Shown here: piece after piece, positions 1-64,000 of the stretch | Layout: each line of letters opens with the position of its first letter | Numbering within the stretch: position 1 is the first letter of the stretch | Assembly (NCBI GenBank): GCA_964441285.1 | Contig: CAYTUK010000005.1 | Coordinates: forward strand, 3,596 to 67,595 | Reading direction: 5' to 3' | Source: an uncultured Thiotrichaceae bacterium | Lineage (GTDB): Bacteria; Pseudomonadota; Gammaproteobacteria; SZUA-229 | Length of the DNA: 64,000 nucleotides | The notes under the pieces: generated by a model | What the model was told of the DNA's origin: nothing | What the model saw: the letters and a program-made list of their open reading frames with translations, nothing else | The model's database searches: none | Made by a program: the position numbers and the translations under genes

Positions 1-264
1 GTATGCCAGCTTAAACGGCCAGGCTAATGTCATTGCAATATTTGAACCTATGCCACCAACCCACTGCTTGCCACGACGACCGCGACCTGCGGTTTGCTTT
101 TCTGCAAAACAGACTATCGGTAATTTTCTTCCCTGACGAAACTGCTGTATCACCCAGTCATTGGTTGAACTGACTTCATCAAGCACAACAATATCGACTT
201 CATACTCATTGGCAAACAATACGTTTATCTGTTCTAAAAATAGCTTAGCATCTGACTTACACAT
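1..264 (-). CDS. birA: Biotin--[acetyl-CoA-carboxylase] ligase (BirA family), partial; C-terminal part runs off the window
   Basis: The minus-strand translation MCKSDAKLF...VLDEVSSTNDW...KQTAGRGRRGKQW carries the BirA ligase-domain motifs GRGRRG(R/K)xW. The ATG is at 264..262 (minus). Confidence 0.6.
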   Translation of the reverse strand, partial: MCKSDAKLFLEQINVLFANEYEVDIVVLDEVSSTNDWVIQQFRQGRKLPIVCFAEKQTAGRGRRGKQWVGGIGSNIAMTLAWPFKLAY

Positions 265-404
265 AAAAAATCACCGGAGAAACAGCTAATGGATTATCCC
301 GCACATAAAAAATCAGCAAAAGCCTGCATTCAAGGTTAGAATATACACCTTATCCCATTAGCAAAATATGGGTCGACAAATAGCCGATAACTCAAAAAAA
401 ATTC

Positions 405-2078
405 ATGACCGCCGAAGCAACCGACACCACCCCGAACAATTTTATTCGCACGATTATTCAGGACGATCTGAGCGCAGACAACCACCGCTGCATTCAAACG
501 CGGTTCCCACCCGAACCGAATGGATATTTACACATCGGGCACGCAAAATCCATCTGTCTGAATTTTGGTATTGCTGAAGATTTTAATGGCAAATGTAACC
601 TGCGATTTGATGACACTAACCCTGAAAAAGAAGATGATGAATATGTAAACGCAATTGAAGCCGACCTTCGCTGGCTGGGTTTTGAGTGGAGTCAGCTGCA
701 TCATGCCTCGGATTATTTTGCACAACTGTATGACTATGCCATTGATTTAATTAAGGCAGGCAAAGCTTATGTGGACTCACTTAGCGCAGAACAAATTCGT
801 CAATACCGTGGCACATTAACCAAACCAGGCAGGGAAAGCCCCGACAGAAACCGCAGCATCGAGGACAATCTTGATTTATTCTCACGCATGCGGGCGGGCG
901 AATTTAAAGATGGCGAGTATTTACTGCGTGCAAAAATTGATATGGCCTCGCCCAATCTGAATATGCGTGACCCGGCACTGTATCGCATCAAACATACCCA
1001 CCATCAACGCACGGGTGATGCCTGGCCAATCTATCCAATGTATGATTATACGCATTGCATTTCTGATGCCATTGAAAATATTACCCACTCATTATGCACG
1101 CTGGAGTTTGAAGACCATCGTCCGCTCTATGACTGGGTACTCGATGAGGTCAAAACTCTGGCGCACCCCCAACAAATTGAGTTTGCACGACTGCAACTAA
1201 AATACACCATCACCAGTAAACGCAAACTGAATCAGCTGGTAACAGAACACCATGTTGAGAGCTGGGATGATCCGCGTATGCCCACCCTTTCCGGCCTGCG
1301 TCGACGCGGTTACACACCTGCCTCCATTCGCGATTTCTGTAATCGCATTGGGGTAACCAAAAAAGACAGCTTCATTGAAGTGGCCGTACTGGAAAACTGT
1401 ATTCGGGAAGATTTAAACGAACATGCCATTCGTGTTATGGGGGTGTTAAATCCACTAAAAGTTACCATCGAAAACTATCCTGAGGATAAAACCGAAGCAT
1501 TAACCGCAAAAAATCATCCACAAAAACCAGAAATGGGAACACGCACGATTCCGTTCAGCAAAGTTATTTATATAGAACGCAGCGATTTTCTCGAAGCTGC
1601 ACCCAAAAAATTCTTCCGCCTTTCCATCGGTCGTGAAGTCCGCCTGCGTTATGCCTATTACATCACCTGCACCGACATAGTGAAAAATAAAGCGGGTGAC
1701 GTTATCGAATTAATTTGTCAGTACGACCCACAAACAAAAGGCGGATCTTCCCCCGATGGTAGGAAAGTTAAAGGCACCATTCACTGGGTGTCGGTGGTTC
1801 ACGCCATTGATGCAGACATTAATTTATACGACCGTCTGTTCACTCACCCCAATCCAGCTGCAACCGAAAATTTTATCGAACACATTAATCCCGATTCATT
1901 ACAGCAGCTCAAACAATGCAAACTTGAACCCTGTTTAGCGGATGCAGACACTAATTTACATTATCAATTTGAACGTACCGGCTATTTTGTTAAAGATATA
2001 AAAGCTGGAGACCTAACATTCAATCGCACCGTGACACTGCGTGATACCTGGGCAAAACTGGATAAGCAAAACAGTTAA
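405..2078 (+). CDS. glnS: Glutaminyl-tRNA synthetase
   Basis: 557 aa with FIRTII...[17 protein letters not shown] (class I HIGH) and a full-length GlnRS-like sequence. Confidence 0.95.
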
Positions 2079-2244
2079 TCGTATTTTACCGCACCACATA
2101 TTGATAGAGCACCTGTCCATGCAGCGCCGAATTGCCTAAGCAGCCACTACAAGGCCATAACCAGGTTACACATACTCTGGCGACACCGTTGAAGGAAAGC
2201 CACTCCCTTTAAATTCATTGAGTTCCGAAAAAAGTAAACGACTT

Positions 2245-2266
2245 ATTACTGAAATGGATGAAAAGG
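2245..2266. repeat. Solo left terminus (ATTACTGAAATGGATGAAAAGG) of the palindromic extragenic element family
   Basis: It is identical to the first ~22 nt of the full copies at 13001 and 15377 but has no core. Confidence 0.5.
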
Positions 2267-2547
2267 CAAAAAATATGACACTATTTGTCATCATTCCCCT
2301 ACACAACTATCCTGATTAAACCGACAGAAATAATTAGCGATATTTCTTTTCAATTGATAAAGTGCTCGTCACTGTTTCAGCGTGAGCTGTACAGTCTTTA
2401 AATGATCTAAAAAAGGAAAACCTCAAATGGAAATTCTTAAATTTATCGGTAATGAAATTAGCTATTTTTTTAAATCGTGGCTGGATATTTCTATACAGAA
2501 AATTCAGCAAATTCTCAATACTGGAAAAACCGGACTTTAAACAACAT

Positions 2548-2675
2548 ACTAACAGTACAGATGAAAAGGATACTCATTGTTCAAGACCGTTAGCCGCAAG
2601 AATGCGGGTGTCGAGTCTACAGAGATATATTCACCACAGTCTTAAACAATGAGTATTCTTTTCATTCGTTTCAGC
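2548..2675 (+). repeat. Palindromic extragenic element, full copy D (arm 2560..2587, core, arm 2639..2666)
   Basis: Left arm gatgaaaaggatactcattgttcaagac pairs with right arm gtcttaaacaatgagtattcttttcatt at 25 of 28 positions. The core is cgttagccgcaagaatgcgggtgtcgag. The termini are ctaacagtacagatg on the left and cgtttcagc on the right. Confidence 0.8.
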
Positions 2676-2699
2676 AATAAAACACTAAGGAGCAATAAA

Positions 2700-3437
2700 A
2701 TGGATTTAACAGGATGTCTATCAAACACAGGAAATAAAACAAGCATTACTGCATTTCTTGCCATGAGTTCACTAACTCTGAGTTCACTAATTTTTACCGC
2801 AGAGGCAAATGCCGCCATTATTATCAATGAAGTTGACTATGACCAACCCGGAAAAGACCGTGCCGAGTTTATTGAACTGTTTAATAATGGGAGCCATCGT
2901 GTTTCGCTTGAAGGGTATAGCATTAAGCTAATAAATGGCGCAAAAAATACCACTTACCGGACCATTAACCTGGATACATTCAATATGAATGCAGGTGGTT
3001 ATTTTGTTATCTGTGGTGATTCCACTCGAGTTGAAAACTGTAATTTTGATTTCACAAATAAAACCGGCTGGATACAAAATGGCGCTCCTGATGCACTGGC
3101 ATTATATGATCAACGGCATATTGTGGATTCGCTATCGTATGAAGGCAGCCTGTCGCCATATACAGAAGGCGCGCCTGTTATTGCCAAAGACAGCAACAAA
3201 CTCATCACTGACCTGTCTCGCCTGCCAAACGGGATTGACAGTAACGTCAATCGTACTGACTTTAATTTAGGATGTATCACACCGGGTACAGCCAACATTG
3301 CGGGAACAGGTAACTGTTCAACAGTGAGTGTGAGTGCAGTTCCTGTTCCTGCAGCTATCTGGCTATTAAGTTCAGGTTTGGCTGGTTTTATAGGTATCGG
3401 TTATAAAAAGAAGATAAATAAAACAGTTACATCCTGA
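2700..3437 (+). CDS. Secreted lamin-tail-domain (LTD) protein with a C-terminal VPLPA/PEP-CTERM-type sorting signal (putative exosortase substrate)
   Basis: An AAGGAG RBS lies 8 nt before ATG 2700; the six-frame ORF start at 2649 runs through the repeat element. There is an N-terminal hydrophobic signal (…AFLAMSSLTLSSLIFTAEANA). The LTD-like segment is IINEVDYDQPGKDRAEFIELFNNGS. The C-terminus is VPVPAAIWLLSSGLAGFIGIGYKKK, that is a motif followed by a TM helix and a basic tail. Confidence 0.8.
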   Translation: MDLTGCLSNTGNKTSITAFLAMSSLTLSSLIFTAEANAAIIINEVDYDQPGKDRAEFIELFNNGSHRVSLEGYSIKLINGAKNTTYRTINLDTFNMNAGGYFVICGDSTRVENCNFDFTNKTGWIQNGAPDALALYDQRHIVDSLSYEGSLSPYTEGAPVIAKDSNKLITDLSRLPNGIDSNVNRTDFNLGCITPGTANIAGTGNCSTVSVSAVPVPAAIWLLSSGLAGFIGIGYKKKINKTVTS

Positions 3438-3450
3438 CACGCCTTTAGCC

Positions 3451-3485
3451 GGGTAAAAAAGTAGCATTATGCTGCTTTTTTACCC
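3451..3485. terminator. Bidirectional rho-independent terminator between the convergent LTD gene and tyrS
   Basis: gggtaaaaaagtagca-ttat-gctgcttttttaccc is a 15-bp stem with one U·G pair, and it has A/T runs on both sides. Confidence 0.6.
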
Positions 3486-3490
3486 TTTAG

Positions 3491-3575
3491 TTACTGAAAC
3501 GGATATTTATGGTTCAAGACCGTCAGCAGGGATGCGATGTCGAGCCGACATGGATGTATTGGCAGCGTGTCGCTG
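3491..3575 (+). repeat. Palindromic extragenic element, copy E (left arm and core present; right arm degenerate)
   Basis: ttactgaaacggatatttatggttcaagaccgtcagcagggatgcgatgtcgagccgacatggatgtattggcagcgtgtc. No matching right arm is visible before the tyrS stop. Confidence 0.65.
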
Positions 3576-3588
3576 ATTTGAAATAATT

Positions 3589-4788
3589 TTAACGTACAGA
3601 AAGTTTTGCAAACTTGCGTTTACCTACCTGGAAAACAGCCTCGGTACCTGATTGAATTCTGATTGATTTATCCGCTATTTTTTCACCATCAATTTTTACT
3701 GCACCCTGCTGAATCATCCGCATAGCATCACTGGTGCTAGAACACAATCCTGCGTCTTTTAATAAATTGGCAATCGGATAACCTTCATCGGATGCATCAA
3801 AATTCAATTCAGGAATATTATCCGGTATTTTATTTTTAGCGAACTGCGCAATAAAGCTTTGTCGTGCTGATGTTGCTGCCTGCACAGAATGAAACCGTGT
3901 AATAATTTCTTCCGCCAGTAAAAACTTGACATCGCGTGGATTTTTACCCTGATCAATTTCCTGCCTGAAACCTTCGATTTCAACCATTGGGCGGAAACTT
4001 AATAATTCAAAATAACGCCACATTAACGCATCAGAAATTGACATGATTTTACCAAACATATCATTGGGCGCATCATTAATACCAATATAATTGTTCAATG
4101 ACTTGGACATTTTTTGCACCCCGTCCAGCCCTTCGAGAATCGGCAGAGTGAGTACACACTGTGGCCTTTGTCCGTGTTGTTCCTGTAATTGACGCCCCAT
4201 TAACAAATTAAACTTCTGGTCAGTGCCACCCAGTTCTATGTCCGCTTTCATCACCACTGAATCATAGCCCTGAATTAAAGGATAGAGAAACTCGTGTATC
4301 GCGATCGACTGCCCACTTTTATAGCGTTTACTGAAATCATCACGTTCCAGCATTCTAGCAACCGTGCTGCGGGCGGCAAGCTTGATCATCTCGGCACTGC
4401 TCATTTGAGCCATCCATTGTGAATTAAACAAAATCTGTGTTTTCTCTTTATCCAGAATTTTGAATATTTGTGTCTGATAAGACACAGCATTATTCTCAAC
4501 ATCTGTTTGCGTCAGTGGCGGACGAGTTACTGATTTTCCAGTAGGATCGCCAATCATGCCGGTAAAATCGCCAATCAGAAACATGACTTCATGTCCCAGA
4601 TCCTGAAACTGGCGTAATTTATTGATCAATACGGTATGTCCAAGATGTAAATCCGGCGCGGTTGGGTCAAATCCAGCTTTAATACGCAGAGGTCGTCTTT
4701 CATTTAGCTTTGCTATTAACTCCTTTTCGACAAGAATTTCATCTGTGCCGCGCTGAATTATCTCAAGTTGCTGCTCAATGGACTTCAT
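3589..4788 (-). CDS. tyrS: Tyrosyl-tRNA synthetase
   Basis: 399 aa with [10 protein letters not shown] (HIGH) and KMSKS. It is divergent from the M23 peptidase, as in Pseudomonas. Confidence 0.95.
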
Positions 4789-4984
4789 AGATTTTCCTAA
4801 CTGGTATTAGAGTAAAAAGGTGTATAAGATACCCGCGCTGAGCAGCTTTCTCAACAAAAATGTAAGACAATTTTTAAGTTCTCTGCTTTTATACCTTTTC
4901 TTAAAGACTTTCACCGAAAAATATTGACCAAAACACTATAACCAACTACATTCAGCTAATAACAACAACCCATTATCCACACTG

Positions 4985-6448
4985 ATGTCATTGATTAATA
5001 AAGATTTCCGAACGCACAATACGGCATCAATTATTCACAGAAATACTAAATTGCGCTGGTCACTCTTTGCGATTACCTGCATTATTATTGCCATTGCCAT
5101 CGTGAGTAAATTTTGGCCGCCGGTAAAAACAGAGATAAAAATGCCACCCCTCTCTTTCACCCATTCTACTAAAGATAAAAATACCGCCGGTGTCGATACA
5201 GCTCACCCTGTAATGCAAGGTATGGTCCGCGAAAAATTCTCTCTCAGCCTGCCAAAACTACAACCCAAAAAAAAGAAATCTATAAAACAGGGCGTTTCTA
5301 ATCAGGCAAATAATACGCCATTAGACCAATGGCGAAAATTTAAAGTTAAGTCTGGCGACAGCCTCGCTCGATTATTTAAACGCGCAGGCATTAGCGCCAA
5401 ACAGGTTGATGAATTAATGCGCTCCGATGACGCAGTAAAAATACTGCGCCGAATTTATCCTGATAATATGCTTCGTATACAGGCCGATGCCGATGGTACG
5501 CTTCAGGCGCTACGCTACGATATTAATAAAAAGTCCTCGCTCATAGTGGAACGCAAAAACGGACACCTGATTGCAAAGATAGCACACCACCAGATTGATG
5601 TTCGCACAACTCACGCAAGTGGAAAAATTAAGTCCTCGCTTTATCTTGCAGCAAAAAGGGCGGGTATCTCACAAAATATTATCATGAAGATGGCAAGTAT
5701 TTTTGGCTGGGATATAGATTTTGCACAGGACATTCGTGCAGGCGATCAGTTTACTGTTTTATACGAAGAACTCTATCATAATGATGAAAAAATTGCAGAC
5801 GGTAATATTCTTGCTGCCGAATTTATTAACCAGGGAAAAACGTACCGTGCAGTTCGTTACACCAACCCACAAACCAATATAAGCGAATATTACACGCCTG
5901 GCGGTAAAAGTATGCGTAAAACTTTTTTACGCACACCCGTCAAATTTACCCGCATCAGCTCACGCTTTAGCCTGAATCGCTACCACCCGATACTGCATAG
6001 ATTTCGTTCTCACAAAGGTGTCGATTATGCGGCTAAGCGAGGCACACCTGTCTATGCAGCCGGTGATGGCAAGGTGATATTTGAAGGCAGAAAAGGTGGT
6101 TATGGGCGTGTTATCATTCTGCAACATGGGCCTAAATATACAACACTCTATGCCCATTTAAATAGTTTTAACCGAAAAATCAGGCCTGGATCCAGAGTTA
6201 AACAAGGACAAACTATCGCTTATGTTGGTAGTTCAGGGCTGGCAACCGGCCCCCATCTTCACTACGAGTTTCGGGTAAATGGCACACACAGAAACCCCCT
6301 CACGGTAAAACTGCCAAAATCCAAACCCATACAGAAACGCTACCTTGCTAATTTTGAATTAATGACTACCCCCATACTGGCACAACTGAACTCGATCTCT
6401 CGCAACCAGCAGCTGGCGCTGGCTGATACCCGATCCGACAAAGATTAA
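4985..6448 (+). CDS. mepM: M23-family murein DD-endopeptidase (MepM/YebA-like) with an N-terminal membrane anchor and an OapA/LysM-like region
   Basis: HKGVDYAAKRGTPVYAAGDGKV...GYGRVIILQHG...TLYAHL are the M23 motifs. The tyrS–M23–anmK synteny is conserved. Confidence 0.85.
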   Translation: MSLINKDFRTHNTASIIHRNTKLRWSLFAITCIIIAIAIVSKFWPPVKTEIKMPPLSFTHSTKDKNTAGVDTAHPVMQGMVREKFSLSLPKLQPKKKKSIKQGVSNQANNTPLDQWRKFKVKSGDSLARLFKRAGISAKQVDELMRSDDAVKILRRIYPDNMLRIQADADGTLQALRYDINKKSSLIVERKNGHLIAKIAHHQIDVRTTHASGKIKSSLYLAAKRAGISQNIIMKMASIFGWDIDFAQDIRAGDQFTVLYEELYHNDEKIADGNILAAEFINQGKTYRAVRYTNPQTNISEYYTPGGKSMRKTFLRTPVKFTRISSRFSLNRYHPILHRFRSHKGVDYAAKRGTPVYAAGDGKVIFEGRKGGYGRVIILQHGPKYTTLYAHLNSFNRKIRPGSRVKQGQTIAYVGSSGLATGPHLHYEFRVNGTHRNPLTVKLPKSKPIQKRYLANFELMTTPILAQLNSISRNQQLALADTRSDKD

Positions 6449-6458
6449 CACACATAAA

Positions 6459-7622
6459 ATGCTGTCTGATCTTTATATTGGCCTCATGTCCGGTACCAGT
6501 GTAGACAGCATTGATGCCGTGCTGGTTGATTTTTCTGATGCCTCCCCGCATCTTATTGCCAGCTTAAACAAAGACTGGCCACTAGAAATACGTAATGCAA
6601 TTTTTGCCACACGCTACCTGACCGATAATGAACTCAGTTCACTCCAGCAACTCGATAGTAAAATTGGAGATATTTTTGCACAGACAACAAATGCATTATT
6701 AAAACAGGCCGGTATTACTACAACAGCAGTCAAAGCTATTGGTAGCCACGGTCAAACTATTCGTCACCAACCAAACGCAGCCAATCCATTTTCTCTACAG
6801 ATTGGTGATGCTACACGCATCGCTCAGCAGACAAACATCAATGTGGTTTCAAATTTTCGTACTGCTGATATTGAAATGGGGGGCCAGGGTGCACCGCTCG
6901 TCCCGGCATTCCACCAGGCGGTTTTCCACAGTGATAAAAAGAATCGGGCCATTGTAAACATTGGCGGCATTGCCAATATTACTGCCTTACCCAAACAACG
7001 AAACAAACCCGTGATCGGCTTTGATACTGGCCCTGGCAACAACTTAATGGATGCCTGGAGCACAAGACATAAACGAGGAAATTATGATAAAAATGGCGAT
7101 TTCGCTGCCAGTGGCACAACCAATACGCACTTATTAGCCAAGTTGTTACGGGAAAACTATTTTCAGTTGGCGCCACCTAAAAGCACCGGTTTTGAACTTT
7201 TCAATTTGACCTGGCTGGATAAATATCTTGCCAGCTCGCCCAGTACTGCTTTAAAAAGTACTGAGGTGCAAAGCACATTGTGTGATTTAACAGCGATATC
7301 TATCATCCAGGCAATTAGTCAGTCTGCTGAAAACACAGATGAAATATATATTTGTGGCGGCGGTGTACACAATAAAGAACTAATGCGACGATTGCAGATG
7401 CTGACTAAATTACCTGTGACTTCGACACAGCAGCTCGGCATCCACCCCGACTGGGTTGAAGCCATGACTTTTGCCTGGTTAGCAAAGCAGAGAATAAAAG
7501 ACTTACCTGGAAATCTGCCTGCAGTTACCGGCGCAAAACATAGCGTTGTATTAGGGAATATCACCTACCCAAACGCAACCCCTTCCAGGCCAAACCCGCC
7601 TGAGATAAAAAATAACACATAA
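6459..7622 (+). CDS. anmK: Anhydro-N-acetylmuramic acid kinase
   Basis: MLSDLYIGLMSGTSVDSIDAVLVDF is the AnmK N-terminal signature. The length is 387 aa. Confidence 0.93.
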   Translation: MLSDLYIGLMSGTSVDSIDAVLVDFSDASPHLIASLNKDWPLEIRNAIFATRYLTDNELSSLQQLDSKIGDIFAQTTNALLKQAGITTTAVKAIGSHGQTIRHQPNAANPFSLQIGDATRIAQQTNINVVSNFRTADIEMGGQGAPLVPAFHQAVFHSDKKNRAIVNIGGIANITALPKQRNKPVIGFDTGPGNNLMDAWSTRHKRGNYDKNGDFAASGTTNTHLLAKLLRENYFQLAPPKSTGFELFNLTWLDKYLASSPSTALKSTEVQSTLCDLTAISIIQAISQSAENTDEIYICGGGVHNKELMRRLQMLTKLPVTSTQQLGIHPDWVEAMTFAWLAKQRIKDLPGNLPAVTGAKHSVVLGNITYPNATPSRPNPPEIKNNT

Positions 7623-7646
7623 CCAGAAAGTGGTTAATGCCTGTCG

Positions 7647-8810
7647 CTATCGTTTATCCATATCAAGATAACACTGAGATTCATTACCTGTATAAATCTG
7701 TGTTGGTCTAAAAATTCGATTATCTGACAACTGTTCGCGCCAATGCGCTAACCAGCCAGCAACGCGTGATATAGCAAAAATCGGGGTGAACAGGTCAGTT
7801 GGAATGCCCATTTCTGTATACAGAATGCCGGAGTAATAATCCACATTCGGGTACACGCCTTTGGGTCCAAGTCTGGCTTCACAGGCCTCTTCCAGCCTCA
7901 ATGCTGTTTCAAACTGCGAACTTAGATTACCCTGTGTCTCACCCCATTCAACCATCATTTTCTGTAATACAATGGCCCTTGGATCCTTGGTTTTGTACTC
8001 ACGATGCCCCATGCCCCAAATAACTTCTTTTTTAGCCAGTTTGTTATCCAACCAGGCCGAGGCATTTTCAGGCCGACCAATTTCTTTTAGCATTTCAACA
8101 ACACGTTCATTAGCACCACCATGCAACGGCCCGGCCAGGGTACCAATTGCAGCAGCAATAACCAGAAAGGGACTTGCCAGAGTCGAGCCACAAACCATTG
8201 CAGCAAAGGTAGATGCATTAATCGTATGCTCGGCATGCAATACCAAACAGGCATCCATAATTTTAACTTTTAACGGATCTGGGTCTTTACCCTCAAGCAT
8301 ATACAAAAAGTTTTCAGCATGTGTCAGATCATCTCTTGGCTCCACCGGATCATACCCATTTCGTATGTGCTCCCACATGGCAACAATCGTTGACATACGC
8401 GATATGATTTTCACCGACATGCTGTGTATATATTCCACATCATTACCCGCAATACCGTCTGAAAGAACCTCTTCACCACCATAAAACATACCCAGACTAG
8501 CAACAGCCGTCTGCAACATTTCCATCGAGCGTCCCGATGTTGGCAGGTTTTTCATAATACTGCGTATTCTATACTTAAGCCGACGTTCAGCTCTTAACTG
8601 CTGATCAAAATCTTCAAGTTCCGGCTCTGTCGGTAAATGACCATCAAGCAATAGCAGGGCGGTTTCTTCAAAGGTACTTTTCTCAGCCAGTTCGCGTATA
8701 TCGTAGCCGCGATAAGCTAATATGCCTTTCTCGCCATTGATCGATGAAATGTTAGATTTGGTAGCTGGCACACCAGCCAGTCCGGGTAAATATTCACTGG
8801 TCATATTCAT
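7647..8810 (-). CDS. Citrate synthase, short (CitZ/PrpC-like ~385 aa) type
   Basis: GILAYRGYDIRELA...GHREYKTKDPRA and a typical citrate-synthase fold. The likely start is the ATGAATATG at 8810, which has AGGA upstream. The ORF track extends to 8849. Confidence 0.85.
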   Translation of the reverse strand: MNMTSEYLPGLAGVPATKSNISSINGEKGILAYRGYDIRELAEKSTFEETALLLLDGHLPTEPELEDFDQQLRAERRLKYRIRSIMKNLPTSGRSMEMLQTAVASLGMFYGGEEVLSDGIAGNDVEYIHSMSVKIISRMSTIVAMWEHIRNGYDPVEPRDDLTHAENFLYMLEGKDPDPLKVKIMDACLVLHAEHTINASTFAAMVCGSTLASPFLVIAAAIGTLAGPLHGGANERVVEMLKEIGRPENASAWLDNKLAKKEVIWGMGHREYKTKDPRAIVLQKMMVEWGETQGNLSSQFETALRLEEACEARLGPKGVYPNVDYYSGILYTEMGIPTDLFTPIFAISRVAGWLAHWREQLSDNRIFRPTQIYTGNESQCYLDMDKR

Positions 8811-9024
8811 ATCCTGCTTTTGGAAAGGTAACTTAACAAACATTATCACAAAGGGTTTATGACAATTAAAAATTCATATAATTTCCCACTGCTGTCCCGT
8901 TAATCTTAACGGCAAATAGTGTATACCCATGCTGCATTAAGGATAGATTGTCTATACTGATACATGGTGGGTTTTATTGCTGTGAGTAGTAATAATTTTT
9001 TATATCTGGCAAGACGGTACAAAT

Positions 9025-9067
9025 AAAACAGCACCAGAAAATACATTATTCTCCTGGTGCTGTTTTT
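9025..9067. terminator. Bidirectional intrinsic terminator downstream of erpA
   Basis: aaaacagcaccag-N17-ctggtgctgtttt forms a 13-bp stem flanked by A-runs and T-runs. Confidence 0.6.
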
Positions 9068-9109
9068 GCGTTATAGCGGACAGTAAATCCGTCTATTTCA
9101 AGCCTGTCT

Positions 9110-9484
9110 TTAGACTGAAAACGACGAACCACAGCCACAGGTTGATTTTGCATTTGGATTATTAATCACAAAACGCGCACCTTCCAGACCTTCCAGATAG
9201 TCCACTTCTGCGCCATTCAAATACTGCATACTGGTGAGGTCAACCAGCATCGTTGCGCCTTTATTTTTGATCACTGCATCTTCATCATTAACGCTTTCAT
9301 CAAATTTAAAGCCATATTGAAAGCCGGAACAACCACCACCTTCAATCATTACCCGTAATTTCAGATTCTCATTATGCTCTTCTTTTACCAGTGCATTAAC
9401 TTTTTCAGCCGCAGCATCAGAAAACTTAACCGTTGCACCTTCAACCACTTTGGGTTTTGGTGCAAAACTAACTTGAATATCCAT
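9110..9484 (-). CDS. erpA: Iron-sulfur cluster insertion protein ErpA (A-type carrier)
   Basis: 124 aa with CSGFQYGF…CGCGSSF, the three conserved cysteines. Confidence 0.9.
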
Positions 9485-9569
9485 TACTAACTCGACTGTT
9501 ACTGTATTAAGACAGGCTAAATTAACATTACCCGAGTTATTTAGTCAAGTATTCACAAGACTTCAACCT

Positions 9570-10031
9570 TTAGCCTGATACAACGGCAGTATCATCCAAC
9601 GGATGATCTTCAGCTGATGAATCAGCGGCGATCTCTTCTGCTTTATGCTCAAGGTACTTGTTTTCGCTGGTATTATGTAACATTTTACCGTTAATTTCAG
9701 CCCCACTCGCCATTTCCAGCAAGTTGTAATAGACATTGCCTAAAATACGCGCTTTAGCTGATAGCTCCAATTTTTCCGTGGCATAAACATTCCCCGCTAC
9801 TTCGCCATTAATAACCGCGTAAGCAACATGGACATCACCCTCGATTCGTCCTTTATCACTCACAATCAGGATCGCACCCATATCATCCTGTGACTCCACC
9901 GCACTCACATTACCAATAACATTGCCATCCAGATGTAAACCACCATGAAACTTGATATTACCAGTAACTTCTACACCCTGGCCGATTAAAGTATCAATTT
10001 TGGATGATTTGATTTTCTTCTTGTTAAACAT
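9570..10031 (-). CDS. Bactofilin (CcmA-like polymer-forming cytoskeletal protein)
   Basis: A beta-helical repeat GxxVxG.. pattern: IGQGVEVTGNIKFHGGLHLDGNVIGNV…. Confidence 0.85.
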   Translation of the reverse strand: MFNKKKIKSSKIDTLIGQGVEVTGNIKFHGGLHLDGNVIGNVSAVESQDDMGAILIVSDKGRIEGDVHVAYAVINGEVAGNVYATEKLELSAKARILGNVYYNLLEMASGAEINGKMLHNTSENKYLEHKAEEIAADSSAEDHPLDDTAVVSG

Positions 10032-10032
10032 A

Positions 10033-10770
10033 TCACACCCCTTTTGCAGTCAGATCTGACCAGGAAAATTGTTCATCGATCGGTTTGATCCTGCCTCTTT
10101 TAGGGTTGACTCTGACACGTACGGAGTCTGGCTGAAATGCCTTTGGCAAGGTCATAGTACCTTTAAAACGCTGAAAATATTTAAAACTAAATTTCATTAC
10201 CTTTTTATTCCCACTCGAAATATTGCTTAATTTTAATGTCGTTGGCTCGCCTTTAATCACCCCTTTAATCGAAATATGGATGATGCCTCGGGCAAAACGA
10301 TCATTGCGACCACGCTGGCTTATCATAATTTTGTACTGATAGCCACCATTATCGTCTGCTCTTAACTGAAAGGTCTGAATAGAAAGACTTCGGCTGCCTT
10401 GCTCAGGTGCAACGATGCTTTTATAAAAAATAAGTTCTTTGCTAAGCGTCAGCACTTTACTTTGTGCTTTAATCAAACTGCCTTTCAATTGTTCAGACGC
10501 ATCATCATCAATTTGTCTGTTACGTTCAAGCATAGACGCTTGCCGCTGAGTTTCAACACTTTTGGCCTGCAATTTTTTAACTTGAACGGTTAGCTGTGAA
10601 ATACGTTGTTGTGTCGTTGCGCTGTCATAACCTGCTGCATAACGGCCAGATTCATATGCCATCCAGACAGCAACCAGTGCGATGCATAAAAGCACCAACA
10701 GGCTAATAATCCAGAGCCATGGACGCTGAACAACAATGATTCGGTGACTGTAACCTGGTTTCATATTCAT
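10033..10770 (-). CDS. Hypothetical membrane-anchored coiled-coil protein (bactofilin-associated, as in PA0663/PA0664-like loci)
   Basis: It has an N-terminal TM helix and a coiled-coil ([26 protein letters not shown]). It overlaps argC by 4 nt. Confidence 0.7.
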
Positions 10771-11795
10771 GGTAACAACGCCACCTGATTTAACCCCAAC
10801 CTTTCATCCAGGCCAAACATAATATTCATGTTTTGCACCGCTTGCCCTGCGGCACCTTTTACCAAATTATCGATAACGGAAGAAACCACAACCATATCTC
10901 CGTCCTGTGGCCTGCAGACAGCAATTTGGCAATTATTCGATCCGCTTACATTGCGGGTTTCAGGCATTGTACCTGCTGGCAATACATCGACAAAAGGTTC
11001 ATCGATATAACGCTGTTCCAACAATGACTGCAAATCAACCGTTGAAGTAATCGTGACATACAGGCTCGCTTCAATACCACGTATCATTGGCAGCAAATGT
11101 GGGACAAAGGTTAATCCAATTTCATGTGACGCAATAGTAGACAGCATTTGGTGAATTTCAGGCAGGTGCCGATGCCCCGCTACTGCATAAGCCTTAAAAT
11201 TTTCTGATGATTCAGCCTGTAACCCAGCAACACTGGCACCACGGCCAGCACCACTGATCCCAGATTTGGCATCAACGATCAGATGCTGGTTATTAATCAA
11301 GCCCTGTTCAATCAAGGGTAAAAATCCAAGTATCACGGCAGTTGGGTAACAGCCGGGGTTTGCTACTACTCTGGCATTACGAATTAAATCCCGATTAAAT
11401 TCAGGCAAACCATATACGGCTTCAGCTAAAATGGTTTTACAGGCGTGTTCCATTCCATACCATTGCGCCCACATTGAAGCATCACGTAAACGAAAATCGG
11501 CAGCAAGATCAATTACCCGAGTGCCAGCTTCAATCAGCTCCGGGACGATTTTCATCGCAGTACCATTGGGCGTGGCAAAAAATACAACGTCGCACGCGGC
11601 CAGCGCATCAATGTCCGGCGCAGTAAAACAAATGTCGGTAAACCCACGTAAATTTGGAAACAGGGTAGCAACACTCCGTCCATCTTCAGCGCGTGAAGTA
11701 ACCATTTTCAATGCGGCTTCAGGATGCAACACTAACAACCGCAAGAGTTCAGCGCCGGTATAACCCGTTCCACCAACAATACCAACCGATAACAT
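10767..11795 (-). CDS. argC: N-acetyl-gamma-glutamyl-phosphate reductase
   Basis: [21 protein letters not shown]…PGCYPT with the catalytic Cys region. Confidence 0.93.
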
Positions 11796-11865
11796 TATTT
11801 CACCTTCATCAACTTTTTTTCACTATTTACTGCATTCACTGTATTATGAGCCAAAATACGAAACG

Positions 11866-12303
11866 ATGGCGGCACAGTCAATGTTATGGGTTAAAGCCTT
11901 CCATATAATCTTCATGGTAACCTGGTTTGCCGGGTTGTTTTATCTACCTCGGTTATTTGTTTACCATGCCAGTTCCAGTGATGAAATTAGCAAGCAGCGT
12001 TTCATCATCATGGAACGCAAATTATTCTGGGGCATTATGACACCCGGCGCAATTATTACCATTTGTCTGGGCGTGTGGCTAATTACCTTTCTGGGAAGCA
12101 GCAGTTTGTCGCTGTTATGGTTACAACTAAAACTAACCTTGGTTACACTGCTAATCATCTATCACATCTGGTGCGGAAAACTGCTTGCTGACTTTAAACA
12201 CGACCGCAACCAACACGATCATGTCTGGTACCGCTGGTTTAACGAATTTCCGGTAATTATTTTAATCGCTATCGTATTATTAGTTGAACTACAGCCTCAA
12301 TAG
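11866..12303 (+). CDS. hemJ: Protoporphyrinogen IX oxidase HemJ (UPF0093 family)
   Basis: WVKAFHIIFMVTWFAGLFYLPRLFVYH is the HemJ signature. The length is 145 aa. It is adjacent to argC as in Pseudomonas. Confidence 0.85.
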   Translation: MAAQSMLWVKAFHIIFMVTWFAGLFYLPRLFVYHASSSDEISKQRFIIMERKLFWGIMTPGAIITICLGVWLITFLGSSSLSLLWLQLKLTLVTLLIIYHIWCGKLLADFKHDRNQHDHVWYRWFNEFPVIILIAIVLLVELQPQ

Positions 12304-12407
12304 AAGCACTGGTGGTAAATTTTAAAAGATTCGTCTTATCTATCAAGTCTATTCTATCAAATCTGTTTATTTCTACTGTTAGCATACCAACCAACAATTA
12401 ACTTGAT

Positions 12408-12875
12408 TCAAACAAACTGCTCCAGCTGCCTTAACACCTGCTTATAAACTTTACGTTTAAAAGGCACTATTTCACCCAGTGGTGCCCAGTAATCAACCCA
12501 GCACCAACGATCAAATTCGGGTTTATCGCTACAACCCAAATTAACATCATTTTCGTTCCCCACCAGACGCAGATAAAACCATATCTGCTTTTGCCCTATG
12601 CACAAAGGTTTGGAGTGGTGGCGCAATAAATGCTCAGGAATACGGTAACGTAACCAGTCATCCGTCCGACCAATCACCTGCACATGCCGCTCACATAAAC
12701 CCGTTTCTTCATACAGCTCACGAAACATTGCCTCAATGGGAGATTCATTCTCGTCGATCCCACCCTGTGGAAATTGCCAGGCATTTTGCCCGTTTCTGCG
12801 TGCCCAAAATACTTTACCGTCATGGTTACCGAGTACTATTCCAACATTCGCCCTAAAACCATTAGAATCAATCAC
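12408..12875 (-). CDS. rppH: RNA pyrophosphohydrolase (Nudix)
   Basis: Nudix box GGIDENESPIEAMFRELYEETG. The length is 155 aa. Confidence 0.9.
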   Translation of the reverse strand: MIDSNGFRANVGIVLGNHDGKVFWARRNGQNAWQFPQGGIDENESPIEAMFRELYEETGLCERHVQVIGRTDDWLRYRIPEHLLRHHSKPLCIGQKQIWFYLRLVGNENDVNLGCSDKPEFDRWCWVDYWAPLGEIVPFKRKVYKQVLRQLEQFV

Positions 12876-13000
12876 TTAAAAATCTCACTTATCATCCGTT
12901 GTATTATTCAACGAAATACTGGTGCGAATAAATACGATTATTGTATTTATCATAACAGACCACACAGAAAATATAAGTTTAAACTCAGGAAATATTTTAT

Positions 13001-13132
13001 ATTACTGAAACAGATGAAAGGGCTACCTGGTGTTCGAGACCGTCAGTCGCAGGGATGCGGGTGTCGAGCTTACATGGAAGTATTTACAGCGTGTCTTGAA
13101 CACCAGGTAGCCTTTTCATCCATCCTGTTAGC
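13001..13132 (+). repeat. Palindromic extragenic element, full copy A (arm 13013..13040, core 13041..13092, arm 13093..13120)
   Basis: The 28-bp arms are gatgaaagggctacctggtgttcgagac and gtcttgaacaccaggtagccttttcatc. They are complementary except for two positions that would be G·U in a plus-strand RNA. The core is cgtcagtcgcagggatgcgggtgtcgagcttacatggaagtatttacagcgt. Confidence 0.85.
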
Positions 13133-13219
13133 ATGTATCGATAGACAAAGATTATTTGAGCCAGGGAACCGTAACAGGTAGTATCGCCATTAATTTTTAT
13201 TATTATTAAAATTTACCAC

Positions 13220-13876
13220 ATGTCACTCGCACTATTTGATCTGGACAACACGCTGCTCGCCGCTGATAGCGACTATCTATGGGGCATTTTTCTGGCAGAA
13301 AAAGGCCTGGTAAACTCGCACAGTTATGAAGCAGCCAATCAACAATTTTACGCGCAGTACAAAGCCGGTACACTGGATATTGATGCATTTCTCACTTTTT
13401 CACTACAGGCATTAAGCCAACATCCAATAAAAAAGCTGGACGCTCTGCATAAAACGTTTATGCAAAAATATATTCAGCCGGTTATGACAGCCAAAGGGCA
13501 GCAACAAATTCAATATCACAAAGAACAGGGTGACAGTATTATTATTATAACTGCCACCAATCGATTTATCACCCAGCCCATCGCCGAAGCATTTAGTGCC
13601 GATGCACTGATCGCGACTGAAGCTGAAATTGTCAATGGTCGATACACGGGTAAGACTGAAGGGATACCCTGTTTTCAGCAGGGAAAAATTGAGCGTTTAA
13701 ACCAGTGGCTGGCCAAGACTGGATATAATATGGATAACAGCTGGTTTTACAGTGATTCACATAACGATATTCCTTTGCTGGAAAAAGTCACTTTCCCAAT
13801 TGCCGTTGACCCGGATGATAAATTAAAAAAACACGCCAAAGCAGCAGGGTGGCCGATAAAAAGTTTTAGAGATTAA
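13220..13876 (+). CDS. HAD-IB family hydrolase (phosphoserine-phosphatase-like)
   Basis: LFDLDNTLL (DxD motif) and …GKTE…DSHNDIP are HAD motifs. Confidence 0.8.
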   Translation: MSLALFDLDNTLLAADSDYLWGIFLAEKGLVNSHSYEAANQQFYAQYKAGTLDIDAFLTFSLQALSQHPIKKLDALHKTFMQKYIQPVMTAKGQQQIQYHKEQGDSIIIITATNRFITQPIAEAFSADALIATEAEIVNGRYTGKTEGIPCFQQGKIERLNQWLAKTGYNMDNSWFYSDSHNDIPLLEKVTFPIAVDPDDKLKKHAKAAGWPIKSFRD

Positions 13877-13921
13877 AGGATATAAATCTGCTGATCTACT
13901 GACACGGAGTTATATCTAAAG

Positions 13922-13947
13922 AACCCTTGATTAATTCAGCTTCAGGG
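13922..13947. repeat. Short repeat AATTCAGCTTCAGGGCGTGAAACGCA (second copy at 38235..38260)
   Basis: 24 of 26 nt are identical to 38235..38260. Both copies lie just 3' of a plus-strand gene. The repeat contains the small palindrome GCGTGAAACGC. Confidence 0.5.
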
Positions 13948-14021
13948 CGTGAAACGCATGTACGTAATAGCGGACTATAGCGAAACGCAGCAGCAGGGCG
14001 TTTTAATTGCGGGCTGTCGAT

Positions 14022-14702
14022 TTATGACTTAACCAGAGGTTTCTTAACCAAATTCTCCAGTGGTTTTCTCAAGCGTTCAAAATCCCTGGGGTTCACATAT
14101 TGCAACACTTCCTTCCTGTCAGCACTTACTGCAATATCCAGACCGAGCGCTGGATAAAGATAATGCGTCAGGTTTGCATTTACGCGGATTTTTTCCGCTG
14201 GTTGCCCGAATCGCGCAATAACTACTGCCTCATCCAGACTGGTTGCTGGAATAAAGGTAATACTTTGAACCGTTGACTGCAAAATTGATGACAGATTATC
14301 CGAATCCAGCAGGTATTTTCGTGCCACACCGCTCGACATGTACTCTACTCTGACGGCAGCTTTTTTCCACTGTATCAATTTGGCCTTATCTGCCCCAGCC
14401 TGTAGCACGATCTTGCCCTTAATCAAACCGGCATGATAATGCCCATAATACATTTCAAGTTTACCGGTCTCATTTCTTTTTGCGACGACAGCAAGCTTGG
14501 CATCATGCCCCAGTACCGCAATGGCATCTTTCAGGCTACTTTGCCCCGGTTTTATACCAAAAACTTTACTGGTGCCATTACTGTCAATTTCGATTTGCCA
14601 GGGCAGCCCATCTATTTTTGGACTGGTCGATCTATCGTAAAGCGAAAACCGATAAATTACCAACGCTACAATTACTAAAATCAATAATGAGAAAAATTTC
14701 AT
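14022..14702 (-). CDS. Hypothetical exported protein (N-terminal signal or anchor)
   Basis: A 226-aa ORF whose N-terminus is MKFFSLLILVIVALVIY. I recognise no motif. Confidence 0.6.
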   Translation of the reverse strand: MKFFSLLILVIVALVIYRFSLYDRSTSPKIDGLPWQIEIDSNGTSKVFGIKPGQSSLKDAIAVLGHDAKLAVVAKRNETGKLEMYYGHYHAGLIKGKIVLQAGADKAKLIQWKKAAVRVEYMSSGVARKYLLDSDNLSSILQSTVQSITFIPATSLDEAVVIARFGQPAEKIRVNANLTHYLYPALGLDIAVSADRKEVLQYVNPRDFERLRKPLENLVKKPLVKS

Positions 14703-14717
14703 TTAAATCCACAACTT

Positions 14718-15284
14718 CTAGGTTTTGGGTAAGGTTACACCCTGTTGCCCCTGATATTTCCCACCTCGGTCGGCATAGGAGGTTTCACAAACCTCGTCGG
14801 CACCAAAAAACAACATTTGCGCCACCCCTTCCTTCGCATATATTTTTGCAGGTAAGGGAGTGGTGTTAGAAAATTCCAGGGTTACATGCCCTTCCCACTC
14901 TGGTTCCAGCGGGGTGACATTAACAATAATGCCACAACGCGCATACGTCGATTTACCCAGACATATGGTTAGTACGTTGCGTGGAATACGGAAATATTCC
15001 ACGGTCCGCGCAAGGGCAAACGAGTTTGGAGGAATAATACAGACGTCCCCTTTGAAATCGACAAAACTGTGCTCAGAAAAATTTTTTGGATCAACTACAG
15101 CAGAGTTGATGTTAGTGAAAATCTTAAATTCATCTGCACAGCGTACATCATAACCATAACTGGACGTGCCATAGGAGATGATCCTGTCACCATTTTCATT
15201 TACGCGTTTTTGCTCAGCTTCAAACGGTTCAAGCATACCCTCTGCTGCTGCACGCCGAATCCACCTGTCAGATTTAATACTCAA
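14718..15284 (-). CDS. dcd: dCTP deaminase
   Basis: 188 aa with SYGYDVRC…, typical of the Dcd/dUTPase fold. Confidence 0.92.
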
Positions 15285-15376
15285 AAACTCACCTCTATGC
15301 CCTTACCTTCATATAGAAAACAACGAATTCTAACAGACTAAACATTAATTCGATAACAAGATATTAATATGGACCT

Positions 15377-15504
15377 ATTACTGAAATGGATGGAACAGAT
15401 ACTTATGGCTCAAGGCCGTCAGCAGCAGGGATGCGGGTGTCGAGCTTACATGGATGGATTAACAGCGTGTCTTAATAATAAGTATCTGTTTCATCCATCC
15501 TGTT
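15377..15504 (+). repeat. Palindromic extragenic element, full copy B
   Basis: The arms are atggatggaacagatacttat and ataagtatctgtttcatccat. They are complementary but differ in sequence from the arms of copies A, C and D. The core is cgtcagcagcagggatgcgggtgtcgagcttacatggatggattaacagcgtgtc. Confidence 0.85.
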
Positions 15505-15574
15505 CGTCATACTGGGCTGGACTCGGCAGGGCTATACGGGCGTTGAGATTTTGTATTTCTATCGAGTATTTTAG

Positions 15575-15970
15575 CTAACCGCAGCTAAAGCTGATGTACT
15601 GGCTGCCATTAAAGACCCGAACACTCTTTTAGTCGATGCACGTAGCCCGGCAGAATATATTGGCTCGCCTCGGCAAAAACGTTCGGGGCATATTCCGAGG
15701 GCTATTCTCTTTCCCTGGGAAATCTCCGTGGATAGCACGCACGGTAACAAACAACGCTCCCATGCCCAGTTAAAACAAATTTTAGCCGCCGCTGGTCTGG
15801 CAAATAAAAATAAACGCTACATTCTGTATTGTCATACAGGTCATCGAGCCGCTCGATTATTCACCATGTTTAAATCCCTGGGGTATCCTCATGTTAAACT
15901 TTACGATGGTTCCATGCAGGAATGGGAAAGGTACAGCACCCTCCCCGTCAAACTCGGTCCCAATCCCTAA
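15575..15970 (+). pseudogene. Rhodanese/thiosulfate sulfurtransferase catalytic domain, 5'-truncated (no N-terminal domain, no in-frame ATG/GTG before residue ~52)
   Basis: The frame is open from the stop at 15572..15574. Its translation …VLAAIKDPNTLLVDARSPAEYIG…GHIPRAILFPW…CHTGHRAARLF…LYDGSMQEWE matches the C-terminal domain of SseA/TST-type enzymes, including the active-site Cys loop. The only ORF start is the GTG at 15728, and the element copy B lies immediately upstream. Confidence 0.55.
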
Positions 15971-16064
15971 AATACCGCGAAACTTTCACCAACCTCACAT
16001 TAAACACAAAATCACCCACGCATCACTGCCTATGTATACTCTGTTCAATGTATGTTCTATTCAG

Positions 16065-16502
16065 TTACACAGTTATTTTCATATAATAGCGATAATCATC
16101 TTCCCTGTATGTACGAAATCCCGCACGCTCATATAACCGTTTGACCGGATTCGTTTTTAATAGTATCAACTCCAGCAATAGTTGCTTTTCTTTTGCCTTA
16201 TGAATTACCTGCTTAACCAGCGACCCACCAATGCCTTTACCCTGGAAACATTCAACAATGTGAATGTCTTCAAGTATCACTCGATCACTTAAATAAGCGA
16301 CGGTCATACGACCAATATCCTCGCCTTTATATTGAATAATTGATGTTTTTAGCCGGTCGAATTGATTGAGAAAATAGTAATGTTCTCTGTCTTCCACTTT
16401 GTCCCATGTTAACTCAACATATTTTCTCATCGTATCCCGAGTCAGATTATTCACAAAATCTTTGTCGGCTTTGGTCGAAGCTCTCAATCTAATGCCATAC
16501 AT
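16065..16502 (-). CDS. GNAT family N-acetyltransferase
   Basis: VECFQGKGIGGSLV matches the acetyl-CoA binding motif Q/RxxGxG/A. The length is 145 aa. Confidence 0.8.
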   Translation of the reverse strand: MYGIRLRASTKADKDFVNNLTRDTMRKYVELTWDKVEDREHYYFLNQFDRLKTSIIQYKGEDIGRMTVAYLSDRVILEDIHIVECFQGKGIGGSLVKQVIHKAKEKQLLLELILLKTNPVKRLYERAGFRTYREDDYRYYMKITV

Positions 16503-16572
16503 AACTTTAAGCAGTATTTAAGCCAGAATATTGGTTATTAACCATATCTTGAATCCAGGGAAGCCCCTTATA

Positions 16573-19191
16573 TTAAGGAAGCGCTGAATTTAGTAAATGG
16601 CGTATCCGAACCAGCAGGGCCTGTGATGAGCAAGGCTTGTAGATTATATTTTTATATAAGGCATCATCAACAAAATCATGGTGACGATCATCGGCGAAAC
16701 CACTAACCAGCTGAATCTTAATCTGCGGATATAACTGCTGAACTTTTTTCGCCAGCTGATAACCATCCATATTCGGCATAATGATGTCAGATATAAGGAG
16801 ATCAACCTTTTCTTCTGCAAGAATCTGTAGTGCCTGTACACCATCAGAGGCGGTAAAAACTTGATAACCATGTTCCGTTAATAATTCATCTGTTAATAAA
16901 GTGAGGCCGGCCTCATCATCAACGATTAGCACAGTTTCCATTCCATACAGGTTAATATTCGCTACCTTAGCTACCGCCTCTGCTACACTCGCTGTTTGCC
17001 GACGACGCGGAAAGTAGAGGGCAAATCGTGTTCCCTGACCTGGTTCCGAGTAGACCTGTATCTGCCCCTTGCTGCGCTGAATAAATCCGTAAACCTGGCT
17101 TAAACCCAAACCTGAACCATGTTGACCTTTAGTCGTATAAAAAGGCTCAAAAATTTGTTCCTGGGTTTTTTTATCCATACCACAACCGGTATCAGTGATG
17201 GTAAGCAAAACATAGTCACCGGGTTGCAAGTTGCTTTGTTGCATCTCCGCAGCGCTAAGCTGGCGATTACAGGTACGAATGGTTAATTGCCCGCATACTT
17301 TCATGGCATGCATTGCATTAATACACAGATTGAGAATAGCATCTTCCAGATCACTGACATCAATCGCCACAGACCATAACATCGCTTCGAGATCAAAAAT
17401 TAGCTTAATCCGCGCAGTGAGCGTTTTTTCAAGCATCTGCCTCTGTTCTAATAGCGGCGTATTGATATTTATAATAGAAATATTGCCCGTTTTCTGGCGA
17501 GTAAAAGTTAGCAGCTTCCGTGTTAACTTGCCTCCCCGTTCCGCTGTATGATAGATCTGGTGTGCATAGCGCGCCAGCCTGGGTTGTTGTTCACCCAAAC
17601 TTTTTTCCAGCAGCTCAGCATAACCCAGAATAATGCCCAGCATATTATTATAGTCATGGGCAATTCCGCTAGTCAGTTGTCCCAACGCATCCATTTTCTG
17701 GCTACGATACAATAACTCTTCCTGCTTTTTACGCTCGGTAATATCCGTTGAGATACAGCACATCGCATAGGTATTATCGTCATCATCCAGCAATGGGAAT
17801 TTCACGGCGAGGAACCGGCGGGAACCATTCTTGAGTGGCACCAGCTCCTCCACCTCCAGCGTCTGACCACTGTGTAATATCGGCTTATCAAACCCGGTAT
17901 ACTTTTCCGCAAAATCAGCTGGAAAAATATCAAAATCCGTTTTTCCAATCACTTCATCGCTGCGAGGCTCGAACAACTGTTTAAATTTCTGGTTAACAAA
18001 AATATAATGTCCTTGTGCATCTTTGGCATAAATAACAGCGGGTGAGTGATCCATAATAGCCTGTAAATTCTTTCTGCTACGAACACTGGCTTCGCGTAGC
18101 TGGTACTGCCTGGTAACATCATTAAAGACCAGCACCATGCCAAGAATAGTCCCGTTACGATCACGTATTGGTGAAGCCGAGTCAGCAATCTGGTACTCGG
18201 TTTTATCTTTGGCTATCAGGGTGGTATGGTTACTGAGGTAAATAATCTCTCCCGTGGCTAAAACTTTGTCAACGGGGTTGTCTATTGGCAGACGCGTGGA
18301 CGCATCAATAATACTAAAGAAAGATTTCAACGGCTGGCCACGGGTTTCATCTGAATGCCATCCCGTCAGCTGCTCGGCAACACCGTTCATATAGAGTAAA
18401 CATCCATTTTCATCTGTAACAATAACAGCATCCGCAATTGAGTCGAGCGTCACCTGATGAAACTCTTTCTCCTTAAACAGATGGTCGTAGCTGAGAGCAA
18501 GGCGCTGCATCAGATGTTTAAAATTACGCGCCAACAATCCAATTTCATCAGTACGCCCGAGCAAAGTATTGGGGAGATCGGGTAAATAGTCGGTGGTTTG
18601 CCGCATAATACGCGACAAGGCTTCAACTGGCGACAACGCATACCGTAGAATTAACGTAGTAACAAGAGATAGCAGCACCAGGGTGACTAACAGCAACGCA
18701 ATTAAGCGTAGCCCAATCTGATTAGAATAGAGCTGCTTAGAGTCAAGGTAATATCCAAGATGCGCATTAGCCATATGTTCTCCCCCAAGATAGACGGGGT
18801 AAACAACTTCACGAACTATTTTGCCGTGGTATTTGATATTTCGCACCAGTGATTTTTTCAAACGCCCCAGTGCAGTCGCTTTTGTTGCGACCAGACCAGC
18901 ATCCGTGTCCGCAATAATCAACCCGTTTGCTCGGCTCAGATAAGCATAGGCGAATTCGTCACCCAGGACAGAGGCTTTTAATAGACGTTCCATCAACTCA
19001 TAGTCCTTTACCGCCAGCGCGTCTTTACTGTTTTCAACAAGATTCTCAGTGAGATCACGCGCCTGCCGTAACCTGAATGCGGCAGCGGTATTTTTTGCAT
19101 CATTAAGTAATAAAAATGCCATAAAACCAGCACTTATTACAAAAAGCAGTAATAGGCTGAATAGTATGCGGTAAAAAATACCCGATTTCAT
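16573..19191 (-). CDS. Hybrid sensor histidine kinase/response regulator (TM–periplasmic sensor–TM, HAMP, 2x PAS, HisKA, HATPase_c, REC)
   Basis: H-box SGIAHDYNNMLGII; the G-boxes DTGCGMD and GSGLGLS; REC LIVDDE…DLLISDIIMPNMDG; and PAS segments. Confidence 0.9.
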   Translation of the reverse strand: MKSGIFYRILFSLLLLFVISAGFMAFLLLNDAKNTAAAFRLRQARDLTENLVENSKDALAVKDYELMERLLKASVLGDEFAYAYLSRANGLIIADTDAGLVATKATALGRLKKSLVRNIKYHGKIVREVVYPVYLGGEHMANAHLGYYLDSKQLYSNQIGLRLIALLLVTLVLLSLVTTLILRYALSPVEALSRIMRQTTDYLPDLPNTLLGRTDEIGLLARNFKHLMQRLALSYDHLFKEKEFHQVTLDSIADAVIVTDENGCLLYMNGVAEQLTGWHSDETRGQPLKSFFSIIDASTRLPIDNPVDKVLATGEIIYLSNHTTLIAKDKTEYQIADSASPIRDRNGTILGMVLVFNDVTRQYQLREASVRSRKNLQAIMDHSPAVIYAKDAQGHYIFVNQKFKQLFEPRSDEVIGKTDFDIFPADFAEKYTGFDKPILHSGQTLEVEELVPLKNGSRRFLAVKFPLLDDDDNTYAMCCISTDITERKKQEELLYRSQKMDALGQLTSGIAHDYNNMLGIILGYAELLEKSLGEQQPRLARYAHQIYHTAERGGKLTRKLLTFTRQKTGNISIININTPLLEQRQMLEKTLTARIKLIFDLEAMLWSVAIDVSDLEDAILNLCINAMHAMKVCGQLTIRTCNRQLSAAEMQQSNLQPGDYVLLTITDTGCGMDKKTQEQIFEPFYTTKGQHGSGLGLSQVYGFIQRSKGQIQVYSEPGQGTRFALYFPRRRQTASVAEAVAKVANINLYGMETVLIVDDEAGLTLLTDELLTEHGYQVFTASDGVQALQILAEEKVDLLISDIIMPNMDGYQLAKKVQQLYPQIKIQLVSGFADDRHHDFVDDALYKNIIYKPCSSQALLVRIRHLLNSALP

Positions 19192-19206
19192 GACAGTAAT
19201 AGTCGT

Positions 19207-20103
19207 TTATAGATGTCCAGCAGTGATTAATTTTTTAATCATTTTATCCATACTTTCACTATTATAGTTAACAAATGATTTGATTTTCATACTTCTCATT
19301 CCGTTGAGTATTTTTTTGCCCTTTATGGTTTTATTCATTGCGAGTAGCTGCTGGTGAAACTGGCTAATCAACGCAGGAGAGAAATGGGTGCGGGCGGCAA
19401 TAATGTTTTCGGGGTATTTATTACTGGTAGCAATGATTCTTAAATCCCCAGTTTTAATTTTTTGACTCATGAGCTTAAAGTTAACCCCACACATTGTGGC
19501 CGCAGCATAATCGCCAAGCAGCACACCATGAATAGAATTTGATAGATTCCTGGTAAATACCTGTTTGAAATCCTGGTTATCTTTAAGACCTGACGCATAT
19601 AAATAGGCTCGCGGTGCCATATAACCACCGGCACCTAATGGACTAACAAAAGCAATTAACTTACCTTTCAAATCATCAATAGAGTGTATACCGCTATTTT
19701 TGCGTACAAATATTTCACTCTGACTGGTTGTTTTACCCTCGATATTTTCAATCTGTGCAACCGCAACGGCTTTGCCTGCATGGAACAAGAGATAATATAT
19801 GTATGAATTAATATAAAAAAAGTCAACTTTCCCGCTTTCAATGTCCTGTTTCATTCTACCGAAACCTCGGGGGAGAACCAGCTCAACTGGCCGTCCGAGC
19901 TGTGCACTCATATAATTAACAAAAGGTTGCCATTTGGCATATATGCGTGAAGGCTGGGCGATTGAAAGCACCCCAAAATGAATGCTCGTTGGCTTGGCTG
20001 CCTCGCCCTGTTGAAAGCTCAGCGATAAAAAAAGCAGCAGGAAAAACTGGAGGAGTCGTCGTGGCGTTAAGATCACAACCTGACCATTGACGGATTTCAT
20101 CAT
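19207..20103 (-). CDS. PhnD/SsuA-like periplasmic substrate-binding protein co-transcribed with the hybrid kinase
   Basis: It has a signal peptide followed by IHFGVLSIAQPSRIYAKWQPFVNYMSAQLGRPVELVL (PhnD-like fold). Its stop is 15 nt upstream of the kinase start. Confidence 0.75.
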   Translation of the reverse strand: MMKSVNGQVVILTPRRLLQFFLLLFLSLSFQQGEAAKPTSIHFGVLSIAQPSRIYAKWQPFVNYMSAQLGRPVELVLPRGFGRMKQDIESGKVDFFYINSYIYYLLFHAGKAVAVAQIENIEGKTTSQSEIFVRKNSGIHSIDDLKGKLIAFVSPLGAGGYMAPRAYLYASGLKDNQDFKQVFTRNLSNSIHGVLLGDYAAATMCGVNFKLMSQKIKTGDLRIIATSNKYPENIIAARTHFSPALISQFHQQLLAMNKTIKGKKILNGMRSMKIKSFVNYNSESMDKMIKKLITAGHL

Positions 20104-20308
20104 AGATTCCCCCAGCTTTTACTTATTAAGGATATATATTCTGGGAAAATAACATAATAAGCAGAAAAATAGCAACTGCAATGGTCTAATGCCACCCGAC
20201 TCTTTAATAAGAGATAATAATTATCAACGATTAAGGTGTCATAATGAGTCAAAAACGAACATACAAAACAATATCACTGTTCCTTTAATGATCAGTGATA
20301 TGAATCGG

Positions 20309-20388
20309 GGTTTATTGCTGTGGCCGACTGCCGCATGGAAACGGCAGTCGAGCGTACGGGGATGTATTTACAGCGGGTTACAGCAATC
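20309..20388 (+). repeat. Divergent variant (F) of the palindromic element; its right arm overlaps the apbC stop codon
   Basis: cgactgccgcatggaaacggcagtcgagcgtacggggatgtatttacagcg. The core hairpin is replaced by ctgccg/cggcag but keeps GTCGAGC…GTATTTACAGCG. The arms ttattgctgt and acagcaatcaa are different from the other copies. Confidence 0.6.
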
Positions 20389-21517
20389 AATTGTTTTGAA
20401 TAATAATATTCGGAAATTTAGCTGAATAGTCTTTTGCCTTAAGTGATAATCTGGCTGCTGTGCGACGAGCAATATCACGATAAATCTGACTGGTTTTGCT
20501 ATCAGGGTCATCCGCTACGCTGGGATGGCCTTCATCCACATTGACTCGAATATTAATGTCCAGGGGCAGAGCACCAAGAAAATCCACATTGTACTGCTCG
20601 CTCATGCGGTTGCCACCACCGGCACCAAAAATATGCTCAGCATGGCCACATTCAGAACAGATATGAATACTCATATTCTCAACAATACCCAGCACTGGAA
20701 CTTCCACCTTCTCAAACATTTTCAGACCTTTACGTGCATCAAGCAACGCAATGTCCTGCGGTGTAGTAACAATAATTGCGCCACTAACCGGTACTTTTTG
20801 CGCCAGCGTTAACTGGATATCGCCAGTACCTGGCGGCAGGTCAACAATTAAATAATCCAGTGATTTCCAGCGCGTATCACGCAGTAATTGCTCCAATGCC
20901 TGCGTTACCATTGGGCCACGCCAGATCATTGGTGTTTCTTCATCAATCATAAAACCAATTGACATTGCCTGTAATCCATGTCCTCCCATTGGCTCCAGTG
21001 ACTTACCATCACTGGACTCTGGTTTTCCCTTGATACCTAACATGCGCGGAATACTGGGGCCGTAAATATCAGCATCAAGAATACCCACGCGGGCACCTTC
21101 CTGCTGCAATGCCAAAGCGAGATTGACTGCGGTAGTTGACTTACCCACACCACCTTTGCCGGAAGCCACAGCAATCACATTCTTGATGCCTTCCAGTGGG
21201 TTCATACCACCCTGGACAGAGTGACTGCCAATTTCCCAGCTTGCATCCACCTGTGCAGTGGCGATACCATCAACAGCTTCAATTTTTTCTTTCAACTCAG
21301 CACTTAAGCCATCAACAAAACCAAACGCTGGATAACCCAGTACAACTTTTACTTTGACTGCATTACCTTCAATAGTAATATCTTTAACCGCACCCGCTGT
21401 AACTAGATCTTTCTCCAGATTCGGATCAATATACTGTTTCAGGGCTTGTTCTACCTGTTCTTTTGTTACGCTCATGGCGGAAACTCCACAACTAAATAAT
21501 ATAAACTGGATGTGCAT
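20387..21517 (-). CDS. apbC: Fe-S cluster carrier ATPase ApbC/Mrp
   Basis: P-loop GKGGVGKST and CxxC (CSEC). It is divergent from metG as in E. coli. Confidence 0.92.
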   Translation of the reverse strand: MHIQFILFSCGVSAMSVTKEQVEQALKQYIDPNLEKDLVTAGAVKDITIEGNAVKVKVVLGYPAFGFVDGLSAELKEKIEAVDGIATAQVDASWEIGSHSVQGGMNPLEGIKNVIAVASGKGGVGKSTTAVNLALALQQEGARVGILDADIYGPSIPRMLGIKGKPESSDGKSLEPMGGHGLQAMSIGFMIDEETPMIWRGPMVTQALEQLLRDTRWKSLDYLIVDLPPGTGDIQLTLAQKVPVSGAIIVTTPQDIALLDARKGLKMFEKVEVPVLGIVENMSIHICSECGHAEHIFGAGGGNRMSEQYNVDFLGALPLDINIRVNVDEGHPSVADDPDSKTSQIYRDIARRTAARLSLKAKDYSAKFPNIIIQNN

Positions 21518-21691
21518 TCTACAGTAATAACCAGCCGATTTAACCTTAGTTTTGCCGTGAAGGTCTAGCCATTTGTAGATAGGACATGACGAAACCGCCG
21601 GTAAAATACGACCTTGCTCATCATAAACCCATGCAAATCAGCTGGTTTGGTGCTAAATTATGCGCCCCTGACAGCTCAGCACTTCACATCC

Positions 21692-23761
21692 ATGACAGCA
21701 AAACGCCACATACTCGTTACCAGCGCCCTGCCCTACGCGAATGGCCCAATCCATCTGGGACATCTGGTCGAATATATTCAGACCGATATCTGGACTCGCT
21801 TTCAACGCCTGCGCGGCAATACCTGTTATTACGTTTGCGCTGATGATGCCCACGGCACACCTATTATGCTGCGTGCCCGTCAAGATGGCATTACACCCGA
21901 AGCCCTCATCGCGACCACGCAAAAAGAGCACGAAGCCGACTTTGCTGATTTTAATATTGGCTTTGATAATTATTACAGCACCCATTCGGACGAAAACCGG
22001 GCGTTTGCCAGGAACATCTACCTTAAATTACGCGATGCTGGCCATATCGCCACACGCACCATCAAACAGGCTTATGACCCGGAAGCCGAAATGTTTCTAC
22101 CCGACCGTTTCATTAAAGGCAACTGTCCAAAATGTGGTGCCGACAATCAATATGGTGATAACTGCGAAGTGTGTGGTGCCACGTATGATTCAACCGAACT
22201 GAAAAATCCGCTTTCCGCTGTCAGCGGTGCCACCCCGGTTGAAAGAGATTCAGAGCAATATTTCTTTAAGCTCGCTGATTTTACTGATATGTTAAAACAG
22301 TGGCTCAATAATGGTCATGTACAAAGTGAAATTGCTAACAAGCTCAAGGAATGGTTCGAAGAAGGTCTACAGGACTGGGACATTTCCCGAAATGCCCCTT
22401 ACTGGGGATTCGAAATTCCTGATGCGCCGGGCAAATACTTTTATGTCTGGATGGATGCGCCGATGGGTTATATGGCGAGTTTCAAAAACCTGTGTGAACG
22501 TGAAAACATCAACTTTGATGAATACTGGGCAGCGGACAGTAAAAATGAACTCTATCATTTCATTGGCAAAGACATCGCCCGCTTTCACACTTTGTTCTGG
22601 CCTGCTGTACTAGATGGCGCGGGTTATCGTAAACCAACCGCCGTTTTCTGTCATGGCTTTCTCACTGTCAATAGTCAGAAAATGTCAAAGTCACGTGGTA
22701 CGTTTATTAAAGCACGTACCTACCTTGATAATTTAAATCCGGAATATCTGCGTTATTATTATGCCGCCAAACTGTCTGCAGGGGTGGATGATATAGATCT
22801 TAACCTCGAAGACTTTATGCAACGCGTAAACTCTGATTTAGTCGGCAAAGTTGTCAATATTGCCAGCCGCTGCGCCGGTTTCATCAACAAGAAATTTGAT
22901 CACCAGTTAGCCAGTGAATTAGCCGATAAAGATTTATACCAGAGCATGGTCAATGCAGGCGAACAAATTGCAGACTATTTTGAAAACCGCGAATACAATA
23001 AAGCCGTGCGTGAAATTATGGCACAGGCAGACAAAGCTAATGTGTATATCGACAATAAAAAGCCCTGGGCATTAATTAAACAGGAAGGTAAAGCCGATGA
23101 GGTGCAGAAAGTCTGTACCCAGGGGATCAACATGTTCCGCCTGCTAATGATTTACCTGCATCCAGTTCTACCTGTTATCGCAGAAAAATCCGCTGCATTT
23201 TTAAACTGTGAATTAAACTGGACAACCCTTGAGCAACCCCTGCTTGGCCATAAAATAAACAAATTTAAACCTTTAATCACGCGTATCGAAAAAGAGCAGA
23301 TTCAGGCCATGACTCACGACTCCATTGAAAACAACGCATCTGAAAACAGGACATCAACAGAAAATTTGCCAACGACTGGCATCACTGAAACCACAAAACC
23401 CGCCAGTGAAGCCTTAACTGAAAATCCAGTCGCGGCGCAAATTAGCTTTGAAGATTTTGCAAAAATTGATTTACGCATCGCGAAAATCATTAAAGCAGAA
23501 CAGGTAGAGGGTGCGGATAAATTATTGCAGCTCACTCTGGATATTGGCGGCGAAAGCCGAAATGTTTTCGCGGGCATAAAATCAGCCTATAAACCAGCCG
23601 ATCTGGAAGGGAAACTGACCGTTATGGTGGCGAATCTAGCCCCCCGTAAAATGCGTTTTGGTGTATCCGAAGGCATGGTACTAGCGGCTGGACCAGGCGG
23701 TAAAGATTTGTTCGTGTTACACCCGGATGATGGTGCAATTGCCGGAATGCAGGTTAAATAA
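21692..23761 (+). CDS. metG: Methionyl-tRNA synthetase with a C-terminal tRNA-binding domain
   Basis: [28 protein letters not shown], the zinc knuckle CPKCG…CEVCG, and KMSKS. The start is placed at ATG 21692; the ORF track extends to 21614. Confidence 0.93.
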
Positions 23762-23870
23762 CCCCGCTTAACTGGCAGAGCGTAATACTCCCAGTTATCG
23801 CGGTATTTCAACATCTTATCAGGCAAACAGGCAAGCTTCTGCAAATAGACCATTATTAGCGCTACACTGA

Positions 23871-25187
23871 TTGAATATAATGAATGTATTAATTCTCGAA
23901 AATAGCCGTTTATTCCAGAAGATCCTGCTTGACCTGCTAACCGAGCTGGACTGCCTTGTCTGCTGCGTACGTACCGGCGAAGAAGGCCTGAATACACTGC
24001 AAAGCAAGGGTGCCAACTATTTTAATTTAATTATCGCTTCACAACATATTTTTGATAGTAGTGGCCGCCAGTTTATCAGCCACTGCCAGAAAAGTGCCGA
24101 AAAGATTCCCATCATTCTGCTCACATCCGAACCGAATGAAACCCTGATGAAAAATGCACATGCAGCAGGCATTGAGGATATTTTTCCAAAAACCAATCTC
24201 GCCTACCTGAAATCCAGTATTCGCCACTATATAAGAGGAGGAAGCACCTTTAATTTTCAGGATGGTAAAGTACTTTATGTTGAAGACAGCCCTTCTGTTT
24301 TCCATATTGTAATTAATTATCTAAAAAAAATGGGGCTCAGTATTACCCATTTTGAGTCAGCCGAAGAAGCTTTCCATGCTTTCACTCATAACGAATATGA
24401 TCTGGTGATTACCGATGTCATGCTACGAGACACGATGGATGGATTATCCCTGGTAAGAATGATTCGTGCTCAAAACACACACATTGCCAATACACCTATC
24501 CTTGCCATGACCGGCAATGACAGCTCACAGTTAAAAATTAATTTACTGCACGCAGGCATCAACGACTATGTATCCAAACCTCCCATAGAAGAAGAACTGG
24601 CGGCAAGAGTCAATAACTTAATCACCAATAAACGCCTGGCCGATAAAGTCCGCAGCCAACAGCATTCGCTCTACCAAATTGCAATGACCGACCAGCTAAC
24701 AACCTGCCACAACCGCCATAGCCTGTCAGAATACGCGCCAAAATACATCAAGGATTCAAACCGCTACAAATTTCCACTATGCATTATGATTCTGGATCTC
24801 GACCATTTTAAGCAGATCAATGATAAATTTGGTCACACTACCGGGGATATTGTGTTGAGCGTGGTCGGTAAGCTACTTATGTCGACCTGCCGCCAGGGGG
24901 ATATTGTCGCTCGCATTGGTGGTGAAGAGTTTTTGATTTTACTGCCACACTGCAAATTACAGGATGCGGGCCAGAAGGCTGAGAATATTCGTTCAATGAT
25001 TGAGTCATCCAACCCTGAAAGTATTAGCATAACAGCCAGCATCGGCATCGCCCGCCTACATGAAAAACACAACAATGATTTCGACAACCTCTATAAAGCG
25101 GCAGACAATGCCGTTTATCAGTCAAAAAACAATGGCAGAAATCAAGTGAGCATCGACGCTGAAAGCGCTGCGATTTTAACGACATAA
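23871..25187 (+). CDS. PleD-like response regulator diguanylate cyclase (REC-REC-GGDEF); the first REC is degenerate
   Basis: The first REC has Ser at the expected phospho-acceptor position (NLIIASQHIF). The second has YDLVITDVML. The GGDEF region has RIGGEEF and DHFKQIND. Confidence 0.85.
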   Translation: MNIMNVLILENSRLFQKILLDLLTELDCLVCCVRTGEEGLNTLQSKGANYFNLIIASQHIFDSSGRQFISHCQKSAEKIPIILLTSEPNETLMKNAHAAGIEDIFPKTNLAYLKSSIRHYIRGGSTFNFQDGKVLYVEDSPSVFHIVINYLKKMGLSITHFESAEEAFHAFTHNEYDLVITDVMLRDTMDGLSLVRMIRAQNTHIANTPILAMTGNDSSQLKINLLHAGINDYVSKPPIEEELAARVNNLITNKRLADKVRSQQHSLYQIAMTDQLTTCHNRHSLSEYAPKYIKDSNRYKFPLCIMILDLDHFKQINDKFGHTTGDIVLSVVGKLLMSTCRQGDIVARIGGEEFLILLPHCKLQDAGQKAENIRSMIESSNPESISITASIGIARLHEKHNNDFDNLYKAADNAVYQSKNNGRNQVSIDAESAAILTT

Positions 25188-25290
25188 AGCACCATCTCAA
25201 TATTGCTACTGGCCTGGATACCCCTAAAAATCATCGCGTTCTTGCGAAAAATCAAATCGCTACATAAAGCCAATCTGTTAGAATAGGCGC

Positions 25291-25872
25291 ATGACTGAAT
25301 ATACACTGATTTTACTTAGTACCATACTGGTCAATAACTTTGTACTGGTAAAGTTTCTGGGGCTATGCCCCTTTATGGGCGTATCGCGTAAACTCGAAAC
25401 CGCAATGGGTATGGCGCTGGCAACCACGTTTGTACTCACACTTTCATCGGTGAGCAGTTATCTGGTCAACGAATACATCCTGATACCGCTTGGGCTGGAA
25501 TACATGAGCACTATTATGTTTATTCTCGTTATTGCTGCGGTGGTACAATTTACCGAGATGGTCGTGCATAAAACCAGTCCGTTACTGTACAATGTACTGG
25601 GTATTTTCCTCCCTTTGATCACCACCAATTGTATCGTTCTGGGTGTTGCTCTGCTAAATGTAAAGGAACAACATGGCTTTATGCAATCCCTGTTTTATGG
25701 GTTTGGTGCCGCAGTGGGGTTTTCCCTGGTACTCATTCTATTCTCTGCTATTCGTGAACGCATCCTGGTGGCAGATGTACCAGAACCGTTTAAGGGCACA
25801 TCCGTCGCACTAATTACCGCTGGAATTATGTCACTGGCTTTTATGGGTTTTACCGGTCTAATCAAAGTATAG
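25291..25872 (+). CDS. rnfA: Rnf/Rsx electron transport complex subunit A
   Basis: Polytopic membrane protein with [20 protein letters not shown]. Confidence 0.92.
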
Positions 25873-25876
25873 CCCC

Positions 25877-26461
25877 ATGCTAACGGTTATTATTGCGCTG
25901 GCTCTCCTTGCTGTCATCCTTGGTTTAATTTTAGGTTATGCTGCGATTCGCTTTAAGGTTGAAGGCGATCCAGTCGTTGACCAGATTGATGCCGTATTAC
26001 CACAGACACAATGTGGGCAGTGTACTTTTACCGGCTGTCGTTCCTATGCCGAAGCGATTGCCAACGGCGAAGCCGATATCAACCAGTGCCCACCCGGCGG
26101 CGAAGCGACCATTATGACACTGGCTGACTTACTCGGTGTCGATGCCAAACCGCTCAATGCGGAACATGGTGAAGAAAAACAGCTGCCGACCATTGTCAGG
26201 ATTGATGAACAAAGCTGTATTGGCTGTACGCTCTGCATTCAAGCCTGTCCGGTAGATGCAATTTTAGGCGCGGCAAAACAAATGCATACTGTTATTGAAA
26301 CGGAATGCACCGGCTGTAACTTATGCATCCCACCCTGTCCCGTTGACTGTATCCATATCATTGAAATAAAACCCACCATAGGCCACTGGATTGCAGAGTT
26401 ACCCGCAGCGGACTATATAACACCACACACAACAACTCACGCAAAAACCAGCAATATCTGA
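25877..26461 (+). CDS. rnfB: Rnf complex subunit B (ferredoxin-like, 4Fe-4S)
   Basis: CGQCTFTGC… plus two CxxCxxCxxxCP motifs. Confidence 0.92.
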
Positions 26462-26498
26462 CAAGCAAAAGCGGATAACCAATACAAAACTTACCCAT

Positions 26499-28067
26499 AT
26501 GACAGTCGCAGAGAAAATTTCAAAATTTGGTGGTGGTCTTGTCCTAGAGGCACACAAACACCTGTCAAACACTGGAACCATCACGGCTGTCCCAGCCAGC
26601 AGCCAGTATCTGGTTCCACTGCAACAACACATTGGTGGCATCAGTAAAAGTCTGGTCAAAGTTGGTGACCATGTATTAAAAGGGCAGCAGCTCGCCCAGC
26701 CAACAGGGGTTGTTAGCGCCGCAATTCACGCACCTGTTTCCGGCACTGTTACGGCCATCGACAATCAGGCAATGCCACATATCTCTGGTCTTACTGACCT
26801 GTGCATTACCATTGAAAATGATTTTCAAGACAAATGGGTGGAGCGACAACCGTTAGCTGAAAACTACAACCATACTTCCTCTCGTGATTTACGACAATTA
26901 CTCCGCGACGCGGGGATTGTCGGGCTAGGTGGCGCAGTTTTCCCCGCTGCTGTCAAAGAAACTGAGATGTACGTTCGCACTTTAATTCTTAACGGCGTGG
27001 AATGTGAGCCTTATATTACCTGCGACGATATGCTTATGCGCGAACGTGCCGCACAGATTTTATCTGGCGCAGATATCATTGGACACATTATCAAAGCAAG
27101 AGAATGCGTTGTTGCCATTGAAGACAATAAACCCGAAGCGATTGCCGCGATACAAAAAGCAATCGACGCAGACGGCACTGGGTTTTTTCGCCTGCAAACC
27201 ATCCCGACTGTTTACCCTAGTGGCGGCGAAAAACAGCTAATTAAGCTTATTACTGGCAAGGAAGTTCCTCTCGGCCATCGCCCACCCGAAGTCGATGTGT
27301 TATGCCACAATGTAGCAACCGCCTATGCCATCCAGCAGGCAGTGTTTGAAGCCATACCGCTAATTTCACGCATTATGACCATTACCGGATACGGCGTTAA
27401 ACAGCCCCAAAATCTCGAAGTATTAATCGGCACCCCTATGATAGACTGCATTACGCAATGTGGTGGTTATGTTGAGGCGAGCTGCGAACTGATTATGGGT
27501 GGCCCGATGATGGGGTTCACCCTTGAATCAGACCGTCTGCCGGTAACCAAGGCAAGCAACTGTCTACTGCTAATGCGTAACAAGGAAACATCTGCAGTAA
27601 CAAAACCACATTTACCCTGTATCCGCTGTGGAAAATGTGTCGCAGCCTGTCCAGTGCGCCTGTTACCGCAGCAACTTTACTGGTATACCAGCAGTAAGAA
27701 TATGGAACGGGCGCAGGATCATCATCTATTTGACTGTATCGAATGTGGCTGCTGTGCCTATGTCTGCCCAAGTGATATTCCACTGGTACAATACTACCGC
27801 TTTGCTAAAACAGAAATTCGTGCAAAAGAACGTGAACGCATTGCCGCCGATATGGCGAGGCAGCGGCACGAAGCGCATCAACAAAGACTGGATAAACAGA
27901 AGCGTGAGCGTGAAGAACGCCTGCGTAAAAAACGCGAAATGTTAAAAGATAAAAGCAGGACAAATGCCGGTGACAATAATAAACAGGCGGCCATCACTGC
28001 TGCAATTGCCCGGGCAAACGCAAAAAAGAAGGCGCGTGCGCAAGCCGATAAGCCAGCCAAAGAATAA
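26499..28067 (+). CDS. rnfC: Rnf complex subunit C
   Basis: GLGGAVFP and 2x CxxCxxCxxxCP. It has a Lys/Arg-rich C-terminal tail. Confidence 0.92.
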   Translation: MTVAEKISKFGGGLVLEAHKHLSNTGTITAVPASSQYLVPLQQHIGGISKSLVKVGDHVLKGQQLAQPTGVVSAAIHAPVSGTVTAIDNQAMPHISGLTDLCITIENDFQDKWVERQPLAENYNHTSSRDLRQLLRDAGIVGLGGAVFPAAVKETEMYVRTLILNGVECEPYITCDDMLMRERAAQILSGADIIGHIIKARECVVAIEDNKPEAIAAIQKAIDADGTGFFRLQTIPTVYPSGGEKQLIKLITGKEVPLGHRPPEVDVLCHNVATAYAIQQAVFEAIPLISRIMTITGYGVKQPQNLEVLIGTPMIDCITQCGGYVEASCELIMGGPMMGFTLESDRLPVTKASNCLLLMRNKETSAVTKPHLPCIRCGKCVAACPVRLLPQQLYWYTSSKNMERAQDHHLFDCIECGCCAYVCPSDIPLVQYYRFAKTEIRAKERERIAADMARQRHEAHQQRLDKQKREREERLRKKREMLKDKSRTNAGDNNKQAAITAAIARANAKKKARAQADKPAKE

Positions 28068-28130
28068 ACCTGCGGCTCTTTTTCCATCTTGTTGCGCTGC
28101 ATCACACATTAACGAAAAAATATTTGAATA

Positions 28131-29177
28131 ATGCTATTTAATCGATCACCAGCCCCCCATATAAAAACGAATATCGGCGTACAAACAATGATGTTTCAGG
28201 TTGTTTATGCGCTCATTCCCGGTGCGCTGGCAGCCATGTATTTTTTTGGCTGGGGAGTGTTGTTTAATTTAACCATCGCCATCAGCGTTTGCCTGCTAAG
28301 TGAAGCGCTGATATTAAAAATGCGCCGGCGTGATGTTGTTGAACGACTCGCCGATGGTAGCGCACTGGTAACTGCCTGCCTGCTGGCATTGGCGCTACCA
28401 CCACTAGCCCCCTGGTGGTTAACCACCATTGCGTGCTTATTTGCTATCGTTGTAGCCAAACATTTATACGGCGGACTCGGCTATAACCCCTTTAATCCAG
28501 CGATGGTTGGCTATATTGTTGTCATGATTTCATTCCCATTACAAATGACTTTATGGACCACACCCGTCAGTATTGGCAGTGGCTGGCCCGATTTTATTAC
28601 CACCTTTAACTGGGTATTTAACGGGGTTTTACCTGCACACCACACCCTGGATTCTATTTCAATGGCGACCCCTATTGACGTTATTAAAACCCAGCTAACT
28701 CAATTGCACGGTATTACCGAGACGCGTAGCAGCAGCCAGTATAAATTATTATTTGGCGCGTTCAGTGGTATTGGCTGGGAATGGATAAATGGACTTTACC
28801 TGGCAGGCGGCATCTGGTTAATCCGGAAAGAGGTTATAGACTGGCGTATTCCTGCCGCGTTATTAATCAGCCTGGCCTTTTTTGCTAATATCTTTTCGGT
28901 TATCGACTTTCAGACCTACAATTCTGCTTTATTCCAACTCTTTAGCGGTGGTACCATGTTGTGTGCCTTTTTTATCGCCACCGATCCCGTTACGGCAAGT
29001 ACAACACCCAAAGGTCGCTGGATTTACGGCATTGGTATTGGCTTATTAATTTTTATTATCCGTACCTGGGGCGGTTACCCCGATGGCATTGCTTTCGCTA
29101 TCGTCCTGATGAATATCACTGTCCCCATTATTGATTATTACACATTACCGAAAGTTTACGGTGATCCAGGTCACTAA
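28131..29177 (+). CDS. rnfD: Rnf complex subunit D
   Basis: N-terminal MLFNRSPAPHIK and FFGWG, then a membrane protein. Confidence 0.9.
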   Translation: MLFNRSPAPHIKTNIGVQTMMFQVVYALIPGALAAMYFFGWGVLFNLTIAISVCLLSEALILKMRRRDVVERLADGSALVTACLLALALPPLAPWWLTTIACLFAIVVAKHLYGGLGYNPFNPAMVGYIVVMISFPLQMTLWTTPVSIGSGWPDFITTFNWVFNGVLPAHHTLDSISMATPIDVIKTQLTQLHGITETRSSSQYKLLFGAFSGIGWEWINGLYLAGGIWLIRKEVIDWRIPAALLISLAFFANIFSVIDFQTYNSALFQLFSGGTMLCAFFIATDPVTASTTPKGRWIYGIGIGLLIFIIRTWGGYPDGIAFAIVLMNITVPIIDYYTLPKVYGDPGH

Positions 29178-29192
29178 CCGATCAGCGCGCAG

Positions 29193-29837
29193 ATGAAACT
29201 GTTACTCGACAAACCTAAAAAAGTGCTTATTACCGCATTCCTCCTGACAATATTTGCAATTGCCGGTGCCGCACTGGTTGGTCTCACCTATTCCTCGACC
29301 AAGGAGGATATCCGTCATAATGAACAGCTAACTCTGCTACGAAAACTCAACACCATTATTCCGGCAAAAAAATATGATAATAATTTACTTGAAGACACTA
29401 TTACCGTTCCTGCTGACACCCTGCTAGGAACCACGGAGGCAGTCAAAGTCTATCGCGCAAGAAAACAGCACAAGGACGTTGCTGTCGTTTTACCTGTCAC
29501 TGCGCCCAATGGTTATAACGGTCCGATAGACATGCTTGTTGGCATCTATAATGATGGAAAAATTGCAGGGGTACGGGTTGTCGAACAACGAGAAACACCC
29601 GGCCTCGGTGATGCAGTTGATCGCAGGCATTCTAGCTGGGTCGAAGGTTTTAACGGGAAAAGCCTGCAGCAGCCGGACGCAAAGCACTGGAAGGTCAAAC
29701 GTGATGGCGGTGTATTTGACCAGTTTACCGGCGCAACAATCTCCCCACGGGCAGTAGTAAAAGCGGTTCACTTTGCTCTGTTATACTTTAGAAAACACCA
29801 TGATGAATTATTTACTCAGCAGAAAACCAGCGAATAA
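29193..29837 (+). CDS. rnfG: Rnf complex subunit G (FMN-binding)
   Basis: GYNGPIDMLVGI…TPGLGD…FDQFTGATIS. Confidence 0.9.
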   Translation: MKLLLDKPKKVLITAFLLTIFAIAGAALVGLTYSSTKEDIRHNEQLTLLRKLNTIIPAKKYDNNLLEDTITVPADTLLGTTEAVKVYRARKQHKDVAVVLPVTAPNGYNGPIDMLVGIYNDGKIAGVRVVEQRETPGLGDAVDRRHSSWVEGFNGKSLQQPDAKHWKVKRDGGVFDQFTGATISPRAVVKAVHFALLYFRKHHDELFTQQKTSE

Positions 29838-29849
29838 AAGGTAACCGTA

Positions 29850-30566
29850 ATGCATAATAAATCATTAAATTTCCAGGTAGAAATTATTCGCAATGGCCTG
29901 TGGAACAATAATATGTCGCTGGTACAGCTACTTGGCCTGTGTCCACTACTCGCAGTTTCCAATACCGTCGTCAATGGGCTGGGACTGGGTATTGCAACAC
30001 TGCTTACACTGGTATTATCCAATAGCAGCATATCCTTAATTCGGCACTGGTTAAAACCAGAAATTCGGATTCCGGTGTTCGTGCTGATTATTGCGTCTAT
30101 TGTTACCGCTATTCAGCTAGTGATGAATGCATGGTGGCATGAACTGTATCTGGTACTCGGTATTTTTATTCCACTCATCGTTACCAACTGCGCCATTATC
30201 GGTCGGGCCGAAGCCTTTGCTTCCAAAAACAATGTGCTGAACTCTGCGCTGGATGGTTTTATGACCGGGCTTGGTTTCACGCTGGTGCTGCTGGTGCTGG
30301 GTGCAATGCGAGAACTGATTGGCGCGGGCACCTTACTTGCCAATGCCCAGTTAATGTTTGGCAGTGTTGGAAAATCGCTCACTATTACTGTTATTCCACA
30401 CTACGGTGGTTTTTTACTTGCGGTTTTACCACCCGGTGCATTTATTGGACTGGGTTTACTCATTGCACTAAAAAATATTATCGACAAACGTCAACAGCAG
30501 CGTCAGGCCGCTACGGTAAAACTCATGCCCTCAGGTGGTGACGAAGTAATAGCCCAGATAAGTTAA
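29850..30566 (+). CDS. rnfE: Rnf complex subunit E
   Basis: An RnfA paralog with [11 protein letters not shown]. Confidence 0.9.
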
Positions 30567-30579
30567 TAAATGCAATAGA

Positions 30580-31215
30580 ATGAACAAACACAAGCGTTAT
30601 GAAATTTTCTCGCGCCTGCAACAGGCAAACCCACAGCCGACAACTGAACTAAACTATAACTCAACTTTTGAATTATTAATTGCGGTAATTCTCTCGGCCC
30701 AGGCAACCGATAAAAGTGTCAATAAAGCCACGGCAAAACTTTTCCCCACAGCCAGCACTCCCGCCGCCATTTTTGCACTCGGCGAAGACGGCCTGAAGCC
30801 ATTTATCAAAACTATCGGTCTCTATAACAACAAAACCAAAAATATTATCAAAACCTGTCATAAGCTTATTGAGCAACACAATGGCAGCGTGCCCAGTACA
30901 CAAAAAGCACTTGAAGCGTTACCCGGTGTCGGTCGCAAAACCGCCAATGTGGTCAGAAATACGGCTTTTGGCCATGCTACTATCGCTGTGGATACACACA
31001 TATTCCGTGTCGCCAATCGGACAAAAATCGCCCTCGGTAAAAATGTGCTGGAAGTGGAAAAGAAACTGCTAAAATTTATTCCTGAAGAATTCCAGCTTAA
31101 CGCCCACCACTGGCTTATTCTGCACGGGCGTTACACCTGTATTGCCCGCAAGCCACGTTGTGGTGCCTGTATTATTGAAGATTTGTGTGAGTACCGACAG
31201 AAGACCGAAACATAA
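30580..31215 (+). CDS. nth: Endonuclease III
   Basis: HhH-GPD LPGVGRKTANVV and the C-terminal CxxxxxxCxxCxxxxxC cluster. It follows rnfE as in the E. coli rsx-nth operon. Confidence 0.93.
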   Translation: MNKHKRYEIFSRLQQANPQPTTELNYNSTFELLIAVILSAQATDKSVNKATAKLFPTASTPAAIFALGEDGLKPFIKTIGLYNNKTKNIIKTCHKLIEQHNGSVPSTQKALEALPGVGRKTANVVRNTAFGHATIAVDTHIFRVANRTKIALGKNVLEVEKKLLKFIPEEFQLNAHHWLILHGRYTCIARKPRCGACIIEDLCEYRQKTET

Positions 31216-31273
31216 ACGCCCCAGAATAAACTGGCAGCGTCATTTATCAGTGGCTCGGTTCAGGGGCGGTCAT

Positions 31274-33541
31274 TTAATTTCGACGACTAGCAATTTCAAC
31301 AACCAGCCGATCAATCTGTCGATATCCCTGTGAAAGTTTTAACCCACGTCGACCACGTTCACCAGCATAGGTTAGCAGCTCGTTAACTTTCATGGTTTTA
31401 TATCTTTTACCTGCATGCACGATTAGTTTAGCATTGGTTGGTAGCAGTGTAACTGCGGCCACTTTCTCTTTACCACTATTAAGCAGTGTAGAGGGTATAT
31501 TAATTATTTTATTCCCTTTGCCTTTAGCCATTTGAGGTAATTGTACCAATGGTGTCATCAACATATGACCAATCGAACTCACCGCAATGATCTGGTCACT
31601 CGCCACATCATAAACTTTCATCGGTGGTAGCGCCTTTGCTACTTTTCCCACACTCAATACGGCTTTCCCTTTTTTTGCATTCGCCTGCATATCACCCAGT
31701 CGCACTAAAAAGCCATAACCATGATTACTTGAGAGCAGATAAAGATCATTTGGTTTACCGATCATGACGGCAACAAAGTCAGCACCGGGTGCGGGCGTAA
31801 AATAAGCTGTTAAGGGTTCTCCCTGCCCGCGTGCCGAGGATAATTTATGCACTGGTAAAGTGTATGCCCGTCCACTGGAATCAAAGAAAACGGCCAGTTC
31901 ATTGCTCTTGCCCTGCGCCGATGCACAATAGGCATCTCCAGCTTTATAATTTAGTTTTGCGACATCGACATCATGGCCTTTGGCTGCTCGCACCCAGCCT
32001 TTTTTCGACAACACAACCGTTATGGCTTCGCTGGGAAGCAGTGCCATTTCATTCAGTGCCTGCGCTGCCTTGCGTCGCACAATTGGCGAACGACGTTCAT
32101 CACCATAAGTTTCAGCATCGGCAATGATTTCTTTACGGATTAAATTTTTTAACCGTATTGCTGAAGCCAGTATTTTTACCAACTTATCTCGTTCAACAGC
32201 AAGCTCACTTTGCTCGCTACGGATTTTTATTTCTTCAAGTTTTGCCAGATTACGCAACTTTAATTCAAGAATAGCTTCCGCCTGCACATCACTAATAACA
32301 AAGCGTTGTATCAACACGGGTTTCGGTTTATCGTGTTCTCGAATAATAGCAATCACTTCATCAATATTTAAAAACGCAATGAGCAGAGCATCCAGTACAT
32401 ATAGACGTTTATTTACCTTTTCAAGCCGCCACTGTAAACGACGGCGAACTGTAACCGTTCTATATTTAAGCCACTCTTCCAGCAACAGCCGTAAATCTTT
32501 AACCTGCGGCCGTCCATCGATGCCAATCATGTTCATGTTGACACGGTAACTGCGTTCCAGGTCGGTGGTGGCGAACAGATGCTGCATTAATTCTTCGGTA
32601 TTAATACGACTTGAGCGCGGCACAATGACCAGACGAGTTGGATTTTCGTGATCTGATTCATCGCGTAAATCTTCAACCATCGGTAATTTTTTTGCCGTCA
32701 TCTGGTGTGCAATCTGCTCCAGAATTTTATTCCCAGAAACCTGATAGGGCAAAGCTGTAATAATAAGGTGATTATCCTCTTTATCATAACAGGCGCGCTG
32801 ACGAATACTGCCATGACCTGTACGGTAGGTTTCGAGAATATCTTCATACGAAGTAATAATTTCTGCCTGAGTCGGAAAATCGGGCCCTTTAATATGCTCA
32901 CACAAATCTTCCAGTGTACTTTTTGGTGATTCCAGTAAACGCACACAGGCATTGGCTACTTCGCGTAAATTATGCGGCAAAATATCGGTAGCCATGCCAA
33001 CAGCGATACCGGTACTGCCATTGAGCAGAACATTCGGTAAGCGTGCCGGCAAAGTTTCTGGCTCGTCCAGTGTGGCATCAAAATTAGGTGTCCACTCAAC
33101 CGTTCCCTGCCCCAGCTCGGTTAATAAAATCGTTGAGTAAGCCGTTAACCGTGATTCGGTATAACGCATAGCGGCAAACGATTTTGGATCATCTGATGAT
33201 CCCCAATTACCCTGACCATCAATCAGCGGGTAACGATAAGAGAATGGTTGCGCCATTAACACCATCGCTTCATAACAGGCGCTATCGCCATGTGGGTGGT
33301 ATTTACCCAGTACATCACCCACTGTTCTTGCTGATTTTTTATGTTTGGATGAAGCCTTTAAACCCAACTCGGACATAGCAAAAATAATGCGTCGCTGCAC
33401 GGGTTTCAGGCCATCACCAATAAACGGCAAAGCACGATCCAAAATCACATACATGGAGTAATCCAGATAGGCTTTCTCGGTAAATTCGGCAATGGGTTGC
33501 CGTTCTACACCATCAAATTCAAATGCATTTTGTTGCGTCAT
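31274..33541 (-). CDS. parC: DNA topoisomerase IV subunit A
   Basis: [13 protein letters not shown]…AAMRYTE (active-site Tyr region). It is 755 aa and pairs with parE. Confidence 0.9.
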
Positions 33542-33583
33542 ATTGTTTGTGTTATGTTGATTTTTATGAGAAATATCTAAGCT

Positions 33584-33714
33584 ATTACTGAAACAGATGA
33601 AAAGGATACTGGTTATTCAAGACACGCTGTCAATACATTCATGTAAGCTCGGCACCCGCATCTCTGCGGCTGACGGTTTTGAATAACCGGCATCCTTTTC
33701 ATCCATCTTAGTAA
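33584..33714 (-). repeat. Palindromic extragenic element, full copy C (inverted orientation) between parE and parC
   Basis: Arms gatgaaaaggatactggttattcaagac and ttttgaataaccggcatccttttcatc. The core is the reverse complement of the family core (gctcggcacccgcatctctgcggctgacgg). Confidence 0.85.
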
Positions 33715-33722
33715 ATGCAGGC

Positions 33723-35609
33723 TCACTTTACTGCCGCCAGTGCACCTTTTGATTCTAACCAGGCTTTACGGTCTGGTGCACGTTTTTTTGCCAGTAACAT
33801 ATCCAGCATTTCGCTACTATTCTTATCTGCATCCAGTGTTAACTGAACCAACCGGCGGGTGTCTGGTGCTAAAGTGGTAATACGTAACTGCAGCGGATTC
33901 ATTTCACCCAGGCCTTTAAACCGTGTAACAGTAACTTTACCCCGAAGTTTTTCTGCCTGAATCCGATTTTCTATGCCCTGTTTTTCTGCTTCATCCAGCG
34001 CATAGAAAATCTCCTTACCTACATCAATCCGATATAATGGTGGCATCGCCACATAAATATGCCCCGCTTCTACCAGCGGGAAAAAATGCCGCAAAAATAA
34101 TGCGCATAATAAAGTTGCAATATGGTAACCATCAGAATCTGCATCGGCCAATATACAAATCTTGTCGTAACGTAAATTTTTTAAATCTATTGCGCCAGGC
34201 TCGATACCAATAGCAACAGAGATATCATGAACCTCCTGTGAGGCCAGTATCTGATCGCGATCCACTTCCCAGGTATTTAATATTTTCCCGCGCAACGGCA
34301 TAATCGCCTGAAATTCACGATCCCGTGCCTGCTTGGCAGAACCACCCGCTGAATCACCTTCAACCAAAAACAGTTCACTACGGTGGCTATCCTGAGAAGA
34401 ACAGTCTGCCAATTTGCCGGGCAAAGCAGGCCCCGTAGTCACTTTTTTACGCACCACTTTCTTGCCCGCACGTAACCGTTTTTGCGCTTTATCTATCGCC
34501 AGTATCGCAATGGCTTCTGCCGCTTCGGTATGCTGATTTAGCCATAAACTAAACAGGTCTTTAACCACGCCAGAAACAAACGTAGCGCATTCACGCGAAG
34601 ACAGACGCTCTTTGGTCTGGCCAGAAAATTGTGGATTAGCCAGCTTTACCGAGAGCACATAACAAACTCTATCCCAGACATCTTCTGGACTGAGTTTCAC
34701 GCCACGCGGCAACAAACTACGAATATCACAAAACTCACGTAAAGCTTCAGTCAGGCCACTACGTAAACCATTAACATGCGTGCCTCCCTGTGTGGTAGGA
34801 ATCAGATTAACATACGATTCGGTAATGATTTCACCGGCTTCTGGCAGCCAGGTCAGTGCCCAGTCAACGGCTTCGGTCTTTGCCGACAGGCTGCCAGTAA
34901 AAGGTTCGGCAGGTAGCGTATCTTGTTCAAACAGGTTGCCACCCAGATAATCAGCCAGACCACCCTCATATAACCAGCTTTGTTTCTCGCCAGTTTTTTC
35001 TTCAACAAAACTCACTTCCAGGCCAGGACATAAAACAGCTTTCGCACGTAACACATGTTTTAAACGCGAAACCGAAAATGTCACTGAATCAAAATATTTT
35101 TTTTCTGGCCAGAAATGAATGCGTGTACCCGTATTTCGTTTACCAACCGTACCGGTAATTTTCAGCTCACTAACTTTTGCGCCATGCTCAAAGGCCATAG
35201 TATAAATACGCCCATCGCGCAGCACTTCAACATCAACGCGCGATGACAGAGCATTCACTACGGAGACACCAACACCATGCAGGCCACCAGAAAACTGATA
35301 GTTTTCACCGGAGAACTTACCCCCGGCATGCAGCCGTGTCAAAATCACTTCAACACCGGGAACGCCTTCTTCCGGGTGCTCATCAACAGGCATACCACGA
35401 CCATTATCGGTAACACCTAGAGAACCATCCTGATATAAAACCACTTTAATTTTACTGGCGAACCCGGCAATAGCTTCGTCAACGCTGTTGTCCACAACTT
35501 CCTGTGCCAGATGATTCGGGCGGGTGGTATCAGTGTACATTCCCGGACGCTTCTGCACCGGCTCAAGACCTGTTAACACCTCAATTGTTGAGGCATTATA
35601 TCTACTCAT
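33723..35609 (-). CDS. parE: DNA topoisomerase IV subunit B
   Basis: GHKL ATPase motifs, TOPRIM EGDSAGGSAKQ, PLRGKILN. The length is 628 aa. Confidence 0.92.
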   Translation of the reverse strand: MSRYNASTIEVLTGLEPVQKRPGMYTDTTRPNHLAQEVVDNSVDEAIAGFASKIKVVLYQDGSLGVTDNGRGMPVDEHPEEGVPGVEVILTRLHAGGKFSGENYQFSGGLHGVGVSVVNALSSRVDVEVLRDGRIYTMAFEHGAKVSELKITGTVGKRNTGTRIHFWPEKKYFDSVTFSVSRLKHVLRAKAVLCPGLEVSFVEEKTGEKQSWLYEGGLADYLGGNLFEQDTLPAEPFTGSLSAKTEAVDWALTWLPEAGEIITESYVNLIPTTQGGTHVNGLRSGLTEALREFCDIRSLLPRGVKLSPEDVWDRVCYVLSVKLANPQFSGQTKERLSSRECATFVSGVVKDLFSLWLNQHTEAAEAIAILAIDKAQKRLRAGKKVVRKKVTTGPALPGKLADCSSQDSHRSELFLVEGDSAGGSAKQARDREFQAIMPLRGKILNTWEVDRDQILASQEVHDISVAIGIEPGAIDLKNLRYDKICILADADSDGYHIATLLCALFLRHFFPLVEAGHIYVAMPPLYRIDVGKEIFYALDEAEKQGIENRIQAEKLRGKVTVTRFKGLGEMNPLQLRITTLAPDTRRLVQLTLDADKNSSEMLDMLLAKKRAPDRKAWLESKGALAAVK

Positions 35610-35769
35610 ACTGCATACTCGTAATTATTATTCGAAATAACATGAAGTCAAAATAATATTTTTCAGGTTCTGTGGTGGCTTTAAAAAGCGGCGAAACTGT
35701 CATGGTCTACGACCAGGCACGTAGCCCTTGCCCACAGTTTCCTGGCTGCCAAATTAACAACTAAACTGG

Positions 35770-36513
35770 CTACTTATCTAACACGGCAACCAGTTTATTT
35801 ACCGGCACATAACCCGGCAACATTTCGCCATCCTCTAATATGATTGATGGCGTACCACGTACACCAAGTTGATTTGCAACCTGCATCTGTTTATTTAGTG
35901 GATTAGCACAGGTTTTCTCCGCAACATTCCCCCCTGCTTTGACCATATTCATCGCCTTGTGTCTATCATCCGCACACCAGACACTTTCGGTCTTCCTCTT
36001 GTCACTCTCGCCTTTAAGTGGCATAAAGATATACCTGACTTCTATATTATTTTTCATATATTCAGGCATTTCACTATGCAATCGACGGCAATAGGGACAA
36101 TCTACATCCGTTACTACGGTAATTACATGATCGACTTTCTTAGGCCGGTAAATTAGCATATTTTTCTCACCCAGGCCGGCGATTAGCTTTAATCGCATGG
36201 CCGCTTTTGCCTTCTCACTGTAATTTTTTCTGGTTTTTAAATTAACCAGATCACCATCAATCATATAGCGTGCATTAGCGTCCATGTACACCACCTGGCT
36301 ACCAACAATGACCTGATATAAACCCGCAATGGGGGTCGTTGAAATATTGCCAACAACTAACGAAGGTAAACGTTTGGTGAGCGCTTTTTTTAATGTAGCA
36401 ACGCCTTTATCCACTGCCTGGGACGGAATAACACCTTTACCTGCTCCCGCCGAAATAGCAACAACAGGAGAAAGAAGTGAAACCGCTAAAATGCATATGG
36501 AAGTAATTTTCAT
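35770..36513 (-). CDS. dsbC: Thiol:disulfide interchange protein DsbC/DsbG
   Basis: Signal peptide and the CPYC active site. Confidence 0.88.
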   Translation of the reverse strand: MKITSICILAVSLLSPVVAISAGAGKGVIPSQAVDKGVATLKKALTKRLPSLVVGNISTTPIAGLYQVIVGSQVVYMDANARYMIDGDLVNLKTRKNYSEKAKAAMRLKLIAGLGEKNMLIYRPKKVDHVITVVTDVDCPYCRRLHSEMPEYMKNNIEVRYIFMPLKGESDKRKTESVWCADDRHKAMNMVKAGGNVAEKTCANPLNKQMQVANQLGVRGTPSIILEDGEMLPGYVPVNKLVAVLDK

Positions 36514-36768
36514 TTTGAAATAGCCTGCCTAAAATTGTCTAGTGTTACGATAAAGAAGTACATTCATGCACTAGGGACATTAAATACTGAAGTAAATTTC
36601 ATCATCATACTATAATTTTTACTGAAGCCCACCCTGAAATTAGCTAAAAATAACACACGCCACACCTTATACCACCCAGGTAACAGACTAAATCAATAGA
36701 TCTGAATTTTATTTAAAATCAATAATCTATACCTATATATTACTGAAACAACAGTTTTCACCCAAAAC

Positions 36769-36800
36769 AAAAAGGCCACTCTTAAGGGAGTAGCCTTTTT
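36769..36800. terminator. Intrinsic terminator downstream of the histone-H1-like gene
   Basis: aaaaaggccactc-ttaagg-gagtagccttttt, with an A/T run on each side. Confidence 0.6.
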
Positions 36801-36838
36801 CTGGCATAAATTAAAATTTACCTACACATCAGTGCTTA

Positions 36839-37303
36839 TTACGCTTTAGCTTTTTTACGACTATGGCGCTTGCCTGGCTTACTTGCTTTGTTAATTTTAG
36901 CCATTTCTTTCTTCGTCCAGCTTTCAGCAAAGCGCATAACCGCTGCTTCTTTGCGTTCCGCCATCTTCAGTAACATTTCCTGACGTTTCCTGGATTCAGC
37001 TACTTCAGCCTTTGCGGCGGCGAGTGCAGCTGTGGTTGCAGCTACGTGCTCACGCATTTTCTGCTTAGCAGCAGACGCGATGGCATTTTTCTTCGCCGCA
37101 ACAACCTTTTTCTTCGCTACTAAAGCTTTCTTCTTAACTGCGGCAACTTTTTTCTTCGCCGCAGCATTTTTTGCAAGTTTTTTATTCACTGCTTTTTTTG
37201 CCGTTGTTTTTTTCTTAACTGTCTTTTTATTTACTGGTGTTTTCTTTTTAACTGCACGTTTTGTCGTCATTTTTTTCTTGCTTGCTGTAGAAGTTTGCGC
37301 CAT
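36839..37303 (-). CDS. Histone H1-like Lys/Ala-rich nucleoid-associated protein (AlgP/BpH1/Hc1-like repeats)
   Basis: KKKTPVNKKTVKKKTTAKKAVNKKLAKNAAAKKKVAAVKKKALVAKKK repeats followed by an Ala-rich helical tail. Confidence 0.75.
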   Translation of the reverse strand: MAQTSTASKKKMTTKRAVKKKTPVNKKTVKKKTTAKKAVNKKLAKNAAAKKKVAAVKKKALVAKKKVVAAKKNAIASAAKQKMREHVAATTAALAAAKAEVAESRKRQEMLLKMAERKEAAVMRFAESWTKKEMAKINKASKPGKRHSRKKAKA

Positions 37304-37733
37304 TAGACTATCCCCTTTTTTAAGTTACGCTCGAAAGTATAAAAGGTTATTCTAATTAAGCAAACTTTTTTTAAATTTTAAGCCATATTTTGTCAATTAA
37401 ATAAGTAACTTAATTATACTAATCCGTTCTGAAATTAAAAATCCGTTAGTTTAAACATGTACGACACACTACTGCCTCGTTAACTATCAGTAATGCAGGT
37501 ATTAATTTCTTTTCGCTATTTTTTCTATTCCAGCGAGATTAAAACTAAATAGATAAAATCCAGTATCCACAGAAAAAACTCTTTGGATAACCGCTTCCAT
37601 TGATAAATAATGTATTTTTTTCAAATTATAATCTCTACAGTTAAAAATTGATTATAATAAGCGACTCCCATACGCTAGAATCAAACGATTATGAATAGTT
37701 TATTCATGCTCAGACAATAATGACTTAAAACCA

Positions 37734-38180
37734 ATGACTCAATCAACAAAACCCACTTCAACAGTGAACTATGCCGGACTTATCCGACGTTTTTTCGCTC
37801 TATTTTATGACTCTTTTTTACTGCTATCACTATTCTTTATTGTTTCAGCCATTTTTACATCGTTAAATGGTGGTCATGCCGTTGAAAAGAATAGTCCGCT
37901 TTATCTGCTCTTTCTTATAAGCCTGATTGGTGTCAGCTTTCTATATTTTAGCTATGCCTGGACACACGGTGGTCAGACGCTGGGAATGCAAAGCTGGCGC
38001 ATGAAGCTACAAACTGAAGAAGATAAAAACATAAGCTGGAAACAGGCATCAATACGTTACCTGGTTGCTATTTTATCATGGCTTTGTCTAGGATCAGGTT
38101 TTATCTGGTCGTTATTTAATACAAAAAAACAATGCTGGCATGACAAAGCAAGCGGCAGCGTTATGCTGGATTTACGCTAG
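37734..38180 (+). CDS. RDD family membrane protein
   Basis: GLIRRFFALFYDSFLL…, RDD topology. The length is 148 aa. Confidence 0.8.
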   Translation: MTQSTKPTSTVNYAGLIRRFFALFYDSFLLLSLFFIVSAIFTSLNGGHAVEKNSPLYLLFLISLIGVSFLYFSYAWTHGGQTLGMQSWRMKLQTEEDKNISWKQASIRYLVAILSWLCLGSGFIWSLFNTKKQCWHDKASGSVMLDLR

Positions 38181-38234
38181 GAAATAGCTAAGGAACCGCT
38201 GATTGATTCTGCATGAAGTAAATTGTAAGCTGAA

Positions 38235-38260
38235 AATTCAGTTTCAGGGCGTGAACCGCA
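38235..38260. repeat. Second copy of the short repeat AATTCAGTTTCAGGGCGTGAACCGCA
   Basis: See 13922..13947. It is directly followed by element copy G. Confidence 0.5.
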
Positions 38261-38263
38261 CAG

Positions 38264-38330
38264 ACTAACAGTACAGATGAAAAGGCTCCCCTTGTTCAAG
38301 ACCGTCAGCCGCAGGGATGTATTCACACAG
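38264..38330 (+). repeat. Palindromic element, internally deleted/truncated copy G
   Basis: actaacagtacagatgaaaaggctccccttgttcaagaccgtcagccgcagggatg, then tattcacacag. The core is missing about 23 nt and there is no right arm. Confidence 0.65.
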
Positions 38331-38334
38331 AAAC

Positions 38335-39429
38335 TCAACGCACCCGCCGCAAAAATAATAAGCTAATTATGATGATGATAACAAGAGGAGCACCCGCACT
38401 CAATACTGGCTCGATACCCATCGCAAGTCCAAGATAGTTCATGGTTCGACTTACAACAAAAAAAACAATTCCTACAACAACCGCAAGTATTATTCTTTGT
38501 CCAAGTCCACCACTTCGTGGTGTCGTAGAAAAAACCAGTGGCATCGCAATCAGCAACATGGCTAGACAGGTAATAGGGGTAAATATTTTTATCCAAAAGG
38601 CAAGTTTATACTTACCCGCATCCAGGTGATTTGCTTCAAGATAACGACTATAGGTATATAAATTCTGCACAGACATATCCTTCGCTTCCAGCTCCAACAC
38701 GGAAAACAGTTCAGGTAATATTAATGTTGGCACGACCTGTTTATTTTTAAAAGAAACTCTTGTTTCAGGTTTCACATTCGGCTCGCCGATCCCCCTGATT
38801 GTTGTCTGTCTGACACCCGTTAAAATCCAGCTATTATGCTTATAACTCGCGCTGGCTGCATAAATCATCGCGCTTAAATGGCGTTGGCTATCGAGTTCAT
38901 AAATGCTTATCTGCTGTAATTGATGGTTAGGCATTACCTTCTTCACATTAATATAACGGTTGCCATTTCGCGCCCAGATATTATTGTAACCGCTCACAAT
39001 TAGCTTATTGTCCATTGCTTCAGCGCGTAATGTTTTTGCCGCGCCAGTCGTATATGGCACAACATATTCACCCAGTAGCGCAACCAAAATAGCAATAAAA
39101 AATCCGGCTTTAAGTACTGAAAGCGTTATCCTGTTCGTACTTAAACCCGAAGCTCGCATAATAATTAGTTCTGAATTGGCAGCAATCGCCCCCAGTGAAA
39201 TAATGCCACCTAATAACAGAATAGAAGGGGATAATTCATAAGTACGTTGTGGCAACTGTAAAAGGACAAATAAAAACGCATGCAAAGCATCGTAATTACC
39301 CGTCCCTACTGCTTTTAGCTGGGCAACAAAATCAATAAATGCAAACATAGTTAGTAGTACCAGCATCGAAATGAATGTGCCGATAATAACCGTTCTGGCA
39401 ATATATCGGTCAAGCACCATGTTGACCAA
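38335..39429 (-). CDS. lptG: LPS export ABC transporter permease LptG
   Basis: The N-terminus is MVNMVLDRYIAR. It has YjgP/YjgQ topology. Confidence 0.9.
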   Translation of the reverse strand: MVNMVLDRYIARTVIIGTFISMLVLLTMFAFIDFVAQLKAVGTGNYDALHAFLFVLLQLPQRTYELSPSILLLGGIISLGAIAANSELIIMRASGLSTNRITLSVLKAGFFIAILVALLGEYVVPYTTGAAKTLRAEAMDNKLIVSGYNNIWARNGNRYINVKKVMPNHQLQQISIYELDSQRHLSAMIYAASASYKHNSWILTGVRQTTIRGIGEPNVKPETRVSFKNKQVVPTLILPELFSVLELEAKDMSVQNLYTYSRYLEANHLDAGKYKLAFWIKIFTPITCLAMLLIAMPLVFSTTPRSGGLGQRIILAVVVGIVFFVVSRTMNYLGLAMGIEPVLSAGAPLVIIIIISLLFLRRVR

Positions 39430-40498
39430 CCCGCTGTTTTCGAATCAGATAACCGCTACGCTTTAAGATAAAATACAATAGGATAATGGCCAGTATGTGT
39501 ACCCACCAGATACCAATCCATGCCGGGATTTTTCGTTGAATAATCCAGGTGTAAGAGATACTGATCAGGTTTGAGTACAGCAAATAGATAACCAGCGCCA
39601 GGACCAGTTTTGAATATCGCCCACTACGTGGGCTAGTCTTGCTTAGTGGTAAAGCCATAAATGAAACGATAAATGCTGCAATAGGTATCGCTATTCGCCA
39701 CTGTAGCTCGGCTTTATCCTTCGGTTTTTCTGAGTGCCAGAGTTCAGATAGTGTTTTTGTTGATGCGGAAGTATGTACTGCGACCTTTTTCCTGTCGATA
39801 TGGATGCCATAGTCGGTGTATTCAATAATATTCATCGCCGCCTGACCCGCGTTGCCGACATAATGTACCCCGTTATGCATAACCATGTAACGATTACCGC
39901 TGCTATCAATATAACTACTGGTGCTGTCAGCAATATCAACATGCGCTTTATCGCCTTCCACCTGTTGAAAAAAAGTATTATCCAGCTGTTTTTTATTCTT
40001 ATCCTGTGACTCCAGAAAAAGCACCGCTCCACTTTTACTGGCGTGATTAAACCGTCCAACAAGCAATGAATCAACTTTTGATTTACTGCTAATCTTTGCC
40101 GTAATCAAGGCTCGCTGATGCTCCATCACGGGTTTAATAAACAGCGACAAAATTAGCAAAACTACCGTTGTCGGTATTACCACCACCATTAATGACCGGT
40201 ACAGACGTAAAGGCCCGACACCTGATGACATGATAGCGGCCATCTCACTGTCTTTATACAGCCGACCAAACCCCAATAAGATCCCCATTAATAAACTGAG
40301 TGGGATAAGGATTACGCTAAACTGGAACAGGCTATTAATTAGATAAGCCATAAATGCACTGACGGGAATAAATCCCTGCGTGATCCAGCTCAGTAAATGC
40401 ACCACCTCAGTGCTTAATACAATGACCAGCAACACCAGCAGGACCGTTAGCCAGGCGGTTAAAATTTCGCGTGCAATGTAGCGATCAAGAATGCCCAT
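39410..40498 (-). CDS. lptF: LPS export ABC transporter permease LptF
   Basis: The N-terminus is MGILDRYIAREIL. It overlaps lptG by 20 nt. Confidence 0.9.
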   Translation of the reverse strand: MGILDRYIAREILTAWLTVLLVLLVIVLSTEVVHLLSWITQGFIPVSAFMAYLINSLFQFSVILIPLSLLMGILLGFGRLYKDSEMAAIMSSGVGPLRLYRSLMVVVIPTTVVLLILSLFIKPVMEHQRALITAKISSKSKVDSLLVGRFNHASKSGAVLFLESQDKNKKQLDNTFFQQVEGDKAHVDIADSTSSYIDSSGNRYMVMHNGVHYVGNAGQAAMNIIEYTDYGIHIDRKKVAVHTSASTKTLSELWHSEKPKDKAELQWRIAIPIAAFIVSFMALPLSKTSPRSGRYSKLVLALVIYLLYSNLISISYTWIIQRKIPAWIGIWWVHILAIILLYFILKRSGYLIRKQRVGQHGA

Positions 40499-40740
40499 TG
40501 AGAACCATATAAATAAAAACCACCCGTTAAACCCCTGTAGAAAATGAAAATCATTGTTGTATAGCGCTTATTTTAACGTTTCTAAGAGACCCAAATCTCC
40601 CGCTAAAAATAATTAGTTTAAATGTATACTACCCTCAATAGCATAAATTGAATACAATCAACACCTCAGAGATGACCAGCAGTACAACTGACTGCCTGAA
40701 CATCTTTACCTTATTATTAAATTTAAAGCTCGGAGTCCTC

Positions 40741-42246
40741 ATGGAATATTCTGTTAAAAGCGGCAACCCTGAAAAACAGCGTATTGGTTGTGTCGTTGTG
40801 CCTGTATATGCCTCTCGTAAATTATCGCCTTCAGCAAGAATTATCGACAGAGCAAGTAATGGACACATTTCCAATCTGGTACGCCGCGGTGAAATTGAGG
40901 GTGATCTGGATAATATCTTATTACTGCATAATGTTGAAAACACCCTGTGTGATCGAATTTTACTTATTGGCTGTGGCAAAGAAAAAGATATCGCTCCCCA
41001 TACTTTCCACCAAATAAACCACACTATGGTAAAAACTCTGAATGCCAGCGGTGCCACTGAAATTGCCTCTTATTTAACAGAGATTCCCGTTAAACAGAAA
41101 GATCTGAACTGGAAAATTCGTCATTCAATCGAATCCATTGATGCAGCACTATATAACTTTAATCAGCTAAAATCAGAAAAGCAGGAGCTCCGTCGCCCAA
41201 TACGCAAATTCATCTTTAGCGTTTCAGGACGGGGACAATTAACTCAGGGTGAAGTTGCCGTACGACAGGGCATGGCAGTCTCGGATGGCATACATATAGC
41301 TAAAGATCTCAGTAACCTGCCATCGAATATCTGCACGCCGAATTATCTTGCTAAATCAGCGATAAAACTCGATATACAGCATGCAAATATCAACACTACC
41401 GTGCTGGAAGAAGCTGACATGGAAAAGCTGGGTATGGGAGCATTGCTTTCCGTATCTAAAGGCAGTCGTGAACCCGGCAAGCTTATTGTTATGGAATATA
41501 TGGCCGGTGATAAAACACAAAAAACCATTGTGCTTGTCGGCAAAGGTGTCACCTTCGATTCTGGTGGCATTAGTCTGAAACCGGGCGCAGGCATGGACGA
41601 GATGAAATATGATATGTGCGGTGCGGCCAGTGTCTTTGGTACGATTGATGCCTGTGCTGAATTACAGCTACCAATAAATATTGTCGGCATTGTACCAACG
41701 GTTGAAAATATGCCTGATGGTCTCGCTTGTAAACCTGGTGACATTGTAACCAGCATGTCGGGACAAACCATTGAAATTCTCAATACTGATGCTGAAGGTC
41801 GACTGATTTTATGTGATGCACTGACTTATGCCGAAAAATTTGACCCTGATGTAGTGATTGATATTGCCACTCTCACCGGTGCCTGCATTGTTGCTTTAGG
41901 TGCGCACCCTGCGGGTTTAATGAGTAACCATAGTCCGTTGGCAAATGATCTGTTAACGGCAGGCAAACAGTCTGGGGATCGCTGTTGGCGGCTGCCTTTA
42001 TGGGATGATTATCAGGAGCAGCTCGACAGTAACTTTGCCGACATAGCGAATATCGGTGGCAAAGGCGCAGGCACTATAACAGCAGCTTGTTTTCTTTCGC
42101 GCTTTACCAAAAAATATCACTGGGCACACCTGGATATAGCCGGTGTTGCATGGAACAGTGGCAAACAAAAAGGCGCGACAGGTCGCCCTGTTGGTTTACT
42201 AACGCAATATATACTCGACCGACTGGAAGCCTCCAAACTCCACTAA
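40741..42246 (+). CDS. pepA: Leucyl aminopeptidase (cytosol aminopeptidase PepA)
   Basis: Start MEYSVKSGNPEKQ, compared with E. coli MEFSVKSGSPEKQ. The M17 motif is NTDAEGRL. GGAG lies upstream of ATG 40741. Confidence 0.93.
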   Translation: MEYSVKSGNPEKQRIGCVVVPVYASRKLSPSARIIDRASNGHISNLVRRGEIEGDLDNILLLHNVENTLCDRILLIGCGKEKDIAPHTFHQINHTMVKTLNASGATEIASYLTEIPVKQKDLNWKIRHSIESIDAALYNFNQLKSEKQELRRPIRKFIFSVSGRGQLTQGEVAVRQGMAVSDGIHIAKDLSNLPSNICTPNYLAKSAIKLDIQHANINTTVLEEADMEKLGMGALLSVSKGSREPGKLIVMEYMAGDKTQKTIVLVGKGVTFDSGGISLKPGAGMDEMKYDMCGAASVFGTIDACAELQLPINIVGIVPTVENMPDGLACKPGDIVTSMSGQTIEILNTDAEGRLILCDALTYAEKFDPDVVIDIATLTGACIVALGAHPAGLMSNHSPLANDLLTAGKQSGDRCWRLPLWDDYQEQLDSNFADIANIGGKGAGTITAACFLSRFTKKYHWAHLDIAGVAWNSGKQKGATGRPVGLLTQYILDRLEASKLH

Positions 42247-42291
42247 ACTCAGCTTCATCGAAAAAACAACCCGGCCTTCGAGGTAAGCACA

Positions 42292-42924
42292 ATGCCTGAT
42301 TATAAGCATCGAGAAATTCCTGTACTGGATGATATTATTTCCACGGCAGTTGATAGCAACAAACAGAAGGGAGACACAATCAGTATTGATACCGAACCAT
42401 CCGATGAACTATTCATCACTGCAATAGATGGGCCTGTATTGACTTTACCAGAAGCAATTGATGGCGATGAAACTCGCCACTTTGCGGTTCACCGTATTGA
42501 ACCCGCAATCGGCACAAACTTAAACCCCAATACCAATCCTGAGCCTGTAGTTGAACACCCCGCCAAACTGGATAAAACTGAGACACCATTATCCAGAACA
42601 GCAGCACCAACTAATCTGCTATATCACTACTCACCCGAAGAAAATATTAATCCTGAAATGGAGACTGATGGTTTATACACCATGGGTTCTCATCAACTTG
42701 AAACTAATTATGCCCACTATAATCCATCGCATCACCCCATAGAGAATCAACCACTGGCCGAAACCGAGAATAAAATCGCTACCGACATACACGGCATTAA
42801 TTTTGATATAGAAGCAATAACCGAACAGATCATCCAGCAGATATTGCCCAATATTGAACAACAGTTACGCCTGCTGGTACATGATGCGCTGTCAACAAAC
42901 ATCAAAACCTCAGCGCCTGAATAA
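42292..42924 (+). CDS. Hypothetical acidic, Pro/Asn/Thr-rich (probably disordered) protein at the position where holC usually lies
   Basis: A 210-aa ORF in the pepA–valS interval. It has no similarity to DNA polymerase III chi that I can see. The C-terminus IEAITEQIIQQILPNIEQQLRLLV is helical. Confidence 0.45.
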   Translation: MPDYKHREIPVLDDIISTAVDSNKQKGDTISIDTEPSDELFITAIDGPVLTLPEAIDGDETRHFAVHRIEPAIGTNLNPNTNPEPVVEHPAKLDKTETPLSRTAAPTNLLYHYSPEENINPEMETDGLYTMGSHQLETNYAHYNPSHHPIENQPLAETENKIATDIHGINFDIEAITEQIIQQILPNIEQQLRLLVHDALSTNIKTSAPE

Positions 42925-43131
42925 GCCCCCTTACTTAAGGAAGCTCTGATTAATCCATAAGACTGGATCTTACCGATCGAATTAATAATCGCTTCTCTTA
43001 AATAATAAAATCTCTCGTCTGTACACCTGATACAAACGTCGTAATCCACAGCAGCCAAACAACACTTGCTGTATAATTCGTCAGTTCAAATTTCTGCTGT
43101 TAAACAGTTAACCAAGCATTCCGAGTCTGTC

Positions 43132-45987
43132 ATGGAAAAAACATACAATCCGCAATCCATTGAGCGAAAATGGTACAAAATCTGGGAGGAAAACAACTAT
43201 TTCAGCCCCGAGAGTCACCCGGATGATTTATGCAATGATGATAAACGCGAAAACTTCTGCATTATGATCCCCCCTCCCAATGTCACCGGCCGGTTGCACA
43301 TGGGGCATGCATTTCAGGACACTATTATGGACACAATGGTTCGCTATCACCGCATGAAAGGTGACAATACCCTGTGGCAGGTTGGCACTGACCATGCGGG
43401 TATTGCGACACAAATGGTAGTGGAACGCCTGATTAATGCAGAAGGCAAAACTCGCCACAATTATGGCCGAGAAAAATTTATTGACCGCATCTGGCAATGG
43501 AAAGAAGAATCCGGCAATACCATCACCCAGCAATTACGTCGCATGGGCGCATCGCTGGACTGGTCACGCGAACGCTTTACTCTGGATGAAGGACTCTCTA
43601 CAGCCGTTAATGAAGTATTTATACGCCTGTACGAAGAAGGTCTCATCTATCGCGGTAAACGGCTGGTAAACTGGGACCCCGTCCTGCACACCGCAGTTTC
43701 TGATCTGGAAGTATTATCCAGCCAGGAAGACGGTCACATGTGGTACATGCGTTACCCACGCAGTAATGGTGCAGGGCATGTCGTGGTTGCAACCACCCGC
43801 CCTGAAACTATGCTAGGCGACTGTGCGGTAGCAATTAACCCTAAAGATGAACGCTATTCCTACCTGCTTGGCGAGTTTCTTGAACTCCCGCTGACCGGGC
43901 GTAAAATCCCCGTCATCGCCGATGAACATGTCGATCCAGAATTTGGTACTGGCTGTGTAAAGATCACCCCGGCACATGATTTCAACGATTACCAGGTCTG
44001 GAACCGGCATAAAAATAAAAATGAAATTCGCGATCTACCCAATGGGGGTTTAATTAATATCTTTACCCATCATGCCGCCATTCGTGATAACTGTGATGAT
44101 AGCAATCATATTATCCCGGATCAGTATATTGGCCTGGATCGTTATGCCGCACGTAAAAAAATAGTTGCTGACCTTGTCGCTGCCGGTTTAATGGAAAAAA
44201 TTGACAACCATAAACTGATGGTACCTCGCGGTGATCGCTCAGGTGCCGTCATTGAACCCTATCTCACCGACCAGTGGTATGTAAAAGTTGAACCCCTGGC
44301 CAAGCCTGCAATTGCTGCGGTTGAAAAAGGTGATATTAAATTTATTCCAGACAACTGGAAAAACACCTATTTTGAATGGATGAACAACATTGAAGACTGG
44401 TGCATCTCCAGACAAATCTGGTGGGGACACCGAATCCCCGCCTGGTATGATGAAATAGGCAATGTTTATGTTGGTTACGATATCAATGACGTGAGAGCAA
44501 AAAACAGATTACCTGATGACTTTCTACTACAGCAAGATGAAGATGTGCTTGATACCTGGTTCTCCTCAGCATTATGGCCATTCTCAACCCTGGGCTGGCC
44601 AGAGAAAACCGCAGAACTAGAAAAATACTACCCGACCAACGTACTGGTCACTGGATTCGACATTATTTTCTTCTGGGTCGCCAGGATGATTATGATGGGG
44701 ATAAAATTTATGGGCGATGTGCCTTTTCGTGAAGTTTATGTGCATGGTTTGGTGCGCGATGCGGAAGGTCAGAAAATGTCCAAGTCCAAAGGTAATGTCC
44801 TTGACCCCATTGATGTCATCGATGGTATTGGCCTGGAAGCACTGGTAGCCAAACGTACCAGCGGTGTCATGCAACCACATATGATTGAACGCGTGGAAAA
44901 ACTCACCCGTAAAAATTTTCCAGAAGGTCTAGCACCTTTTGGTACCGACGCATTGCGTTTCACCTTTGCTTCACTGGCTACCACCGGGCGTGACGTAGTG
45001 TTTTCCCCAGGACGGATCGAAGGCTACCGCAATTACTGCAATAAACTATGGAATGCCACCCGCTATGTTCTGATGCAAACGGAGAACAAAGACACTGGTA
45101 TTGGTATCGACATTGGCAGTAGCGAAATTGAATACTCACTGGCTGATCGCTGGATTATTTCAACACTGCAACAGCTGGAACAGCGTGTGGAACAACATAT
45201 CCAACATTCACGCATCGACCTGCTGGCACAGGAAATTTATAGTTTTGTCTGGGAAGATTATTGCGACTGGTATCTGGAATTATCCAAACCAATATTGTTT
45301 GATGACACCACCTCCGAACGAGCACAGCGTGGCACCCGGCAAACACTGGTTTGTGTACTCGAAACCCTGCTCCGACTAAACCACCCCATTATTCCATTTA
45401 TTACCGAAGAATGCTGGCAACGTATAGCACCACTGGCAGGCAAAACCGGCAACAGTATTATGTTGCAGCCTTTCCCCAAACCAGATATAAGTAAAATTGA
45501 CACTGACGTAGAAACTGAACTGGAATGGGTGAAAACTTTTGTTAGCGGTGTGCGCCGGATTCGCTCAGAGATGGATATTGCTCCCAGCAAACCATTAGCC
45601 TTATTGTTGCAAAATGCCAGCGAAAATGACCAGACCTGTTACCAGAGGAACCGGAAATTTATTGAAACTCTGGCTAAAGTTGAGTCCAGTTTATGGTTAA
45701 CCGAAAGTGACAACGCGCCAGAATCAGCGACTGCTCTGGTTGGGGAAATGAAGATTCTAATCCCCTTTGCTGGTTTAATTGACAAAACAGCTGAACTCGC
45801 GCGTCTAGAAAAGGAAATTGGCAAATATCAGATAAATATTGATAAAACCACTGCAAAGCTGGTGAACAAAAACTTCATCGAAAAAGCCCCGCCAGTGGTC
45901 GTAGAAAAAGAGCGCAACCGACTGGCTGAAATGAGCAAAGCAGTGGCGCAGTTAAAAGAACAGATGAAAAAAATTCAGGGCCTATAG
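43132..45987 (+). CDS. valS: Valyl-tRNA synthetase
   Basis: [15 protein letters not shown] (HIGH), KMSKSKGN, and a C-terminal coiled coil. The start is ATG 43132 ([11 protein letters not shown]). Confidence 0.95.
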
Positions 45988-46036
45988 CTGGGTGATGCAT
46001 TGATGGCGGGGCAAACAATAAGACATCATCACCCTT

Positions 46037-46378
46037 TCATGGTGAAACAACATTCATCTCCAACACAACAATCTCGCCAGCCTGCTCACTTGAGAGGCGC
46101 GATAACATTGTGATCATTTCCTCCTGCTCACCACTGTCACATATCCACTGTTGCGTGGATTTATTGTAATCAAAATGAAAGCCACCGGATTTTGCCGCCA
46201 TCCAGAGTTGATTCATTGCACTCTGTTTGCTAAAAATAATTTTGCTGCCATTAACAAACTCCAGCGTTAAAACACCCCCTATTTCATCGTAGTCGATGTC
46301 TGCCCCGCAGTGATCAATTGCATTCTGTAAAGCTTCTATTGTCTGCTCGGCAATGTCATTAAATTCTGATTCATTCAT
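46037..46378 (-). CDS. cyaY: Frataxin homolog CyaY (Fe-S assembly)
   Basis: MNESEFNDIAEQTIEAL…GGVLTLEF.NGSKII..KQ…NQLWMAAKSGGFHFD…WICDSGE aligns with E. coli CyaY throughout. Confidence 0.88.
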   Translation of the reverse strand: MNESEFNDIAEQTIEALQNAIDHCGADIDYDEIGGVLTLEFVNGSKIIFSKQSAMNQLWMAAKSGGFHFDYNKSTQQWICDSGEQEEMITMLSRLSSEQAGEIVVLEMNVVSP

Positions 46379-46403
46379 ATTAAACCCCTTAAGATTTTTA
46401 CTT

Positions 46404-47867
46404 TCACATCTTACTGCGAATTAACGCATTCACCTGCGCTGGATTGGCTTTGCCTTTGGACATTTTCATTACCTGTCCAACAAAGAAACCCATCATTTTA
46501 TCTTTGCCGCCTTTCAGTTCTTCAAATTGAGTCGGATGATTGTTTATCACTTCGTCAACCATTGCTTCAATGGCACTGGTATCGGTAATCTGTTTCAGAC
46601 CTTTATTCTTTATTACTTCATCGGCACTGCCTTCACCGTTCCACATTGCAGCTAAAACATCTTTGGCTATTTTCCCGGAGAGGGTATTGTCTTTAATGCG
46701 CATTAACAGCTTAGCAAAATCTTCTGCGCTAATGCTGAGCTGATCAATGTCTGTTTCTTCACGATTTAACCGTGCTGACAGTTCACCGGTTATCCAGTTA
46801 GCGGAAAGTTTTGCGTCTTCCGTTTGCCTGGCGACTGTTTCAAAATAATCGGCCAGTTTTCTGGAGGCAGTAATTACGCTCGCATCATAAGCCGTCAGCC
46901 CAAGCTCATCGATATAACGCTGTTTTTTCTGCTCGGGTAATTCAGGTAGCTCGGCACGTACCTGCTGACGATAGGCTTCAGTAATCACAACAGGCAATAA
47001 ATCCGGGTCGGGAAAATAGCGGTAATCATTGGCTTCTTCCTTGCTGCGCATAGAACGGGTTTCATTTTTAACCGAATCGTACAGGCGAGTTTCCTGCACC
47101 ACTTTCCCACCGTCTTCGATTAAATCAATCTGGCGTTCTACTTCAAGGTTAATTGCCCGTTCGACAAAGCGAAATGAGTTGATGTTTTTTAGTTCAGCAC
47201 GCGTGCCCAATGCTTTCTGCCCTTGTGGACGAACCGAGACATTGGCATCACAACGGAATGAACCTTCCTGCATATTGCCATCGCAGATATCAATGTATTG
47301 TACGATGGAGCGAATCTTTCGCATATAGGCTACCGCTTCTTTGGCATTGCACATATCGGGTTCAGAAACAATTTCCAGCAATGGGGTACCGGCGCGATTT
47401 AAATCAATCCCGGTCATACCCGCATAATCTTCATGCAGAGATTTACCCGCATCTTCTTCCAGGTGGGCGCGTGTAATGCCTATCGTTTTGGTTTCACCCT
47501 TTTCCAGCTCAATATCAATAGAACCGGTACCGACTATGGGCAAATCAAACTGTGAAATCTGATACCCCTTGGGCAAATCTGGGTAAAAATAATTTTTGCG
47601 CGCAAACACCGAGCGGTCTGCAATCTCGGCATTGATGGCCAGCCCAAATTTTATCGCCATATGCACGGCTTCTTTATTTAATACCGGCAACACCCCTGGT
47701 AGAGCAATATCCACCACACTGGTTTGTGTATTGGGTGCGCCGCCATAAGCCGTACTGGCCGCTGAAAATATTTTTGATCGGGTTGCCAGCTGTGCGTGAA
47801 TTTCCAGACCAATGACCGTTTCCCATACAATATCAGTAGCAGCCATTAGTTGAACTCCTGTGGACAT
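46404..47867 (-). CDS. gatB: Asp-tRNA(Asn)/Glu-tRNA(Gln) amidotransferase subunit B
   Basis: [13 protein letters not shown]…SKIFS…, typical of GatB. The length is 487 aa. Confidence 0.92.
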
Positions 47868-49333
47868 TGCGTGTGCCAGTGTGTCTGTTGCTGATACTGA
47901 TGTGCCACATTCAGCAGTTTTGCCTCTGCAAAATGGTGACCAATAATCTGTAAGCCTACTGGCATATTACTGGCAAAACCAGCAGGAATAGATATTGCGG
48001 GTAAACCCGCCAGATTAACGGCAATGGTGTAAATATCAGACAGGTACATTGAAATTGGGTCGTTAGATTTTTCCCCCAGATTAAATGCGGTTTCCGGTGT
48101 TACTGGTGCCATAATCACATCCACCTGTTTAAACGCCTGTTTAAAATCATCACTAATCAATTGGCGCAATTGCTGTGCTTTTAGATAATAGGCATCGTAA
48201 TAACCCGATGACAGCGCATACGTTCCCAACATAATACGCCGCTGGACTTCCGCACCAAATGCTTCACCACGGGAGCGAGTATATAAATCGTTCAAATCTT
48301 TGGGGTTTTCACAACGGTAACCGTAGCGCACACCATCGAGTCGTGACAGGTTAGCCGAACACTCTGCCGGTGCCACTACATAATAGGCTGGCACGGACAA
48401 CGCGTTGTTAGGTAATTCAATATCAATTAATTCTGCCCCCATCAACTGATACTGTTTCAGTGCGGCTTTTATCACAGTTTCAACATCGGCATGCATACCG
48501 TTTCCGTTTTCGTCGCAGGCAAAATATTCTTTGGGTAAACCAATACGTAAACCCTGTAGTGATTTATCTAAATCAGCAGAATAATCCGGCACTTCTTTTT
48601 CAATGCTAGTGGAATCTTTTTCATCAAAACCCGCCATCGCATTGAGGAGCAATGCACAGTCACTCGCCGACTGTGCCATCGGACCGGCCTGATCGAGACT
48701 GGAAGCGAACGCAATCATGCCAAAGCGGGAGACGCGACCATAGGTCGGTTTCAAACCGGTTATGCCACATAGTGCAGCAGGCTGGCGAATCGAGCCACCG
48801 GTATCCGTGCCAGTGGCAGCAGGAGCGATACGTGCTGCCACACAGGCCGCCGAACCACCAGATGAGCCACCCGGCACCGCATTCAAATTCCAGGGGTTTT
48901 TTACTGCACCGTAATAGCTGGTTTCATTGGACGAGCCCATTGCAAACTCATCCATATTGGTCTTACCCAACATGACCAGACCGGCGGTTTTCATATTGGT
49001 GACCACGGTTGCATCATAAGGCGAAATAAAATTATCCAGCATTTTAGAACCACAACTGGTGCGGATGCCCTGGGTGCAAAAAATATCTTTATGTGCAATC
49101 GGTACGCCGGTTAGCGCGGCAGCCCCACCTGCGGTTAATTTTTCATCCGCCCGTTTTGCCTGTGACAATGCTGCATCCTCGGATACAGTAATAAAACTGT
49201 TTAACTTCTCATCGTTCGTTTTAATTCGCTGCAGAAAATGCCGCGTAAGTTCAACGCTATTCACTTCGCCAGCCTGCAACATAGCAGCAAGCTCAGTCAC
49301 ACTTTTTTTGTAATAATCACTCATTCGATACAA
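47846..49333 (-). CDS. gatA: Glu-tRNA(Gln) amidotransferase subunit A
   Basis: The amidase signature GGSSGGSAA with the catalytic Ser. It overlaps gatB by 22 nt. Confidence 0.92.
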
Positions 49334-49336
49334 TTC

Positions 49337-49624
49337 CTACTCAATCACTCTGGGCACCAGATACAGACCGTCTTCAGTGGCGGGAGCAATTGCCATGAAA
49401 TCCTCACGTCGGTCAATTTCAGTAACAACATCTTCTCGCAGGCGCTGATTCACTTCAAAAGGATGTGACATCGGTGTCACACCTTTTGTATCCACCACAT
49501 TCATCTGCGCCACCAACGCCAGAATACTAGATAAATTTTTAGCATAATCCGCTATTTCTTCTTCCTTTACATTCAAGCCGGCCAGCCTGGCAATTTTTCT
49601 GACTTCATTAACATCAATGGACAT
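49337..49624 (-). CDS. gatC: Glu-tRNA(Gln) amidotransferase subunit C
   Basis: 95 aa with MSIDVNEVRKIARLAGLNVKEEE. Confidence 0.88.
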   Translation of the reverse strand: MSIDVNEVRKIARLAGLNVKEEEIADYAKNLSSILALVAQMNVVDTKGVTPMSHPFEVNQRLREDVVTEIDRREDFMAIAPATEDGLYLVPRVIE

Positions 49625-49951
49625 ATATTACTCCAGTGCATTGGGCAGCACTCAACAGACTAAAACGCATGGTCAGTTATAATTGACCATGAAAAACGGG
49701 GAAAATAGCATATTCTGACGTTTTGCTCCACCTGCCTGAAACTTTCTAGCCTGAAGATAAACGAAAAAGTGTGGGTAACACTTGCTCAATACCGGCCGGA
49801 TTGATACAGTACGCGCAATTCAACCTGAATTTGCGACAATTCTACCCTGAGAGTCTATAATCAACAGGTTAGCTTGAACCCTACAAATCTCTCTAGACAA
49901 TAAATAGCTACTGAAATAGTTACTGGCTAGATAACAATAACTACAGCATAA

Positions 49952-51016
<1,065 letters not shown>

Positions 51017-51084
51017 TACGAAAACAGACTATTACCGTCTTACTTCTACTTAATCTTTGTGTCAGCTTGAAATAGTTAGCCACT

Positions 51085-52020
51085 ATGCAAACAATTTTTA
51101 GCCAGGGGCCCTCCGCAACAGCCCGCATGATCATCCTTGTCATCGCTTCAATTACACTGATGACAGTTGACCACCGCTGGAACCAGCTTGAAGTGGTTCG
51201 TGGCGCATTATCGACACTGTTATACCCATTACAGTATGCCATCGATATGCCCATACGTTTCTACTACTGGGGTGATGAAGTTTTCAGCAGCCGCCAGGCA
51301 TTACTAAAAAGAAATCGTAAATACCAGATGCGCCATCTGAAAAACCAGGTGCGGTTACAGAAACTTGATATTCTGGAAAAAGAAAACGCGCGCCTGCGTA
51401 AACTATTGAGTGCAACCCCTAAAACGACTGAACACCTGTTAATTGCAGAAATTATTGGCGTTGATGTTGACCCCTACCGTCAACTAATCATTCTAAATAA
51501 GAATAGCAGTCAGGGTGTTTATGTTGGCCAGCCCATTATCGACGCACAAGGAGTCATGGGACAAGTTATTCACGTTGGGCCACTTTCATCCACGGCGATA
51601 CTCATCACTGATGCCAGCTACGCAATACCTGTTCAGGTTGATCGTAATGGTCTTAGAGCTATTGCCTACGGCACTGGAAACATCAATGAACTCGACCTGA
51701 AAAATCTTCCACACAATGTCGATATACAACCCGGCGACACACTTACAACATCAGGGCTGGGTGGTCGCTTCCCGCCCAATTATCCTGTCGCCAAAGTTAC
51801 TTCGGTTAAACGAAACACGGGGGAACGCTTTGCCCGCGTTACAGCAAAACCGCTGGCACTGCTTGATAAAACCCGTGAAGTATTATTGCTGTGGAAAAAT
51901 CAACCTAGACCACCTGCTATCACCAGCAAAAAAAATAGACAAACAGCACAGAAAAATAGCATTGCTCATATAAAAAATAGTCACCGCAGAAGCAACAGCA
52001 AACGAGGACGACAGCAGTGA
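51085..52020 (+). CDS. mreC: Rod shape-determining protein MreC
   Basis: An N-terminal anchor and a coiled coil, then GQPIIDAQGVMGQVIHVGP…. Confidence 0.9.
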   Translation: MQTIFSQGPSATARMIILVIASITLMTVDHRWNQLEVVRGALSTLLYPLQYAIDMPIRFYYWGDEVFSSRQALLKRNRKYQMRHLKNQVRLQKLDILEKENARLRKLLSATPKTTEHLLIAEIIGVDVDPYRQLIILNKNSSQGVYVGQPIIDAQGVMGQVIHVGPLSSTAILITDASYAIPVQVDRNGLRAIAYGTGNINELDLKNLPHNVDIQPGDTLTTSGLGGRFPPNYPVAKVTSVKRNTGERFARVTAKPLALLDKTREVLLLWKNQPRPPAITSKKNRQTAQKNSIAHIKNSHRRSNSKRGRQQ

Positions 52021-52505
52021 ATAAAAATCTGCGCATCGGGCTTATCACTGTCACTGCCGCTTTTATACTATCAATGATACCGCTACCCGACTGGGCGGTG
52101 AAATTTCGTCCCGACTGGGTAACGCTGGTAATCATTTACTGGGCAATGACAGTCCCCTCCAGAATCGGAGTTATTATGGCATGGTGCATTGGTCTTATGC
52201 TGGATGTCAGCCACGGCACCCTGCTCGGGCAACAAGCACTAGGACTGGTAATTGTTATTTATGTTATTCATATGCAATACCAGCGGCTGCGGGTTGCCTC
52301 CCTCATTCAGCAGGCGATCGTTATTTTTTTTCTGTTACTCATTAAACAGTTACTCATACTCTGGGTAGATGGGATGCTGGGTTACGCGCCGCATACGTGG
52401 TTATATTTTATGCCTACGTTAACCAGCACTTTATTATGGCCGTGGCTTTACCCTATCCTCCATGATCTGCATCATAAATTTGGCCGATTAACCGCTTATT
52501 CCTGA
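52017..52505 (+). CDS. mreD: Rod shape-determining protein MreD
   Basis: A 162-aa polytopic membrane protein overlapping mreC by 4 nt. Confidence 0.85.
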   Translation: MNKNLRIGLITVTAAFILSMIPLPDWAVKFRPDWVTLVIIYWAMTVPSRIGVIMAWCIGLMLDVSHGTLLGQQALGLVIVIYVIHMQYQRLRVASLIQQAIVIFFLLLIKQLLILWVDGMLGYAPHTWLYFMPTLTSTLLWPWLYPILHDLHHKFGRLTAYS

Positions 52506-52684
52506 CAAAGAAATAACTTTTAACGACTTACTGTCCCCGCATAAACTGACATATATCAATACGTTTTTAGCCATAGCTGATATATTAATCTGGATGGGGT
52601 GTAACCAACGCTCAAAAGGGTATTTTAACGACCCCATTTGGTTCACTTGCAATCAGCATCTAAAAAGCCTAATATACTCTTATT

Positions 52685-52706
52685 ACGAATGAGAACAATT
52701 CTCTTT
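52685..52706. promoter_or_regulatory. Candidate Fur box about 35 nt upstream of feoA
   Basis: AATGAGAACAATTCTC matches 12 of 16 positions of AATGATAATCATTATC. It contains the palindrome GAGAA-CAA-TTCTC. Confidence 0.4.
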
Positions 52707-52737
52707 AACAAATGGAAGCGCTTGCTTTCTAATTATT

Positions 52738-52983
52738 ATGTCCAATCCGCAACCAACAACTAATTTACTTGCACTACAAAACGGTCACAGTGGGCGCATT
52801 GCCGCAATTGATGGCGACCGCCAGATGGTGCGCCGCATGCTTGCACTCGGTTTACGTGTTGGCGCTGTTATCCATATGCTTAATCATCGTGGTAAAGGCG
52901 TTGTTATTCAAAATGCAGGCACACGCGTTGCACTCGGCTCAGTAGTTGCCGAAAAATTACACATCGAACCGCTCGAACAGTAG
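52738..52983 (+). CDS. feoA: Ferrous iron transport protein A
   Basis: An 81-aa SH3-like FeoA (LALQNGHSGRIAAIDGD…). Confidence 0.88.
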   Translation: MSNPQPTTNLLALQNGHSGRIAAIDGDRQMVRRMLALGLRVGAVIHMLNHRGKGVVIQNAGTRVALGSVVAEKLHIEPLEQ

Positions 52984-53002
52984 TGAAACAGCAGGATTAA
53001 TC

Positions 53003-55393
53003 ATGGGTTGCTGCGCCAGTTCAAATAAAGCCAACGTCAGTAAAATAAGTCCTTCAGGAATAGGCTCACTGACCATCGCCATCGCCGGTAATCCAAATTG
53101 TGGCAAATCAGCGCTGTTTAATGCCTTTACCGGCATTCGCCAGAAAACCGGTAACTGGCCCGGTGTTACCGTTGACCGTAAACAAGGTTTTTTTGAACTT
53201 CAGGGACACACTGTCACCGTTTACGACCTGCCGGGTATTTATTCGCTCGATGCCAGCTCTATTGATGAAAAAATCACGCGTGATTATTTACTGTCTCACG
53301 ATGCTAACCTGATTATCAATGTCGCCGATGCGTCTAATCTCGAACGTAATCTTTACCTGACTGCACAGTTACTCGAAATGAGCGTCCCCATTGTGCTGGC
53401 GTTAAATATGATGGATGTAGCACACAAACGCGGCATTCATATCGATATAAATAAACTGTCGCAAGAACTGGGCTGTCCAGTTGTATCCATTATTGCCGTT
53501 AATGGCAAGGGTATCGACAACTTAAAACAGGAAATTCTCGCTGTTGCTTCGGGTGAGCACAGTGGTGGTTTTCGTCTCGCTCATGATGAAGTTGTCGAGC
53601 AGGCGATTACCGCGATTATCCCCGAGTTGCAACGCTGTCGCCATGCTTCGAACAGTAACTTACACTGGCTGGCATTAAAATTACTGGAAAGTGATACCTA
53701 TACATCCAGCCAGTGCGACGATACTCTTCTCGCCGAAGTAAAAGAATGGCAAAGCGTAATTGAAGAGCGTGCGGGAGAAGACGCAGACATTCATATTGCC
53801 GACAGCCGCTTTACTCACGCGCATACACTGGCGAAAGCCGTTATTACCGAGAAAGGCAAGGCCGGAAAAACCGTTACTGACAGAATCGATCGCGTTGTTT
53901 TAAGCCGGATTTTTGGCATTCCATTCTTCTTGCTGGTGATGTATTTAATGTTTATGTTCACCATTAATATTGGTGGCGCTTTTATTGATTTCTTTGATGG
54001 TATTTCAAAAACTATTTTTGTTGAAGGATTCTCTACAGTTTTAAGCCAGATAGGTACACCGGATTTACTCCGAGTAATTCTGGCTAATGGCATCGGCGGC
54101 GGGATTGAAATTGTCGCCACCTTTATCCCCATTATTGGTGCGCTGTATTTATTTCTTTCTGCGATTGAAGACAGTGGTTACATGGCCCGCGCCGCATTCG
54201 TGATGGACCGATTTATGCGTAGCATTGGTCTGCCGGGAAAAGCCTTTGTTCCCTTAATTGTTGGTTTTGGCTGTAACGTGCCTGCGGTAATGGCAACACG
54301 TACACTGGAAAATGAACGTGAACGCAAACTCACTATTCTGATGAACCCGTTTATGTCCTGTGGCGCAAGGCTGCCTGTTTACGCCCTGTTCGTTGCTGCT
54401 TTTTTCCCCAGCAACGGTCAGAACCTGGTGTTTGCCCTGTACTTTATCGGTATTACCGTTGCGGTATTAACCGGTTTGTTGATGAAAAGAACCATCCTTT
54501 CAGGCGACAGCACTGGCTTCATGATGGAATTGCCCCCTTATCACCTGCCAACTGTCAAAGGCATTTTGCTACGCACCTGGGATAGAGTCCGGCTGTTTAT
54601 CAAGGAGGCTGGTCAGGTTATTATTGTCATGGTGCTGGTCATCAATGTACTCAGCGCTATTGGTACCAACGGCTCAATCAATAATGGCCAGACCGACAAG
54701 TCCGTCCTCGCCGCTATCAGCAAAGCCGTAACACCCGCCTTTGCGCCGATGGGAATAAAACAGGACAACTGGCCCGCAGTGCTGGGCATTATTTCAGGTG
54801 TACTGGCAAAAGAGGTGGTTGTAGGCACGCTTGACACGCTGTATACACAGCTTGCAAAAGAAGACTCTGGCGGCCGTGTTGCCACTAAAAAATCCTTTGA
54901 ATTCTGGCCATCTATTGACCGAGCTTTCGCCACCATACCAAAGAATCTTCGCGGTGTTATTAAAACACTGGATGACCCGCTAAAGATGAGTGTCGGCGAT
55001 ATACGCTCAACCAAAGTTGCCGCCAGCGAACAAAATGTGAGTAATGCCACATTCGGTGCCATGCTGAAGCGTTTTGATGGCCAGGCGGGTGCCTTTGCCT
55101 ATCTGTTGTTTGTACTGCTCTATTTTCCCTGTGCCGCAACCATTGGCGCGATTCGCCGTGAAGCCGGTACCCCGTGGGCGCTATTTGTTGCCGCCTGGAC
55201 AACCTCCGTCGCCTACGTCACAGCCAGTAGTTTTTATCAGGTCAGTACGTTTTCACAACACCCGGTATTTTCCACTTACTGGTTAGGTGGTGTAGTGCTG
55301 TTACTGCTGGCTTTCATTTTTGGTTTGCGGCGGTGGGCACATAAAGAAACCCGAAAAGAAGACGCACAGACGACGGCCGAAGCAAGGGTATAA
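53003..55393 (+). CDS. feoB: Ferrous iron transporter FeoB (G-domain plus permease)
   Basis: G1 GNPNCGKSALFN, G4 NMMD, and the Gate motifs. The start is placed at ATG 53003. Confidence 0.92.
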   Translation: MGCCASSNKANVSKISPSGIGSLTIAIAGNPNCGKSALFNAFTGIRQKTGNWPGVTVDRKQGFFELQGHTVTVYDLPGIYSLDASSIDEKITRDYLLSHDANLIINVADASNLERNLYLTAQLLEMSVPIVLALNMMDVAHKRGIHIDINKLSQELGCPVVSIIAVNGKGIDNLKQEILAVASGEHSGGFRLAHDEVVEQAITAIIPELQRCRHASNSNLHWLALKLLESDTYTSSQCDDTLLAEVKEWQSVIEERAGEDADIHIADSRFTHAHTLAKAVITEKGKAGKTVTDRIDRVVLSRIFGIPFFLLVMYLMFMFTINIGGAFIDFFDGISKTIFVEGFSTVLSQIGTPDLLRVILANGIGGGIEIVATFIPIIGALYLFLSAIEDSGYMARAAFVMDRFMRSIGLPGKAFVPLIVGFGCNVPAVMATRTLENERERKLTILMNPFMSCGARLPVYALFVAAFFPSNGQNLVFALYFIGITVAVLTGLLMKRTILSGDSTGFMMELPPYHLPTVKGILLRTWDRVRLFIKEAGQVIIVMVLVINVLSAIGTNGSINNGQTDKSVLAAISKAVTPAFAPMGIKQDNWPAVLGIISGVLAKEVVVGTLDTLYTQLAKEDSGGRVATKKSFEFWPSIDRAFATIPKNLRGVIKTLDDPLKMSVGDIRSTKVAASEQNVSNATFGAMLKRFDGQAGAFAYLLFVLLYFPCAATIGAIRREAGTPWALFVAAWTTSVAYVTASSFYQVSTFSQHPVFSTYWLGGVVLLLLAFIFGLRRWAHKETRKEDAQTTAEARV

Positions 55394-55397
55394 CACC

Positions 55398-55679
55398 ATG
55401 ATTCTGGCTGACATTCGATACTATCTAAAACAACGCGGACACTGCACACTCAGTGATGTTGCCCTGCATTTTGATACCGATGCCAACGCTGTTCGCGGCA
55501 TGCTGGATGTCTGGATACAGAAAGGCAAGGTGGAAAAGCGCTCGGCAACCGCATCCTGTGGTACCAGCTGTCAGTCCTGTGACCCGGCGAGCACTGAACT
55601 GTACTTCTGGCTGGAACCGGCAGGTCCAGCAGAAAAAATCGTTAAAGTCCCGTTACCCAAGCATTGCAGCCATCAGTAA
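55398..55679 (+). CDS. feoC: FeoC-like winged-helix regulator with a Cys-rich C-terminus
   Basis: MILADIRYYLKQRG…CGTSCQSCD. It lies directly after feoB. Confidence 0.75.
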   Translation: MILADIRYYLKQRGHCTLSDVALHFDTDANAVRGMLDVWIQKGKVEKRSATASCGTSCQSCDPASTELYFWLEPAGPAEKIVKVPLPKHCSHQ

Positions 55680-55680
55680 C

Positions 55681-57714
55681 TTAACCAAGCAATGCTTTTA
55701 ACCCGTCAAGATGCGCTCTGCCTTTATCTTTAGTACTCTTTTCTTTTGCTCCTTTGCCACCCTGCCATTCAATTTCATCTTCTGGTAATTCTTCTAAAAA
55801 ACGGCTGGGCTCACAGAGCGTTTTTTCACCATAACGTTTGCGTACACGCGCCATCGTCATGGTTAAACTTTTCTCTGCGCGGGTAATTCCAACGTAGGCG
55901 AGACGGCGCTCTTCTTCAACATTATCTTCCGCAATACTGACCGCATGCGGCAATAACTCTTCTTCAAAACCAACCAGGAATACATGTGGAAATTCCAGAC
56001 CTTTTGCCGCATGTAACGTCATTAGCTGCACCGCATCCTGATCTGACTCATTTTCATTGCGCTGCAATATATCCATCAATGACAGTTGTGCCATTAGTTC
56101 TGCCACCCCTGCCTCAGCATCTTTTTTCTGCATCCGCTGTAACCATTCAAGCAGATCCATCACATTTTTCCAGCGCCGCTCGGCGGTTTCTTCATCTTTA
56201 CTTTGCTCACGTAACCAATGTTCGTAATGCAGGTCATCCAGCAATTGTTGCGTAATAACCGTTGCTGATTCATTTTCAGCCCGATAAGCAAGACGCAATA
56301 ACCAGTCGCTAAATAAATTCAGATTTTTATAAGCAGCGACGGAAACGTTACTCTCAAGCCCGACTTCGCTACAGGCGGTCAACATGCTCACTTCACGCCT
56401 GGTCGCGTATTTACCGAGCTTTTCCAGCGTAGCTGCACCAATACTTCTGCGTGGTGTGTTAATTACACGCAAAAATGCAGCATCATCATCCGGGTTAGCT
56501 AACAGACGCAGGTAAGCAACAATGTCCTTGATTTCGGTACGTTCAAAAAATGAAATGCCCCCGCTGACCACATAAGGTATATGCATAGCACGAAGATAAC
56601 GCTCAAACACGCGGGCCTGAAAGTTACCCCGATACAAAATCGCATAATGCTTAAATTTTGTCTGGCATTGAACTCGATGCGACTGTATTTCCACGCAAAC
56701 TCGCTCAGCTTCATCTTCTTCGCTGTTGCACTGAATTATTCGAGCTGCATCACCCATACCCAGCTCACTCCACAGACGTTTTTCATAGACATGTGGATTG
56801 TTCTGGATAAGACTATTAGCGAGTTTAAGGATGCGCGCACTGGAGCGATAATTCTGTTCCAGTTTAATCAGCTTCATGCGCGGAAAATCTTTTGCCAGTT
56901 GCACCAGATTTTCTGGCTGCGCCCCACGCCAGGCATAAATTGACTGATCATCGTCGCCCACCGCAGTTAGACAATGACGCGCACTCGCCAGCAGCTTGAC
57001 TAATTCATACTGCATGGCATTGGTATCCTGATATTCATCCACCAACAGATAATGAATATTGCTCTGCCATTTCTGCAAAATTTCGGGCTTAATCTTAAAC
57101 AGATGCACGGTTTGCAAAATCAGATCATCCAGATCAAAGGCATTGTAGGCATGCAACTGGCGCTGATAGCTGACATAGAGTTTCGCAATCTCCCGCTGCC
57201 GGTCATCTTCAGCAACTTTAAATGCCTGATCCGGCATTACGCCATTATTTTTCCACTGGCTGATTTGCCCGTGTGCCGATTCCGCTGCGTCCAGTCCACG
57301 CTCACCGGTGACTTTAAGCAGTTCAGATAACACCGTAATGCAATCGCCATGCGCAAACACTGAAAACCCAGCCTTATAGTCCAGCGCTGTATATTCTTTC
57401 TGTAAAATACCTAATGACAAGCGATGAAAGGTAGAAACCCGTAGGCCACGACTGGCTTTATTCCCCACCAGCTTTTTAATCCGCACCTTCATTTCCTTTG
57501 CCGATTTATTAGTAAAGGTAACTGCCGCAATACGGTTCGGACTGATGCCGCATTCACCCAGCAAATAGGCAATTTTTTCAGTAATCACTCGGGTTTTACC
57601 ACTACCGGCACCCGCTAGAACCAGCATCGGACCATCAATATAATGAATGGCTTCAAGTTGCTGGGGATTTAGCTGTGGTTTGTTGTGAAACTGATTTTGT
57701 TGGGGTGTATTCAA
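55681..57714 (-). CDS. rep: ATP-dependent DNA helicase Rep (UvrD/Rep SF1 family)
   Basis: LNPQQLEAIHYIDGPMLVLAGAGSGKTRVIT, a length of 677 aa that is close to Rep, and SF1 motifs I–VI. Confidence 0.85.
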   Translation of the reverse strand: MNTPQQNQFHNKPQLNPQQLEAIHYIDGPMLVLAGAGSGKTRVITEKIAYLLGECGISPNRIAAVTFTNKSAKEMKVRIKKLVGNKASRGLRVSTFHRLSLGILQKEYTALDYKAGFSVFAHGDCITVLSELLKVTGERGLDAAESAHGQISQWKNNGVMPDQAFKVAEDDRQREIAKLYVSYQRQLHAYNAFDLDDLILQTVHLFKIKPEILQKWQSNIHYLLVDEYQDTNAMQYELVKLLASARHCLTAVGDDDQSIYAWRGAQPENLVQLAKDFPRMKLIKLEQNYRSSARILKLANSLIQNNPHVYEKRLWSELGMGDAARIIQCNSEEDEAERVCVEIQSHRVQCQTKFKHYAILYRGNFQARVFERYLRAMHIPYVVSGGISFFERTEIKDIVAYLRLLANPDDDAAFLRVINTPRRSIGAATLEKLGKYATRREVSMLTACSEVGLESNVSVAAYKNLNLFSDWLLRLAYRAENESATVITQQLLDDLHYEHWLREQSKDEETAERRWKNVMDLLEWLQRMQKKDAEAGVAELMAQLSLMDILQRNENESDQDAVQLMTLHAAKGLEFPHVFLVGFEEELLPHAVSIAEDNVEEERRLAYVGITRAEKSLTMTMARVRKRYGEKTLCEPSRFLEELPEDEIEWQGGKGAKEKSTKDKGRAHLDGLKALLG

Positions 57715-57823
57715 AATGGATGGTTCAAAGTGGCGTTAAACTAACAAACAGGTAGTTTACTGGAAGGTGGTGGAAAATGGATTGTTTTTTGAGTGAATTT
57801 TTTCCAGCTAGAATGATCGAGCC

Positions 57824-57909
57824 ATAATAACCGGACTATAATAACTGGACTATAACAACCGAACTATGACAGTCTGACTATAACAGCCTGGCTAACAGCC
57901 CTGCTACAG
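57824..57909 (+). repeat. Six to seven tandem direct repeats of a 12–14-bp unit (consensus CYGGACTATAACA) ending 8 nt before the ampD start codon
   Basis: gccataataa|ccggactataataa|ctggactataacaa|ccgaactatgaca|gtctgactataaca|gcctggctaaca|gccctgctacag. Confidence 0.75.
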
Positions 57910-57917
57910 TTAATAAT

Positions 57918-58475
57918 ATGAAAATAGATGCCAGTACCGGTCTGCTAACTCCCTGTAGCCAGATACTCTCACCCAATAGAGATCTGCGCCCCAAAAACCA
58001 GATCATCGACCTTATTGTTATCCACAGTATCAGCCTGCCTCCGGGAAAATATGGCGGCGATGCCATTGAACGTTTCTTTTGTAATCAACTACCCGCTGAA
58101 GAGCAGCCTTATTTTCAGCAAATCCATACACTGAAAGTCTCCGCACATACCCTCATTAAACGCGATGGCAGCATTGTTCAGTTTGTACCCTTTCATGAAC
58201 GCGCCTGGCATGCTGGTCGCTCACGCTATCAGGGACGCGAACATTGTAATGATTTCTCTATCGGCATAGAGCTCGAAGGCACCGATACAGAAGCATTCGA
58301 AAACAGCCAGTATACCCAACTGGCGCGGCTGGTGTTAGCACTGGAAGCAACCTATCCGAGCATTGATCGTGGTAGTATTACTGGTCACAGTAATATTGCG
58401 CCCGATCGAAAAACCGACCCCGGCAGTGGTTTTAACTGGCAGAAAATGAAAAAACTTTTACTCAGAAATACATAA
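57918..58475 (+). CDS. ampD: 1,6-anhydro-N-acetylmuramyl-L-alanine amidase AmpD
   Basis: DLIVIHSISLPPGKYGG…, the amidase_2 zinc ligands. Confidence 0.9.
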   Translation: MKIDASTGLLTPCSQILSPNRDLRPKNQIIDLIVIHSISLPPGKYGGDAIERFFCNQLPAEEQPYFQQIHTLKVSAHTLIKRDGSIVQFVPFHERAWHAGRSRYQGREHCNDFSIGIELEGTDTEAFENSQYTQLARLVLALEATYPSIDRGSITGHSNIAPDRKTDPGSGFNWQKMKKLLLRNT

Positions 58476-58529
58476 AAAACTCGGCATCAATGTTTATAAT
58501 AAAGTTAACGATGCACGAACAAAAATAAT

Positions 58530-59372
58530 ATGGCGTTGATTTCAATCATACTTGGCCTGATCCTTGATCGCATGTTCCAACACCTGCATGAACTGCGCGA
58601 TATGGTCTGGTTCGAATATTATTCACAAAAAATTTGCCAGTTAACCCGCCACCGGCTACCACCCTTGCAATTTATTTTAATCATCGTACCACCACTGGCC
58701 GTCATCCTTTTTTTACAAATTTCATTATTCAGCTTCTTTTTTAATCTGCCTTACTTTATCTTTGGCATCATTGTTTTTATCTACTGCCTCGGACCATCCT
58801 GTTTAGCAACGGATATTGATGCCTATCTACACGCGCGTGAAATCGGCGATGATGATGAAGCCTTTCACTATGCCGGAGCAATTACAGAACGCGCCGCATC
58901 AACTTCGCCAGATCAACAAACTCGAGATGTGACTCATGCGATATTGTATGTTGCCAATGAACGTATTTTTTCTGCTATTTTCTGGTTTGTTATTCTTGGC
59001 CCTTTTGGCGCACTGCTGTATCGACTTACCTCCCAGATAAGTAAACAGATTGAACATACCGAACTGGCCGATTTTGCCGAGTATGTCCAGGCTATTATGG
59101 CTTTTATTCCAACGCATATGCTGGCTGCCGGTTACGCTTTCACCGGCAATTTTGATGCTGCTTTCCACGCTTATAAAGACCGCTTAAGGTCACCCGACAT
59201 ATCCAACAGTAACTATGATGTGCTGGTTTCAACCGGTACTGGTGCCATGAAAAACATGCAAATGGAGGATGAAATTGCTGGTATCCATGCAGCACAGGCG
59301 CTAGTAATGCGATCAGTCATGGTATGGATAGCCGTGCTGGCTATTTTGACATTGGGCGGCTGGTTAAAATAG
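58530..59372 (+). CDS. ampE: AmpE membrane protein
   Basis: MALISIILGLILDR…, a polytopic protein following ampD. Confidence 0.85.
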   Translation: MALISIILGLILDRMFQHLHELRDMVWFEYYSQKICQLTRHRLPPLQFILIIVPPLAVILFLQISLFSFFFNLPYFIFGIIVFIYCLGPSCLATDIDAYLHAREIGDDDEAFHYAGAITERAASTSPDQQTRDVTHAILYVANERIFSAIFWFVILGPFGALLYRLTSQISKQIEHTELADFAEYVQAIMAFIPTHMLAAGYAFTGNFDAAFHAYKDRLRSPDISNSNYDVLVSTGTGAMKNMQMEDEIAGIHAAQALVMRSVMVWIAVLAILTLGGWLK

Positions 59373-59409
59373 GCCGATACAAAAACTGGCGATAATAGAC
59401 AACTCAATA

Positions 59410-60000
59410 ATGACAACCTGCATTGATGTAATTCGACATGGTGAACCAGAAGGCGGACATCGCTACCGTGGTCACAACATAGACGATCCCTTAACCGAAC
59501 GGGGCTGGTTACAAATGCGCTCAGCAGTCCCCAAAAAACCACTCTGGCAACATATTATTTCTTCACCATTAAAACGTTGCCTGGAATTCAGTAAGGAGCT
59601 GGCTGAAGATTTACAAATCCTTTACACCATTGATGACCGAGTAAAAGAAATAGGTTTTGGCTGCTGGGAAGGAAAGACACCGGGTGAAATTATTGCTCAG
59701 GACAGTGATGCGCTGAATCATTTTTATCAGGATCCGGTAAATCATCGTCCGGCAGGAGCCGAACCATTAGAGATCTTTTCAAAGCGTGTGTGGCAGGCAT
59801 ATCAGTCAATTGCAAAAGAGCATGAGGGTAAACATGTGCTTATCGTTGCCCATGCTGGTGTTGCGCGCGCCATCACTGCAAATATTCTACGCATGTCGCT
59901 GGATGATGTGTATAGCCGATTACGCATTGAATATGGCGGCATAATTACTAGCTCAGTGGAAACAGGCCTAGCACCGAAACTGATTATTCAACGCACTTAA
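59410..60000 (+). CDS. Histidine phosphatase family protein (phosphoglycerate-mutase/CobC-like)
   Basis: The RHG motif (VIRHGEP) and a downstream catalytic His (VAHAGV). Confidence 0.8.
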   Translation: MTTCIDVIRHGEPEGGHRYRGHNIDDPLTERGWLQMRSAVPKKPLWQHIISSPLKRCLEFSKELAEDLQILYTIDDRVKEIGFGCWEGKTPGEIIAQDSDALNHFYQDPVNHRPAGAEPLEIFSKRVWQAYQSIAKEHEGKHVLIVAHAGVARAITANILRMSLDDVYSRLRIEYGGIITSSVETGLAPKLIIQRT

Positions 60001-60558
60001 ACAAGTTTCATAAATACTCATCGCGAATTTATCAAGCGACTCTAATCGTGCGTTTAAAAGCGAAATGGTCACTGCCGCAAGCAGGGAAACGATAACAGAA
60101 GCAAATATATCCATAGGGAAATGGACACCAATAAATACACGCGAAACACCGCCGATAAAACCGGAAACAAGCAGTATATATCCCAGCATTCCAGTTGGCT
60201 TATTAAGAAATAGTGAAATTGCGATAGAAAGCATAAATGTCGTGTGATCAGATGGCATTGATGAATCAGCTACGTGATGAATTAATGTCGTACCCAAATT
60301 TTCCATAAATGGGCGCGGATGAAAGTAAACAGATGAAATAGCAAGGTTAATAAAAAGTCCAAGTATCGCTGAGTAACAGGCATGCAACAGGGCAACTTTT
60401 TTCTCTGCATTTTGCTTAAACCACAGGTAAAGCAAAATAATGATGAAAACATATGGCAAATACTCAGCAAGACTTACCGCAATAACATCAATAATTTTGC
60501 TGCTCCCAGCATATTGATTAATGGCTAAAAATAGTTTTATATTCAACTGTTCTATCAA
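59968..60558 (-). CDS. PAP2-family phosphatase (YbjG/undecaprenyl-diphosphatase-like)
   Basis: PAP2 motifs …HPRP…, SMPSDHT and …GVHFPMD. The 3' end overlaps the convergent neighbour by 33 nt. Confidence 0.75.
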   Translation of the reverse strand: MIEQLNIKLFLAINQYAGSSKIIDVIAVSLAEYLPYVFIIILLYLWFKQNAEKKVALLHACYSAILGLFINLAISSVYFHPRPFMENLGTTLIHHVADSSMPSDHTTFMLSIAISLFLNKPTGMLGYILLVSGFIGGVSRVFIGVHFPMDIFASVIVSLLAAVTISLLNARLESLDKFAMSIYETCLSALNNQFRC

Positions 60559-60575
60559 TCTTCGAAGGCTCTCAA

Positions 60576-60595
60576 TTCATTCGTTTCAGTAATAC
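60576..60595. repeat. Solo right terminus (TTCATTCGTTTCAGTAATAC) of the palindromic element
   Basis: It matches the right end of copy D and is the reverse complement of the left terminus GTATTACTGAAACGAATG. Confidence 0.5.
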
Positions 60596-60736
60596 TTAAA
60601 TAAGAAATTCTCTCTGATACAGGAAAACCCTGCTCTATGCCCCTATGCATCATTCGTGCAAGGGCGTTCTTTTTTTGTTTTCAATAGCTTATCATATAAC
60701 CGAGAATAATGGCGTATCCACATGTTACACAACACT

Positions 60737-60816
60737 TACTAACAGGACGGATGAAAAGGATATTTAATTATTCAAGACCGTCAGCCGCAGGGATGCGGGG
60801 TGCGTTTCAGTAATAC
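60737..60816 (+). repeat. Palindromic element, internally deleted copy H (left arm plus half core, joined directly to the right terminus)
   Basis: ttactaacaggacggatgaaaaggatatttaattattcaagaccgtcagccgcagggatgcgggg|tgcgtttcagtaatac. Confidence 0.7.
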
Positions 60817-60941
60817 CACTGAGCTATATAAAAAAGATATTCTGTGTTCAAAATTAATCGAAGCTTCCTTAAATATTTTTTCCAACGCAAACTATAGGTT
60901 ACAATCTGTCTATTATCTAGCAACAGTGACAGGAGACCGGT

Positions 60942-61913
60942 TTGAATCGCCTTACTCAACTTAAACTATGGCTCGAGTCTATTGAGGAAAATACCTTTAC
61001 CGATATTCAGCACGCCTCGGCCGATGCCAGCTTTCGCCAGTATTTTCGGGTTTTTAATATAAAAGAAAACCGCCACTATATCGTCATGGATGCACCTCCG
61101 AAAAAAGAGAACTGTCACCCTTTTGTGCATATCACTGAGCTAATACGCAATGTTGGTGTCAATGCTCCCCGCATATATGCACAGAATATTTCAGCGGGGT
61201 TTCTATTACTGGCCGACCTAGGTAACCGACCTTATCTAGATGAATTAAACAATAGCACCGCAGAAAATTTATATTCTGATGCCATTAACGCACTCATAAA
61301 AATGCAATCAATTAAGGCTATTCTGCCCGCTTATGACGAGCCGTGTTTACAGCGTGAAATGAATCTATTTGAAGTCTGGTACCTGAAACGCCACCTTAAT
61401 GTACGTATCAGTGCCACACAAAAAGAACAACTTAACCACATTTTTAAATTACTCATCAGTAATGCGCAGGAGCAACCACAGGTATTCGTACACCGTGATT
61501 ACCATTCACGCAACCTGATGATAACGGATACCAGTAACCCAGGGGTAATTGACTATCAAGATGCCGTTATCGGGCCTATAACCTATGATCTTGTATCCCT
61601 GTTCAAGGACTGCTACATAGCATGGCCAGCAGAAAAAGTGAAAACCTGGTTAGCACTCTATCTCAAACGTCTAACCATTTCTTATTCTATTACACCACAA
61701 ACACTGCAACGCTGGTTTGATTTAATGGGCGTGCAACGTCACCTTAAGGTACTGGGTATTTTTTCCCGGCTGAATTATCGTGATGGCAAAACCCACTATC
61801 TCAATGACCTGCCGCTGACTTTAAACTATCTCACTACGACCTGTGGACAATATGACGAACTACAGCCTTTAAAACGGTTGCTCGAAGAAACAACACTAAA
61901 AGCAGCAACATGA
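60942..61913 (+). CDS. amgK: N-acetylmuramate/N-acetylglucosamine kinase AmgK (APH-like phosphotransferase)
   Basis: An APH-fold (…VHRDYHSRNLM…IDYQDA) adjacent to MurU. It has a TTG start with AGGAGA 5 nt upstream. Confidence 0.8.
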   Translation: MNRLTQLKLWLESIEENTFTDIQHASADASFRQYFRVFNIKENRHYIVMDAPPKKENCHPFVHITELIRNVGVNAPRIYAQNISAGFLLLADLGNRPYLDELNNSTAENLYSDAINALIKMQSIKAILPAYDEPCLQREMNLFEVWYLKRHLNVRISATQKEQLNHIFKLLISNAQEQPQVFVHRDYHSRNLMITDTSNPGVIDYQDAVIGPITYDLVSLFKDCYIAWPAEKVKTWLALYLKRLTISYSITPQTLQRWFDLMGVQRHLKVLGIFSRLNYRDGKTHYLNDLPLTLNYLTTTCGQYDELQPLKRLLEETTLKAAT

Positions 61914-62572
61914 ACGTTATTATTCTGGCTGCTGGACGTGGTGAACGTTTACGCCCGCTAACTGACACAACACCAAAACCTTTACTCAAAGTCGGTGGAA
62001 AATCATTGATTGACTACCACCTGATTAATCTGGCATCCGCCGGTTTCAAAAAGATTATTATAAACACCGCCTGGCTGGCAGAAAAAATTCATCAGACACT
62101 GGGGGATGGAAGTCAATATGGCATTCGCCTTGTCTATTCAGACGAAGGTGAGGCACTGGAGACAGCGGGAGGAATCATAAAGGCGTTACCGCTGTTAGGC
62201 AAATCACCTTTTCTGGTTATCAATGCTGACATCTGGAGTGACTTTGATTTTGCTTCAATTCAACCACTTGAAGCAGGTATTCAGGCAAATTTAATTTTAG
62301 TCAATAACCCGACACATCATCCTGAAGGTGACTTTTCCATCACTCATAATTTATTGAGCAATCACAACAAACCTAACTATACCTATAGTGGTATTGGTGT
62401 CTATTCACCACAGTTTTTCAATGACTGTAAACAGGGGAAATTAGCACTTTCCCCCTTGTTAAGAGATAAAGCCGATCACAAGTTGATCACTGCGCAGCAC
62501 TATATCGGTAAATGGACAGATGCAGGGACCATTGAACGCTTACACTATCTGGATAATTGTCTTCGAACTTAA
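61910..62572 (+). CDS. murU: N-acetylmuramate-alpha-1-phosphate uridylyltransferase MurU
   Basis: ILAAGRGERLRPLTDTTPKPLL, a nucleotidyltransferase. It overlaps amgK by 4 nt (ATGA). Confidence 0.82.
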   Translation: MNVIILAAGRGERLRPLTDTTPKPLLKVGGKSLIDYHLINLASAGFKKIIINTAWLAEKIHQTLGDGSQYGIRLVYSDEGEALETAGGIIKALPLLGKSPFLVINADIWSDFDFASIQPLEAGIQANLILVNNPTHHPEGDFSITHNLLSNHNKPNYTYSGIGVYSPQFFNDCKQGKLALSPLLRDKADHKLITAQHYIGKWTDAGTIERLHYLDNCLRT

Positions 62573-62692
62573 ACAGGATACGTTTTATTTAAACCGCGCT
62601 ACTCGCTTAAACTACAGCAAGGTTTTTTTCCACTTTAGTTAACCTCTGAGCAAGGTAGTGTCCGTTATTTTATGCTAAGGCAAGCAACAGAG

Positions 62693-63271
62693 TTATTCAT
62701 TCTTGCCTAACATTGCATCTTTTAAATCATCATCAGCGGGTTCATTACCTAACCATATATTCAATAAGGCGACATTAAAATCTTTGCCTTTTATCACACC
62801 TTTCATTTTTCCTTTAATCGTCACCCATGTACCAATACCTGGGATATAATCGAGCAATACCACATCCCCTTCTTTCAAGTCTGGAAACATCGCATCAAAT
62901 TGATTAATTCTTGATTGCAGTGTTTTAAGTTTCTCCGCAGAATTGTTTTCTTCAAACCCTTCATTCCAGGCCGCAACCAGTTTATCCCGGTCAACTTCCC
63001 CATAAATAAAGCGCATCACCACGCGGTTTGGGCCATTTAATGCCTGTACGTCAGCCTGGCTTGTTACTTTTTTTGTCGTATACAGCGCACCCGCATAAAT
63101 TTTAAAGAAAAATTTGGTACGATAACCCACACCATTTAATTGTAGCACGGTATCTGTACCTGCAATTTTCACTGCATCGGGAAACTGCAAATCACCCAGA
63201 TTTTTTGCTATTGCAGAGCCAACGTAGCCCGACATGACGAGACATAACAAGATATAAATGATCTTTTTCAT
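62693..63271 (-). CDS. Chalcone-isomerase-like (Chalcone_3) periplasmic protein
   Basis: A signal peptide, then LQLNGVGYRTKFFFKIYAGALY, which is characteristic of the bacterial CHI-like family. Confidence 0.65.
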   Translation of the reverse strand: MKKIIYILLCLVMSGYVGSAIAKNLGDLQFPDAVKIAGTDTVLQLNGVGYRTKFFFKIYAGALYTTKKVTSQADVQALNGPNRVVMRFIYGEVDRDKLVAAWNEGFEENNSAEKLKTLQSRINQFDAMFPDLKEGDVVLLDYIPGIGTWVTIKGKMKGVIKGKDFNVALLNIWLGNEPADDDLKDAMLGKNE

Positions 63272-63391
63272 GGTTATTTTCTCCTGACAATAAAAACTGC
63301 TGATTAAATATCCGTTAATGATACTATCGTATTACCTGCGCGGTAAATACCAAGTATAATAATTAAAAATGGTAGCCTGAACAACACGGCA

Positions 63392-64000
63392 ATGAAAAAT
63401 AAAATACCTGTTTATCTTTTATATATCTTACTGTCCTGCCTGTTCACTGCTGGACTCAATATTGTTCACACACTTTTATTTCTTAAAATCCCCTTAACGC
63501 CGATTACATTTTTAGTCCCTATGATCGCTGGTATTATCTTTGGATCTGGCTTTTCCAGAATCAAATTTTTAAACCAGAAGCTAATTGAAATTTCTCATAC
63601 CGATTCACTTACACAGACCTATAATCCTCTGTATTTCAATAAAATCCTTGATCTTGAAATTAATAAAGTAAAACGTTATGGAAGTCCTTTCTCTATTATT
63701 TTTTTCGACCTGGATCATTTCAAAAAAATCAATGATACCTTTGGTCACCCTGTTGGTGATAAAGTGCTGCGATCTACTGCCGACATTGTCTCATTCATCA
63801 ACCGAAGTACTGATATTTTTGCTCGTTACGGTGGTGAAGAATTTATTATTCTTGCTCCCTCTACCAGGCTTGAAGGCGCTTTAGTTCAGGCAGAAAGATT
63901 AAGGCAAGATATTGAGAACTACAACTTTCCTGTCAACCAAAGAGTTACCAGCAGTTTTGGCGTTGCTGAATTTAACCCTGAAAAGGATAACCGTGAGTCC
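63392..64000 (+). CDS. Membrane-anchored GGDEF diguanylate cyclase, 3'-partial (runs off the window)
   Basis: The frame is open from ATG 63392 to the end of the window, so it is not in the ORF track, which has no stop for it. It has two TM helices, then …IIFFDLDHFKKINDTFGH…RYGGEEF. Confidence 0.8.
   Translation, partial: MKNKIPVYLLYILLSCLFTAGLNIVHTLLFLKIPLTPITFLVPMIAGIIFGSGFSRIKFLNQKLIEISHTDSLTQTYNPLYFNKILDLEINKVKRYGSPFSIIFFDLDHFKKINDTFGHPVGDKVLRSTADIVSFINRSTDIFARYGGEEFIILAPSTRLEGALVQAERLRQDIENYNFPVNQRVTSSFGVAEFNPEKDNRES

Follow-up and report, generated by a model that had tools for sequence, protein, structure and literature searches.

A predicted exported lamin-tail-domain protein with a VPLPA-CTERM-type tail at a conserved glnS-tyrS locus, and the secondary insertion of a MITE-like repeat predicted in its leader

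In the window (the whole 64-kb stretch of DNA that was analysed) a gene coding for a 245-residue protein is preceded by a small ORF, faces the convergent gene tyrS and has a copy of a palindromic repeat on either side, here termed D and E (Table 1). A sequence-only reading of this DNA had delimited this 245-residue form, which agrees with the version called in public assemblies (P0001, 100% identical; L001, 6442-7179) and has an AAGGAG motif 7 nt before its ATG. It had also noted a frame running through the repeat from position 2649. Such a frame does exist and is the one given in the ORF listing (2649..3437 on the + strand, 262 aa), but the in-frame ATG at 2649 lies within the right arm of D and lacks a ribosome-binding site (RBS), and an orthologue with 75% identity (P0002) starts at the same MDLTG without any upstream extension.

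Table 1. Features of the locus, in coordinates of the window
Feature	Position	Strand	Description
Solo terminal repeat fragment	2244..2266	+	23 nt, B-type end TATTACTGAAATGGATGAAAAGG; blastn to consensus 87%, E 0.022
Candidate native promoter/operator	2275..2313	+	9/12 matches in promoter scan; putative
Palindrome ATGACAcTATTTGTCAT	2275-2291		overlaps the -35-like TTGTCA
-35-like TTGTCA	2285-2290		followed by a 17-nt spacer and a -10-like TATCCT at 2308-2313
Conserved small ORF	2427..2540	+	37 aa, MEILKFIGNEISYFFKSWLDISIQKIQQILNTGKTGL, own RBS; called in L001
Repeat copy D	2547..2679	+	full-length, 133 nt, palindromic, A-core-B' form, 82% identical to consensus
Shine-Dalgarno AAGGAG	2687..2692	+	7 nt before ATG 2700, outside D
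LTD / VPLPA-CTERM-type protein gene	2700..3437	+	245 aa
Probable signal peptide	2700-2813		aa 1-38; cleavage after ANA
Lamin-tail domain (LTD)	2799-3143		aa 34-148
Linker			conserved Cys pair C192/C206
Sorting tail	3339-3434		aa 214-245
Hairpin with A-run and T-run	3451..3485	.	GGGTAAAAAAGTAGCA-TTA-TGCTGCTTTTTTACCC; 16 pairs in terminator scan; conserved in L003
Repeat copy E	3491..3571	+	B-type left arm and core, right arm missing; 86% to consensus; both GGA loops kept
tyrS	3589..4788	-	convergent neighbour of the LTD gene; context of glnS-LTD-tyrS synteny

A search with Pfam HMMs detected the lamin-tail domain (PF00932) in residues 34-148 of the protein with 64 bits against a cut-off of 34.3 (E 2e-17), and residues 40-148 of its AlphaFold (AF2) model have pLDDT values of 73-89. 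When this model was compared with the PDB using Foldseek, the Ig-folds of lamin A/C, B1 and B2 constituted the 10 best and 16 of the top 17 matches (E 2e-6 to 3e-4), the top ones reaching E ~1e-6 with a target-normalised TM-score of ~0.68. The LTD call of the sequence-only reading is borne out by both the profile match and the lamin-like predicted fold, and by these two lines of evidence the gene product is a conserved LTD protein with a predicted lamin-type Ig-like beta-sandwich. Its N-terminus displays by eye a hydrophobic stretch and an ANA/A site directly before the conserved motif IINEVDYDQ, and in the alignment the signal peptides of the homologues, short and of classical type, fall in the same position; a signal peptide is, as judged by eye and by homology, probable. 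The domain resembles the N-terminal LTD of the extracellular nuclease ExeM (PMC6085458), in that 120 of 120 homologues match the ExeM profile over its first ~130 positions, the window protein over positions 10-128. However, unlike ExeM, the protein contains no nuclease or other catalytic domain, and the LTD is its sole recognisable module. Those homologues that JGI annotates as 'predicted extracellular nuclease' likewise have just the LTD and the sorting tail and no nuclease domain, and hence this name is unjustified; its correction is of modest value.

The LTD gene is also found between glnS and tyrS in L038, L039, L051, L053/L055 and L059, which represent five more distant lineages with a glnS 76-83% and an LTD 57-61% identical to those of the window. 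The earlier designation of the protein as accessory is not supported by this retained gene order, and the comparison indicates that the gene is ancestral at this position. The AAGGAG motif occurs 7-8 nt before the ATG at every homologous locus read, with the same spacing as in the window in L003, L037, L038, L039 and L053, and on this comparative evidence the RBS and start codon of the LTD gene are ancestral and not derived from the repeat. The small ORF shows 6 synonymous and 1 non-synonymous codon changes relative to L003, and orthologues of 36 aa (L039/L040) and 34 aa (L053/L055) precede the LTD gene; these were found by a motif scan combined with manual ORF listing, tblastn having returned the near-identical copy alone. 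It has no Pfam match and probably forms, as the first cistron, a two-gene unit with the LTD gene, which would be co-transcribed with the 34-37-aa ORF from a promoter upstream of 2427. The sequence of the candidate promoter/operator is conserved in L003. At the other end of the LTD gene, the hairpin with its A-run and T-run looks like a bidirectional intrinsic terminator common to the convergent LTD and tyrS genes.

The repeat to which D and E belong is represented in the window by four full and five partial pieces, and its seed TTCAAGACCGTYAGC has 7 matches there against 0.25 expected; a related Thiotrichaceae MAG (CAYXNL01) carries at least 27 copies. The element is a TA-flanked palindrome of 133 nt with complementary arms of 23-30 nt. 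TA stands at both ends of all copies, as would fit a duplicated TA target, the sequence of the empty site having diverged too far to reveal a lone TA. The 31 copies that were scored are without exception intergenic, many of them 0-30 nt after a stop codon, and compensatory changes are seen in 20 of the 23 pairs of the long stem (37 predicted pairs overall), D included. In tandem gene contexts the copies are oriented with the flanking genes in ratios of 13:1 by their ends and 12:2 by their core, with D, added by hand, counted in both. One copy lies on the same strand between parE and parC, and the element is thus tolerated inside gene tandems. By these sequence features it is a MITE-like interspersed repeat. 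It shares with Correia/CREE (NEMIS), ERIC, RUP and QMITE elements (PMC2649163, PMC10969869) a 100-150-nt palindromic organization with inverted-repeat arms and a conserved core, the TA-flanked, intergenic and multi-copy occurrence often beside gene ends, a core found in both orientations relative to the ends and, presumably, a co-transcribed hairpin. It differs from these in that neither a promoter-like site nor an IHF site nor a parent transposase was identified for it; the ORFs inventoried in the window included no conspicuous parent IS or transposase. A relationship to ERIC was rejected, as the consensus had no blastn match in 20,395 records of E. coli, a host of ERIC. An integron attC site was likewise rejected: there is a CTAAC/GTTAG-like end, yet only one such end per copy, and the copies stand one by one, dispersed among housekeeping genes. 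Strand-specific insertion of the IS200/IS605 type was also discarded as the source of the orientation bias, because the copies, checked in one 64-kb window and on single MAG contigs, follow the local gene strand and not one replication direction.

Copy D starts 6 nt after the stop codon of the small ORF; from its other end to the RBS and the ATG of the LTD gene there remain 7 and 20 nt, respectively. The sequence-only reading had rightly recognized it and its placement immediately upstream of the RBS, but its bounds (2548-2675, 24 nt before the ATG) required correction. D folds as RNA with -47.1 kcal/mol (z = -7.05). Among the full-length copies in the window, D shows the greatest decay, and the GGA motifs of both its loops are mutated, these now being AAGAAU and AGAGAU. 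The partial copy E claimed earlier on the 3' side of the LTD gene is present, with its right arm missing. Its place is the stretch separating the shared terminator from the tyrS stop codon (3589-3591), where L003 has ~98 nt of unrelated sequence. Given that E is beyond the LTD terminator and 17 nt past the tyrS stop, in keeping with the habit of the family of settling 3' to stop codons, it is a separate truncated copy belonging to the 3' side of tyrS. The view that the gene is meaningfully bracketed by elements is thus not supported: E goes with tyrS and, with nine element pieces in 64 kb, chance alone would be expected to leave some gene with a piece on each side. The solo terminal fragment sits exactly where homology to the element-free L003 starts (2262).

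The comparison of filled and empty sites bears directly on the origin of D. The D site is filled in the window and L001 and is empty in L003/L005 and L039. The relative L003/L005, whose LTD protein is 75% identical, lacks both D and E and has the same 37-aa upstream ORF and the same AAGGAG-N7-ATG arrangement; the 280 nt upstream are 91% identical to L003, as against 78.6% for the LTD gene itself. L039, also without the element, retains the small ORF and the RBS. In L053/L055 an independent insertion is found ~20 nt away, at the same junction of the small ORF and the LTD gene; this recurrence was not accepted as significant, being judged a 3-15% event given the density of the element. Since the element-free relative keeps the same RBS-ATG and the same upstream ORF, D is, by sequence comparison, a secondary insertion between the small ORF and the ancestral RBS of the LTD gene. 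The sequence-only reading had suggested that the expression signals of the gene may come from the element and had proposed comparison with element-free relatives. That comparison does not support the suggestion, as L003/L005 keeps the RBS, the upstream ORF and the conserved 280 nt, and nor does the promoter scan, which found no promoter-like site in D. Most likely, the decayed copy was inserted secondarily and would be carried passively in the transcript as an intercistronic hairpin of -47 kcal/mol, which could modulate read-through or mRNA processing.

A stronger role for D, namely as a selected cis-regulatory RNA of the LTD gene, i.e. a TwoAYGGAY- or Correia-type RNA structure between the cistrons which would control read-through, RNase III/E processing or the binding of a regulator, is unlikely. 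The consensus forms a 23-bp stem with the loops CCGCA-GGGA-UGCGG (loop AGGGAU) and UAC-AUGGAU-GUA, and thereby weakly resembles TwoAYGGAY (RF01731; Weinberg 2010, PMC2864571; 10.64898/2026.09.22.753630) in its long basal stem with, apparently, two successive hairpins bearing CAnGGAUG loops, as well as in its multi-copy occurrence, truncated copies and mobile-element-like spread in Pseudomonadota. A near-consensus copy (L006:3063-3184) aligns end-to-end to RF01731 with 36.1 bits (E 1.4e-4 in a 171-nt search; gathering score 43), a single match that is to be read as a lead and not as membership, because searches over such small ranges also give generic miRNA-hairpin matches, with E down to 3e-4. 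No match to RF01731 was obtained for D, copy 13000 or L010, nor did larger searches recover one, and Rfam at gathering thresholds gave nothing for the element in the window and 12 loci. A weak match to Ysr224 is recurrent, with 14-24 bits where the gathering score is 70. The first loop of the element, AGGGAU, departs from AYGGAY, and D lacks both GGA motifs. The loops of TwoAYGGAY have been proposed as Csr/Rsm sites (preprint 10.64898/2026.09.22.753630), and the alignment of the near-consensus copy to this family would be consistent with a regulatory function, as would the very stable hairpin of D, the compensatory changes that uphold the stem pairing of the repeat family, D included, the orientation bias relative to transcription and the independent copy at the same junction in L053/L055. 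Both GGA motifs are kept in 28 of 30 aligned copies, being lost from D and the copy upstream of parC; no csrA match was obtained in the window or the MAG loci with an approximate query sequence. Against a selected role of D stand precisely the loss of GGA from both loops in this strongly decayed copy, and the fact that the closest relative does without the element. Moreover, inverted-repeat covariation also arises in transposon ends that have no RNA function and, with an estimated ~15% of the intergenic regions of the window carrying a piece, a second hit at one junction is not very improbable.

That D supplies the promoter of the LTD gene, with transcription starting in its right arm as in the Correia elements of Neisseria, is distinctly unlikely. 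The idea draws on the fact that D ends just 20 nt before the ATG, so that expression of the LTD gene must depend on either read-through or a promoter inside D, the only place left for an LTD-specific one. An outward promoter would also explain the co-orientation of the elements with flanking tandem genes, and Correia and other MITEs do carry sigma-70 promoters (PMC10969869, PMC2649163). By eye the consensus offers a perfect -35 (TTGACA) with TATCCT downstream, and D a weak TTCACC-18-TATTCT (2630-2659). However, the spacer in the consensus is 19 nt, the candidate in D has only 8/12 matches, and a promoter scan found no promoter-like site in D or in the near-consensus copies L006 and L053. The LTD gene does not need the element, since the relative that lacks it shares the RBS and a highly conserved upstream region containing the candidate promoter.

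The reading of D as a passive secondary insertion leaves the protein itself to be placed. Its C-terminus, VPVPAA-IWLLSSGLAGFIGIG-YKKKINK, has the tripartite organization of motif, TM helix and basic cluster and ends 5 residues before the stop; it is the sole protein in the window with such a sorting tail. Conservation across the LTD family follows the pattern VPxPAAxWLFxSGLxGLxGxxRKK, with almost no variation in the VPxPA motif and the G/S-rich helix. The earlier proposal of a signal peptide with a VPLPA/PEP-CTERM-type tail holds for the tripartite architecture and for the family, where a TIGR03370 match with E <= 0.01 was obtained for 116 of the 120 homologues (lowest E 9.3e-9); the window protein itself falls under the curated cut-off of this model (19.6 bits, E 6.8e-4, against 25.35). 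It is likewise under that of PF07589 (PEP-CTERM; 13.5 bits against 20.7), its motif being VPVPAA and not PEP. The homologue P0065, among other orthologues, is named a VPLPA-CTERM protein by NCBI, and the related MAG locus L033 encodes two further ORFs with VPVPA/PEP-type tails (...VVPVPAALWLFGSGLLGLAGIARRKAS and ...VSVPEPGILALLALGVVLIGFAGKQ). VPLPA-CTERM (TIGR03370) substrates are associated with an XrtD-type exosortase. As stated in the sequence-only reading, no exosortase was found in the 64-kb window, here by ORF inventory, a screen of multi-TM ORFs and, for the 10 ORFs that were least obvious, a Pfam scan; multi-TM screens also found none in ~220 kb of the related MAG or within 10 kb of 84 homologous loci. 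This screening went by multi-TM ORFs, all of which resemble FeoB, RnfD/E, LptF/G, TatC, UppP, transporters and similar proteins.

In the model of the PEP-CTERM/exosortase system (Haft et al. 2006, PMC1569441) the genes of the substrates normally lie dispersed, apart from that of the exosortase. The LTD protein resembles such VPLPA-/PEP-CTERM substrates in its probable N-terminal signal peptide and in its C-terminal proline motif, hydrophobic helix of ~15 residues and basic cluster; it differs in scoring under both curated cut-offs and in the four conserved cysteines of its passenger, PEP-CTERM proteins being typically Cys-poor. It is very unlikely that the C-terminal segment is merely the membrane anchor of a tail-anchored periplasmic protein that is no exosortase substrate: although the sub-threshold scores of the window copy, its atypical end (YKKKINKTVTS instead of RRK) and the lack of an exosortase in the window or beside any of the 84 homologous loci would fit an anchor, the near-invariance of VPxPA and the G/S-rich helix and the match of nearly the whole family to TIGR03370 argue against it, as do the two further tails in L033, expected of many-substrate sorting, and the usual distance of substrates from the exosortase gene (PMC1569441). 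On the pattern of the PEP-CTERM/exosortase system, the LTD protein would be exported via Sec and held in the inner membrane by its tail, whereupon an exosortase encoded elsewhere might cleave it at the VPxPA motif and the product might be passed to the cell surface or the exopolysaccharide layer, with the LTD as a predicted binding module.

Thus, in conclusion, we consider it probable that the locus as a whole codes for an exported LTD protein of the VPLPA-CTERM type, that it is ancestral, and that D is a secondary insertion carried passively. A broader and likewise unlikely reading is that the repeat is a mobile TwoAYGGAY-like RNA module with two Csr/Rsm-type GGA hairpins that is kept sense in transcripts, its RBS-adjacent copies being tolerated only after losing both GGA motifs; if true, the family would be a post-transcriptional regulatory or sponge network spread by transposition, and the LTD leader would carry a 'disarmed' insertion. 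In itself, the finding matters little, given that the protein belongs to a large family named by NCBI and that a hairpin repeat inserted in a leader is a familiar event. Of modest value are the conserved 34-37-aa ORF paired with the LTD gene, an ORF that Pfam does not annotate and that may code for a partner or a leader peptide, and the repeat family, which is dense in Thiotrichaceae-like genomes, orientation-biased and structurally constrained. With this repeat the TwoAYGGAY class, which is poorly understood, may gain a compact, TA-flanked and clearly mobile form, and the filled and empty sites of the repeat could serve to test the effects of such elements on neighbouring genes.

On re-reading the region, the arrangement described in the sequence-only reading, namely a repeat, an RBS, the gene for a Lamin Tail Domain (LTD) protein and a second partial repeat copy, proved to be real, with repeat copy D ending 7 nt 5' of the AAGGAG. 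An ORF does likewise read through the repeat from position 2649 (262 aa in six-frame translation), but its ATG falls within D's right arm and no RBS precedes it. Public data contain the 245-aa form, where a 100% identical protein (P0001) is called at 6442-7179 of L001, a contig with the identical locus, and the orthologue P0002 begins at the same MDLTG.

Features of the LTD locus and copies of the repeat element (window positions unless a related locus is named)
Feature	Position	Strand	Remark
glnS	405-2078	+	5' neighbour
Small ORF	2427-2540	+	34-37 aa in relatives; own RBS
Small ORF, L003	327-440
Small ORF, L039	9830-9940
Small ORF, L053	6075-6179
Repeat copy D	2547-2679		full copy; between small ORF and RBS of LTD gene
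RBS AAGGAG	2687-2692	+	7 nt 5' of ATG at 2700
LTD gene	2700-3437	+	245 aa
16-pair hairpin with A-run and T-run	3451-3485		probable terminator common to LTD gene and tyrS
Repeat copy E	3491-3571		partial; between hairpin and tyrS stop
tyrS stop	3589-3591		convergent gene
Repeat copy 13000	13000-13131		full copy
Repeat copy 15376	15376-15504		full copy
Repeat copy, parE-parC	33583-33714	-	full copy
Repeat piece	2244-2266		partial
Repeat piece	20324-20378		partial
Repeat piece	38264-38319		partial
Repeat piece	60737-60799		partial

The suspected LTD-like β-sandwich was confirmed by a Pfam match to PF00932 over residues 34-148 (64 bits against a cut-off of 34.3; E 2e-17) and by an AlphaFold model built from 120 homologues (pLDDT 73-89 over residues 40-148, the remainder of low confidence), which among PDB structures comes closest to the Ig-folds of lamins A/C, B1 and B2 (E about 1e-6; target-normalised TM about 0.68). 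The JGI name 'predicted extracellular nuclease' reflects only a likeness to the N-terminal LTD of ExeM, whose profile NF033680 is matched over its first ~130 positions, by the window protein at positions 10-128. The LTD, without which ExeM still degrades DNA in vivo and whose role there is unknown (PMC6085458), is common to both; a catalytic domain is absent from the window protein. Its C-terminus, VPVPAA-IWLLSSGLAGFIGIG-YKKKINKTVTS, follows the three-part layout known from PEP-CTERM signals (PMC1569441). The call of a VPLPA/PEP-CTERM sorting signal thus stands for the form of the tail and for the homologues, 116 of 120 of which match TIGR03370 (best E 9.3e-9), but the window copy itself falls below both cut-offs (TIGR03370, 19.6 against 25.35 bits; PF07589, 13.5 against 20.7 bits). 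The family comprises 756 matches at E <= 0.001, mostly of 223-230 aa, with four invariant cysteines (C105, C114, C192 and C206) and a strongly conserved tail (VPxPAAxWLFxSGLxGLxGxxRKK), and one member is named 'VPLPA-CTERM sorting domain-containing protein' by NCBI. Given the conserved tail, the TIGR03370 matches and the NCBI name among its relatives, the window protein is, by orthology, a slightly degenerate member of the family.

The gene had been taken to encode an accessory surface protein, a view that its synteny does not support. In the related loci L038, L039, L051, L053/L055 and L059, where glnS is 76-83% and the LTD 57-61% identical to those of the window, it likewise lies between glnS and tyrS, and this block is followed by M23 peptidase, anmK, citrate synthase, erpA, bactofilin, DUF6776 and argC genes. 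It is therefore better described as core-like. In a second clade (L037, L043, L046, L047, L061, L064-L066, L068, L071, L072 and L076) the LTD/VPLPA-CTERM gene directly precedes a gltX-like gene that converges on it, and is not between glnS and tyrS; an aminoacyl-tRNA synthetase gene adjoins it in both clades.

The proposal that D supplies the expression signals of the gene found no support in the comparison with an element-free relative (L003/L004/L005), which encodes a 75%-identical protein, is without D and E, and retains both the small ORF and AAGGAG-N7-ATG. An AAGGAG is also present 7-8 nt 5' of the ATG in L037, L038, L039 and L053. Since relatives lacking D or belonging to other lineages keep this motif at 7-8 nt, D is an insertion whose edges lie 6 nt 3' of the small-ORF stop and 7 nt 5' of an RBS that is ancestral, and neither the RBS nor the start codon comes from the element. 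A promoter within the element likewise finds no support: the scan recovered no site in D or in the near-consensus copies of L006 and L053, and the candidates visible by eye (TTGACA-19-TATCCT in the consensus, TTCACC-18-TATTCT in D) are both weak. As only 20 nt part D from the ATG, transcription of the gene must either pass through D or begin within it.

Four lineages carry the small ORF directly 5' of the LTD gene; it is conserved as ME[IV]LK[FY]..NE.S.F.K...DISI.K[IL]... and matched no Pfam family. Between the window and L003 its codon changes are 6 synonymous and 1 non-synonymous, and the 280 nt upstream that include it are 91% identical, versus 78.6% for the LTD gene. Scanning of the + strand yielded one candidate promoter 5' of it, TTGTCA-17-TATCCT (2285-2313), the -35 of which is overlapped by a conserved palindrome, ATGACAcTATTTGTCAT (2275-2291; ATGACAaTATTTGTCAT in L003), that resembles an operator of the kind bound by dimeric regulators. 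In L053/L055, which shares its source metagenome with L001, a 92%-consensus element copy (L053 6174-6303 = L055 2569-2698) occupies the same small-ORF/LTD junction as an independent insertion; because it lies about 20 nt further 5', the element's TAC-TAA forms the stop codon of the small ORF. As about 15% of the window's intergenic regions hold an element piece, repeated insertion at this junction is not counted as significant.

The repeat was detected from a seed with 7 matches against 0.25 expected. A search of GTDB genomes with its 24-nt core pattern recovered at least 27 copies in the uncultured Thiotrichaceae MAG CAYXNL01, which at about 79% identity in gatBA is a different species, and one each in two further gammaproteobacterial MAGs. 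In two Novosphingobium matches the alignment does not extend beyond the pattern. The element is about 133 nt long with TA at both ends, and has 23-30-nt complementary arms around a nearly invariant 55-nt core. RNAalifold predicts a 23-bp stem with compensatory changes in 20 pairs; the two distant MAG copies share the core but differ over most of the stem sequence, and the predicted fold of D has an energy of -47.1 kcal/mol (z = -7). Each of the 31 scored copies falls between genes, many of them 0-30 nt 3' of a stop codon. Across the window and MAG loci L006-L036, copies in tandem gene contexts run in the direction of the genes, by 12:1 when judged from the ends (p = 0.003) and by 11:2 from the core, counts that leave out D, which adds one co-oriented case to each; within one contig its orientation tracks the local gene strand. 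With ends A = TACTAACAGGATGG... and B = TATTACTGAAACAG..., most copies read A-core-B' and about 8 of 35 B-core-A' (copies 13000 and 15376 compared with D and the parE-parC copy, and MAG loci L009, L013, L014, L025 and L026), so the core has been inverted between the arms; inversion is also reported for Correia elements (PMC10969869). Elsewhere in the window, three direct-repeat copies (37083-37159; 35-nt units at 21-nt spacing) lie in ORF 36839-37303 (-), which encodes a lysine/alanine-rich, histone-H1-like protein (…AKKKVAAVKKKA…).

In function and architecture this new element of the MITE kind is reminiscent of the Correia/CREE-type MITEs, TA-flanked intergenic inverted repeats around a conserved core that are co-transcribed as hairpins and for which effects involving promoters, IHF and RNase III are known (PMC2649163, PMC10969869). 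It is possibly a compact variant of TwoAYGGAY (RF01731), a family present in many copies, truncated ones among them, in Pseudomonadota, with 'mobile-element-like' expansion and loops proposed as Csr/Rsm sites (September 2026 preprint, 10.64898/2026.09.22.753630). The near-consensus copy L006:3063-3184 aligns end-to-end with this Rfam model (36.1 bits, gathering 43; E 1.4e-4), and its inner hairpin loops CAGGGAUG and CAUGGAUG coincide with the model's two CAuGGAUG loops. As neither D, copy 13000 and L010 nor the larger searches gave the match again, and generic hairpin matches reach similar E-values in equally tiny searches, membership is not established. GGA is present in both loops in 28 of 30 aligned copies, and both are lost only in D and the parE-parC copy, the two that a co-oriented start codon follows at 20 nt (LTD gene) and 41 nt (parC), which, with two cases, no more than hints at a tie to start-codon proximity. 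No csrA was found in the window and MAG loci.

A partial copy, E, does stand 3' of the LTD gene, but the supposed bracketing by elements is coincidental: E is separated from the LTD gene by the probable shared terminator and stands 17 nt from the stop of tyrS, with unrelated sequence at that place in L003, and belongs to the 3' side of tyrS. The region's best promoter-like match, TTGGCA-17-AATAAT (3559-3587, +; 10/12, with TG), is made of E's truncated end and flank and aims antisense into the tyrS 3' end.

As the sequence-only reading noted, no exosortase-like membrane protein was seen in the window; about 220 kb sampled from the related MAG gave none, nor did the 10-kb surroundings of 84 homologous loci, and such absence near substrate loci is normal for exosortase substrates. 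In the related Thiotrichaceae MAG, the adjacent ORFs L033 631-1176 (-) and 1264-1977 (-) bear sorting tails ...VVPVPAALWLFGSGLLGLAGIARRKAS and ...VSVPEPGILALLALGVVLIGFAGKQ (VPVPA- and PEP-type), which suggests that this lineage has several exosortase-type substrates. The LTD protein is an addition to a known, already-named family, and its mechanism is one that we infer from the PEP-CTERM/exosortase model.

Follow-up and report, generated by a model that had tools for sequence, protein, structure and literature searches.

Positions 13,001 to 13,132 of the 64-kb stretch of DNA analysed here (the window, taken at its full length) hold a palindrome that recurs, whole or in pieces, at several other intergenic places in the window. 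What kind of element these repeats are, how they were dispersed and what keeps their arms complementary are the questions raised by this locus. A preliminary description, made from the sequence alone, had proposed a family of palindromic extragenic elements with a shared core, two kinds of terminus and copy-specific covarying arms, and could not match it to a named family. The reading we favor, with a probability of about 0.7, is that the family is a TA-inserting MITE, distantly homologous to the Yersinia repeat YPAL, whose core may carry two CsrA-like RNA hairpins.

Structure and insertion site of the element

From one end to the other the element reads TA, a 12-nt terminus, an arm of ~27 nt, an asymmetric core of 52 nt, and then the opposing arm, the opposing terminus and TA again. 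The two terminus types reported at the outset are real: a single element has two ends that are not identical, TA followed by TTACTGAAAC and TA followed by CTAACAGGAT; the outer ends can also be written as TA then CTAACAGGATGG on one side and GTTTCAGTAA then TA on the other. The inverted ends span ~39 nt and are imperfect, with the inner 28 nt on average 87% complementary. Inside one arm subfamily, the core is found in both orientations relative to the non-identical termini (~50 versus ~12). The best-conserved part of the element is its centre and not its termini. Although the greater conservation of the core over the arms is inflated because extra copies were ascertained by a pattern inside the core, the core was still best conserved in the 26 copies without that pattern.

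A TA dinucleotide borders 60 of 68 copies on the left and 60 of 68 on the right, compared with a background of 9.7%; it is present on both sides of 53 of the 68, and a longer direct repeat in none. Tandem copies have one TA in common (locus L137). The arrangement TA-element-TA at locus L062 corresponds to a single TA at the homologous site of L131, which is the only empty site found and lies within a paralogous repeat of ~190 bp rather than at a strict orthologue. The repeats are copies of a non-coding, non-autonomous MITE that inserts at TA, not products of local duplication: they are small and non-coding, are dispersed with unique flanks, and have the terminal inverted repeats and target duplication by which bacterial MITEs are recognized.

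Copies in the window

Four full copies of ~128-130 bp, four partial copies and three solo ends lie in the window, all of them intergenic (Table 1), at a density of about one element per 8 kb. All eight copies that the preliminary description listed exist, displaced by a few bases at most, and so do the three solo ends (2245, 36738, 60576). The full copies were recovered independently by a repeat finder (families D1-D8; inverted repeats I4, I7 and I9), and a covariance model built from these four scored them at 138-156 bits (E 1e-31 to 1e-35), values that are circular by construction. As described earlier, the two arms of every full copy complement each other, over 28-39 nt at 82-93%; predicted fold energies lie between -46 and -64 kcal/mol, and the z-scores relative to shuffled sequence are -4.4 to -9.1. 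The partial copy at 3491-3575 folds no better than shuffles (z +0.23). A shared core is present, but the 55-nt core consensus occurs with at most three mismatches at only two window sites (13041 and 15417, versus 0 expected), and the remaining copies are more diverged than the core first proposed would imply.

Table 1. Copies and solo ends of the element in the window; coordinates of full copies exclude the flanking TA
Feature	Position	Strand	Score, fold and arms	Flanks and arrangement	Neighbouring genes
Full copy, 130 bp	13002..13131	+	156 bits; -64 kcal/mol, z -7.35; I9: 28-nt arms, 93%	TA 13000-13001 left, degenerate CA 13132-13133 right; left arm 13002-13040, core 13041-13092, right arm 13093-13131; L-terminus, core(+), R-terminus	divergent rppH (12408-12875, -) and histidinol-phosphatase-like HAD gene (13220-13876, +)
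Core hairpin 1 of 13001 copy	13044..13063	+	CAGUCGCA-GGGA-UGCGGGUG; pairs 47-54 with 59-66	GGA in loop; CARGGAUG motif 13049-13058	
Core hairpin 2 of 13001 copy	13069..13084	+	UUACAUGGAAGUAUU		
Full copy, 129 bp	2549..2677	+	138 bits; I7: 30-nt arms, 90%	TA 2547-2548 and 2678-2679; R-terminus, core(+), L-terminus; both GGA loop motifs mutated (GAA, GAGA)	glnS and LTD-domain gene
Full copy, 129 bp	15378..15506	+	139.5 bits	TA 15376-15377; L-terminus, core(+), R-terminus; both GGA motifs intact	dcd (-) and rhodanese gene (+)
Full copy, 127 bp	33585..33711	- (core(+) on minus strand)	146 bits; -59.5 kcal/mol, z -9.1; 39-nt arms (I4)	TA 33583-33584 and 33712-33713; both GGA motifs mutated (AGA, GAA)	parC and parE-like genes, both minus, so copy in sense orientation
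Partial copy	3491..3575	+	43 bits	left terminus fused to shortened arm; small core deletions; right arm missing	
Short divergent variant	20309..20388	+	41 bits; -34.9 kcal/mol, z -2.8; basal stem ~12-16 bp, different arms (UUGCUGUGGCC / GGGUUACAGCAA)	two-hairpin architecture kept, without outer arms and termini; hairpin 1 with different stem CUGCCG...CGGCAG and loop CAUGGAAA; hairpin 2 ACGGGGAUGU	
Decayed copy	38264..38330	+	found by nhmmer and repeat finder (D3, D4, D6)	R-terminus and left arm intact; right arm missing; 23 bp gone exactly between the two GGATG repeats of the core (junction GCAGGGATG / TATTCACA)	
Internally deleted copy, both ends kept	60737..60816	+	23 bits	R-terminus, left arm, hairpin 1, then straight to L-terminus (GCGTTTCAGTAATA)	
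Solo left end	2243..2266	+	17.9 bits; D8	TA then TTACTGAAATGGATGAAAAGG, followed by unrelated sequence	
Solo terminus-like 12-mer	36738..36749	+		TATTACTGAAAC; alone too short to tell from chance	
Solo right end	60576..60594	+	I14	TTCATTCGTTTCAGTAATA, reverse complement of L-terminus	

The solo right end at 60576-60594 stands 140 bp upstream of the 60737 copy. An ATG at 2649, within the right arm of the 2549-2677 copy, begins a spurious ORF extension, and short-read contigs of the same organism end at the 15378-15506 copy.

Distribution of the family

More than 117 further stretches in marine-sediment metagenome contigs contain the family, and the first 80 of these loci alone yielded 159 model matches. 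Of the 176 sites identified in 0.95 Mb, 86 are loci whose flanks are unique, so the copies did not arise by local segmental duplication in one region, and the earlier picture of a dispersed, extragenic family with palindromic arms holds. One metagenome bin carries a burst of 46 near-identical copies. Orthologous copy pairs across samples are identical and hence uninformative on evolution in situ. Elsewhere too, short-read contigs end at copies of the element, which in its host lineage fragments short-read assemblies and creates spurious ORF starts.

The nearest relatives, at 70-72% amino-acid identity, have no copy in 20 kb at the syntenic loci, and their spacer between rppH and the HAD gene is shorter than in the window. 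In a collection of species-representative genomes the best match was only 59% identical, and the element was absent from all 36 loci. Viral contigs gave no match, leaving a phage origin unsupported, and the published literature gave none to sequence strings of the element.

Covariation of the arms

The covariation of the arms is real and far beyond chance. The four window copies alone show double compensatory changes in 8 of 37 pairs. In an alignment of 46 copies, 87.1% of cells are paired and double changes affect 26 of 49 pairs; these amount to 160 cells, against at most 47 in slid controls, and none of 500 shuffles reached as high. Complementarity in the variable zone is 88.9% within copies and 62.9% across copies (0 of 2000 permutations as high), and the pattern extends to the different, likewise paired arms of Yersinia YPAL.

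Arms had been called copy-specific. They do vary and pair within each copy, but the term overstates their individuality: there are 40 arm haplotypes among 66 copies, the variants are common to subfamilies, and one arm type is dominant. Type ATACTTATTG occurs in 18 of the 66 copies, and CTACCTGGTG-type arms in several. Taken with the burst of 46 copies, this argues that many compensations were inherited from few master copies.

The G.U pairs noted on the plus strand of window copies were confirmed, and on the core(+) strand of the family G.U cells outnumber A.C cells by 168 to 55, an excess due to inherited states, since distinct events (34 versus 22) do not differ significantly. Private (singleton) mismatches are strand-symmetric (14 versus 11), without bias towards keeping the structure; together with the GGA losses described below and the abundance of truncated copies, they leave selection for structure at each locus unsupported. 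A further helix, suggested by linked core columns 67 and 91, was rejected: the linkage is a subfamily marker, and the neighbouring columns cannot pair.

Hairpins of the core

Predicted folds give the core two hairpins, whose loops are CAGGGAUG and yUACAKGGAUGU, and both are present in the folds of the family consensus and of the YPAL core. The consensus fold is more stable on the core(+) strand (-62.9 kcal/mol) than on the opposite one (-54.6 kcal/mol). The family consensus of hairpin 2, yUACAKGGAUGUA, closely approaches the CsrA SELEX consensus RUACARGGAUGU, in which ACA and GGA are invariant and GGA lies in the loop (PMC4347634). In the family, hairpin 2 conserves ACA at 98-99% and GGA at 91-94%, and 63 of the 86 copies carry CAGGGAUGC. 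The first loop reads AGGGAU and so has a purine as its second base; for the second loop, AUGGAU is the commonest form (64% of copies), followed by AGGGAU (34%). At least one of the two GGA motifs is missing from 25 of 86 copies, among them two full window copies (of four) that have lost both. From the window family to the 20309 variant and YPAL the hairpin stems change; the loops remain CANGGAUG-like throughout.

These likenesses suggest that the core hairpins resemble CsrA binding sites and may act as RNA. Binding by a Csr/Rsm protein, or an effect on neighbouring mRNAs, is a possible but tentative prediction; the almost perfect match of hairpin 2 to the SELEX consensus makes a simple binding experiment possible. 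Between genes of the same direction, 25 copies are sense and 7 antisense (p=0.002), and the downstream gene is co-oriented with the copy in 51 cases versus 26 (p=0.006), counts that depend on ORFs called crudely from stop to stop. Sense copies retain GGA no better than antisense copies do. A replication-strand bias is weak (43 against 25 for orientation relative to local GC skew) and cannot be separated from the effect of gene orientation. Three copies gave no consistent match to a sigma-70 promoter or intrinsic terminator inside the element, and csrA was not seen in the fetched DNA, the coverage of which is too low to be informative.

Relationship to described families

The family does have a described relative, contrary to the first impression: YPAL/RU-2, the Yersinia palindromic sequences reportedly described by De Gregorio et al. 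in 2006 and by Delihas in 2007, part of which is represented in Rfam as RF02770 (the sRNA Ysr224). In blastn against 7.3 Gb the core of the consensus matches Yersinia plasmids (E=2e-3); the matched loci agree with the published RU-2/YPAL sequence and score 133.9 bits on Ysr224. The model from the four window copies in turn matches YPAL with 53.2 bits (E=1.7e-9 in 562 kb). An Rfam scan at gathering thresholds, one of the checks initially suggested, gave no match; below threshold, family copies score 15.6-25.9 bits on Ysr224, for which the gathering score is 70, and in the scan of the whole window the 33585-33711 copy alone had a sub-threshold match (Ysr224, 23.9 bits).

Both families are intergenic, multi-copy, non-coding palindromic insertion sequences with a long hairpin. 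Their cores have in common CGTC, a hairpin with an (A/G)GGAU loop and then TCGAGCYTACATGGATGTATTTACRGCG, the last block being 28/30 identical; the arms are paired in both and unrelated in sequence, and the termini are loosely alike (YPAL ACTGCTGACAAAC, window family TTACTGAAAC). Similarity in sequence and structure marks the window family as a distant homologue of YPAL/RU-2. A repeat described only in Yersinia is thereby linked to a distant uncultured marine lineage, with its arms completely exchanged and yet paired.

The two also differ. The window family measures 128-130 bp and YPAL 167-168 bp; its arms, unlike those of YPAL, are AT-rich; and its host is an uncultured marine gammaproteobacterium, whereas YPAL is hosted by Yersinia or Pectobacterium. 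Ysr224 is modelled on the strand opposite to the core(+) strand of the window family. YPAL is reported to be mobile, to be cotranscribed with genes and to influence mRNA levels; it reportedly has no TA termini, produces duplications of 3-26 bp and inserts at dyad symmetries after stop codons (PMC2229807). Copies of the window family tend instead to face the downstream gene and have a strict 2-bp TA duplication, in contrast to the variable duplications of YPAL next to dyad symmetries, so the insertion chemistry is unlike that of the closest relative.

The core also recalls the TwoAYGGAY RNA (RF01731), with which the family has in common a basal stem bearing two successive hairpins with AYGGAY-type loops, multiple copies per genome in strongly varying number, and occurrence in Pseudomonadota. 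On the core(+) strand, RF01731 matched two copies at one metagenome locus (L057) with 34.7 and 28.7 bits, below the gathering score of 43; in the alignment the arms fall on the basal stem and both hairpins on the AYGGAY loops, and the stem GAUACU / AGUAUC is also in common. Most copies scored below the E-value cut-offs on RF01731 and no window copy was among the matches listed; an authentic Bacillota TwoAYGGAY member was not recognised by the window-copy model, and loop 1 of the window family (AGGGAU) has R, not Y, at position 2 of AYGGAY. As modelled, the core has the TwoAYGGAY architecture, in that two loop-bearing hairpins are predicted to rise from one shared basal stem. A September 2026 preprint proposes that AYGGAY loops serve as Csr/Rsm sites and notes a 'mobile-element-like' expansion, but explicitly does not settle how the mobility of TwoAYGGAY RNAs relates to their proposed Csr/Rsm role (bioRxiv 10.64898/2026.09.22.753630). 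Here the TA duplication and the empty site show that a TwoAYGGAY-like double hairpin is carried by a bona fide transposable element.

It is conceivable, if unlikely, that YPAL, the window family and TwoAYGGAY RNAs form one mobile superfamily, either with a high-affinity CsrA/Rsm-type hairpin pair as its cargo or with the folded strand as its mobilisation signal. With such a cargo, sense insertion into untranslated regions would subject the transcripts of the host to Csr/Rsm control or else titrate that regulator. In the other case, a single strand folded so as to expose two GGA loops would be a cis signal for the mobilising enzyme, which would explain why the centre is more conserved than the ends, why the arms need only to pair and why propagating lineages tolerate wobble on one strand.

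Hairpin-forming MITEs with covarying arms are familiar from ERIC, YPAL, bcr1 and Correia, so the window family as such is ordinary. ERIC/IRU (RU-1) is an intergenic imperfect palindrome of ~127 bp with TA termini, transcribed as a hairpin RNA in Yersinia and abundant in some genomes (PMC3184786, PMC2229807). The window family is like it in size, palindrome, TA at the termini and intergenic position. Membership was nonetheless rejected, both because the host lies outside the enterobacteria and because the sequences are not similar: a blastn search of 5,426 E. coli genomes gave no match at E<=10, local and global alignments to an authentic ERIC copy scored at the shuffle mean, and the window-copy model had no match to ERIC. 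The core of ERIC is different and without AYGGAY hairpins, its central GTGAATCCCCAGGAGCTTACAT / AAGTAAGTGACTGGGGTGAGCG is not found in the window family, and the decamer GAGCTTACAT is the only stretch common to both. Correia/NEMIS, RUP and Nezha are TA-duplicating bacterial MITEs linked to IS630-type transposases (PMC3184786, PMC2229807). They too are small, non-coding and intergenic, with terminal inverted repeats, TA duplication, stable predicted RNA hairpins and polymorphism of filled and empty sites; the window family differs in that its inverted repeat covers almost the whole element and covaries, and in that its centre, not its termini, is most conserved.

Mobilization and alternative explanations

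On the reading we prefer, a MITE of ~128-130 bp would insert at TA dinucleotides, duplicate the TA and have reached a very high density in an uncultured, Thiotrichales-like gammaproteobacterium of marine sediment and in its relatives. In the transcribed core(+) strand, the arms would form a basal helix of ~35 bp that presents the two small hairpins, and these would provide two near-consensus CsrA/Rsm sites 23 nt apart. Lineages that keep propagating would need arm pairing and not arm sequence, so that compensated variants would arise in master copies and be inherited by subfamilies. After insertion, individual copies would mostly decay neutrally, as truncations, lost GGA motifs and strand-symmetric private mutations suggest.

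Mobilization in trans by a TA-specific DDE transposase of IS630/Tc1-mariner type is most likely, the type of enzyme being read from the TA duplication alone. An autonomous parent or transposase was not found in the window or in the ~0.95 Mb (about 1 Mb) of DNA searched around other copies, nor did the fetched loci show an IS630-family element with matching ends; the search comprised solo-terminus pairs, partial matches, repeated ORFs and Pfam analysis of those and of unannotated window ORFs, and it turned up only housekeeping and signalling genes.

The alternative that survives best, although we consider it unlikely, is a MITE acting purely at the level of DNA, with no role for a single strand or RNA. 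Its arms would correct themselves, a change in one being copied into the other by template switching during replication or by mismatch repair of extruded hairpins or cruciforms; subfamily inheritance would multiply a few correction events, and the GGATG hairpins would be a DNA site for the transposase or a host factor, or hitch-hiking sequence. The sharing of arm variants within subfamilies, the burst of near-identical copies, the symmetry of private mismatches and the independence of GGA retention from orientation all agree with such an element, as does the presence of the core in both orientations to the termini, which recombination between inverted arms or template switching yields; the deletion exactly between GGATG direct repeats in one copy indicates slippage. 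However, mismatch repair acts most effectively on G.T mismatches, and inherited G.U/G.T pairs persist here, biased to one strand. The sense bias of copies relative to neighbouring genes also counts against a DNA-only element, which would make the close match to an RNA-binding SELEX consensus a coincidence. So does the variation of stems around constant loops, which speaks for a structure defined by particular loops, as single-stranded ligands typically have.

Considerably less probable is that the copies are host-domesticated regulatory RNAs, each selected as a cis element or as a Csr/Rsm sponge, with mobility only a matter of history. The architecture and loop motifs would fit this, given their likeness to TwoAYGGAY and the CsrA consensus, and so would the sense bias, the 51 of 77 copies that face the downstream gene and the stronger conservation of core over arms. 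Yet the syntenic sites of the nearest relatives have no copies, many copies are truncated or internally deleted, both GGA motifs are lost from half of the full window copies, and GGA is no better retained in sense copies; evidence that the element is still moving comes from its TA duplication, its empty site and its recent burst.

Least probable is a remnant of a hairpin-dependent single-strand DNA transposon of the IS200/IS605 PATE or REP/RAYT type, which the long hairpin with copy-variable stems, the tolerance of G.T on one strand, the co-orientation of seven of the eight window copies in a region of uniform negative GC skew and the weak association of orientation with GC skew would favor, but which, like the IS200/605 TnpA/TnpB or RAYT parent originally suggested, is opposed by the 2-bp TA duplication at both ends, by the absence of Y1/HUH, TnpB and RAYT genes from the window and from repeated ORFs near other copies, and by dimensions of 128-130 bp with ~39-nt inverted ends, unlike REPs of 20-40 nt. 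IS200/IS605 and REP elements have neither target duplication nor terminal inverted repeats, and the window family has both.

Element copies in the window

The sequence at 13001-13132, a long and imperfect palindrome whose centre is asymmetric, belongs to a real and abundant family of TA-duplicating MITEs with covarying arms. The strand of the 52-nt core that carries two GGA-loop hairpins is here called core(+). Every copy listed in the preliminary description was recovered independently by a repeat finder, the within-copy inverted repeats in the window having arms of 28-39 nt with 82-93% complementarity. The four full copies score 138-156 bits with the covariance model built from them, which is circular, and partial copies were added with this model or nhmmer. 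The 55-nt core consensus proposed earlier occurs with at most three mismatches at two sites only, where none is expected by chance, and the remaining copies diverge more than it suggests.

Copies of the element in the window, with examples from a recent expansion in the UOFJ01 metagenome assembly
Feature	Location	Remarks
Full copy	2549-2677	flanking TA left out
Full copy	13002-13131	flanking TA left out
Full copy	15378-15506	flanking TA left out
Full copy	33585-33711	flanking TA left out
Partial copy	3487-3604	model, 43 bits
Partial copy	20288-20404	model, 41 bits
Partial copy	60735-60861	model, 23 bits
Further partial copy	38264-38319	nhmmer
UOFJ01 burst copy	contig L071, 1945-2084	
UOFJ01 burst copy	contig L121, 2730-2864	
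UOFJ01 burst copy	contig L116, 351-485	

All window copies are intergenic, and their neighbours are housekeeping genes such as glnS, tyrS, rppH, HAD phosphatase, dcd, apbC, parC/parE, lptF/G, feoB and others. Each full copy folds into a structure much stabler than its shuffles (z -4.4 to -9.1), and in the short variant at 20309 the stems are different but the plan of two hairpins is retained. The core lies on the plus strand in seven of the eight copies. GC skew is negative throughout 1-64000.

Insertion anatomy and mobility

At either end, 60 of 68 copies are directly bordered by TA, against a background of 9.7%, and TA stands on both sides in 53 copies. The direct repeat never exceeds TA, and neighbouring adjacent copies have one TA in common. 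One filled and empty pair was compared, a ~190-bp repeat on two contigs of the same assembly (L062 ~130-460 and L131 3807-3990, ~91% identity), in which L062 has the element with TA on either side and L131 has one TA alone. The two types of terminus named in the preliminary description are genuine and correspond to two non-identical ends, TA followed by TTACTGAAAC... and TA followed by CTAACAGGAT..., whose differences are mostly transitions. Both core orientations relative to the ends are found (~50 vs ~12), even inside a single arm subfamily, which fits inversion via recombination or template switching between arms. Decay is common, with truncated copies, an internal deletion at 60737 that retains both ends, and a 23-bp deletion at 38264 lying exactly between two GGATG repeats.

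Neither the window nor the surroundings of other copies yielded a transposase gene, such as the envisaged parent carrying the same ends. The strict TA duplication and long inverted ends point to mobilisation in trans, for which an IS630/Tc1-mariner-type, TA-specific DDE transposase would be responsible.

Covariation of the arms

Double changes affect 8 of the 37 pairs predicted for the four full window copies, and a larger test was made on 46 distinct copies aligned nearly without gaps. In this alignment 87.1% of cells pair, and double changes occur at 26 of 49 pairs and in 160 cells, compared with 26-47 cells after the partners are shifted by 1-3 columns; none of 500 shuffles reached the observed values. 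Within a 10-nt variable arm zone the left arm agrees with the complement of the right arm at 88.9% in its own copy and 62.9% in other copies, a difference reached by 0 of 2000 permutations. These results bear out the arm covariation claimed from the first reading. The arms are indeed complementary within a copy and different between copies, with 40 left-arm haplotypes among 66 copies, but the term "copy-specific" was overstated, as one arm type is common to 18 of the 66, other arm types form subfamilies, and at least 46 copies in one assembly are near-identical. Orthologous copies across sister samples are identical and hence uninformative on arm evolution.

Arm pairing would be required in the propagating lineages, and the simplest reason would be that a single-stranded core(+) form, probably RNA, must fold. 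The main rival, which is less likely, is a purely DNA-level MITE whose palindrome is self-correcting. Core(+) has more G.U pairs than A.C mismatches (168 vs 55 cells), an excess that shrinks to 34 vs 22 as distinct events and 14 vs 11 as singletons, which indicates that the asymmetry was inherited from propagating lineages. The selection for a hairpin suggested in the preliminary description would hold for propagating lineages; mutations after insertion look neutral.

Relationship to YPAL and TwoAYGGAY RNAs

The element resembles ERIC in size, TA ends and palindromic shape; membership in that family was rejected, as sequence relationship is absent. A named relative, which had been missing, was found in YPAL (RU-2, Rfam RF02770 Ysr224). 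In a blastn comparison of the family consensus with plasmids, two Yersinia plasmids matched over the core (E=2e-3) at loci that carry the published RU-2/YPAL sequence and score 133.9 bits on Ysr224. The window-copy model scores these loci at 53.2 bits (E=1.7e-9 in 562 kb). The block TCGAGCYTACATGGATGTATTTACRGCG is nearly unaltered and the arms are paired in both, although their sequences are unrelated, the first hairpin of YPAL has another stem, and the two differ in size. YPAL is without TA termini and makes duplications of 3-26 bp (PMC2229807), in contrast to the strict TA duplication of the element.

Infernal searches of Rfam, as the preliminary description had envisaged, gave matches to two families that stay below the gathering scores: element copies score 15.6-25.9 bits on Ysr224, far under 70, and two copies score 34.7 and 28.7 bits on TwoAYGGAY (RF01731), where the threshold is 43. 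The RF01731 matches lie on the core(+) strand and place the arms on the basal stem and hairpins 1 and 2 on the two AYGGAY hairpins. An authentic Bacillota TwoAYGGAY member was undetected by the window-copy model. In Pseudomonadota, TwoAYGGAY RNAs occur in multiple copies; the loops are proposed Csr/Rsm sites, and mobile-element-like expansion has been suspected (bioRxiv 10.64898/2026.09.22.753630). By sequence comparison the element is demonstrably homologous to YPAL, and this homology together with the RF01731 alignment makes it a diverged YPAL relative with TwoAYGGAY-type architecture. The kind of element is already known, and what is new is a variant family in a new host lineage; the main interest lies in an explicit bridge linking YPAL, TwoAYGGAY and transposition.

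On Agathobacter rectalis plasmid NZ_CP143948.1 (L169 60-340), an authentic TwoAYGGAY member lies inside a far longer perfect palindrome, with outer arms of ~45 nt (CCGCAGGTCACCGCCTGCCGGGCAACGCACATACTCCCCGTAAGC...) reaching well past the Rfam model. This suggests that it may also be a palindromic insertion element.

Core hairpins and orientation

Even among the 26 copies without the search pattern, pairwise conservation is 79-82% in the core and 65-71% in the arms. Cores that are conserved nevertheless remain favoured, both by the pattern-based ascertainment and by the method of detection. Of the 86 near-full copies listed, 63 have CAGGGAUGC as hairpin 1. Hairpin 2 is yUACAKGGAUGUA, in which ACA (98-99%) and GGA (91-94%) are conserved and the bases separating and surrounding them are variable; ACAGGGAUGU is found in 20 copies. 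SELEX with CsrA gave the consensus RUACARGGAUGU, in which ACA and GGA do not vary and GGA lies preferentially in the loop of a hairpin (PMC4347634). Predicted folds of the family consensus and the YPAL core both place the two GGA triplets in loops 23 nt apart. The modelled fold is clearly TwoAYGGAY-like, with loops resembling the CsrA consensus, and transcribed copies could, as predicted from these motifs, bind Csr/Rsm proteins.

The consensus fold is stabler on core(+) (-62.9 vs -54.6 kcal/mol), as is that of three of the four full window copies. By crude ORF calls, copies flanked by two genes of one direction are sense in 25 cases and antisense in 7 (p=0.002), and the downstream gene is co-oriented with the copy in 51 of 77 (p=0.006). 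Across other loci, orientation is weakly associated with local GC skew (43 vs 25). One or both GGA motifs are lost in 25 of the 86 listed copies, including 2549-2677 and 33585-33711, and GGA retention is independent of orientation, which together disfavour a locus-level function. No consistent promoter or terminator was found within the element in the three copies searched.

Host lineage and spread

The gene content of the window is not enterobacterial. The same DNA is present in metagenome assembly GCA_006240815.1 (VAOX01...) and runs SRR6439355/56/61. The best identity of the HAD protein in a species-representative genome collection is 59%, the top matches being unclassified Gammaproteobacteria and Thiotrichales bins, and the nearest relatives in a large protein collection reach 69-74%, one of them named Thiotrichales. 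Short-read contigs from the same organism end inside copies, as expected of a high-copy repeat.

Scanning metagenome contigs for exact matches to a degenerate core pattern of 26 nt gave at least 117 stretches, from sister assemblies VAOW/VAOX/VAOZ/VAPF/VAPG/VAPL, the UOFG-UOFJ assemblies and marine-sediment metagenomes. The model matched 159 times within the first 80 of these listed loci, and nhmmer found 176 sites over the window and the 117 listed loci. Among these matches 86 are near-full copies with unique flanks; the family is therefore dispersed, and not a local segmental duplication. Viral contigs yielded no copy, nor did 36 syntenic loci from Gammaproteobacteria that are more distant. 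The 20-kb regions of synteny in the two nearest relatives also lacked one, and their spacer between rppH and the HAD gene is shorter in keeping with this.

At least 46 near-identical copies of one subfamily lie inside an extended repeat in UOFJ01 contigs (L044-L159). They share extra conserved sequence on both sides, ~40 nt to the left (partly up to 120 nt) and ~40 nt to the right, with ATGCTGGCCGTATAA duplicated in tandem. This burst is a longer composite repeat, recently expanded, in which many UOFJ01 contigs terminate. Beside element copies on a UOFJ contig (L080 181-347), Rfam gave a sub-threshold group II intron D1-D4 match (30.4 bits, gathering 32).

Open reading frames and minor observations

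The longest ORF of the LTD-domain protein (2649-3437) begins at an ATG that belongs to the right arm of copy 2549-2677. In a metagenome contig (L038) the gene call for this DNA has a later start (245 aa vs 262), so the copy creates a spurious N-terminal extension. One element frame is open over the full length in several copies (...QGCGCRAYM...LTACL..., window 12774-13181) and gives rise to spurious ORFs; Delihas reportedly noted this for YPAL/RU-2 and ERIC as well.

A 154-aa ORF on the minus strand (36839-37303) has no Pfam match and contains three 21-nt tandem units (repeat family D9, 37083-37159), which on the coding strand encode a repeat rich in lysine and alanine that recalls DNA-binding tails of the histone-H1-like or AlgP type. 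Inside a dsbC-like gene, 36033-36067 weakly matches Rfam CRISPR-DR40 (31.3 bits vs 42, E=0.74), most likely by chance as it is a single unit with no array. A 14-nt indel distinguishes two sister-sample contigs, L167 (SRR6439355) and L168 (SRR6439356), in the short spacer between a 226-aa ORF and dcd (position 1656 vs 1642), which indicates variation within the population.

Follow-up and report, generated by a model that had tools for sequence, protein, structure and literature searches.

Does the element at positions 15376–15504 carry a pair of binding sites for CsrA/RsmA? The initial annotation raised this possibility from two GGA motifs in the core of the element, the first of them in a hairpin with an apparent GNRA loop, and allowed that so short a motif could recur by coincidence. 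Here we describe the locus, the other copies in the window (the whole 64-kb stretch of DNA that was analyzed), and related elements from other genomes, and we weigh the CsrA/RsmA reading against its rivals.

The element at 15376–15504

The locus (copy B, plus strand) is a complete imperfect palindrome of 129 bp. It is matched by the R1 covariance model at 15391–15491 with 72.5 bits and is also contained in repeat families D1–D4. Copy B belongs to a MITE-like palindromic repeat and shows slight wear. The paired GGA motifs can both be read directly: the first GGA (15429–15431) lies within GCAGGGATGC at 15425–15434, and the second (15452–15454) within ACATGGATG at 15448–15456. The start-to-start distance of 23 nt falls inside the 10–60 nt range that had been cited for a CsrA dimer; the permissive distance for dimer bridging is reportedly 10–63 nt. 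The motifs are placed within the following structural features.

~15386–15416 paired with 15469–15498: outer stem P1
15417–15442, plus strand: hairpin 1, CGUCAGCAGCA-GGGA-UGCGGGUGUCG, loop motif CAGGGAUG, matching CANGGAYG at 8/8 positions
15444–15466, plus strand: hairpin 2, GCU-UACA-UGGA-UGGA-UUAAC-AGC, loop motif CAUGGAUG, matching CANGGAYG at 8/8 positions

The stem of hairpin 1 contains an A·G and a U·U mismatch, the latter typical of the family. The CCGCA/UGCGG hairpin attributed to this core is the form found in other copies (2547–2670, 33583–33714, 38262–38328, and 60736–60815, with UCGCA in 13000–13124); copy B itself has CAGCA/UGCGG, with one A·G mismatch. The inner stem of hairpin 2 is weakened by a T>G change at 15457 (GUA>GGA), and the minimum-energy fold of copy B is without the canonical second hairpin. 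This fold has an energy of −46.4 kcal/mol (z −4.7), compared with −37.6 kcal/mol for the opposite strand.

An open reading frame of 69 aa (15369–15578) spans copy B, and its coding interpretation was rejected because variation tracks base-pairing, not codons. To the right of the element, a rhodanese-domain frame (15575–15970) runs for ~130 codons from a stop at ~15572. The gene looks 5′-truncated ~70 nt past the end of copy B, since there is no plausible start ahead of the GTG at 15728.

Other copies in the window

Repeat searches and the covariance model identify eight copies of the ~125–130-bp imperfect palindrome in the window, six of which have a full core. Besides copy B, these are:

13000–13124, plus strand: copy A, best preserved; loops CAGGGAUG and CAUGGAAG; R1 match 13016–13115, 96.5 bits
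2547–2670, plus strand: copy C, both GGAs lost (CAAGAAUG, CAGAGAUA); R1 match 2563–2661, 62.6 bits
3491–3591, plus strand: copy D, both GGAs kept in the core; R1 match 3496–3591, 34.5 bits
33583–33714, minus strand: copy E, both GGAs lost by G>A (CAGAGAUG, CAUGAAUG); R1 match 33601–33700, 82.4 bits
20290–20400, plus strand: copy F, variant stems CUGCCG/CGGCAG; loops CAUGGAAA and CGGGGAUG; R1 match 20300–20397, 51.5 bits
38262–38328, plus strand: copy G, internally deleted; repeat family D3
60736–60815, plus strand: copy H, internally deleted; inverted repeat I5

Copy A (−63.8 kcal/mol, z −8.7) has a minimum-energy fold that is identical to the family structure, with a P1 of ~30 bp. Copy C is a member of a subfamily with GAGUCUAC...CACC. 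Copy E, the only minus-strand copy in the window, folds at −59.5 kcal/mol. Copy D has a shortened 5′ arm and a missing or degenerate 3′ arm. Copy G has no 3′ arm, and its 5′ arm and the beginning of hairpin 1 run directly into GUAUUCAC of hairpin 2, while in copy H the 5′ arm and hairpin 1 are joined straight to the 3′ terminus GUUUCAGUAAUA. The variant at 20300–20397 is as originally described, with CUGCCG-CAUGGAAA-CGGCAG followed by ACGGGGAUGU, and the two GGA-less copies (2563–2661, and 33601–33700 on the minus strand) have indeed lost both GGAs through G>A changes, for which decay was the right reading.

The arms of the window element are A+T-rich, with termini of the TTACTRA type, in a window of 43.9% GC. 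When the core is read on its GGA strand, the termini are of two types, TTACTGAAACAGATG and TTACTAACAGGATGGATG, and either type can be 5′: one arrangement is seen in 13000–13124 and 15376–15504, and the other in 2547–2670, 33583–33714, 38262–38328, and 60736–60815. The core and the arms therefore occur in two relative orientations, resembling flip/flop isomers, in one genome. The same two-way arrangement also involves loci L041, L078, and L111.

Conserved core and its covariation

The core is a three-way junction formed by the long, variable stem P1 and two adjacent hairpins, with a centre of ~58 nt. In every lineage it follows the scheme GAC-[CGUC + variable stem]-CA N GGA Y G-[stem′]-UCG-A-GCY-UACA-UGGA-NGUA-UUYAC-RGC-GU-GUC. 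The long arms that enclose it differ wholly between lineages, yet they remain complementary.

Covariation was counted on 62 dereplicated sequences, with shuffles and slid partners as controls. Over 39 pairs, 90.2% of the combinations are standard-paired, as against 61.9% in shuffles and 34–42% when the partners are slid, and the covariation score is 0.708 compared with 0.177 for shuffled sequences. Double changes are found in all 23 P1 pairs examined (23/23) and in 6/10 hairpin-1 pairs. At the outer Y/R pair of hairpin 2, 52 sequences have C-G and 10 have U-A, and the pair is never broken. Among copies that were found by the model outside the pattern selection, the stems of hairpin 2 covary as well (UAC/GUA to CCC/GGG; GCC/GGC to GGC/GCC), and the loop-2 GGA is kept in 23/24 copies found by the model and not by the pattern. 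The proposal that the GGA is presented in a hairpin loop is borne out by this covariation of the hairpins.

Some copies carry an insertion of 50–110 nt within loop 1 (after CAGGG) that is itself a hairpin (CAGATTTTTGCTCCTGCAAAATCTG...), as in L022, L023, L064 (4652–4863), L006 (1463–1610), L035 (3526–3673), and L150 (3111–3261). A second small element appears to be nested in the first GGA loop of these copies.

Loops and the Csr/Rsm consensus

The two motifs had been compared with the E. coli CsrA SELEX consensus, which is said to be RUACARGGAUGU. For a family-level comparison, loop bases were counted in one representative for each of 76 dereplicated families from other genomes, along the eight positions of CANGGAYG.

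Loop 1 (of 76): C 71; A 68; N: U 33, G 30, A 9, C 2; G 73; G 72; A 71; Y: U 63, also C 4; G 68
Loop 2 (of 76): C 76; A 74; N: U 64, G 10; G 75; G 75; A 75; Y 65 (U 36, C 29; others G 7, A 3); G 76

Both loops follow CANGGAYG position by position across these families, in agreement with the resemblance to CsrA sites seen in the window. GGA is present in loop 1 of 66/76 families and in loop 2 of 75/76. The full motif is matched by loop 1 in 58/76, by loop 2 in 63/76, and by both loops in 49/76. The GGA-GGA distance in the R1 consensus is 23 model positions, as in copy B. With the base ahead of the GGA varying freely and the stems covarying, the conservation of GGA is beyond coincidence on the family-wide check. 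The GNRA loop does not survive as a feature: it is incidental, given that U and G precede GGA about equally often (33 and 30 of the 76 families, with A in 9 and C in 2).

The consensus given for RsmA/RsmF is CANGGAYG with an invariant GGA displayed in a hairpin loop, and tight binding by RsmF requires at least two such sites (bioRxiv 10.1101/315341). The dual-GGA observation is stronger at the family level than is visible from the window sequence alone, and the core is, in its sequence, structure, spacing, and strand, as good a predicted dual Csr/Rsm site as in silico work can define.

Relation to known RNA families and repeats

Several known systems resemble the element, and the closest in architecture is the TwoAYGGAY motif (RF01731), which is found in gamma-proteobacteria, Clostridia, and gut samples and often has a very large P1, of 24 base pairs for example (Weinberg 2010 supplement, PMC2864571). 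Both share two sequential hairpins that arise from a common basal stem and occurrence in Gammaproteobacteria, and the terminal loops of the element resemble AYGGAY. The long P1 is also shared, with at least 23 covarying pairs in the element compared with those 24 base pairs. Pseudomonas TwoAYGGAY is multi-copy, often arranged as divergent doublets, with short 5′ repeat arrays (bioRxiv 10.64898/2026.09.22.753630); the present element is likewise multi-copy, forms divergent doublets, and has extra AYGGAY hairpins in some variants (L025, L051). The loops of copy B read AGGGAU and AUGGAU, in which the GGA and the flanking A and Y match AYGGAY. Across the family, loop 1 is ARGGAU as often as AYGGAU, and Y precedes GGA in about half.

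The differences lie in the junction and in hairpin 2. The junction linkers of the element are 0, 1, and 2 nt, whereas the Psychromonas TwoAYGGAY rows compared have AG, CUAAGUU, and GACUGG. Hairpin 2 of the element has a 5-nt 3′ bulge (UUYAC), in contrast to the 4×3 internal loop in those rows, from which the invariant UCGAGCYUACAUGGANGUAUUNACRGCG of the element is also absent. The RF01731 model, run without a positive control, gives no match at its gathering threshold on the window or on 17 other loci, and even a relaxed cutoff of E ≤ 10 yields none for copy A, copy B, or L021. A scan with all Rfam families at gathering thresholds finds no family in the window. We therefore keep the element outside RF01731, which does not score and whose Psychromonas members differ from it in junction and hairpin-2 geometry.

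The YPAL/RU-2 repeat of Yersinia and Erwinia (Delihas 2007, PMC2759123) is likewise an intergenic, multi-copy, hairpin-forming miniature element. With the YPAL/RU-2 and ERIC consensus sequences taken from PMC2759123, the central 53 nt align at ~77% identity between YPAL and the element, a stretch in which the two hairpins and their GGAs are included (score 27; highest shuffled score 15). Similarity does not extend to the whole ~168-bp unit, of which only these 53 nt align: YPAL is 168 bp long, with unrelated outer sequence and a hairpin-1 stem of CCGCGCC/GGCGCGG, compared with ~125–130 bp for the window element. In Y. pestis, the YPAL copy at L040 4960–5082 lies ~600 bp from a match to STnc490 (RF01405; 125.6 bits).

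Ysr224 (RF02770), an Rfam family built on a Yersinia transcript of YPAL and listed as a temperature-responsive sRNA of Y. pseudotuberculosis, covers the same conserved core but is modelled on the opposite strand, with UCC and not GGA, and includes Yersinia-specific arms. It is the only Rfam family common to all three regions scanned at an E-value threshold, with scores of 134 bits for Y. pestis YPAL, 36 bits for L021 (an unrelated MAG), 15.7 for copy B, and 15.6 for copy A. The window copies do not reach its gathering score of 70, and the matches are always on the opposite strand.

The sponge RNAs of the Csr/Rsm systems (CsrB/C, RsmX/Y/Z/V/W) also display several CANGGAYG motifs in hairpin loops. 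These are single-locus, promoter-driven sRNA genes under GacA/UvrY control, whereas the element is repeated at dispersed loci, each copy has two sites, and no promoter was detected at copies A and B. ERIC (IRU/RU-1) is similar in its length of ~127 bp, its imperfect palindrome, its intergenic location, and a central 10-nt identity, GAGCTTACAT. Identity with ERIC was rejected, as the alignment to the 127-bp consensus (PMC2759123) scores 11 against a shuffled maximum of 12, and blastn of the element finds no match in 5,426 E. coli genomes. The centre of copy A (13066–13082, GAGCTTACATGGAAGTA) is the same as that of ERIC, GAGCTTACAT-AAGTA, with the GG from the second GGA added; the match is not significant against shuffles and is either a curious coincidence or very old kinship. 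CGTC-tagged REPs were considered as well and set aside: CGUC does precede hairpin 1, but the published CGTC REPs, mostly from Alphaproteobacteria, are without a second hairpin and have 8–9-bp stems, 4–5-nt loops, and a CCA tail.

Taken against these systems, the element is very probably a copy of a TwoAYGGAY-type repeat with a YPAL core.

Distribution and mobility

One genome per species was scanned with the exact core pattern TCGAGCYTACATNNNNNNATTNACRGCG, in which the second GGA and the whole of hairpin 1 were left free. The pattern occurs at no fewer than 117 loci, and dozens of gammaproteobacterial lineages share the core while having unrelated outer arms. Hosts among the matches listed include Yersinia, Methylotuvimicrobium, Stenotrophomonas, Shewanella, Marinobacter, and Rheinheimera, as well as Nitrococcus, Aquisalimonas, Cellvibrio, Halieaceae, Moraxellaceae, and Thiotrichaceae MAGs, together with others. 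Two matches fall in bins outside Gammaproteobacteria, L077 (Lentisphaeria MAG) and L083 (Bathyarchaeota MAG), which are probably mis-binned contigs and not true hosts. The arms of the window element are closest to those in uncultured Thiotrichaceae MAGs and marine-sediment-type metagenome contigs. One window protein is also present in Logan run SRR6439356. Carriage by phages was rejected, as 2.9 million viral contigs contain no more than 4 matches.

In other genomes, 15 of the 21 close element pairs are divergent (minus-then-plus, with 5′ ends facing) and separated by spacers of 44–221 bp; no doublet is seen in the window itself. Doublets are located at L047 (1152–1505 and 3419–3807), L076 (3712–4083 and 5986–6315), and L017 (3640–4060), with more at L109, L099, L052, L019, L060, L026, and L107. 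The spacers of the Stenotrophomonas doublets contain runs of GCTTT/GCTCT/GCAAAAGC 5–6-mers, like those reported 5′ of Pseudomonas TwoAYGGAY. A target-site duplication was sought in eight complete copies, and no flanking direct repeat exceeds chance.

Strand, gene context, and constraint

Within the stems, G·U and A·C combinations on the GGA strand stand at 117:38, with an excess of G·U in 40 sequences and of A·C in 6; in a hairpin, base composition cannot generate such an asymmetry. In copies A and B, folding of the GGA strand is also more favourable than that of the complement, by 9–10 kcal/mol (9.6 in copy A). From the wobble asymmetry and the better fold it follows that it is the GGA strand whose ability to fold as a single strand is maintained, as would be expected equally of RNA and of a strand-specific ssDNA intermediate.

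The gene context shows no preferred direction. For ~120 elements with crude ORF calls, tandem contexts comprise 18 sense and 27 antisense cases, and neither orientation towards the neighbouring genes is favoured; just three of the window copies are informative, of which two are sense and one is antisense. Many copies lie within ~100 nt of a gene end. No promoter-like or terminator-like site was found at copies A and B, and an own promoter or intrinsic terminator was accordingly rejected for these two. A tblastn search with E. coli CsrA, which covered the window and ~1.3 Mb from other loci, gives no match; it is silent on the genome as a whole.

The window's own lineage was sampled by the arms only, yielding 54 unique metagenome loci, of which 43 are alignable. 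Both GGAs are kept in 36/43 of these arms-ascertained copies. The GGA columns are not significantly better kept than other conserved core columns (mismatch 3.5% vs 5.2%, p ~0.28, 43 copies), and extra purifying selection on GGA is not detected in this set. Together with the two window copies that are without both GGAs, this makes single copies look unconstrained. Given the conservation between lineages and the lack of single-copy protection, the constraint on GGA is evident between lineages and not on individual copies. Such a pattern is expected if selection acts on propagating copies, whatever the reason.

Possible roles of the core

We envisage a MITE-like repeat with lineage-specific arms and a conserved dual-GGA core that would engage CsrA/RsmA when transcribed, an account to which we assign even chances. 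That the loops function as CsrA/RsmA sites is equally a balanced proposition. In a copy transcribed on the GGA strand, the two loops could occupy a single CsrA/RsmA dimer, one at each of its RNA-binding faces. Copies that lie within mRNAs may then recruit the protein locally, and the whole set of copies may titrate it. The element itself would spread as mobile DNA, with GGA conserved in the copies that propagate or persist while individual copies decay. What stands of the CsrA/RsmA reading in the initial annotation is the consensus, the loops, the 23-nt distance, and the strand marked by G·U; the random orientation, the missing promoter at copies A and B, the strand of Ysr224, and the behaviour of GGA within the lineage speak against it. 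CsrA binding was proposed for TwoAYGGAY in 2015 by Gardner and Eldai (PMC4333381), and a 2026 preprint repeats the proposal and calls the link between mobility and regulation unresolved (bioRxiv 10.64898/2026.09.22.753630), so that the same hypothesis has been published independently for an architecturally identical motif.

A mobilisation role of the same hairpins is a serious rival, if in our estimate an improbable one. The core would be a recognition and folding determinant for the element's own movement through a strand-specific ssDNA (or RNA) intermediate bound by a putative enzyme, and its likeness to CsrA sites would be coincidental. Constraint between lineages and not among individual copies is what selection on propagating copies alone should produce, the G·U(T) asymmetry suits ssDNA hairpins as well as RNA, and the random orientation relative to genes, the flip/flop-like isomers of core and arms, and the divergent doublets all agree with this role. 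So do the target duplications of YPAL, reported in the Delihas review to be anywhere between 3 and 26 bp long and to be situated at dyad symmetries, which is unusual for DDE transposition. However, no target duplication is seen in the eight complete copies here, an unsystematic look reveals no consistently associated transposase or other gene, and the extra AYGGAY hairpins of some variants need explaining. Chance must moreover account for all seven specified CANGGAYG positions in two loops (~1e-4 per loop for a random 8-mer). If the element is instead a generic structured cis-RNA, the P1 hairpin would stabilize or destabilize its host transcript by blocking exonucleases or by attracting RNases, a role already proposed for YPAL and ERIC, and the loops would serve the fold or another RNA-binding factor. 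The very stable hairpin of copy A is in keeping with this, as are the many copies near gene ends and the reviews in which YPAL and ERIC are reported to be co-transcribed and to alter mRNA stability. We regard it as unlikely: a plain hairpin needs no two base-conserved loops across bacterial orders while its stems drift, copies A and B have no U-tract terminator, and sense orientation is not favoured.

The functional product could also be an Ysr224-like sRNA from the opposite strand, whose CAUCC loops could pair with GGA sequences such as Shine-Dalgarno regions. Ysr224 does match YPAL in antisense at high score in Y. pestis, and weakly in other taxa, and its listing as temperature-responsive points the same way. 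We nevertheless consider this very improbable, as the G·U to A·C ratio shows that the GGA strand is kept foldable, the antisense strand folds worse by the margin given above, and the abundance of Ysr224 in genome annotation merely reflects its repeat nature.

Should the loops prove to be CsrA/RsmA ligands, a global post-transcriptional regulon would be open to rewiring by a mobile repeat, whose dozens to hundreds of copies would also buffer the regulator. A bolder extension, which we offer as speculation and think rather doubtful, is that these are self-propagating miniature elements with a ready-made dual CsrA/RsmA docking module. Their spread, as YPAL in Yersinia and as TwoAYGGAY-like elements elsewhere, would plug new transcripts into the Csr/Rsm regulon and create a distributed sponge. 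Flip/flop isomers and divergent doublets would then be traces of a strand-specific mode of copying that works through hairpins and is as yet undescribed for bacterial MITEs. By tying the orphan TwoAYGGAY to YPAL, the core makes the CsrA question testable in Yersinia, because csrA mutants exist there, the YPAL copies have been catalogued, and YPAL is believed to affect how stable its carrier transcripts are. For Rfam, it emerges that the RF01731 and Ysr224 models each capture just a portion of one larger family, and that the strand on which Ysr224 is annotated is not the one that evolution keeps foldable.

Follow-up and report, generated by a model that had tools for sequence, protein, structure and literature searches.

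The DNA analysed here, a stretch of 64,000 nucleotides from an uncultured Thiotrichaceae bacterium that we call the window, contains ampD at positions 57918-58475 of the plus strand. Its product, a 1,6-anhydro-N-acetylmuramyl-L-alanine amidase of 185 aa, matches the NCBIfam equivalog NF008758 over residues 4-181 with 269.3 bits, against a cut-off of 143. An ampE-like gene of the CobD/AmpE family (58530-59372, plus strand; 120 bits, below the AmpE equivalog cut-off of 238) is co-oriented with ampD, and the two genes probably form one operon. Divergent from ampD lies rep (55681-57714, minus strand), which encodes the DNA helicase Rep (TIGR01074, 940 bits) and whose TTG start was inferred from the family-model alignment (model positions 1-667 from residue 14). 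The spacer between the divergent rep and ampD genes measures 203 nt, and it is this spacer that holds the tandem repeat array with which we are concerned.

The neighbourhood of the array comprises the rep helicase gene, ampD, ampE, a phosphatase gene, a PAP2 phosphatase gene, amgK and murU. The window carries a near-complete peptidoglycan-recycling set that includes the AmgK-MurU bypass, with anmK at 6459-7622, the PAP2 undecaprenyl-diphosphate phosphatase gene at 59968-60558 and amgK and murU at 60942-62572. No ampC, ampR or other β-lactamase gene was seen in the window. An earlier reading of this DNA, made from the sequence only, had suggested that the array could tune β-lactamase induction through ampD; with no ampC or ampR in the window, and with the peptidoglycan-recycling genes anmK, amgK and murU as neighbours, we do not retain that link. 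The AnmK, AmpD and AmgK-MurU set points instead to peptidoglycan recycling as the relevant pathway. The window is ordinary chromosome, and its genes include those for glnS- and tyrS-type synthetases, anmK, metG, the rnf operon, parC/parE, lptFG and pepA, together with valS, gatAB, mreBCD, feoB, rep, ampDE, amgK and murU; gatC was called on a matching contig of another strain (L078). We also observed an ORF of 262 aa (2649-3437, plus strand) with a Lamin Tail Domain (PF00932, E = 1.8e-17), which is uncommon among the housekeeping genes there.

The array extends over approximately 57804-57909 and consists of about eight head-to-tail units, all given here on the plus strand, with a period of 14 nt that drops to 12 and then to 11 nt at the 3' end. 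The lag-14 periodicity starts at 57803. Two degenerate 5' units, tCCAGCTAGAATGA and tCGAGCCATAATAA, occupy 57804-57830 and contain the -10-like hexamers TAGAAT (57809-57814) and CATAAT (57823-57828). They are followed by the best-preserved unit, U1 (CCGGACTATAATAA, 57831-57844), which is bracketed by 7-nt ATAATAA direct repeats, and then by U2 (CTGGACTATAACAA), U3 (CCGAACTATGACAG) and U4 (TCTGACTATAACAG), which together span 57845-57886. The last two units, U5 (CCTGGCTAACAG, 12 nt) and U6 (CCCTGCTACAG, 11 nt), are decayed and shortened and fill 57887-57909; after U6 come TTAATAAT and the ampD ATG at 57918. The only perfect TATAAT of the window's allele, at 57837-57842, lies within U1, most units carrying TATAAC or TATGAC, in which the conserved final T is absent. 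No convincing -35 element accompanies any unit of the array.

Tandem Repeats Finder (TRF) reports a period of 14 at 57824-57867 (3.1 copies, 86% matches, score 67) and a second period-14 call at 57848-57894 (score 52), decaying to period 12 at 57881-57906. When the whole window was scanned for self-matches at lags 8-24 over 70 positions, the 52 matches found at lag 14 from 57803 were the best of the 64 kb; in 200 dinucleotide-preserving shuffles the best self-match had a mean of 35.9 (sd 1.3) and a maximum of 41. The ampD array is therefore the strongest short-period tandem repeat of the window, and its head-to-tail copies of one unit stand well above chance, as is expected of a variable-number tandem repeat (VNTR). 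The other notable tandem repeat of the window, with a period of 21 nt and 3.7 copies (37086-37163 and 37205-37236), lies inside a Lys/Ala-rich ORF of 154 aa (36839-37303, minus strand) whose AKKKV-type heptad repeats resemble histone H1 and which has no Pfam or NCBIfam match.

These results amend the sequence-only reading in several respects. All the repeat units that it listed are present at the positions it gave, and the end of the array 8 nt before the ATG at 57918 is borne out; its count of six to seven units, however, is too low by the two more degenerate 5' units, which bring the total to about eight, and the array begins not at 57824 but some 27 nt of degenerate units further upstream. 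The period is not about 13 bp at helical-turn spacing but 14 nt, or approximately 1.33 helical turns, and then 12 and 11 nt. It is correct that no obvious ribosome-binding site lies between the array and ampD, but this is nothing special to ampD, most of the window's 48 long ORFs (at least 150 aa) having no Shine-Dalgarno motif upstream. The regions upstream of these ORFs are rich in A; TTG and GTG are common start codons among the longest-ORF calls, and a number of starts may have been called wrongly.

An exact-protein look-up of AmpD retrieved the identical protein on one NCBI contig (L001, from GCA_006240815.1) and on three Logan contigs (L002, L003 and L004). L001 contains three copies of CCGGACTATAATAA against one in the window, the remainder of the spacer being identical, and over 5852 aligned bp the two sequences are 99.8% identical, with 13 SNPs and a single 28-nt gap as the only indel. 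L002 (SRR6439356) is 100% identical to the window and has one U1 copy. The remaining two contigs, L003 and L004, start inside the array. Since all 31-mers in Logan contigs are distinct by construction (PMC12424806), we simulated the k=31 de Bruijn graph for one to four copies of U1 and for mixtures of these, and the simulation reproduces the first nucleotides of both contigs to the base. The start of L003 is predicted only with an allele of at least three copies and no one-copy allele, and that of L004 (SRR32234003) only if one-copy and multi-copy alleles coexist. The match between simulated and actual contig breaks indicates at least two further samples with expanded alleles, and the SRR32234003 sample appears to hold mixed alleles; co-occurring strains would look alike in such data. 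The Logan runs represented here (L002-L004 and L073) come from neighbouring accessions (SRR32234002/SRR32234003 and SRR6439355/SRR6439356), as might be expected of bacteria sequenced together with related hosts or samples.

The evidence for polymorphism comes in its entirety from short-read assemblies, namely one NCBI assembly and the Logan contigs with their break points, and tandem repeats are a classic source of assembly collapse, so that the copy differences might be short-read errors at an array of fixed length. We consider this highly improbable. Ordinary Illumina reads exceed the longest periodic run, which in L001 is about 50 nt, and assemblers collapse repeats rather than invent copies, whereas L001 has more copies than the window. 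In L002, unique 31-mers span the one-copy junction; in two other samples, the contigs break, to the base, at the points that multi-copy or mixed alleles would impose; and a between-species difference of 28 nt recurs in three independent assemblies. The NCBI assemblies concerned (GCA_006240815.1, GCA_006243245.1 and GCA_006243105.1; contigs L001, L074 and L075) are very fragmented whole-genome shotgun sets, and unannotated contigs are the only form in which this species and its sister species were found.

As a control, we compared the window with L078, a second contig of GCA_006240815.1 that was found by an exact-protein look-up of MreB and has the array outside it. Over 15.5 kb, L078 shows 17 substitutions and one 6-nt indel, the only indel in this comparison: an in-frame (TGGTAT)n tract at 45096-45107, within valS (43066-45987, plus strand), has two copies in the window and three in L078. 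Over the 21.3 kb compared in all, the two strains thus differ by 30 SNPs and two indels, both of them tandem-repeat slippage events. Only two or three array alleles have been observed in this species. Searches for further ones by exact-protein look-up of AmpE returned the same NCBI contig only, and the AmpD clusters at 100% and at 89% identity have one member each. A metagenome scan with two adjacent units (GACTATAATAAYYKGACTATAA) gave one match, on an unrelated AT-rich contig with eukaryote-like ORFs (L077), which we dismissed as chance.

A sister species, whose AmpD is 89% identical (P0002) and whose DNA is about 85% identical, carries an array at the homologous site. It reads tCCGGCTATAATAA, tCGAGCCATAATAA, TCTGACTATAATAA, TCTGACTATAACAA, CCTGGCTAATAA and CCCCACTATAAT, followed by TCATAAT and the ATG, and is identical in three independent assemblies. 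Compared with that of the window, it is without U2 and U3, a difference of exactly 28 nt (alignment A1), and at the position of the units at 57804-57830 it has CCGGCTATAATAA, which is closer to the unit consensus. The array therefore shows two independent 28-nt indels, which distinguish strains in one case and species in the other, and the flanks are unchanged on each occasion; whole-unit indels between constant flanks are the signature of slipped-strand mispairing or of unequal recombination between units. From these observations, we regard it as highly probable that the sequence before ampD is a real and polymorphic tandem repeat. The sequence-only reading had proposed a slipped-strand region of variable copy number as one of its two explanations; the length polymorphism in whole-unit steps, with one against three copies of U1 in the strains compared, supports that proposal directly.

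Beyond the sister species, the nearest relatives that carry a name are metagenome-assembled genomes of unclassified Gammaproteobacteria or Thiotrichales, with at most 72% identity. We ran TRF on the 500 nt upstream of ampD in 68 distant loci (identity of at most 70%) and found no comparable array. Judged from these comparisons, the array is older than the two species yet confined to this lineage. What the relatives do have is a single hexamer: in five of the six nearest relatives checked, one perfect TATAAT lies 6-7 nt before the ampD ATG, arranged as TATAAT-gacata-ATG in L005, TATAAT-cacccc-ATG in L006, TATAAT-accccc-ATG in L079, tgtTATAAT-accggtc-ATG in L080 and tgtTATAAT-accagcc-ATG in L082. 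In the exception, L081, another gene lies upstream and the TATAAT element is missing. Because the upstream genes differ among the loci that have the hexamer, its conservation is not merely a matter of shared flanking DNA. The sister species, too, has TATAAT-tcataat-ATG. In L080, rep and ampD are divergent as in the window, with a spacer of only 106 nt that contains one TATAAT, and alignment A2 places the lone TATAAT of L080 and of L082 opposite the 5'-most unit of the array, whose hexamer reads TAGAAT in the window's version and TATAAT in that of the sister species.

The proximal counterpart of this hexamer in the window would be TACAGT (57905-57910, plus strand), which stands 7 nt before the start codon (TACAGT-taataat-ATG), retains three positions of a -10 hexamer, the T, the A and the last T, and is assigned its putative function by comparison. 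A TATAAT placed 6 or 7 nt from the ATG suits a leaderless or near-leaderless promoter, an interpretation that we draw from established promoter geometry; a -10 hexamer at this leaderless-type distance is kept in L005, L006, L079, L080, L082 and the sister species and is weaker in the window. We considered leaderless initiation as a genome-wide habit and rejected it: counted by eye, TANNNT occurs 6-7 nt before the start in only about three of the 48 ORFs, which by our own estimate is roughly the expectation from base composition. The best sigma-70-like match of the intergenic region, TTTCCA-N16-CATAAT (57801-57828, plus strand), has 9 of 12 consensus matches, and its CATAAT is itself part of a repeat unit; the sister species retains it as TTTCCG-N16-CATAAT. 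Outside the array, the block TTTACTGGA (57754-57764) does not vary among the window, the sister species and the relatives L080 and L082, whose AmpD identity is about 72% (alignment A2). On the minus strand this site reads TAAACT in the window and TAAAAT in the relatives, and the block likely holds the -10 element of rep, for which TAAACT is the candidate.

Direct repeats upstream of a gene may also be binding sites, and the sequence-only reading had accordingly put forward cooperative binding of a regulator. Under such an explanation, ampD, rep or both would be controlled by a transcription factor, a response regulator or a nucleoid protein binding cooperatively to the units, and the core GACTATAA, present in four units and common to the sister species, is what might be expected of a binding site. 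Iterons and the direct repeats of response regulators are helix-phased at about 10.5-11 or 21-22 bp. The ampD array resembles them in having several short direct repeats in a regulatory region; however, they are helix-phased and stable in number and come with a cognate binding protein or an origin, and none of these features is found at the ampD array. A 14-nt period places successive sites about 120 degrees apart on the helix, before giving way to 12 and 11 nt; the units decay in the direction of ampD, and their number differs both between near-identical strains and between sister species. Neither does the unit mark a regulon, as had been considered possible, in the 64 kb searched: it shows no enrichment outside the array, with 29 matches at up to three mismatches against 24.6 expected, only one outside site, within rep, at up to two mismatches, and no enrichment of the 9-nt core elsewhere in the window. 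One loose, isolated match precedes the M23-peptidase/anmK operon and none lies upstream of amgK. The flanking genes encode no DNA-binding regulator, the array has no inverted repeats, and relatives have no array altogether. Taken together, the period, the unstable number of units, the failure of the unit to recur and the lack of a nearby regulator or origin make regulator binding very unlikely. A replication origin with iterons was likewise considered and rejected, the GC skew being uniformly negative with no switch, the context that of an ordinary chromosome and Rep a chromosomal helicase; no tRNA or integrase context was seen near the array.

We instead interpret the units in the light of the promoter that the relatives keep. 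Each full unit shows the arrangement TATAAT, six bases and an A (TATAAT-aaccgg-A), and 14 nt is the distance between successive A positions of this kind, which are putative start points. The units thereby repeat the geometry of the relatives, a -10 hexamer, about 6 nt and an A, and we therefore read the array as a reiterated core-promoter module. Our preferred hypothesis, to which we assign a probability of approximately 0.6, is that the array is a lineage-specific, slippage-prone VNTR that reiterates the ampD core-promoter module; the narrower proposition that the array derives from that module we hold to be somewhat better than an even bet on the sequence comparisons above. We envisage that a -10 hexamer, a discriminator of about 6 nt and an A were copied head-to-tail, giving six copies in the sister species and eight to ten in this species. 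The first copy would have kept the upstream context, a T-rich tract and TTTCCA-N16-CATAAT, and the last copy the correct distance to the ATG; the gene-proximal copies would have decayed and lost bases, while the 5' copies, the best preserved, would still be expanding and contracting. A similarity of the unit to the start-codon region (ATATGAAAA) leaves the boundaries of the segment that was originally duplicated ambiguous. The ATG of U3, which opens a three-codon mini-ORF (ATG ACA GTC TGA, 57863-57874) that is probably incidental, is consistent with a relationship of the unit to the start-codon region.

If the array arose in this manner, the 7-nt ATAATAA repeats on either side of U1 could be where slippage acts. 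Each change in copy number would add or remove perfect TATAAT hexamers, and each unit would displace the conserved promoter context upstream of it by 14 nt relative to the ATG, and from these two effects we infer that copy number may alter the start sites of ampD-ampE transcription and the frequency of their use, as well as the length of the leader. That leader would be unstructured and A-rich, and the outcome would be a heritable and reversible tuning of the level of AmpD (and AmpE) and of the flux through peptidoglycan recycling. In sigma-dependent promoter-proximal pausing, -10-like sequences in the early transcribed region hold sigma-70 back. More copies could lower output in this way, through -10-like sequences that are transcribed early, or by way of a longer leader; they could equally raise it, as extra start modules do in mycobacterial promoter repeats (PMC12817950).

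Whether the array does anything at all is a separate question, and a length-variable slippage repeat might persist simply because it is harmless, with no effect on the expression of ampD-ampE. By manual count in alignment A1, the aligned array is about 85% identical between the two species, against about 85% for the flanking genes; it is diverging at the genomic background rate and therefore gives no sign of purifying selection on the unit sequence. The 3' units are decaying and have suffered small deletions. The other indel between the strains, (TGGTAT)n in valS, is plain slippage as well, and with both strain indels being repeat slippage, slippage may simply be this genome's way of making indels. 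The array separates the ATG from the conserved promoter context upstream, at a place where the relatives keep a precisely positioned TATAAT, and this position speaks against neutrality; 98-126 nt inserted there are unlikely to have left the 5' ends of the transcripts as they were. Furthermore, the polymorphic unit carries the only perfect TATAAT, and both species have retained the array across approximately 15% DNA divergence. We judge a wholly neutral minisatellite to be unlikely, though credible. As to a measurable effect of the array on ampD-ampE expression, the sequence evidence leaves us with roughly balanced odds.

Initiation at TTTCCA-N16-CATAAT would make the array the 5' leader of the transcript, and the leader might then act through its structure, as a riboswitch, an attenuator or an RNase target, comparable to the hairpin of the H. 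influenzae hmw genes. Folding predictions speak against this: the leader with one U1 folds at -21.7 kcal/mol, with a z-score of -0.09 relative to shuffles, and the three-copy leader has a z-score of -0.79. The array is free of inverted repeats, and the whole window gave no Rfam match. We find a structured leader scarcely credible.

A full-text literature search found nothing relevant on tandem-repeat arrays at ampD, and parallels must be sought at other genes. Intergenic VNTR loci in Coxiella and Legionella serve for typing by multiple-locus VNTR analysis (MLVA) and are usually without a link to promoter elements. They share with the ampD array units of minisatellite size, imperfect copies and copy differences between strains; however, they are typing markers, whereas the ampD array appears to be built from the gene's own -10 module. 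In H. influenzae, a 7-bp repeat, (ATCTTTC)n, lies between promoter and start codon of hmw1A and hmw2A, and more repeats lead to less expression (PMC2424069), an action for which RNase III and a long 5'-UTR hairpin, formed with a G-rich partner, are required (PMC12721329). The ampD array has the same location between promoter and start codon, varies likewise in copy number between isolates and would also be 5' UTR if the distal promoter is used, but the hmw repeats are 9-28 perfect 7-bp copies, and the ampD array consists of 8-10 degenerate 14-nt units with no predicted structure.

The array comes nearest to promoter tandem repeats (PTRs), or VNTRs, a class that the hmw repeats exemplify and to which the PTRs of M. 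tuberculosis at lpdA-glpD2, cysG-efpA and dop (PMC12817950) also belong. The mycobacterial repeats have units of 54-58 bp upstream of leaderless genes and vary between strains and within populations, and for the lpdA repeat an effect on expression has been shown experimentally (PMC12817950). Like the ampD array, they are imperfect copies of a promoter segment, located a few to a few tens of bp before a gene of leaderless type; they differ by whole units among close strains; and a graded, reversible change of promoter output has been proposed for them. There are also differences: the mycobacterial units, at 54-58 bp, are whole promoters, whereas those at ampD, at 14 nt, amount only to a -10-like hexamer and its discriminator, and the host there is an actinobacterium with other downstream genes, whereas here it is a gammaproteobacterium in which such an effect is proposed.

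Strains of this uncultured lineage can readily be typed by the array, and assemblies at k=31, by breaking at repeats of this kind, reveal mixtures of alleles. Should ampD indeed be tuned by copy number, we would have here the first example found of a slippage-variable promoter repeat that controls a peptidoglycan-recycling gene, and a compact gammaproteobacterial counterpart of the mycobacterial promoter tandem repeats. A further proposal, which on the present sequence data we consider decidedly unlikely, is that the array is a contingency locus for peptidoglycan recycling, at which slippage of the unit with TATAAT, occurring frequently, generates subpopulations with different levels of AmpD. 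Were this so, the subpopulations would have different cytosolic pools of anhydromuropeptides, and the array would act as a 'promoter-module rheostat', every 14-nt unit supplying its own -10 element, discriminator and start point, allowing the organism to hedge its bets in cell-wall turnover, in β-lactam tolerance or in the release of muropeptides toward a host.
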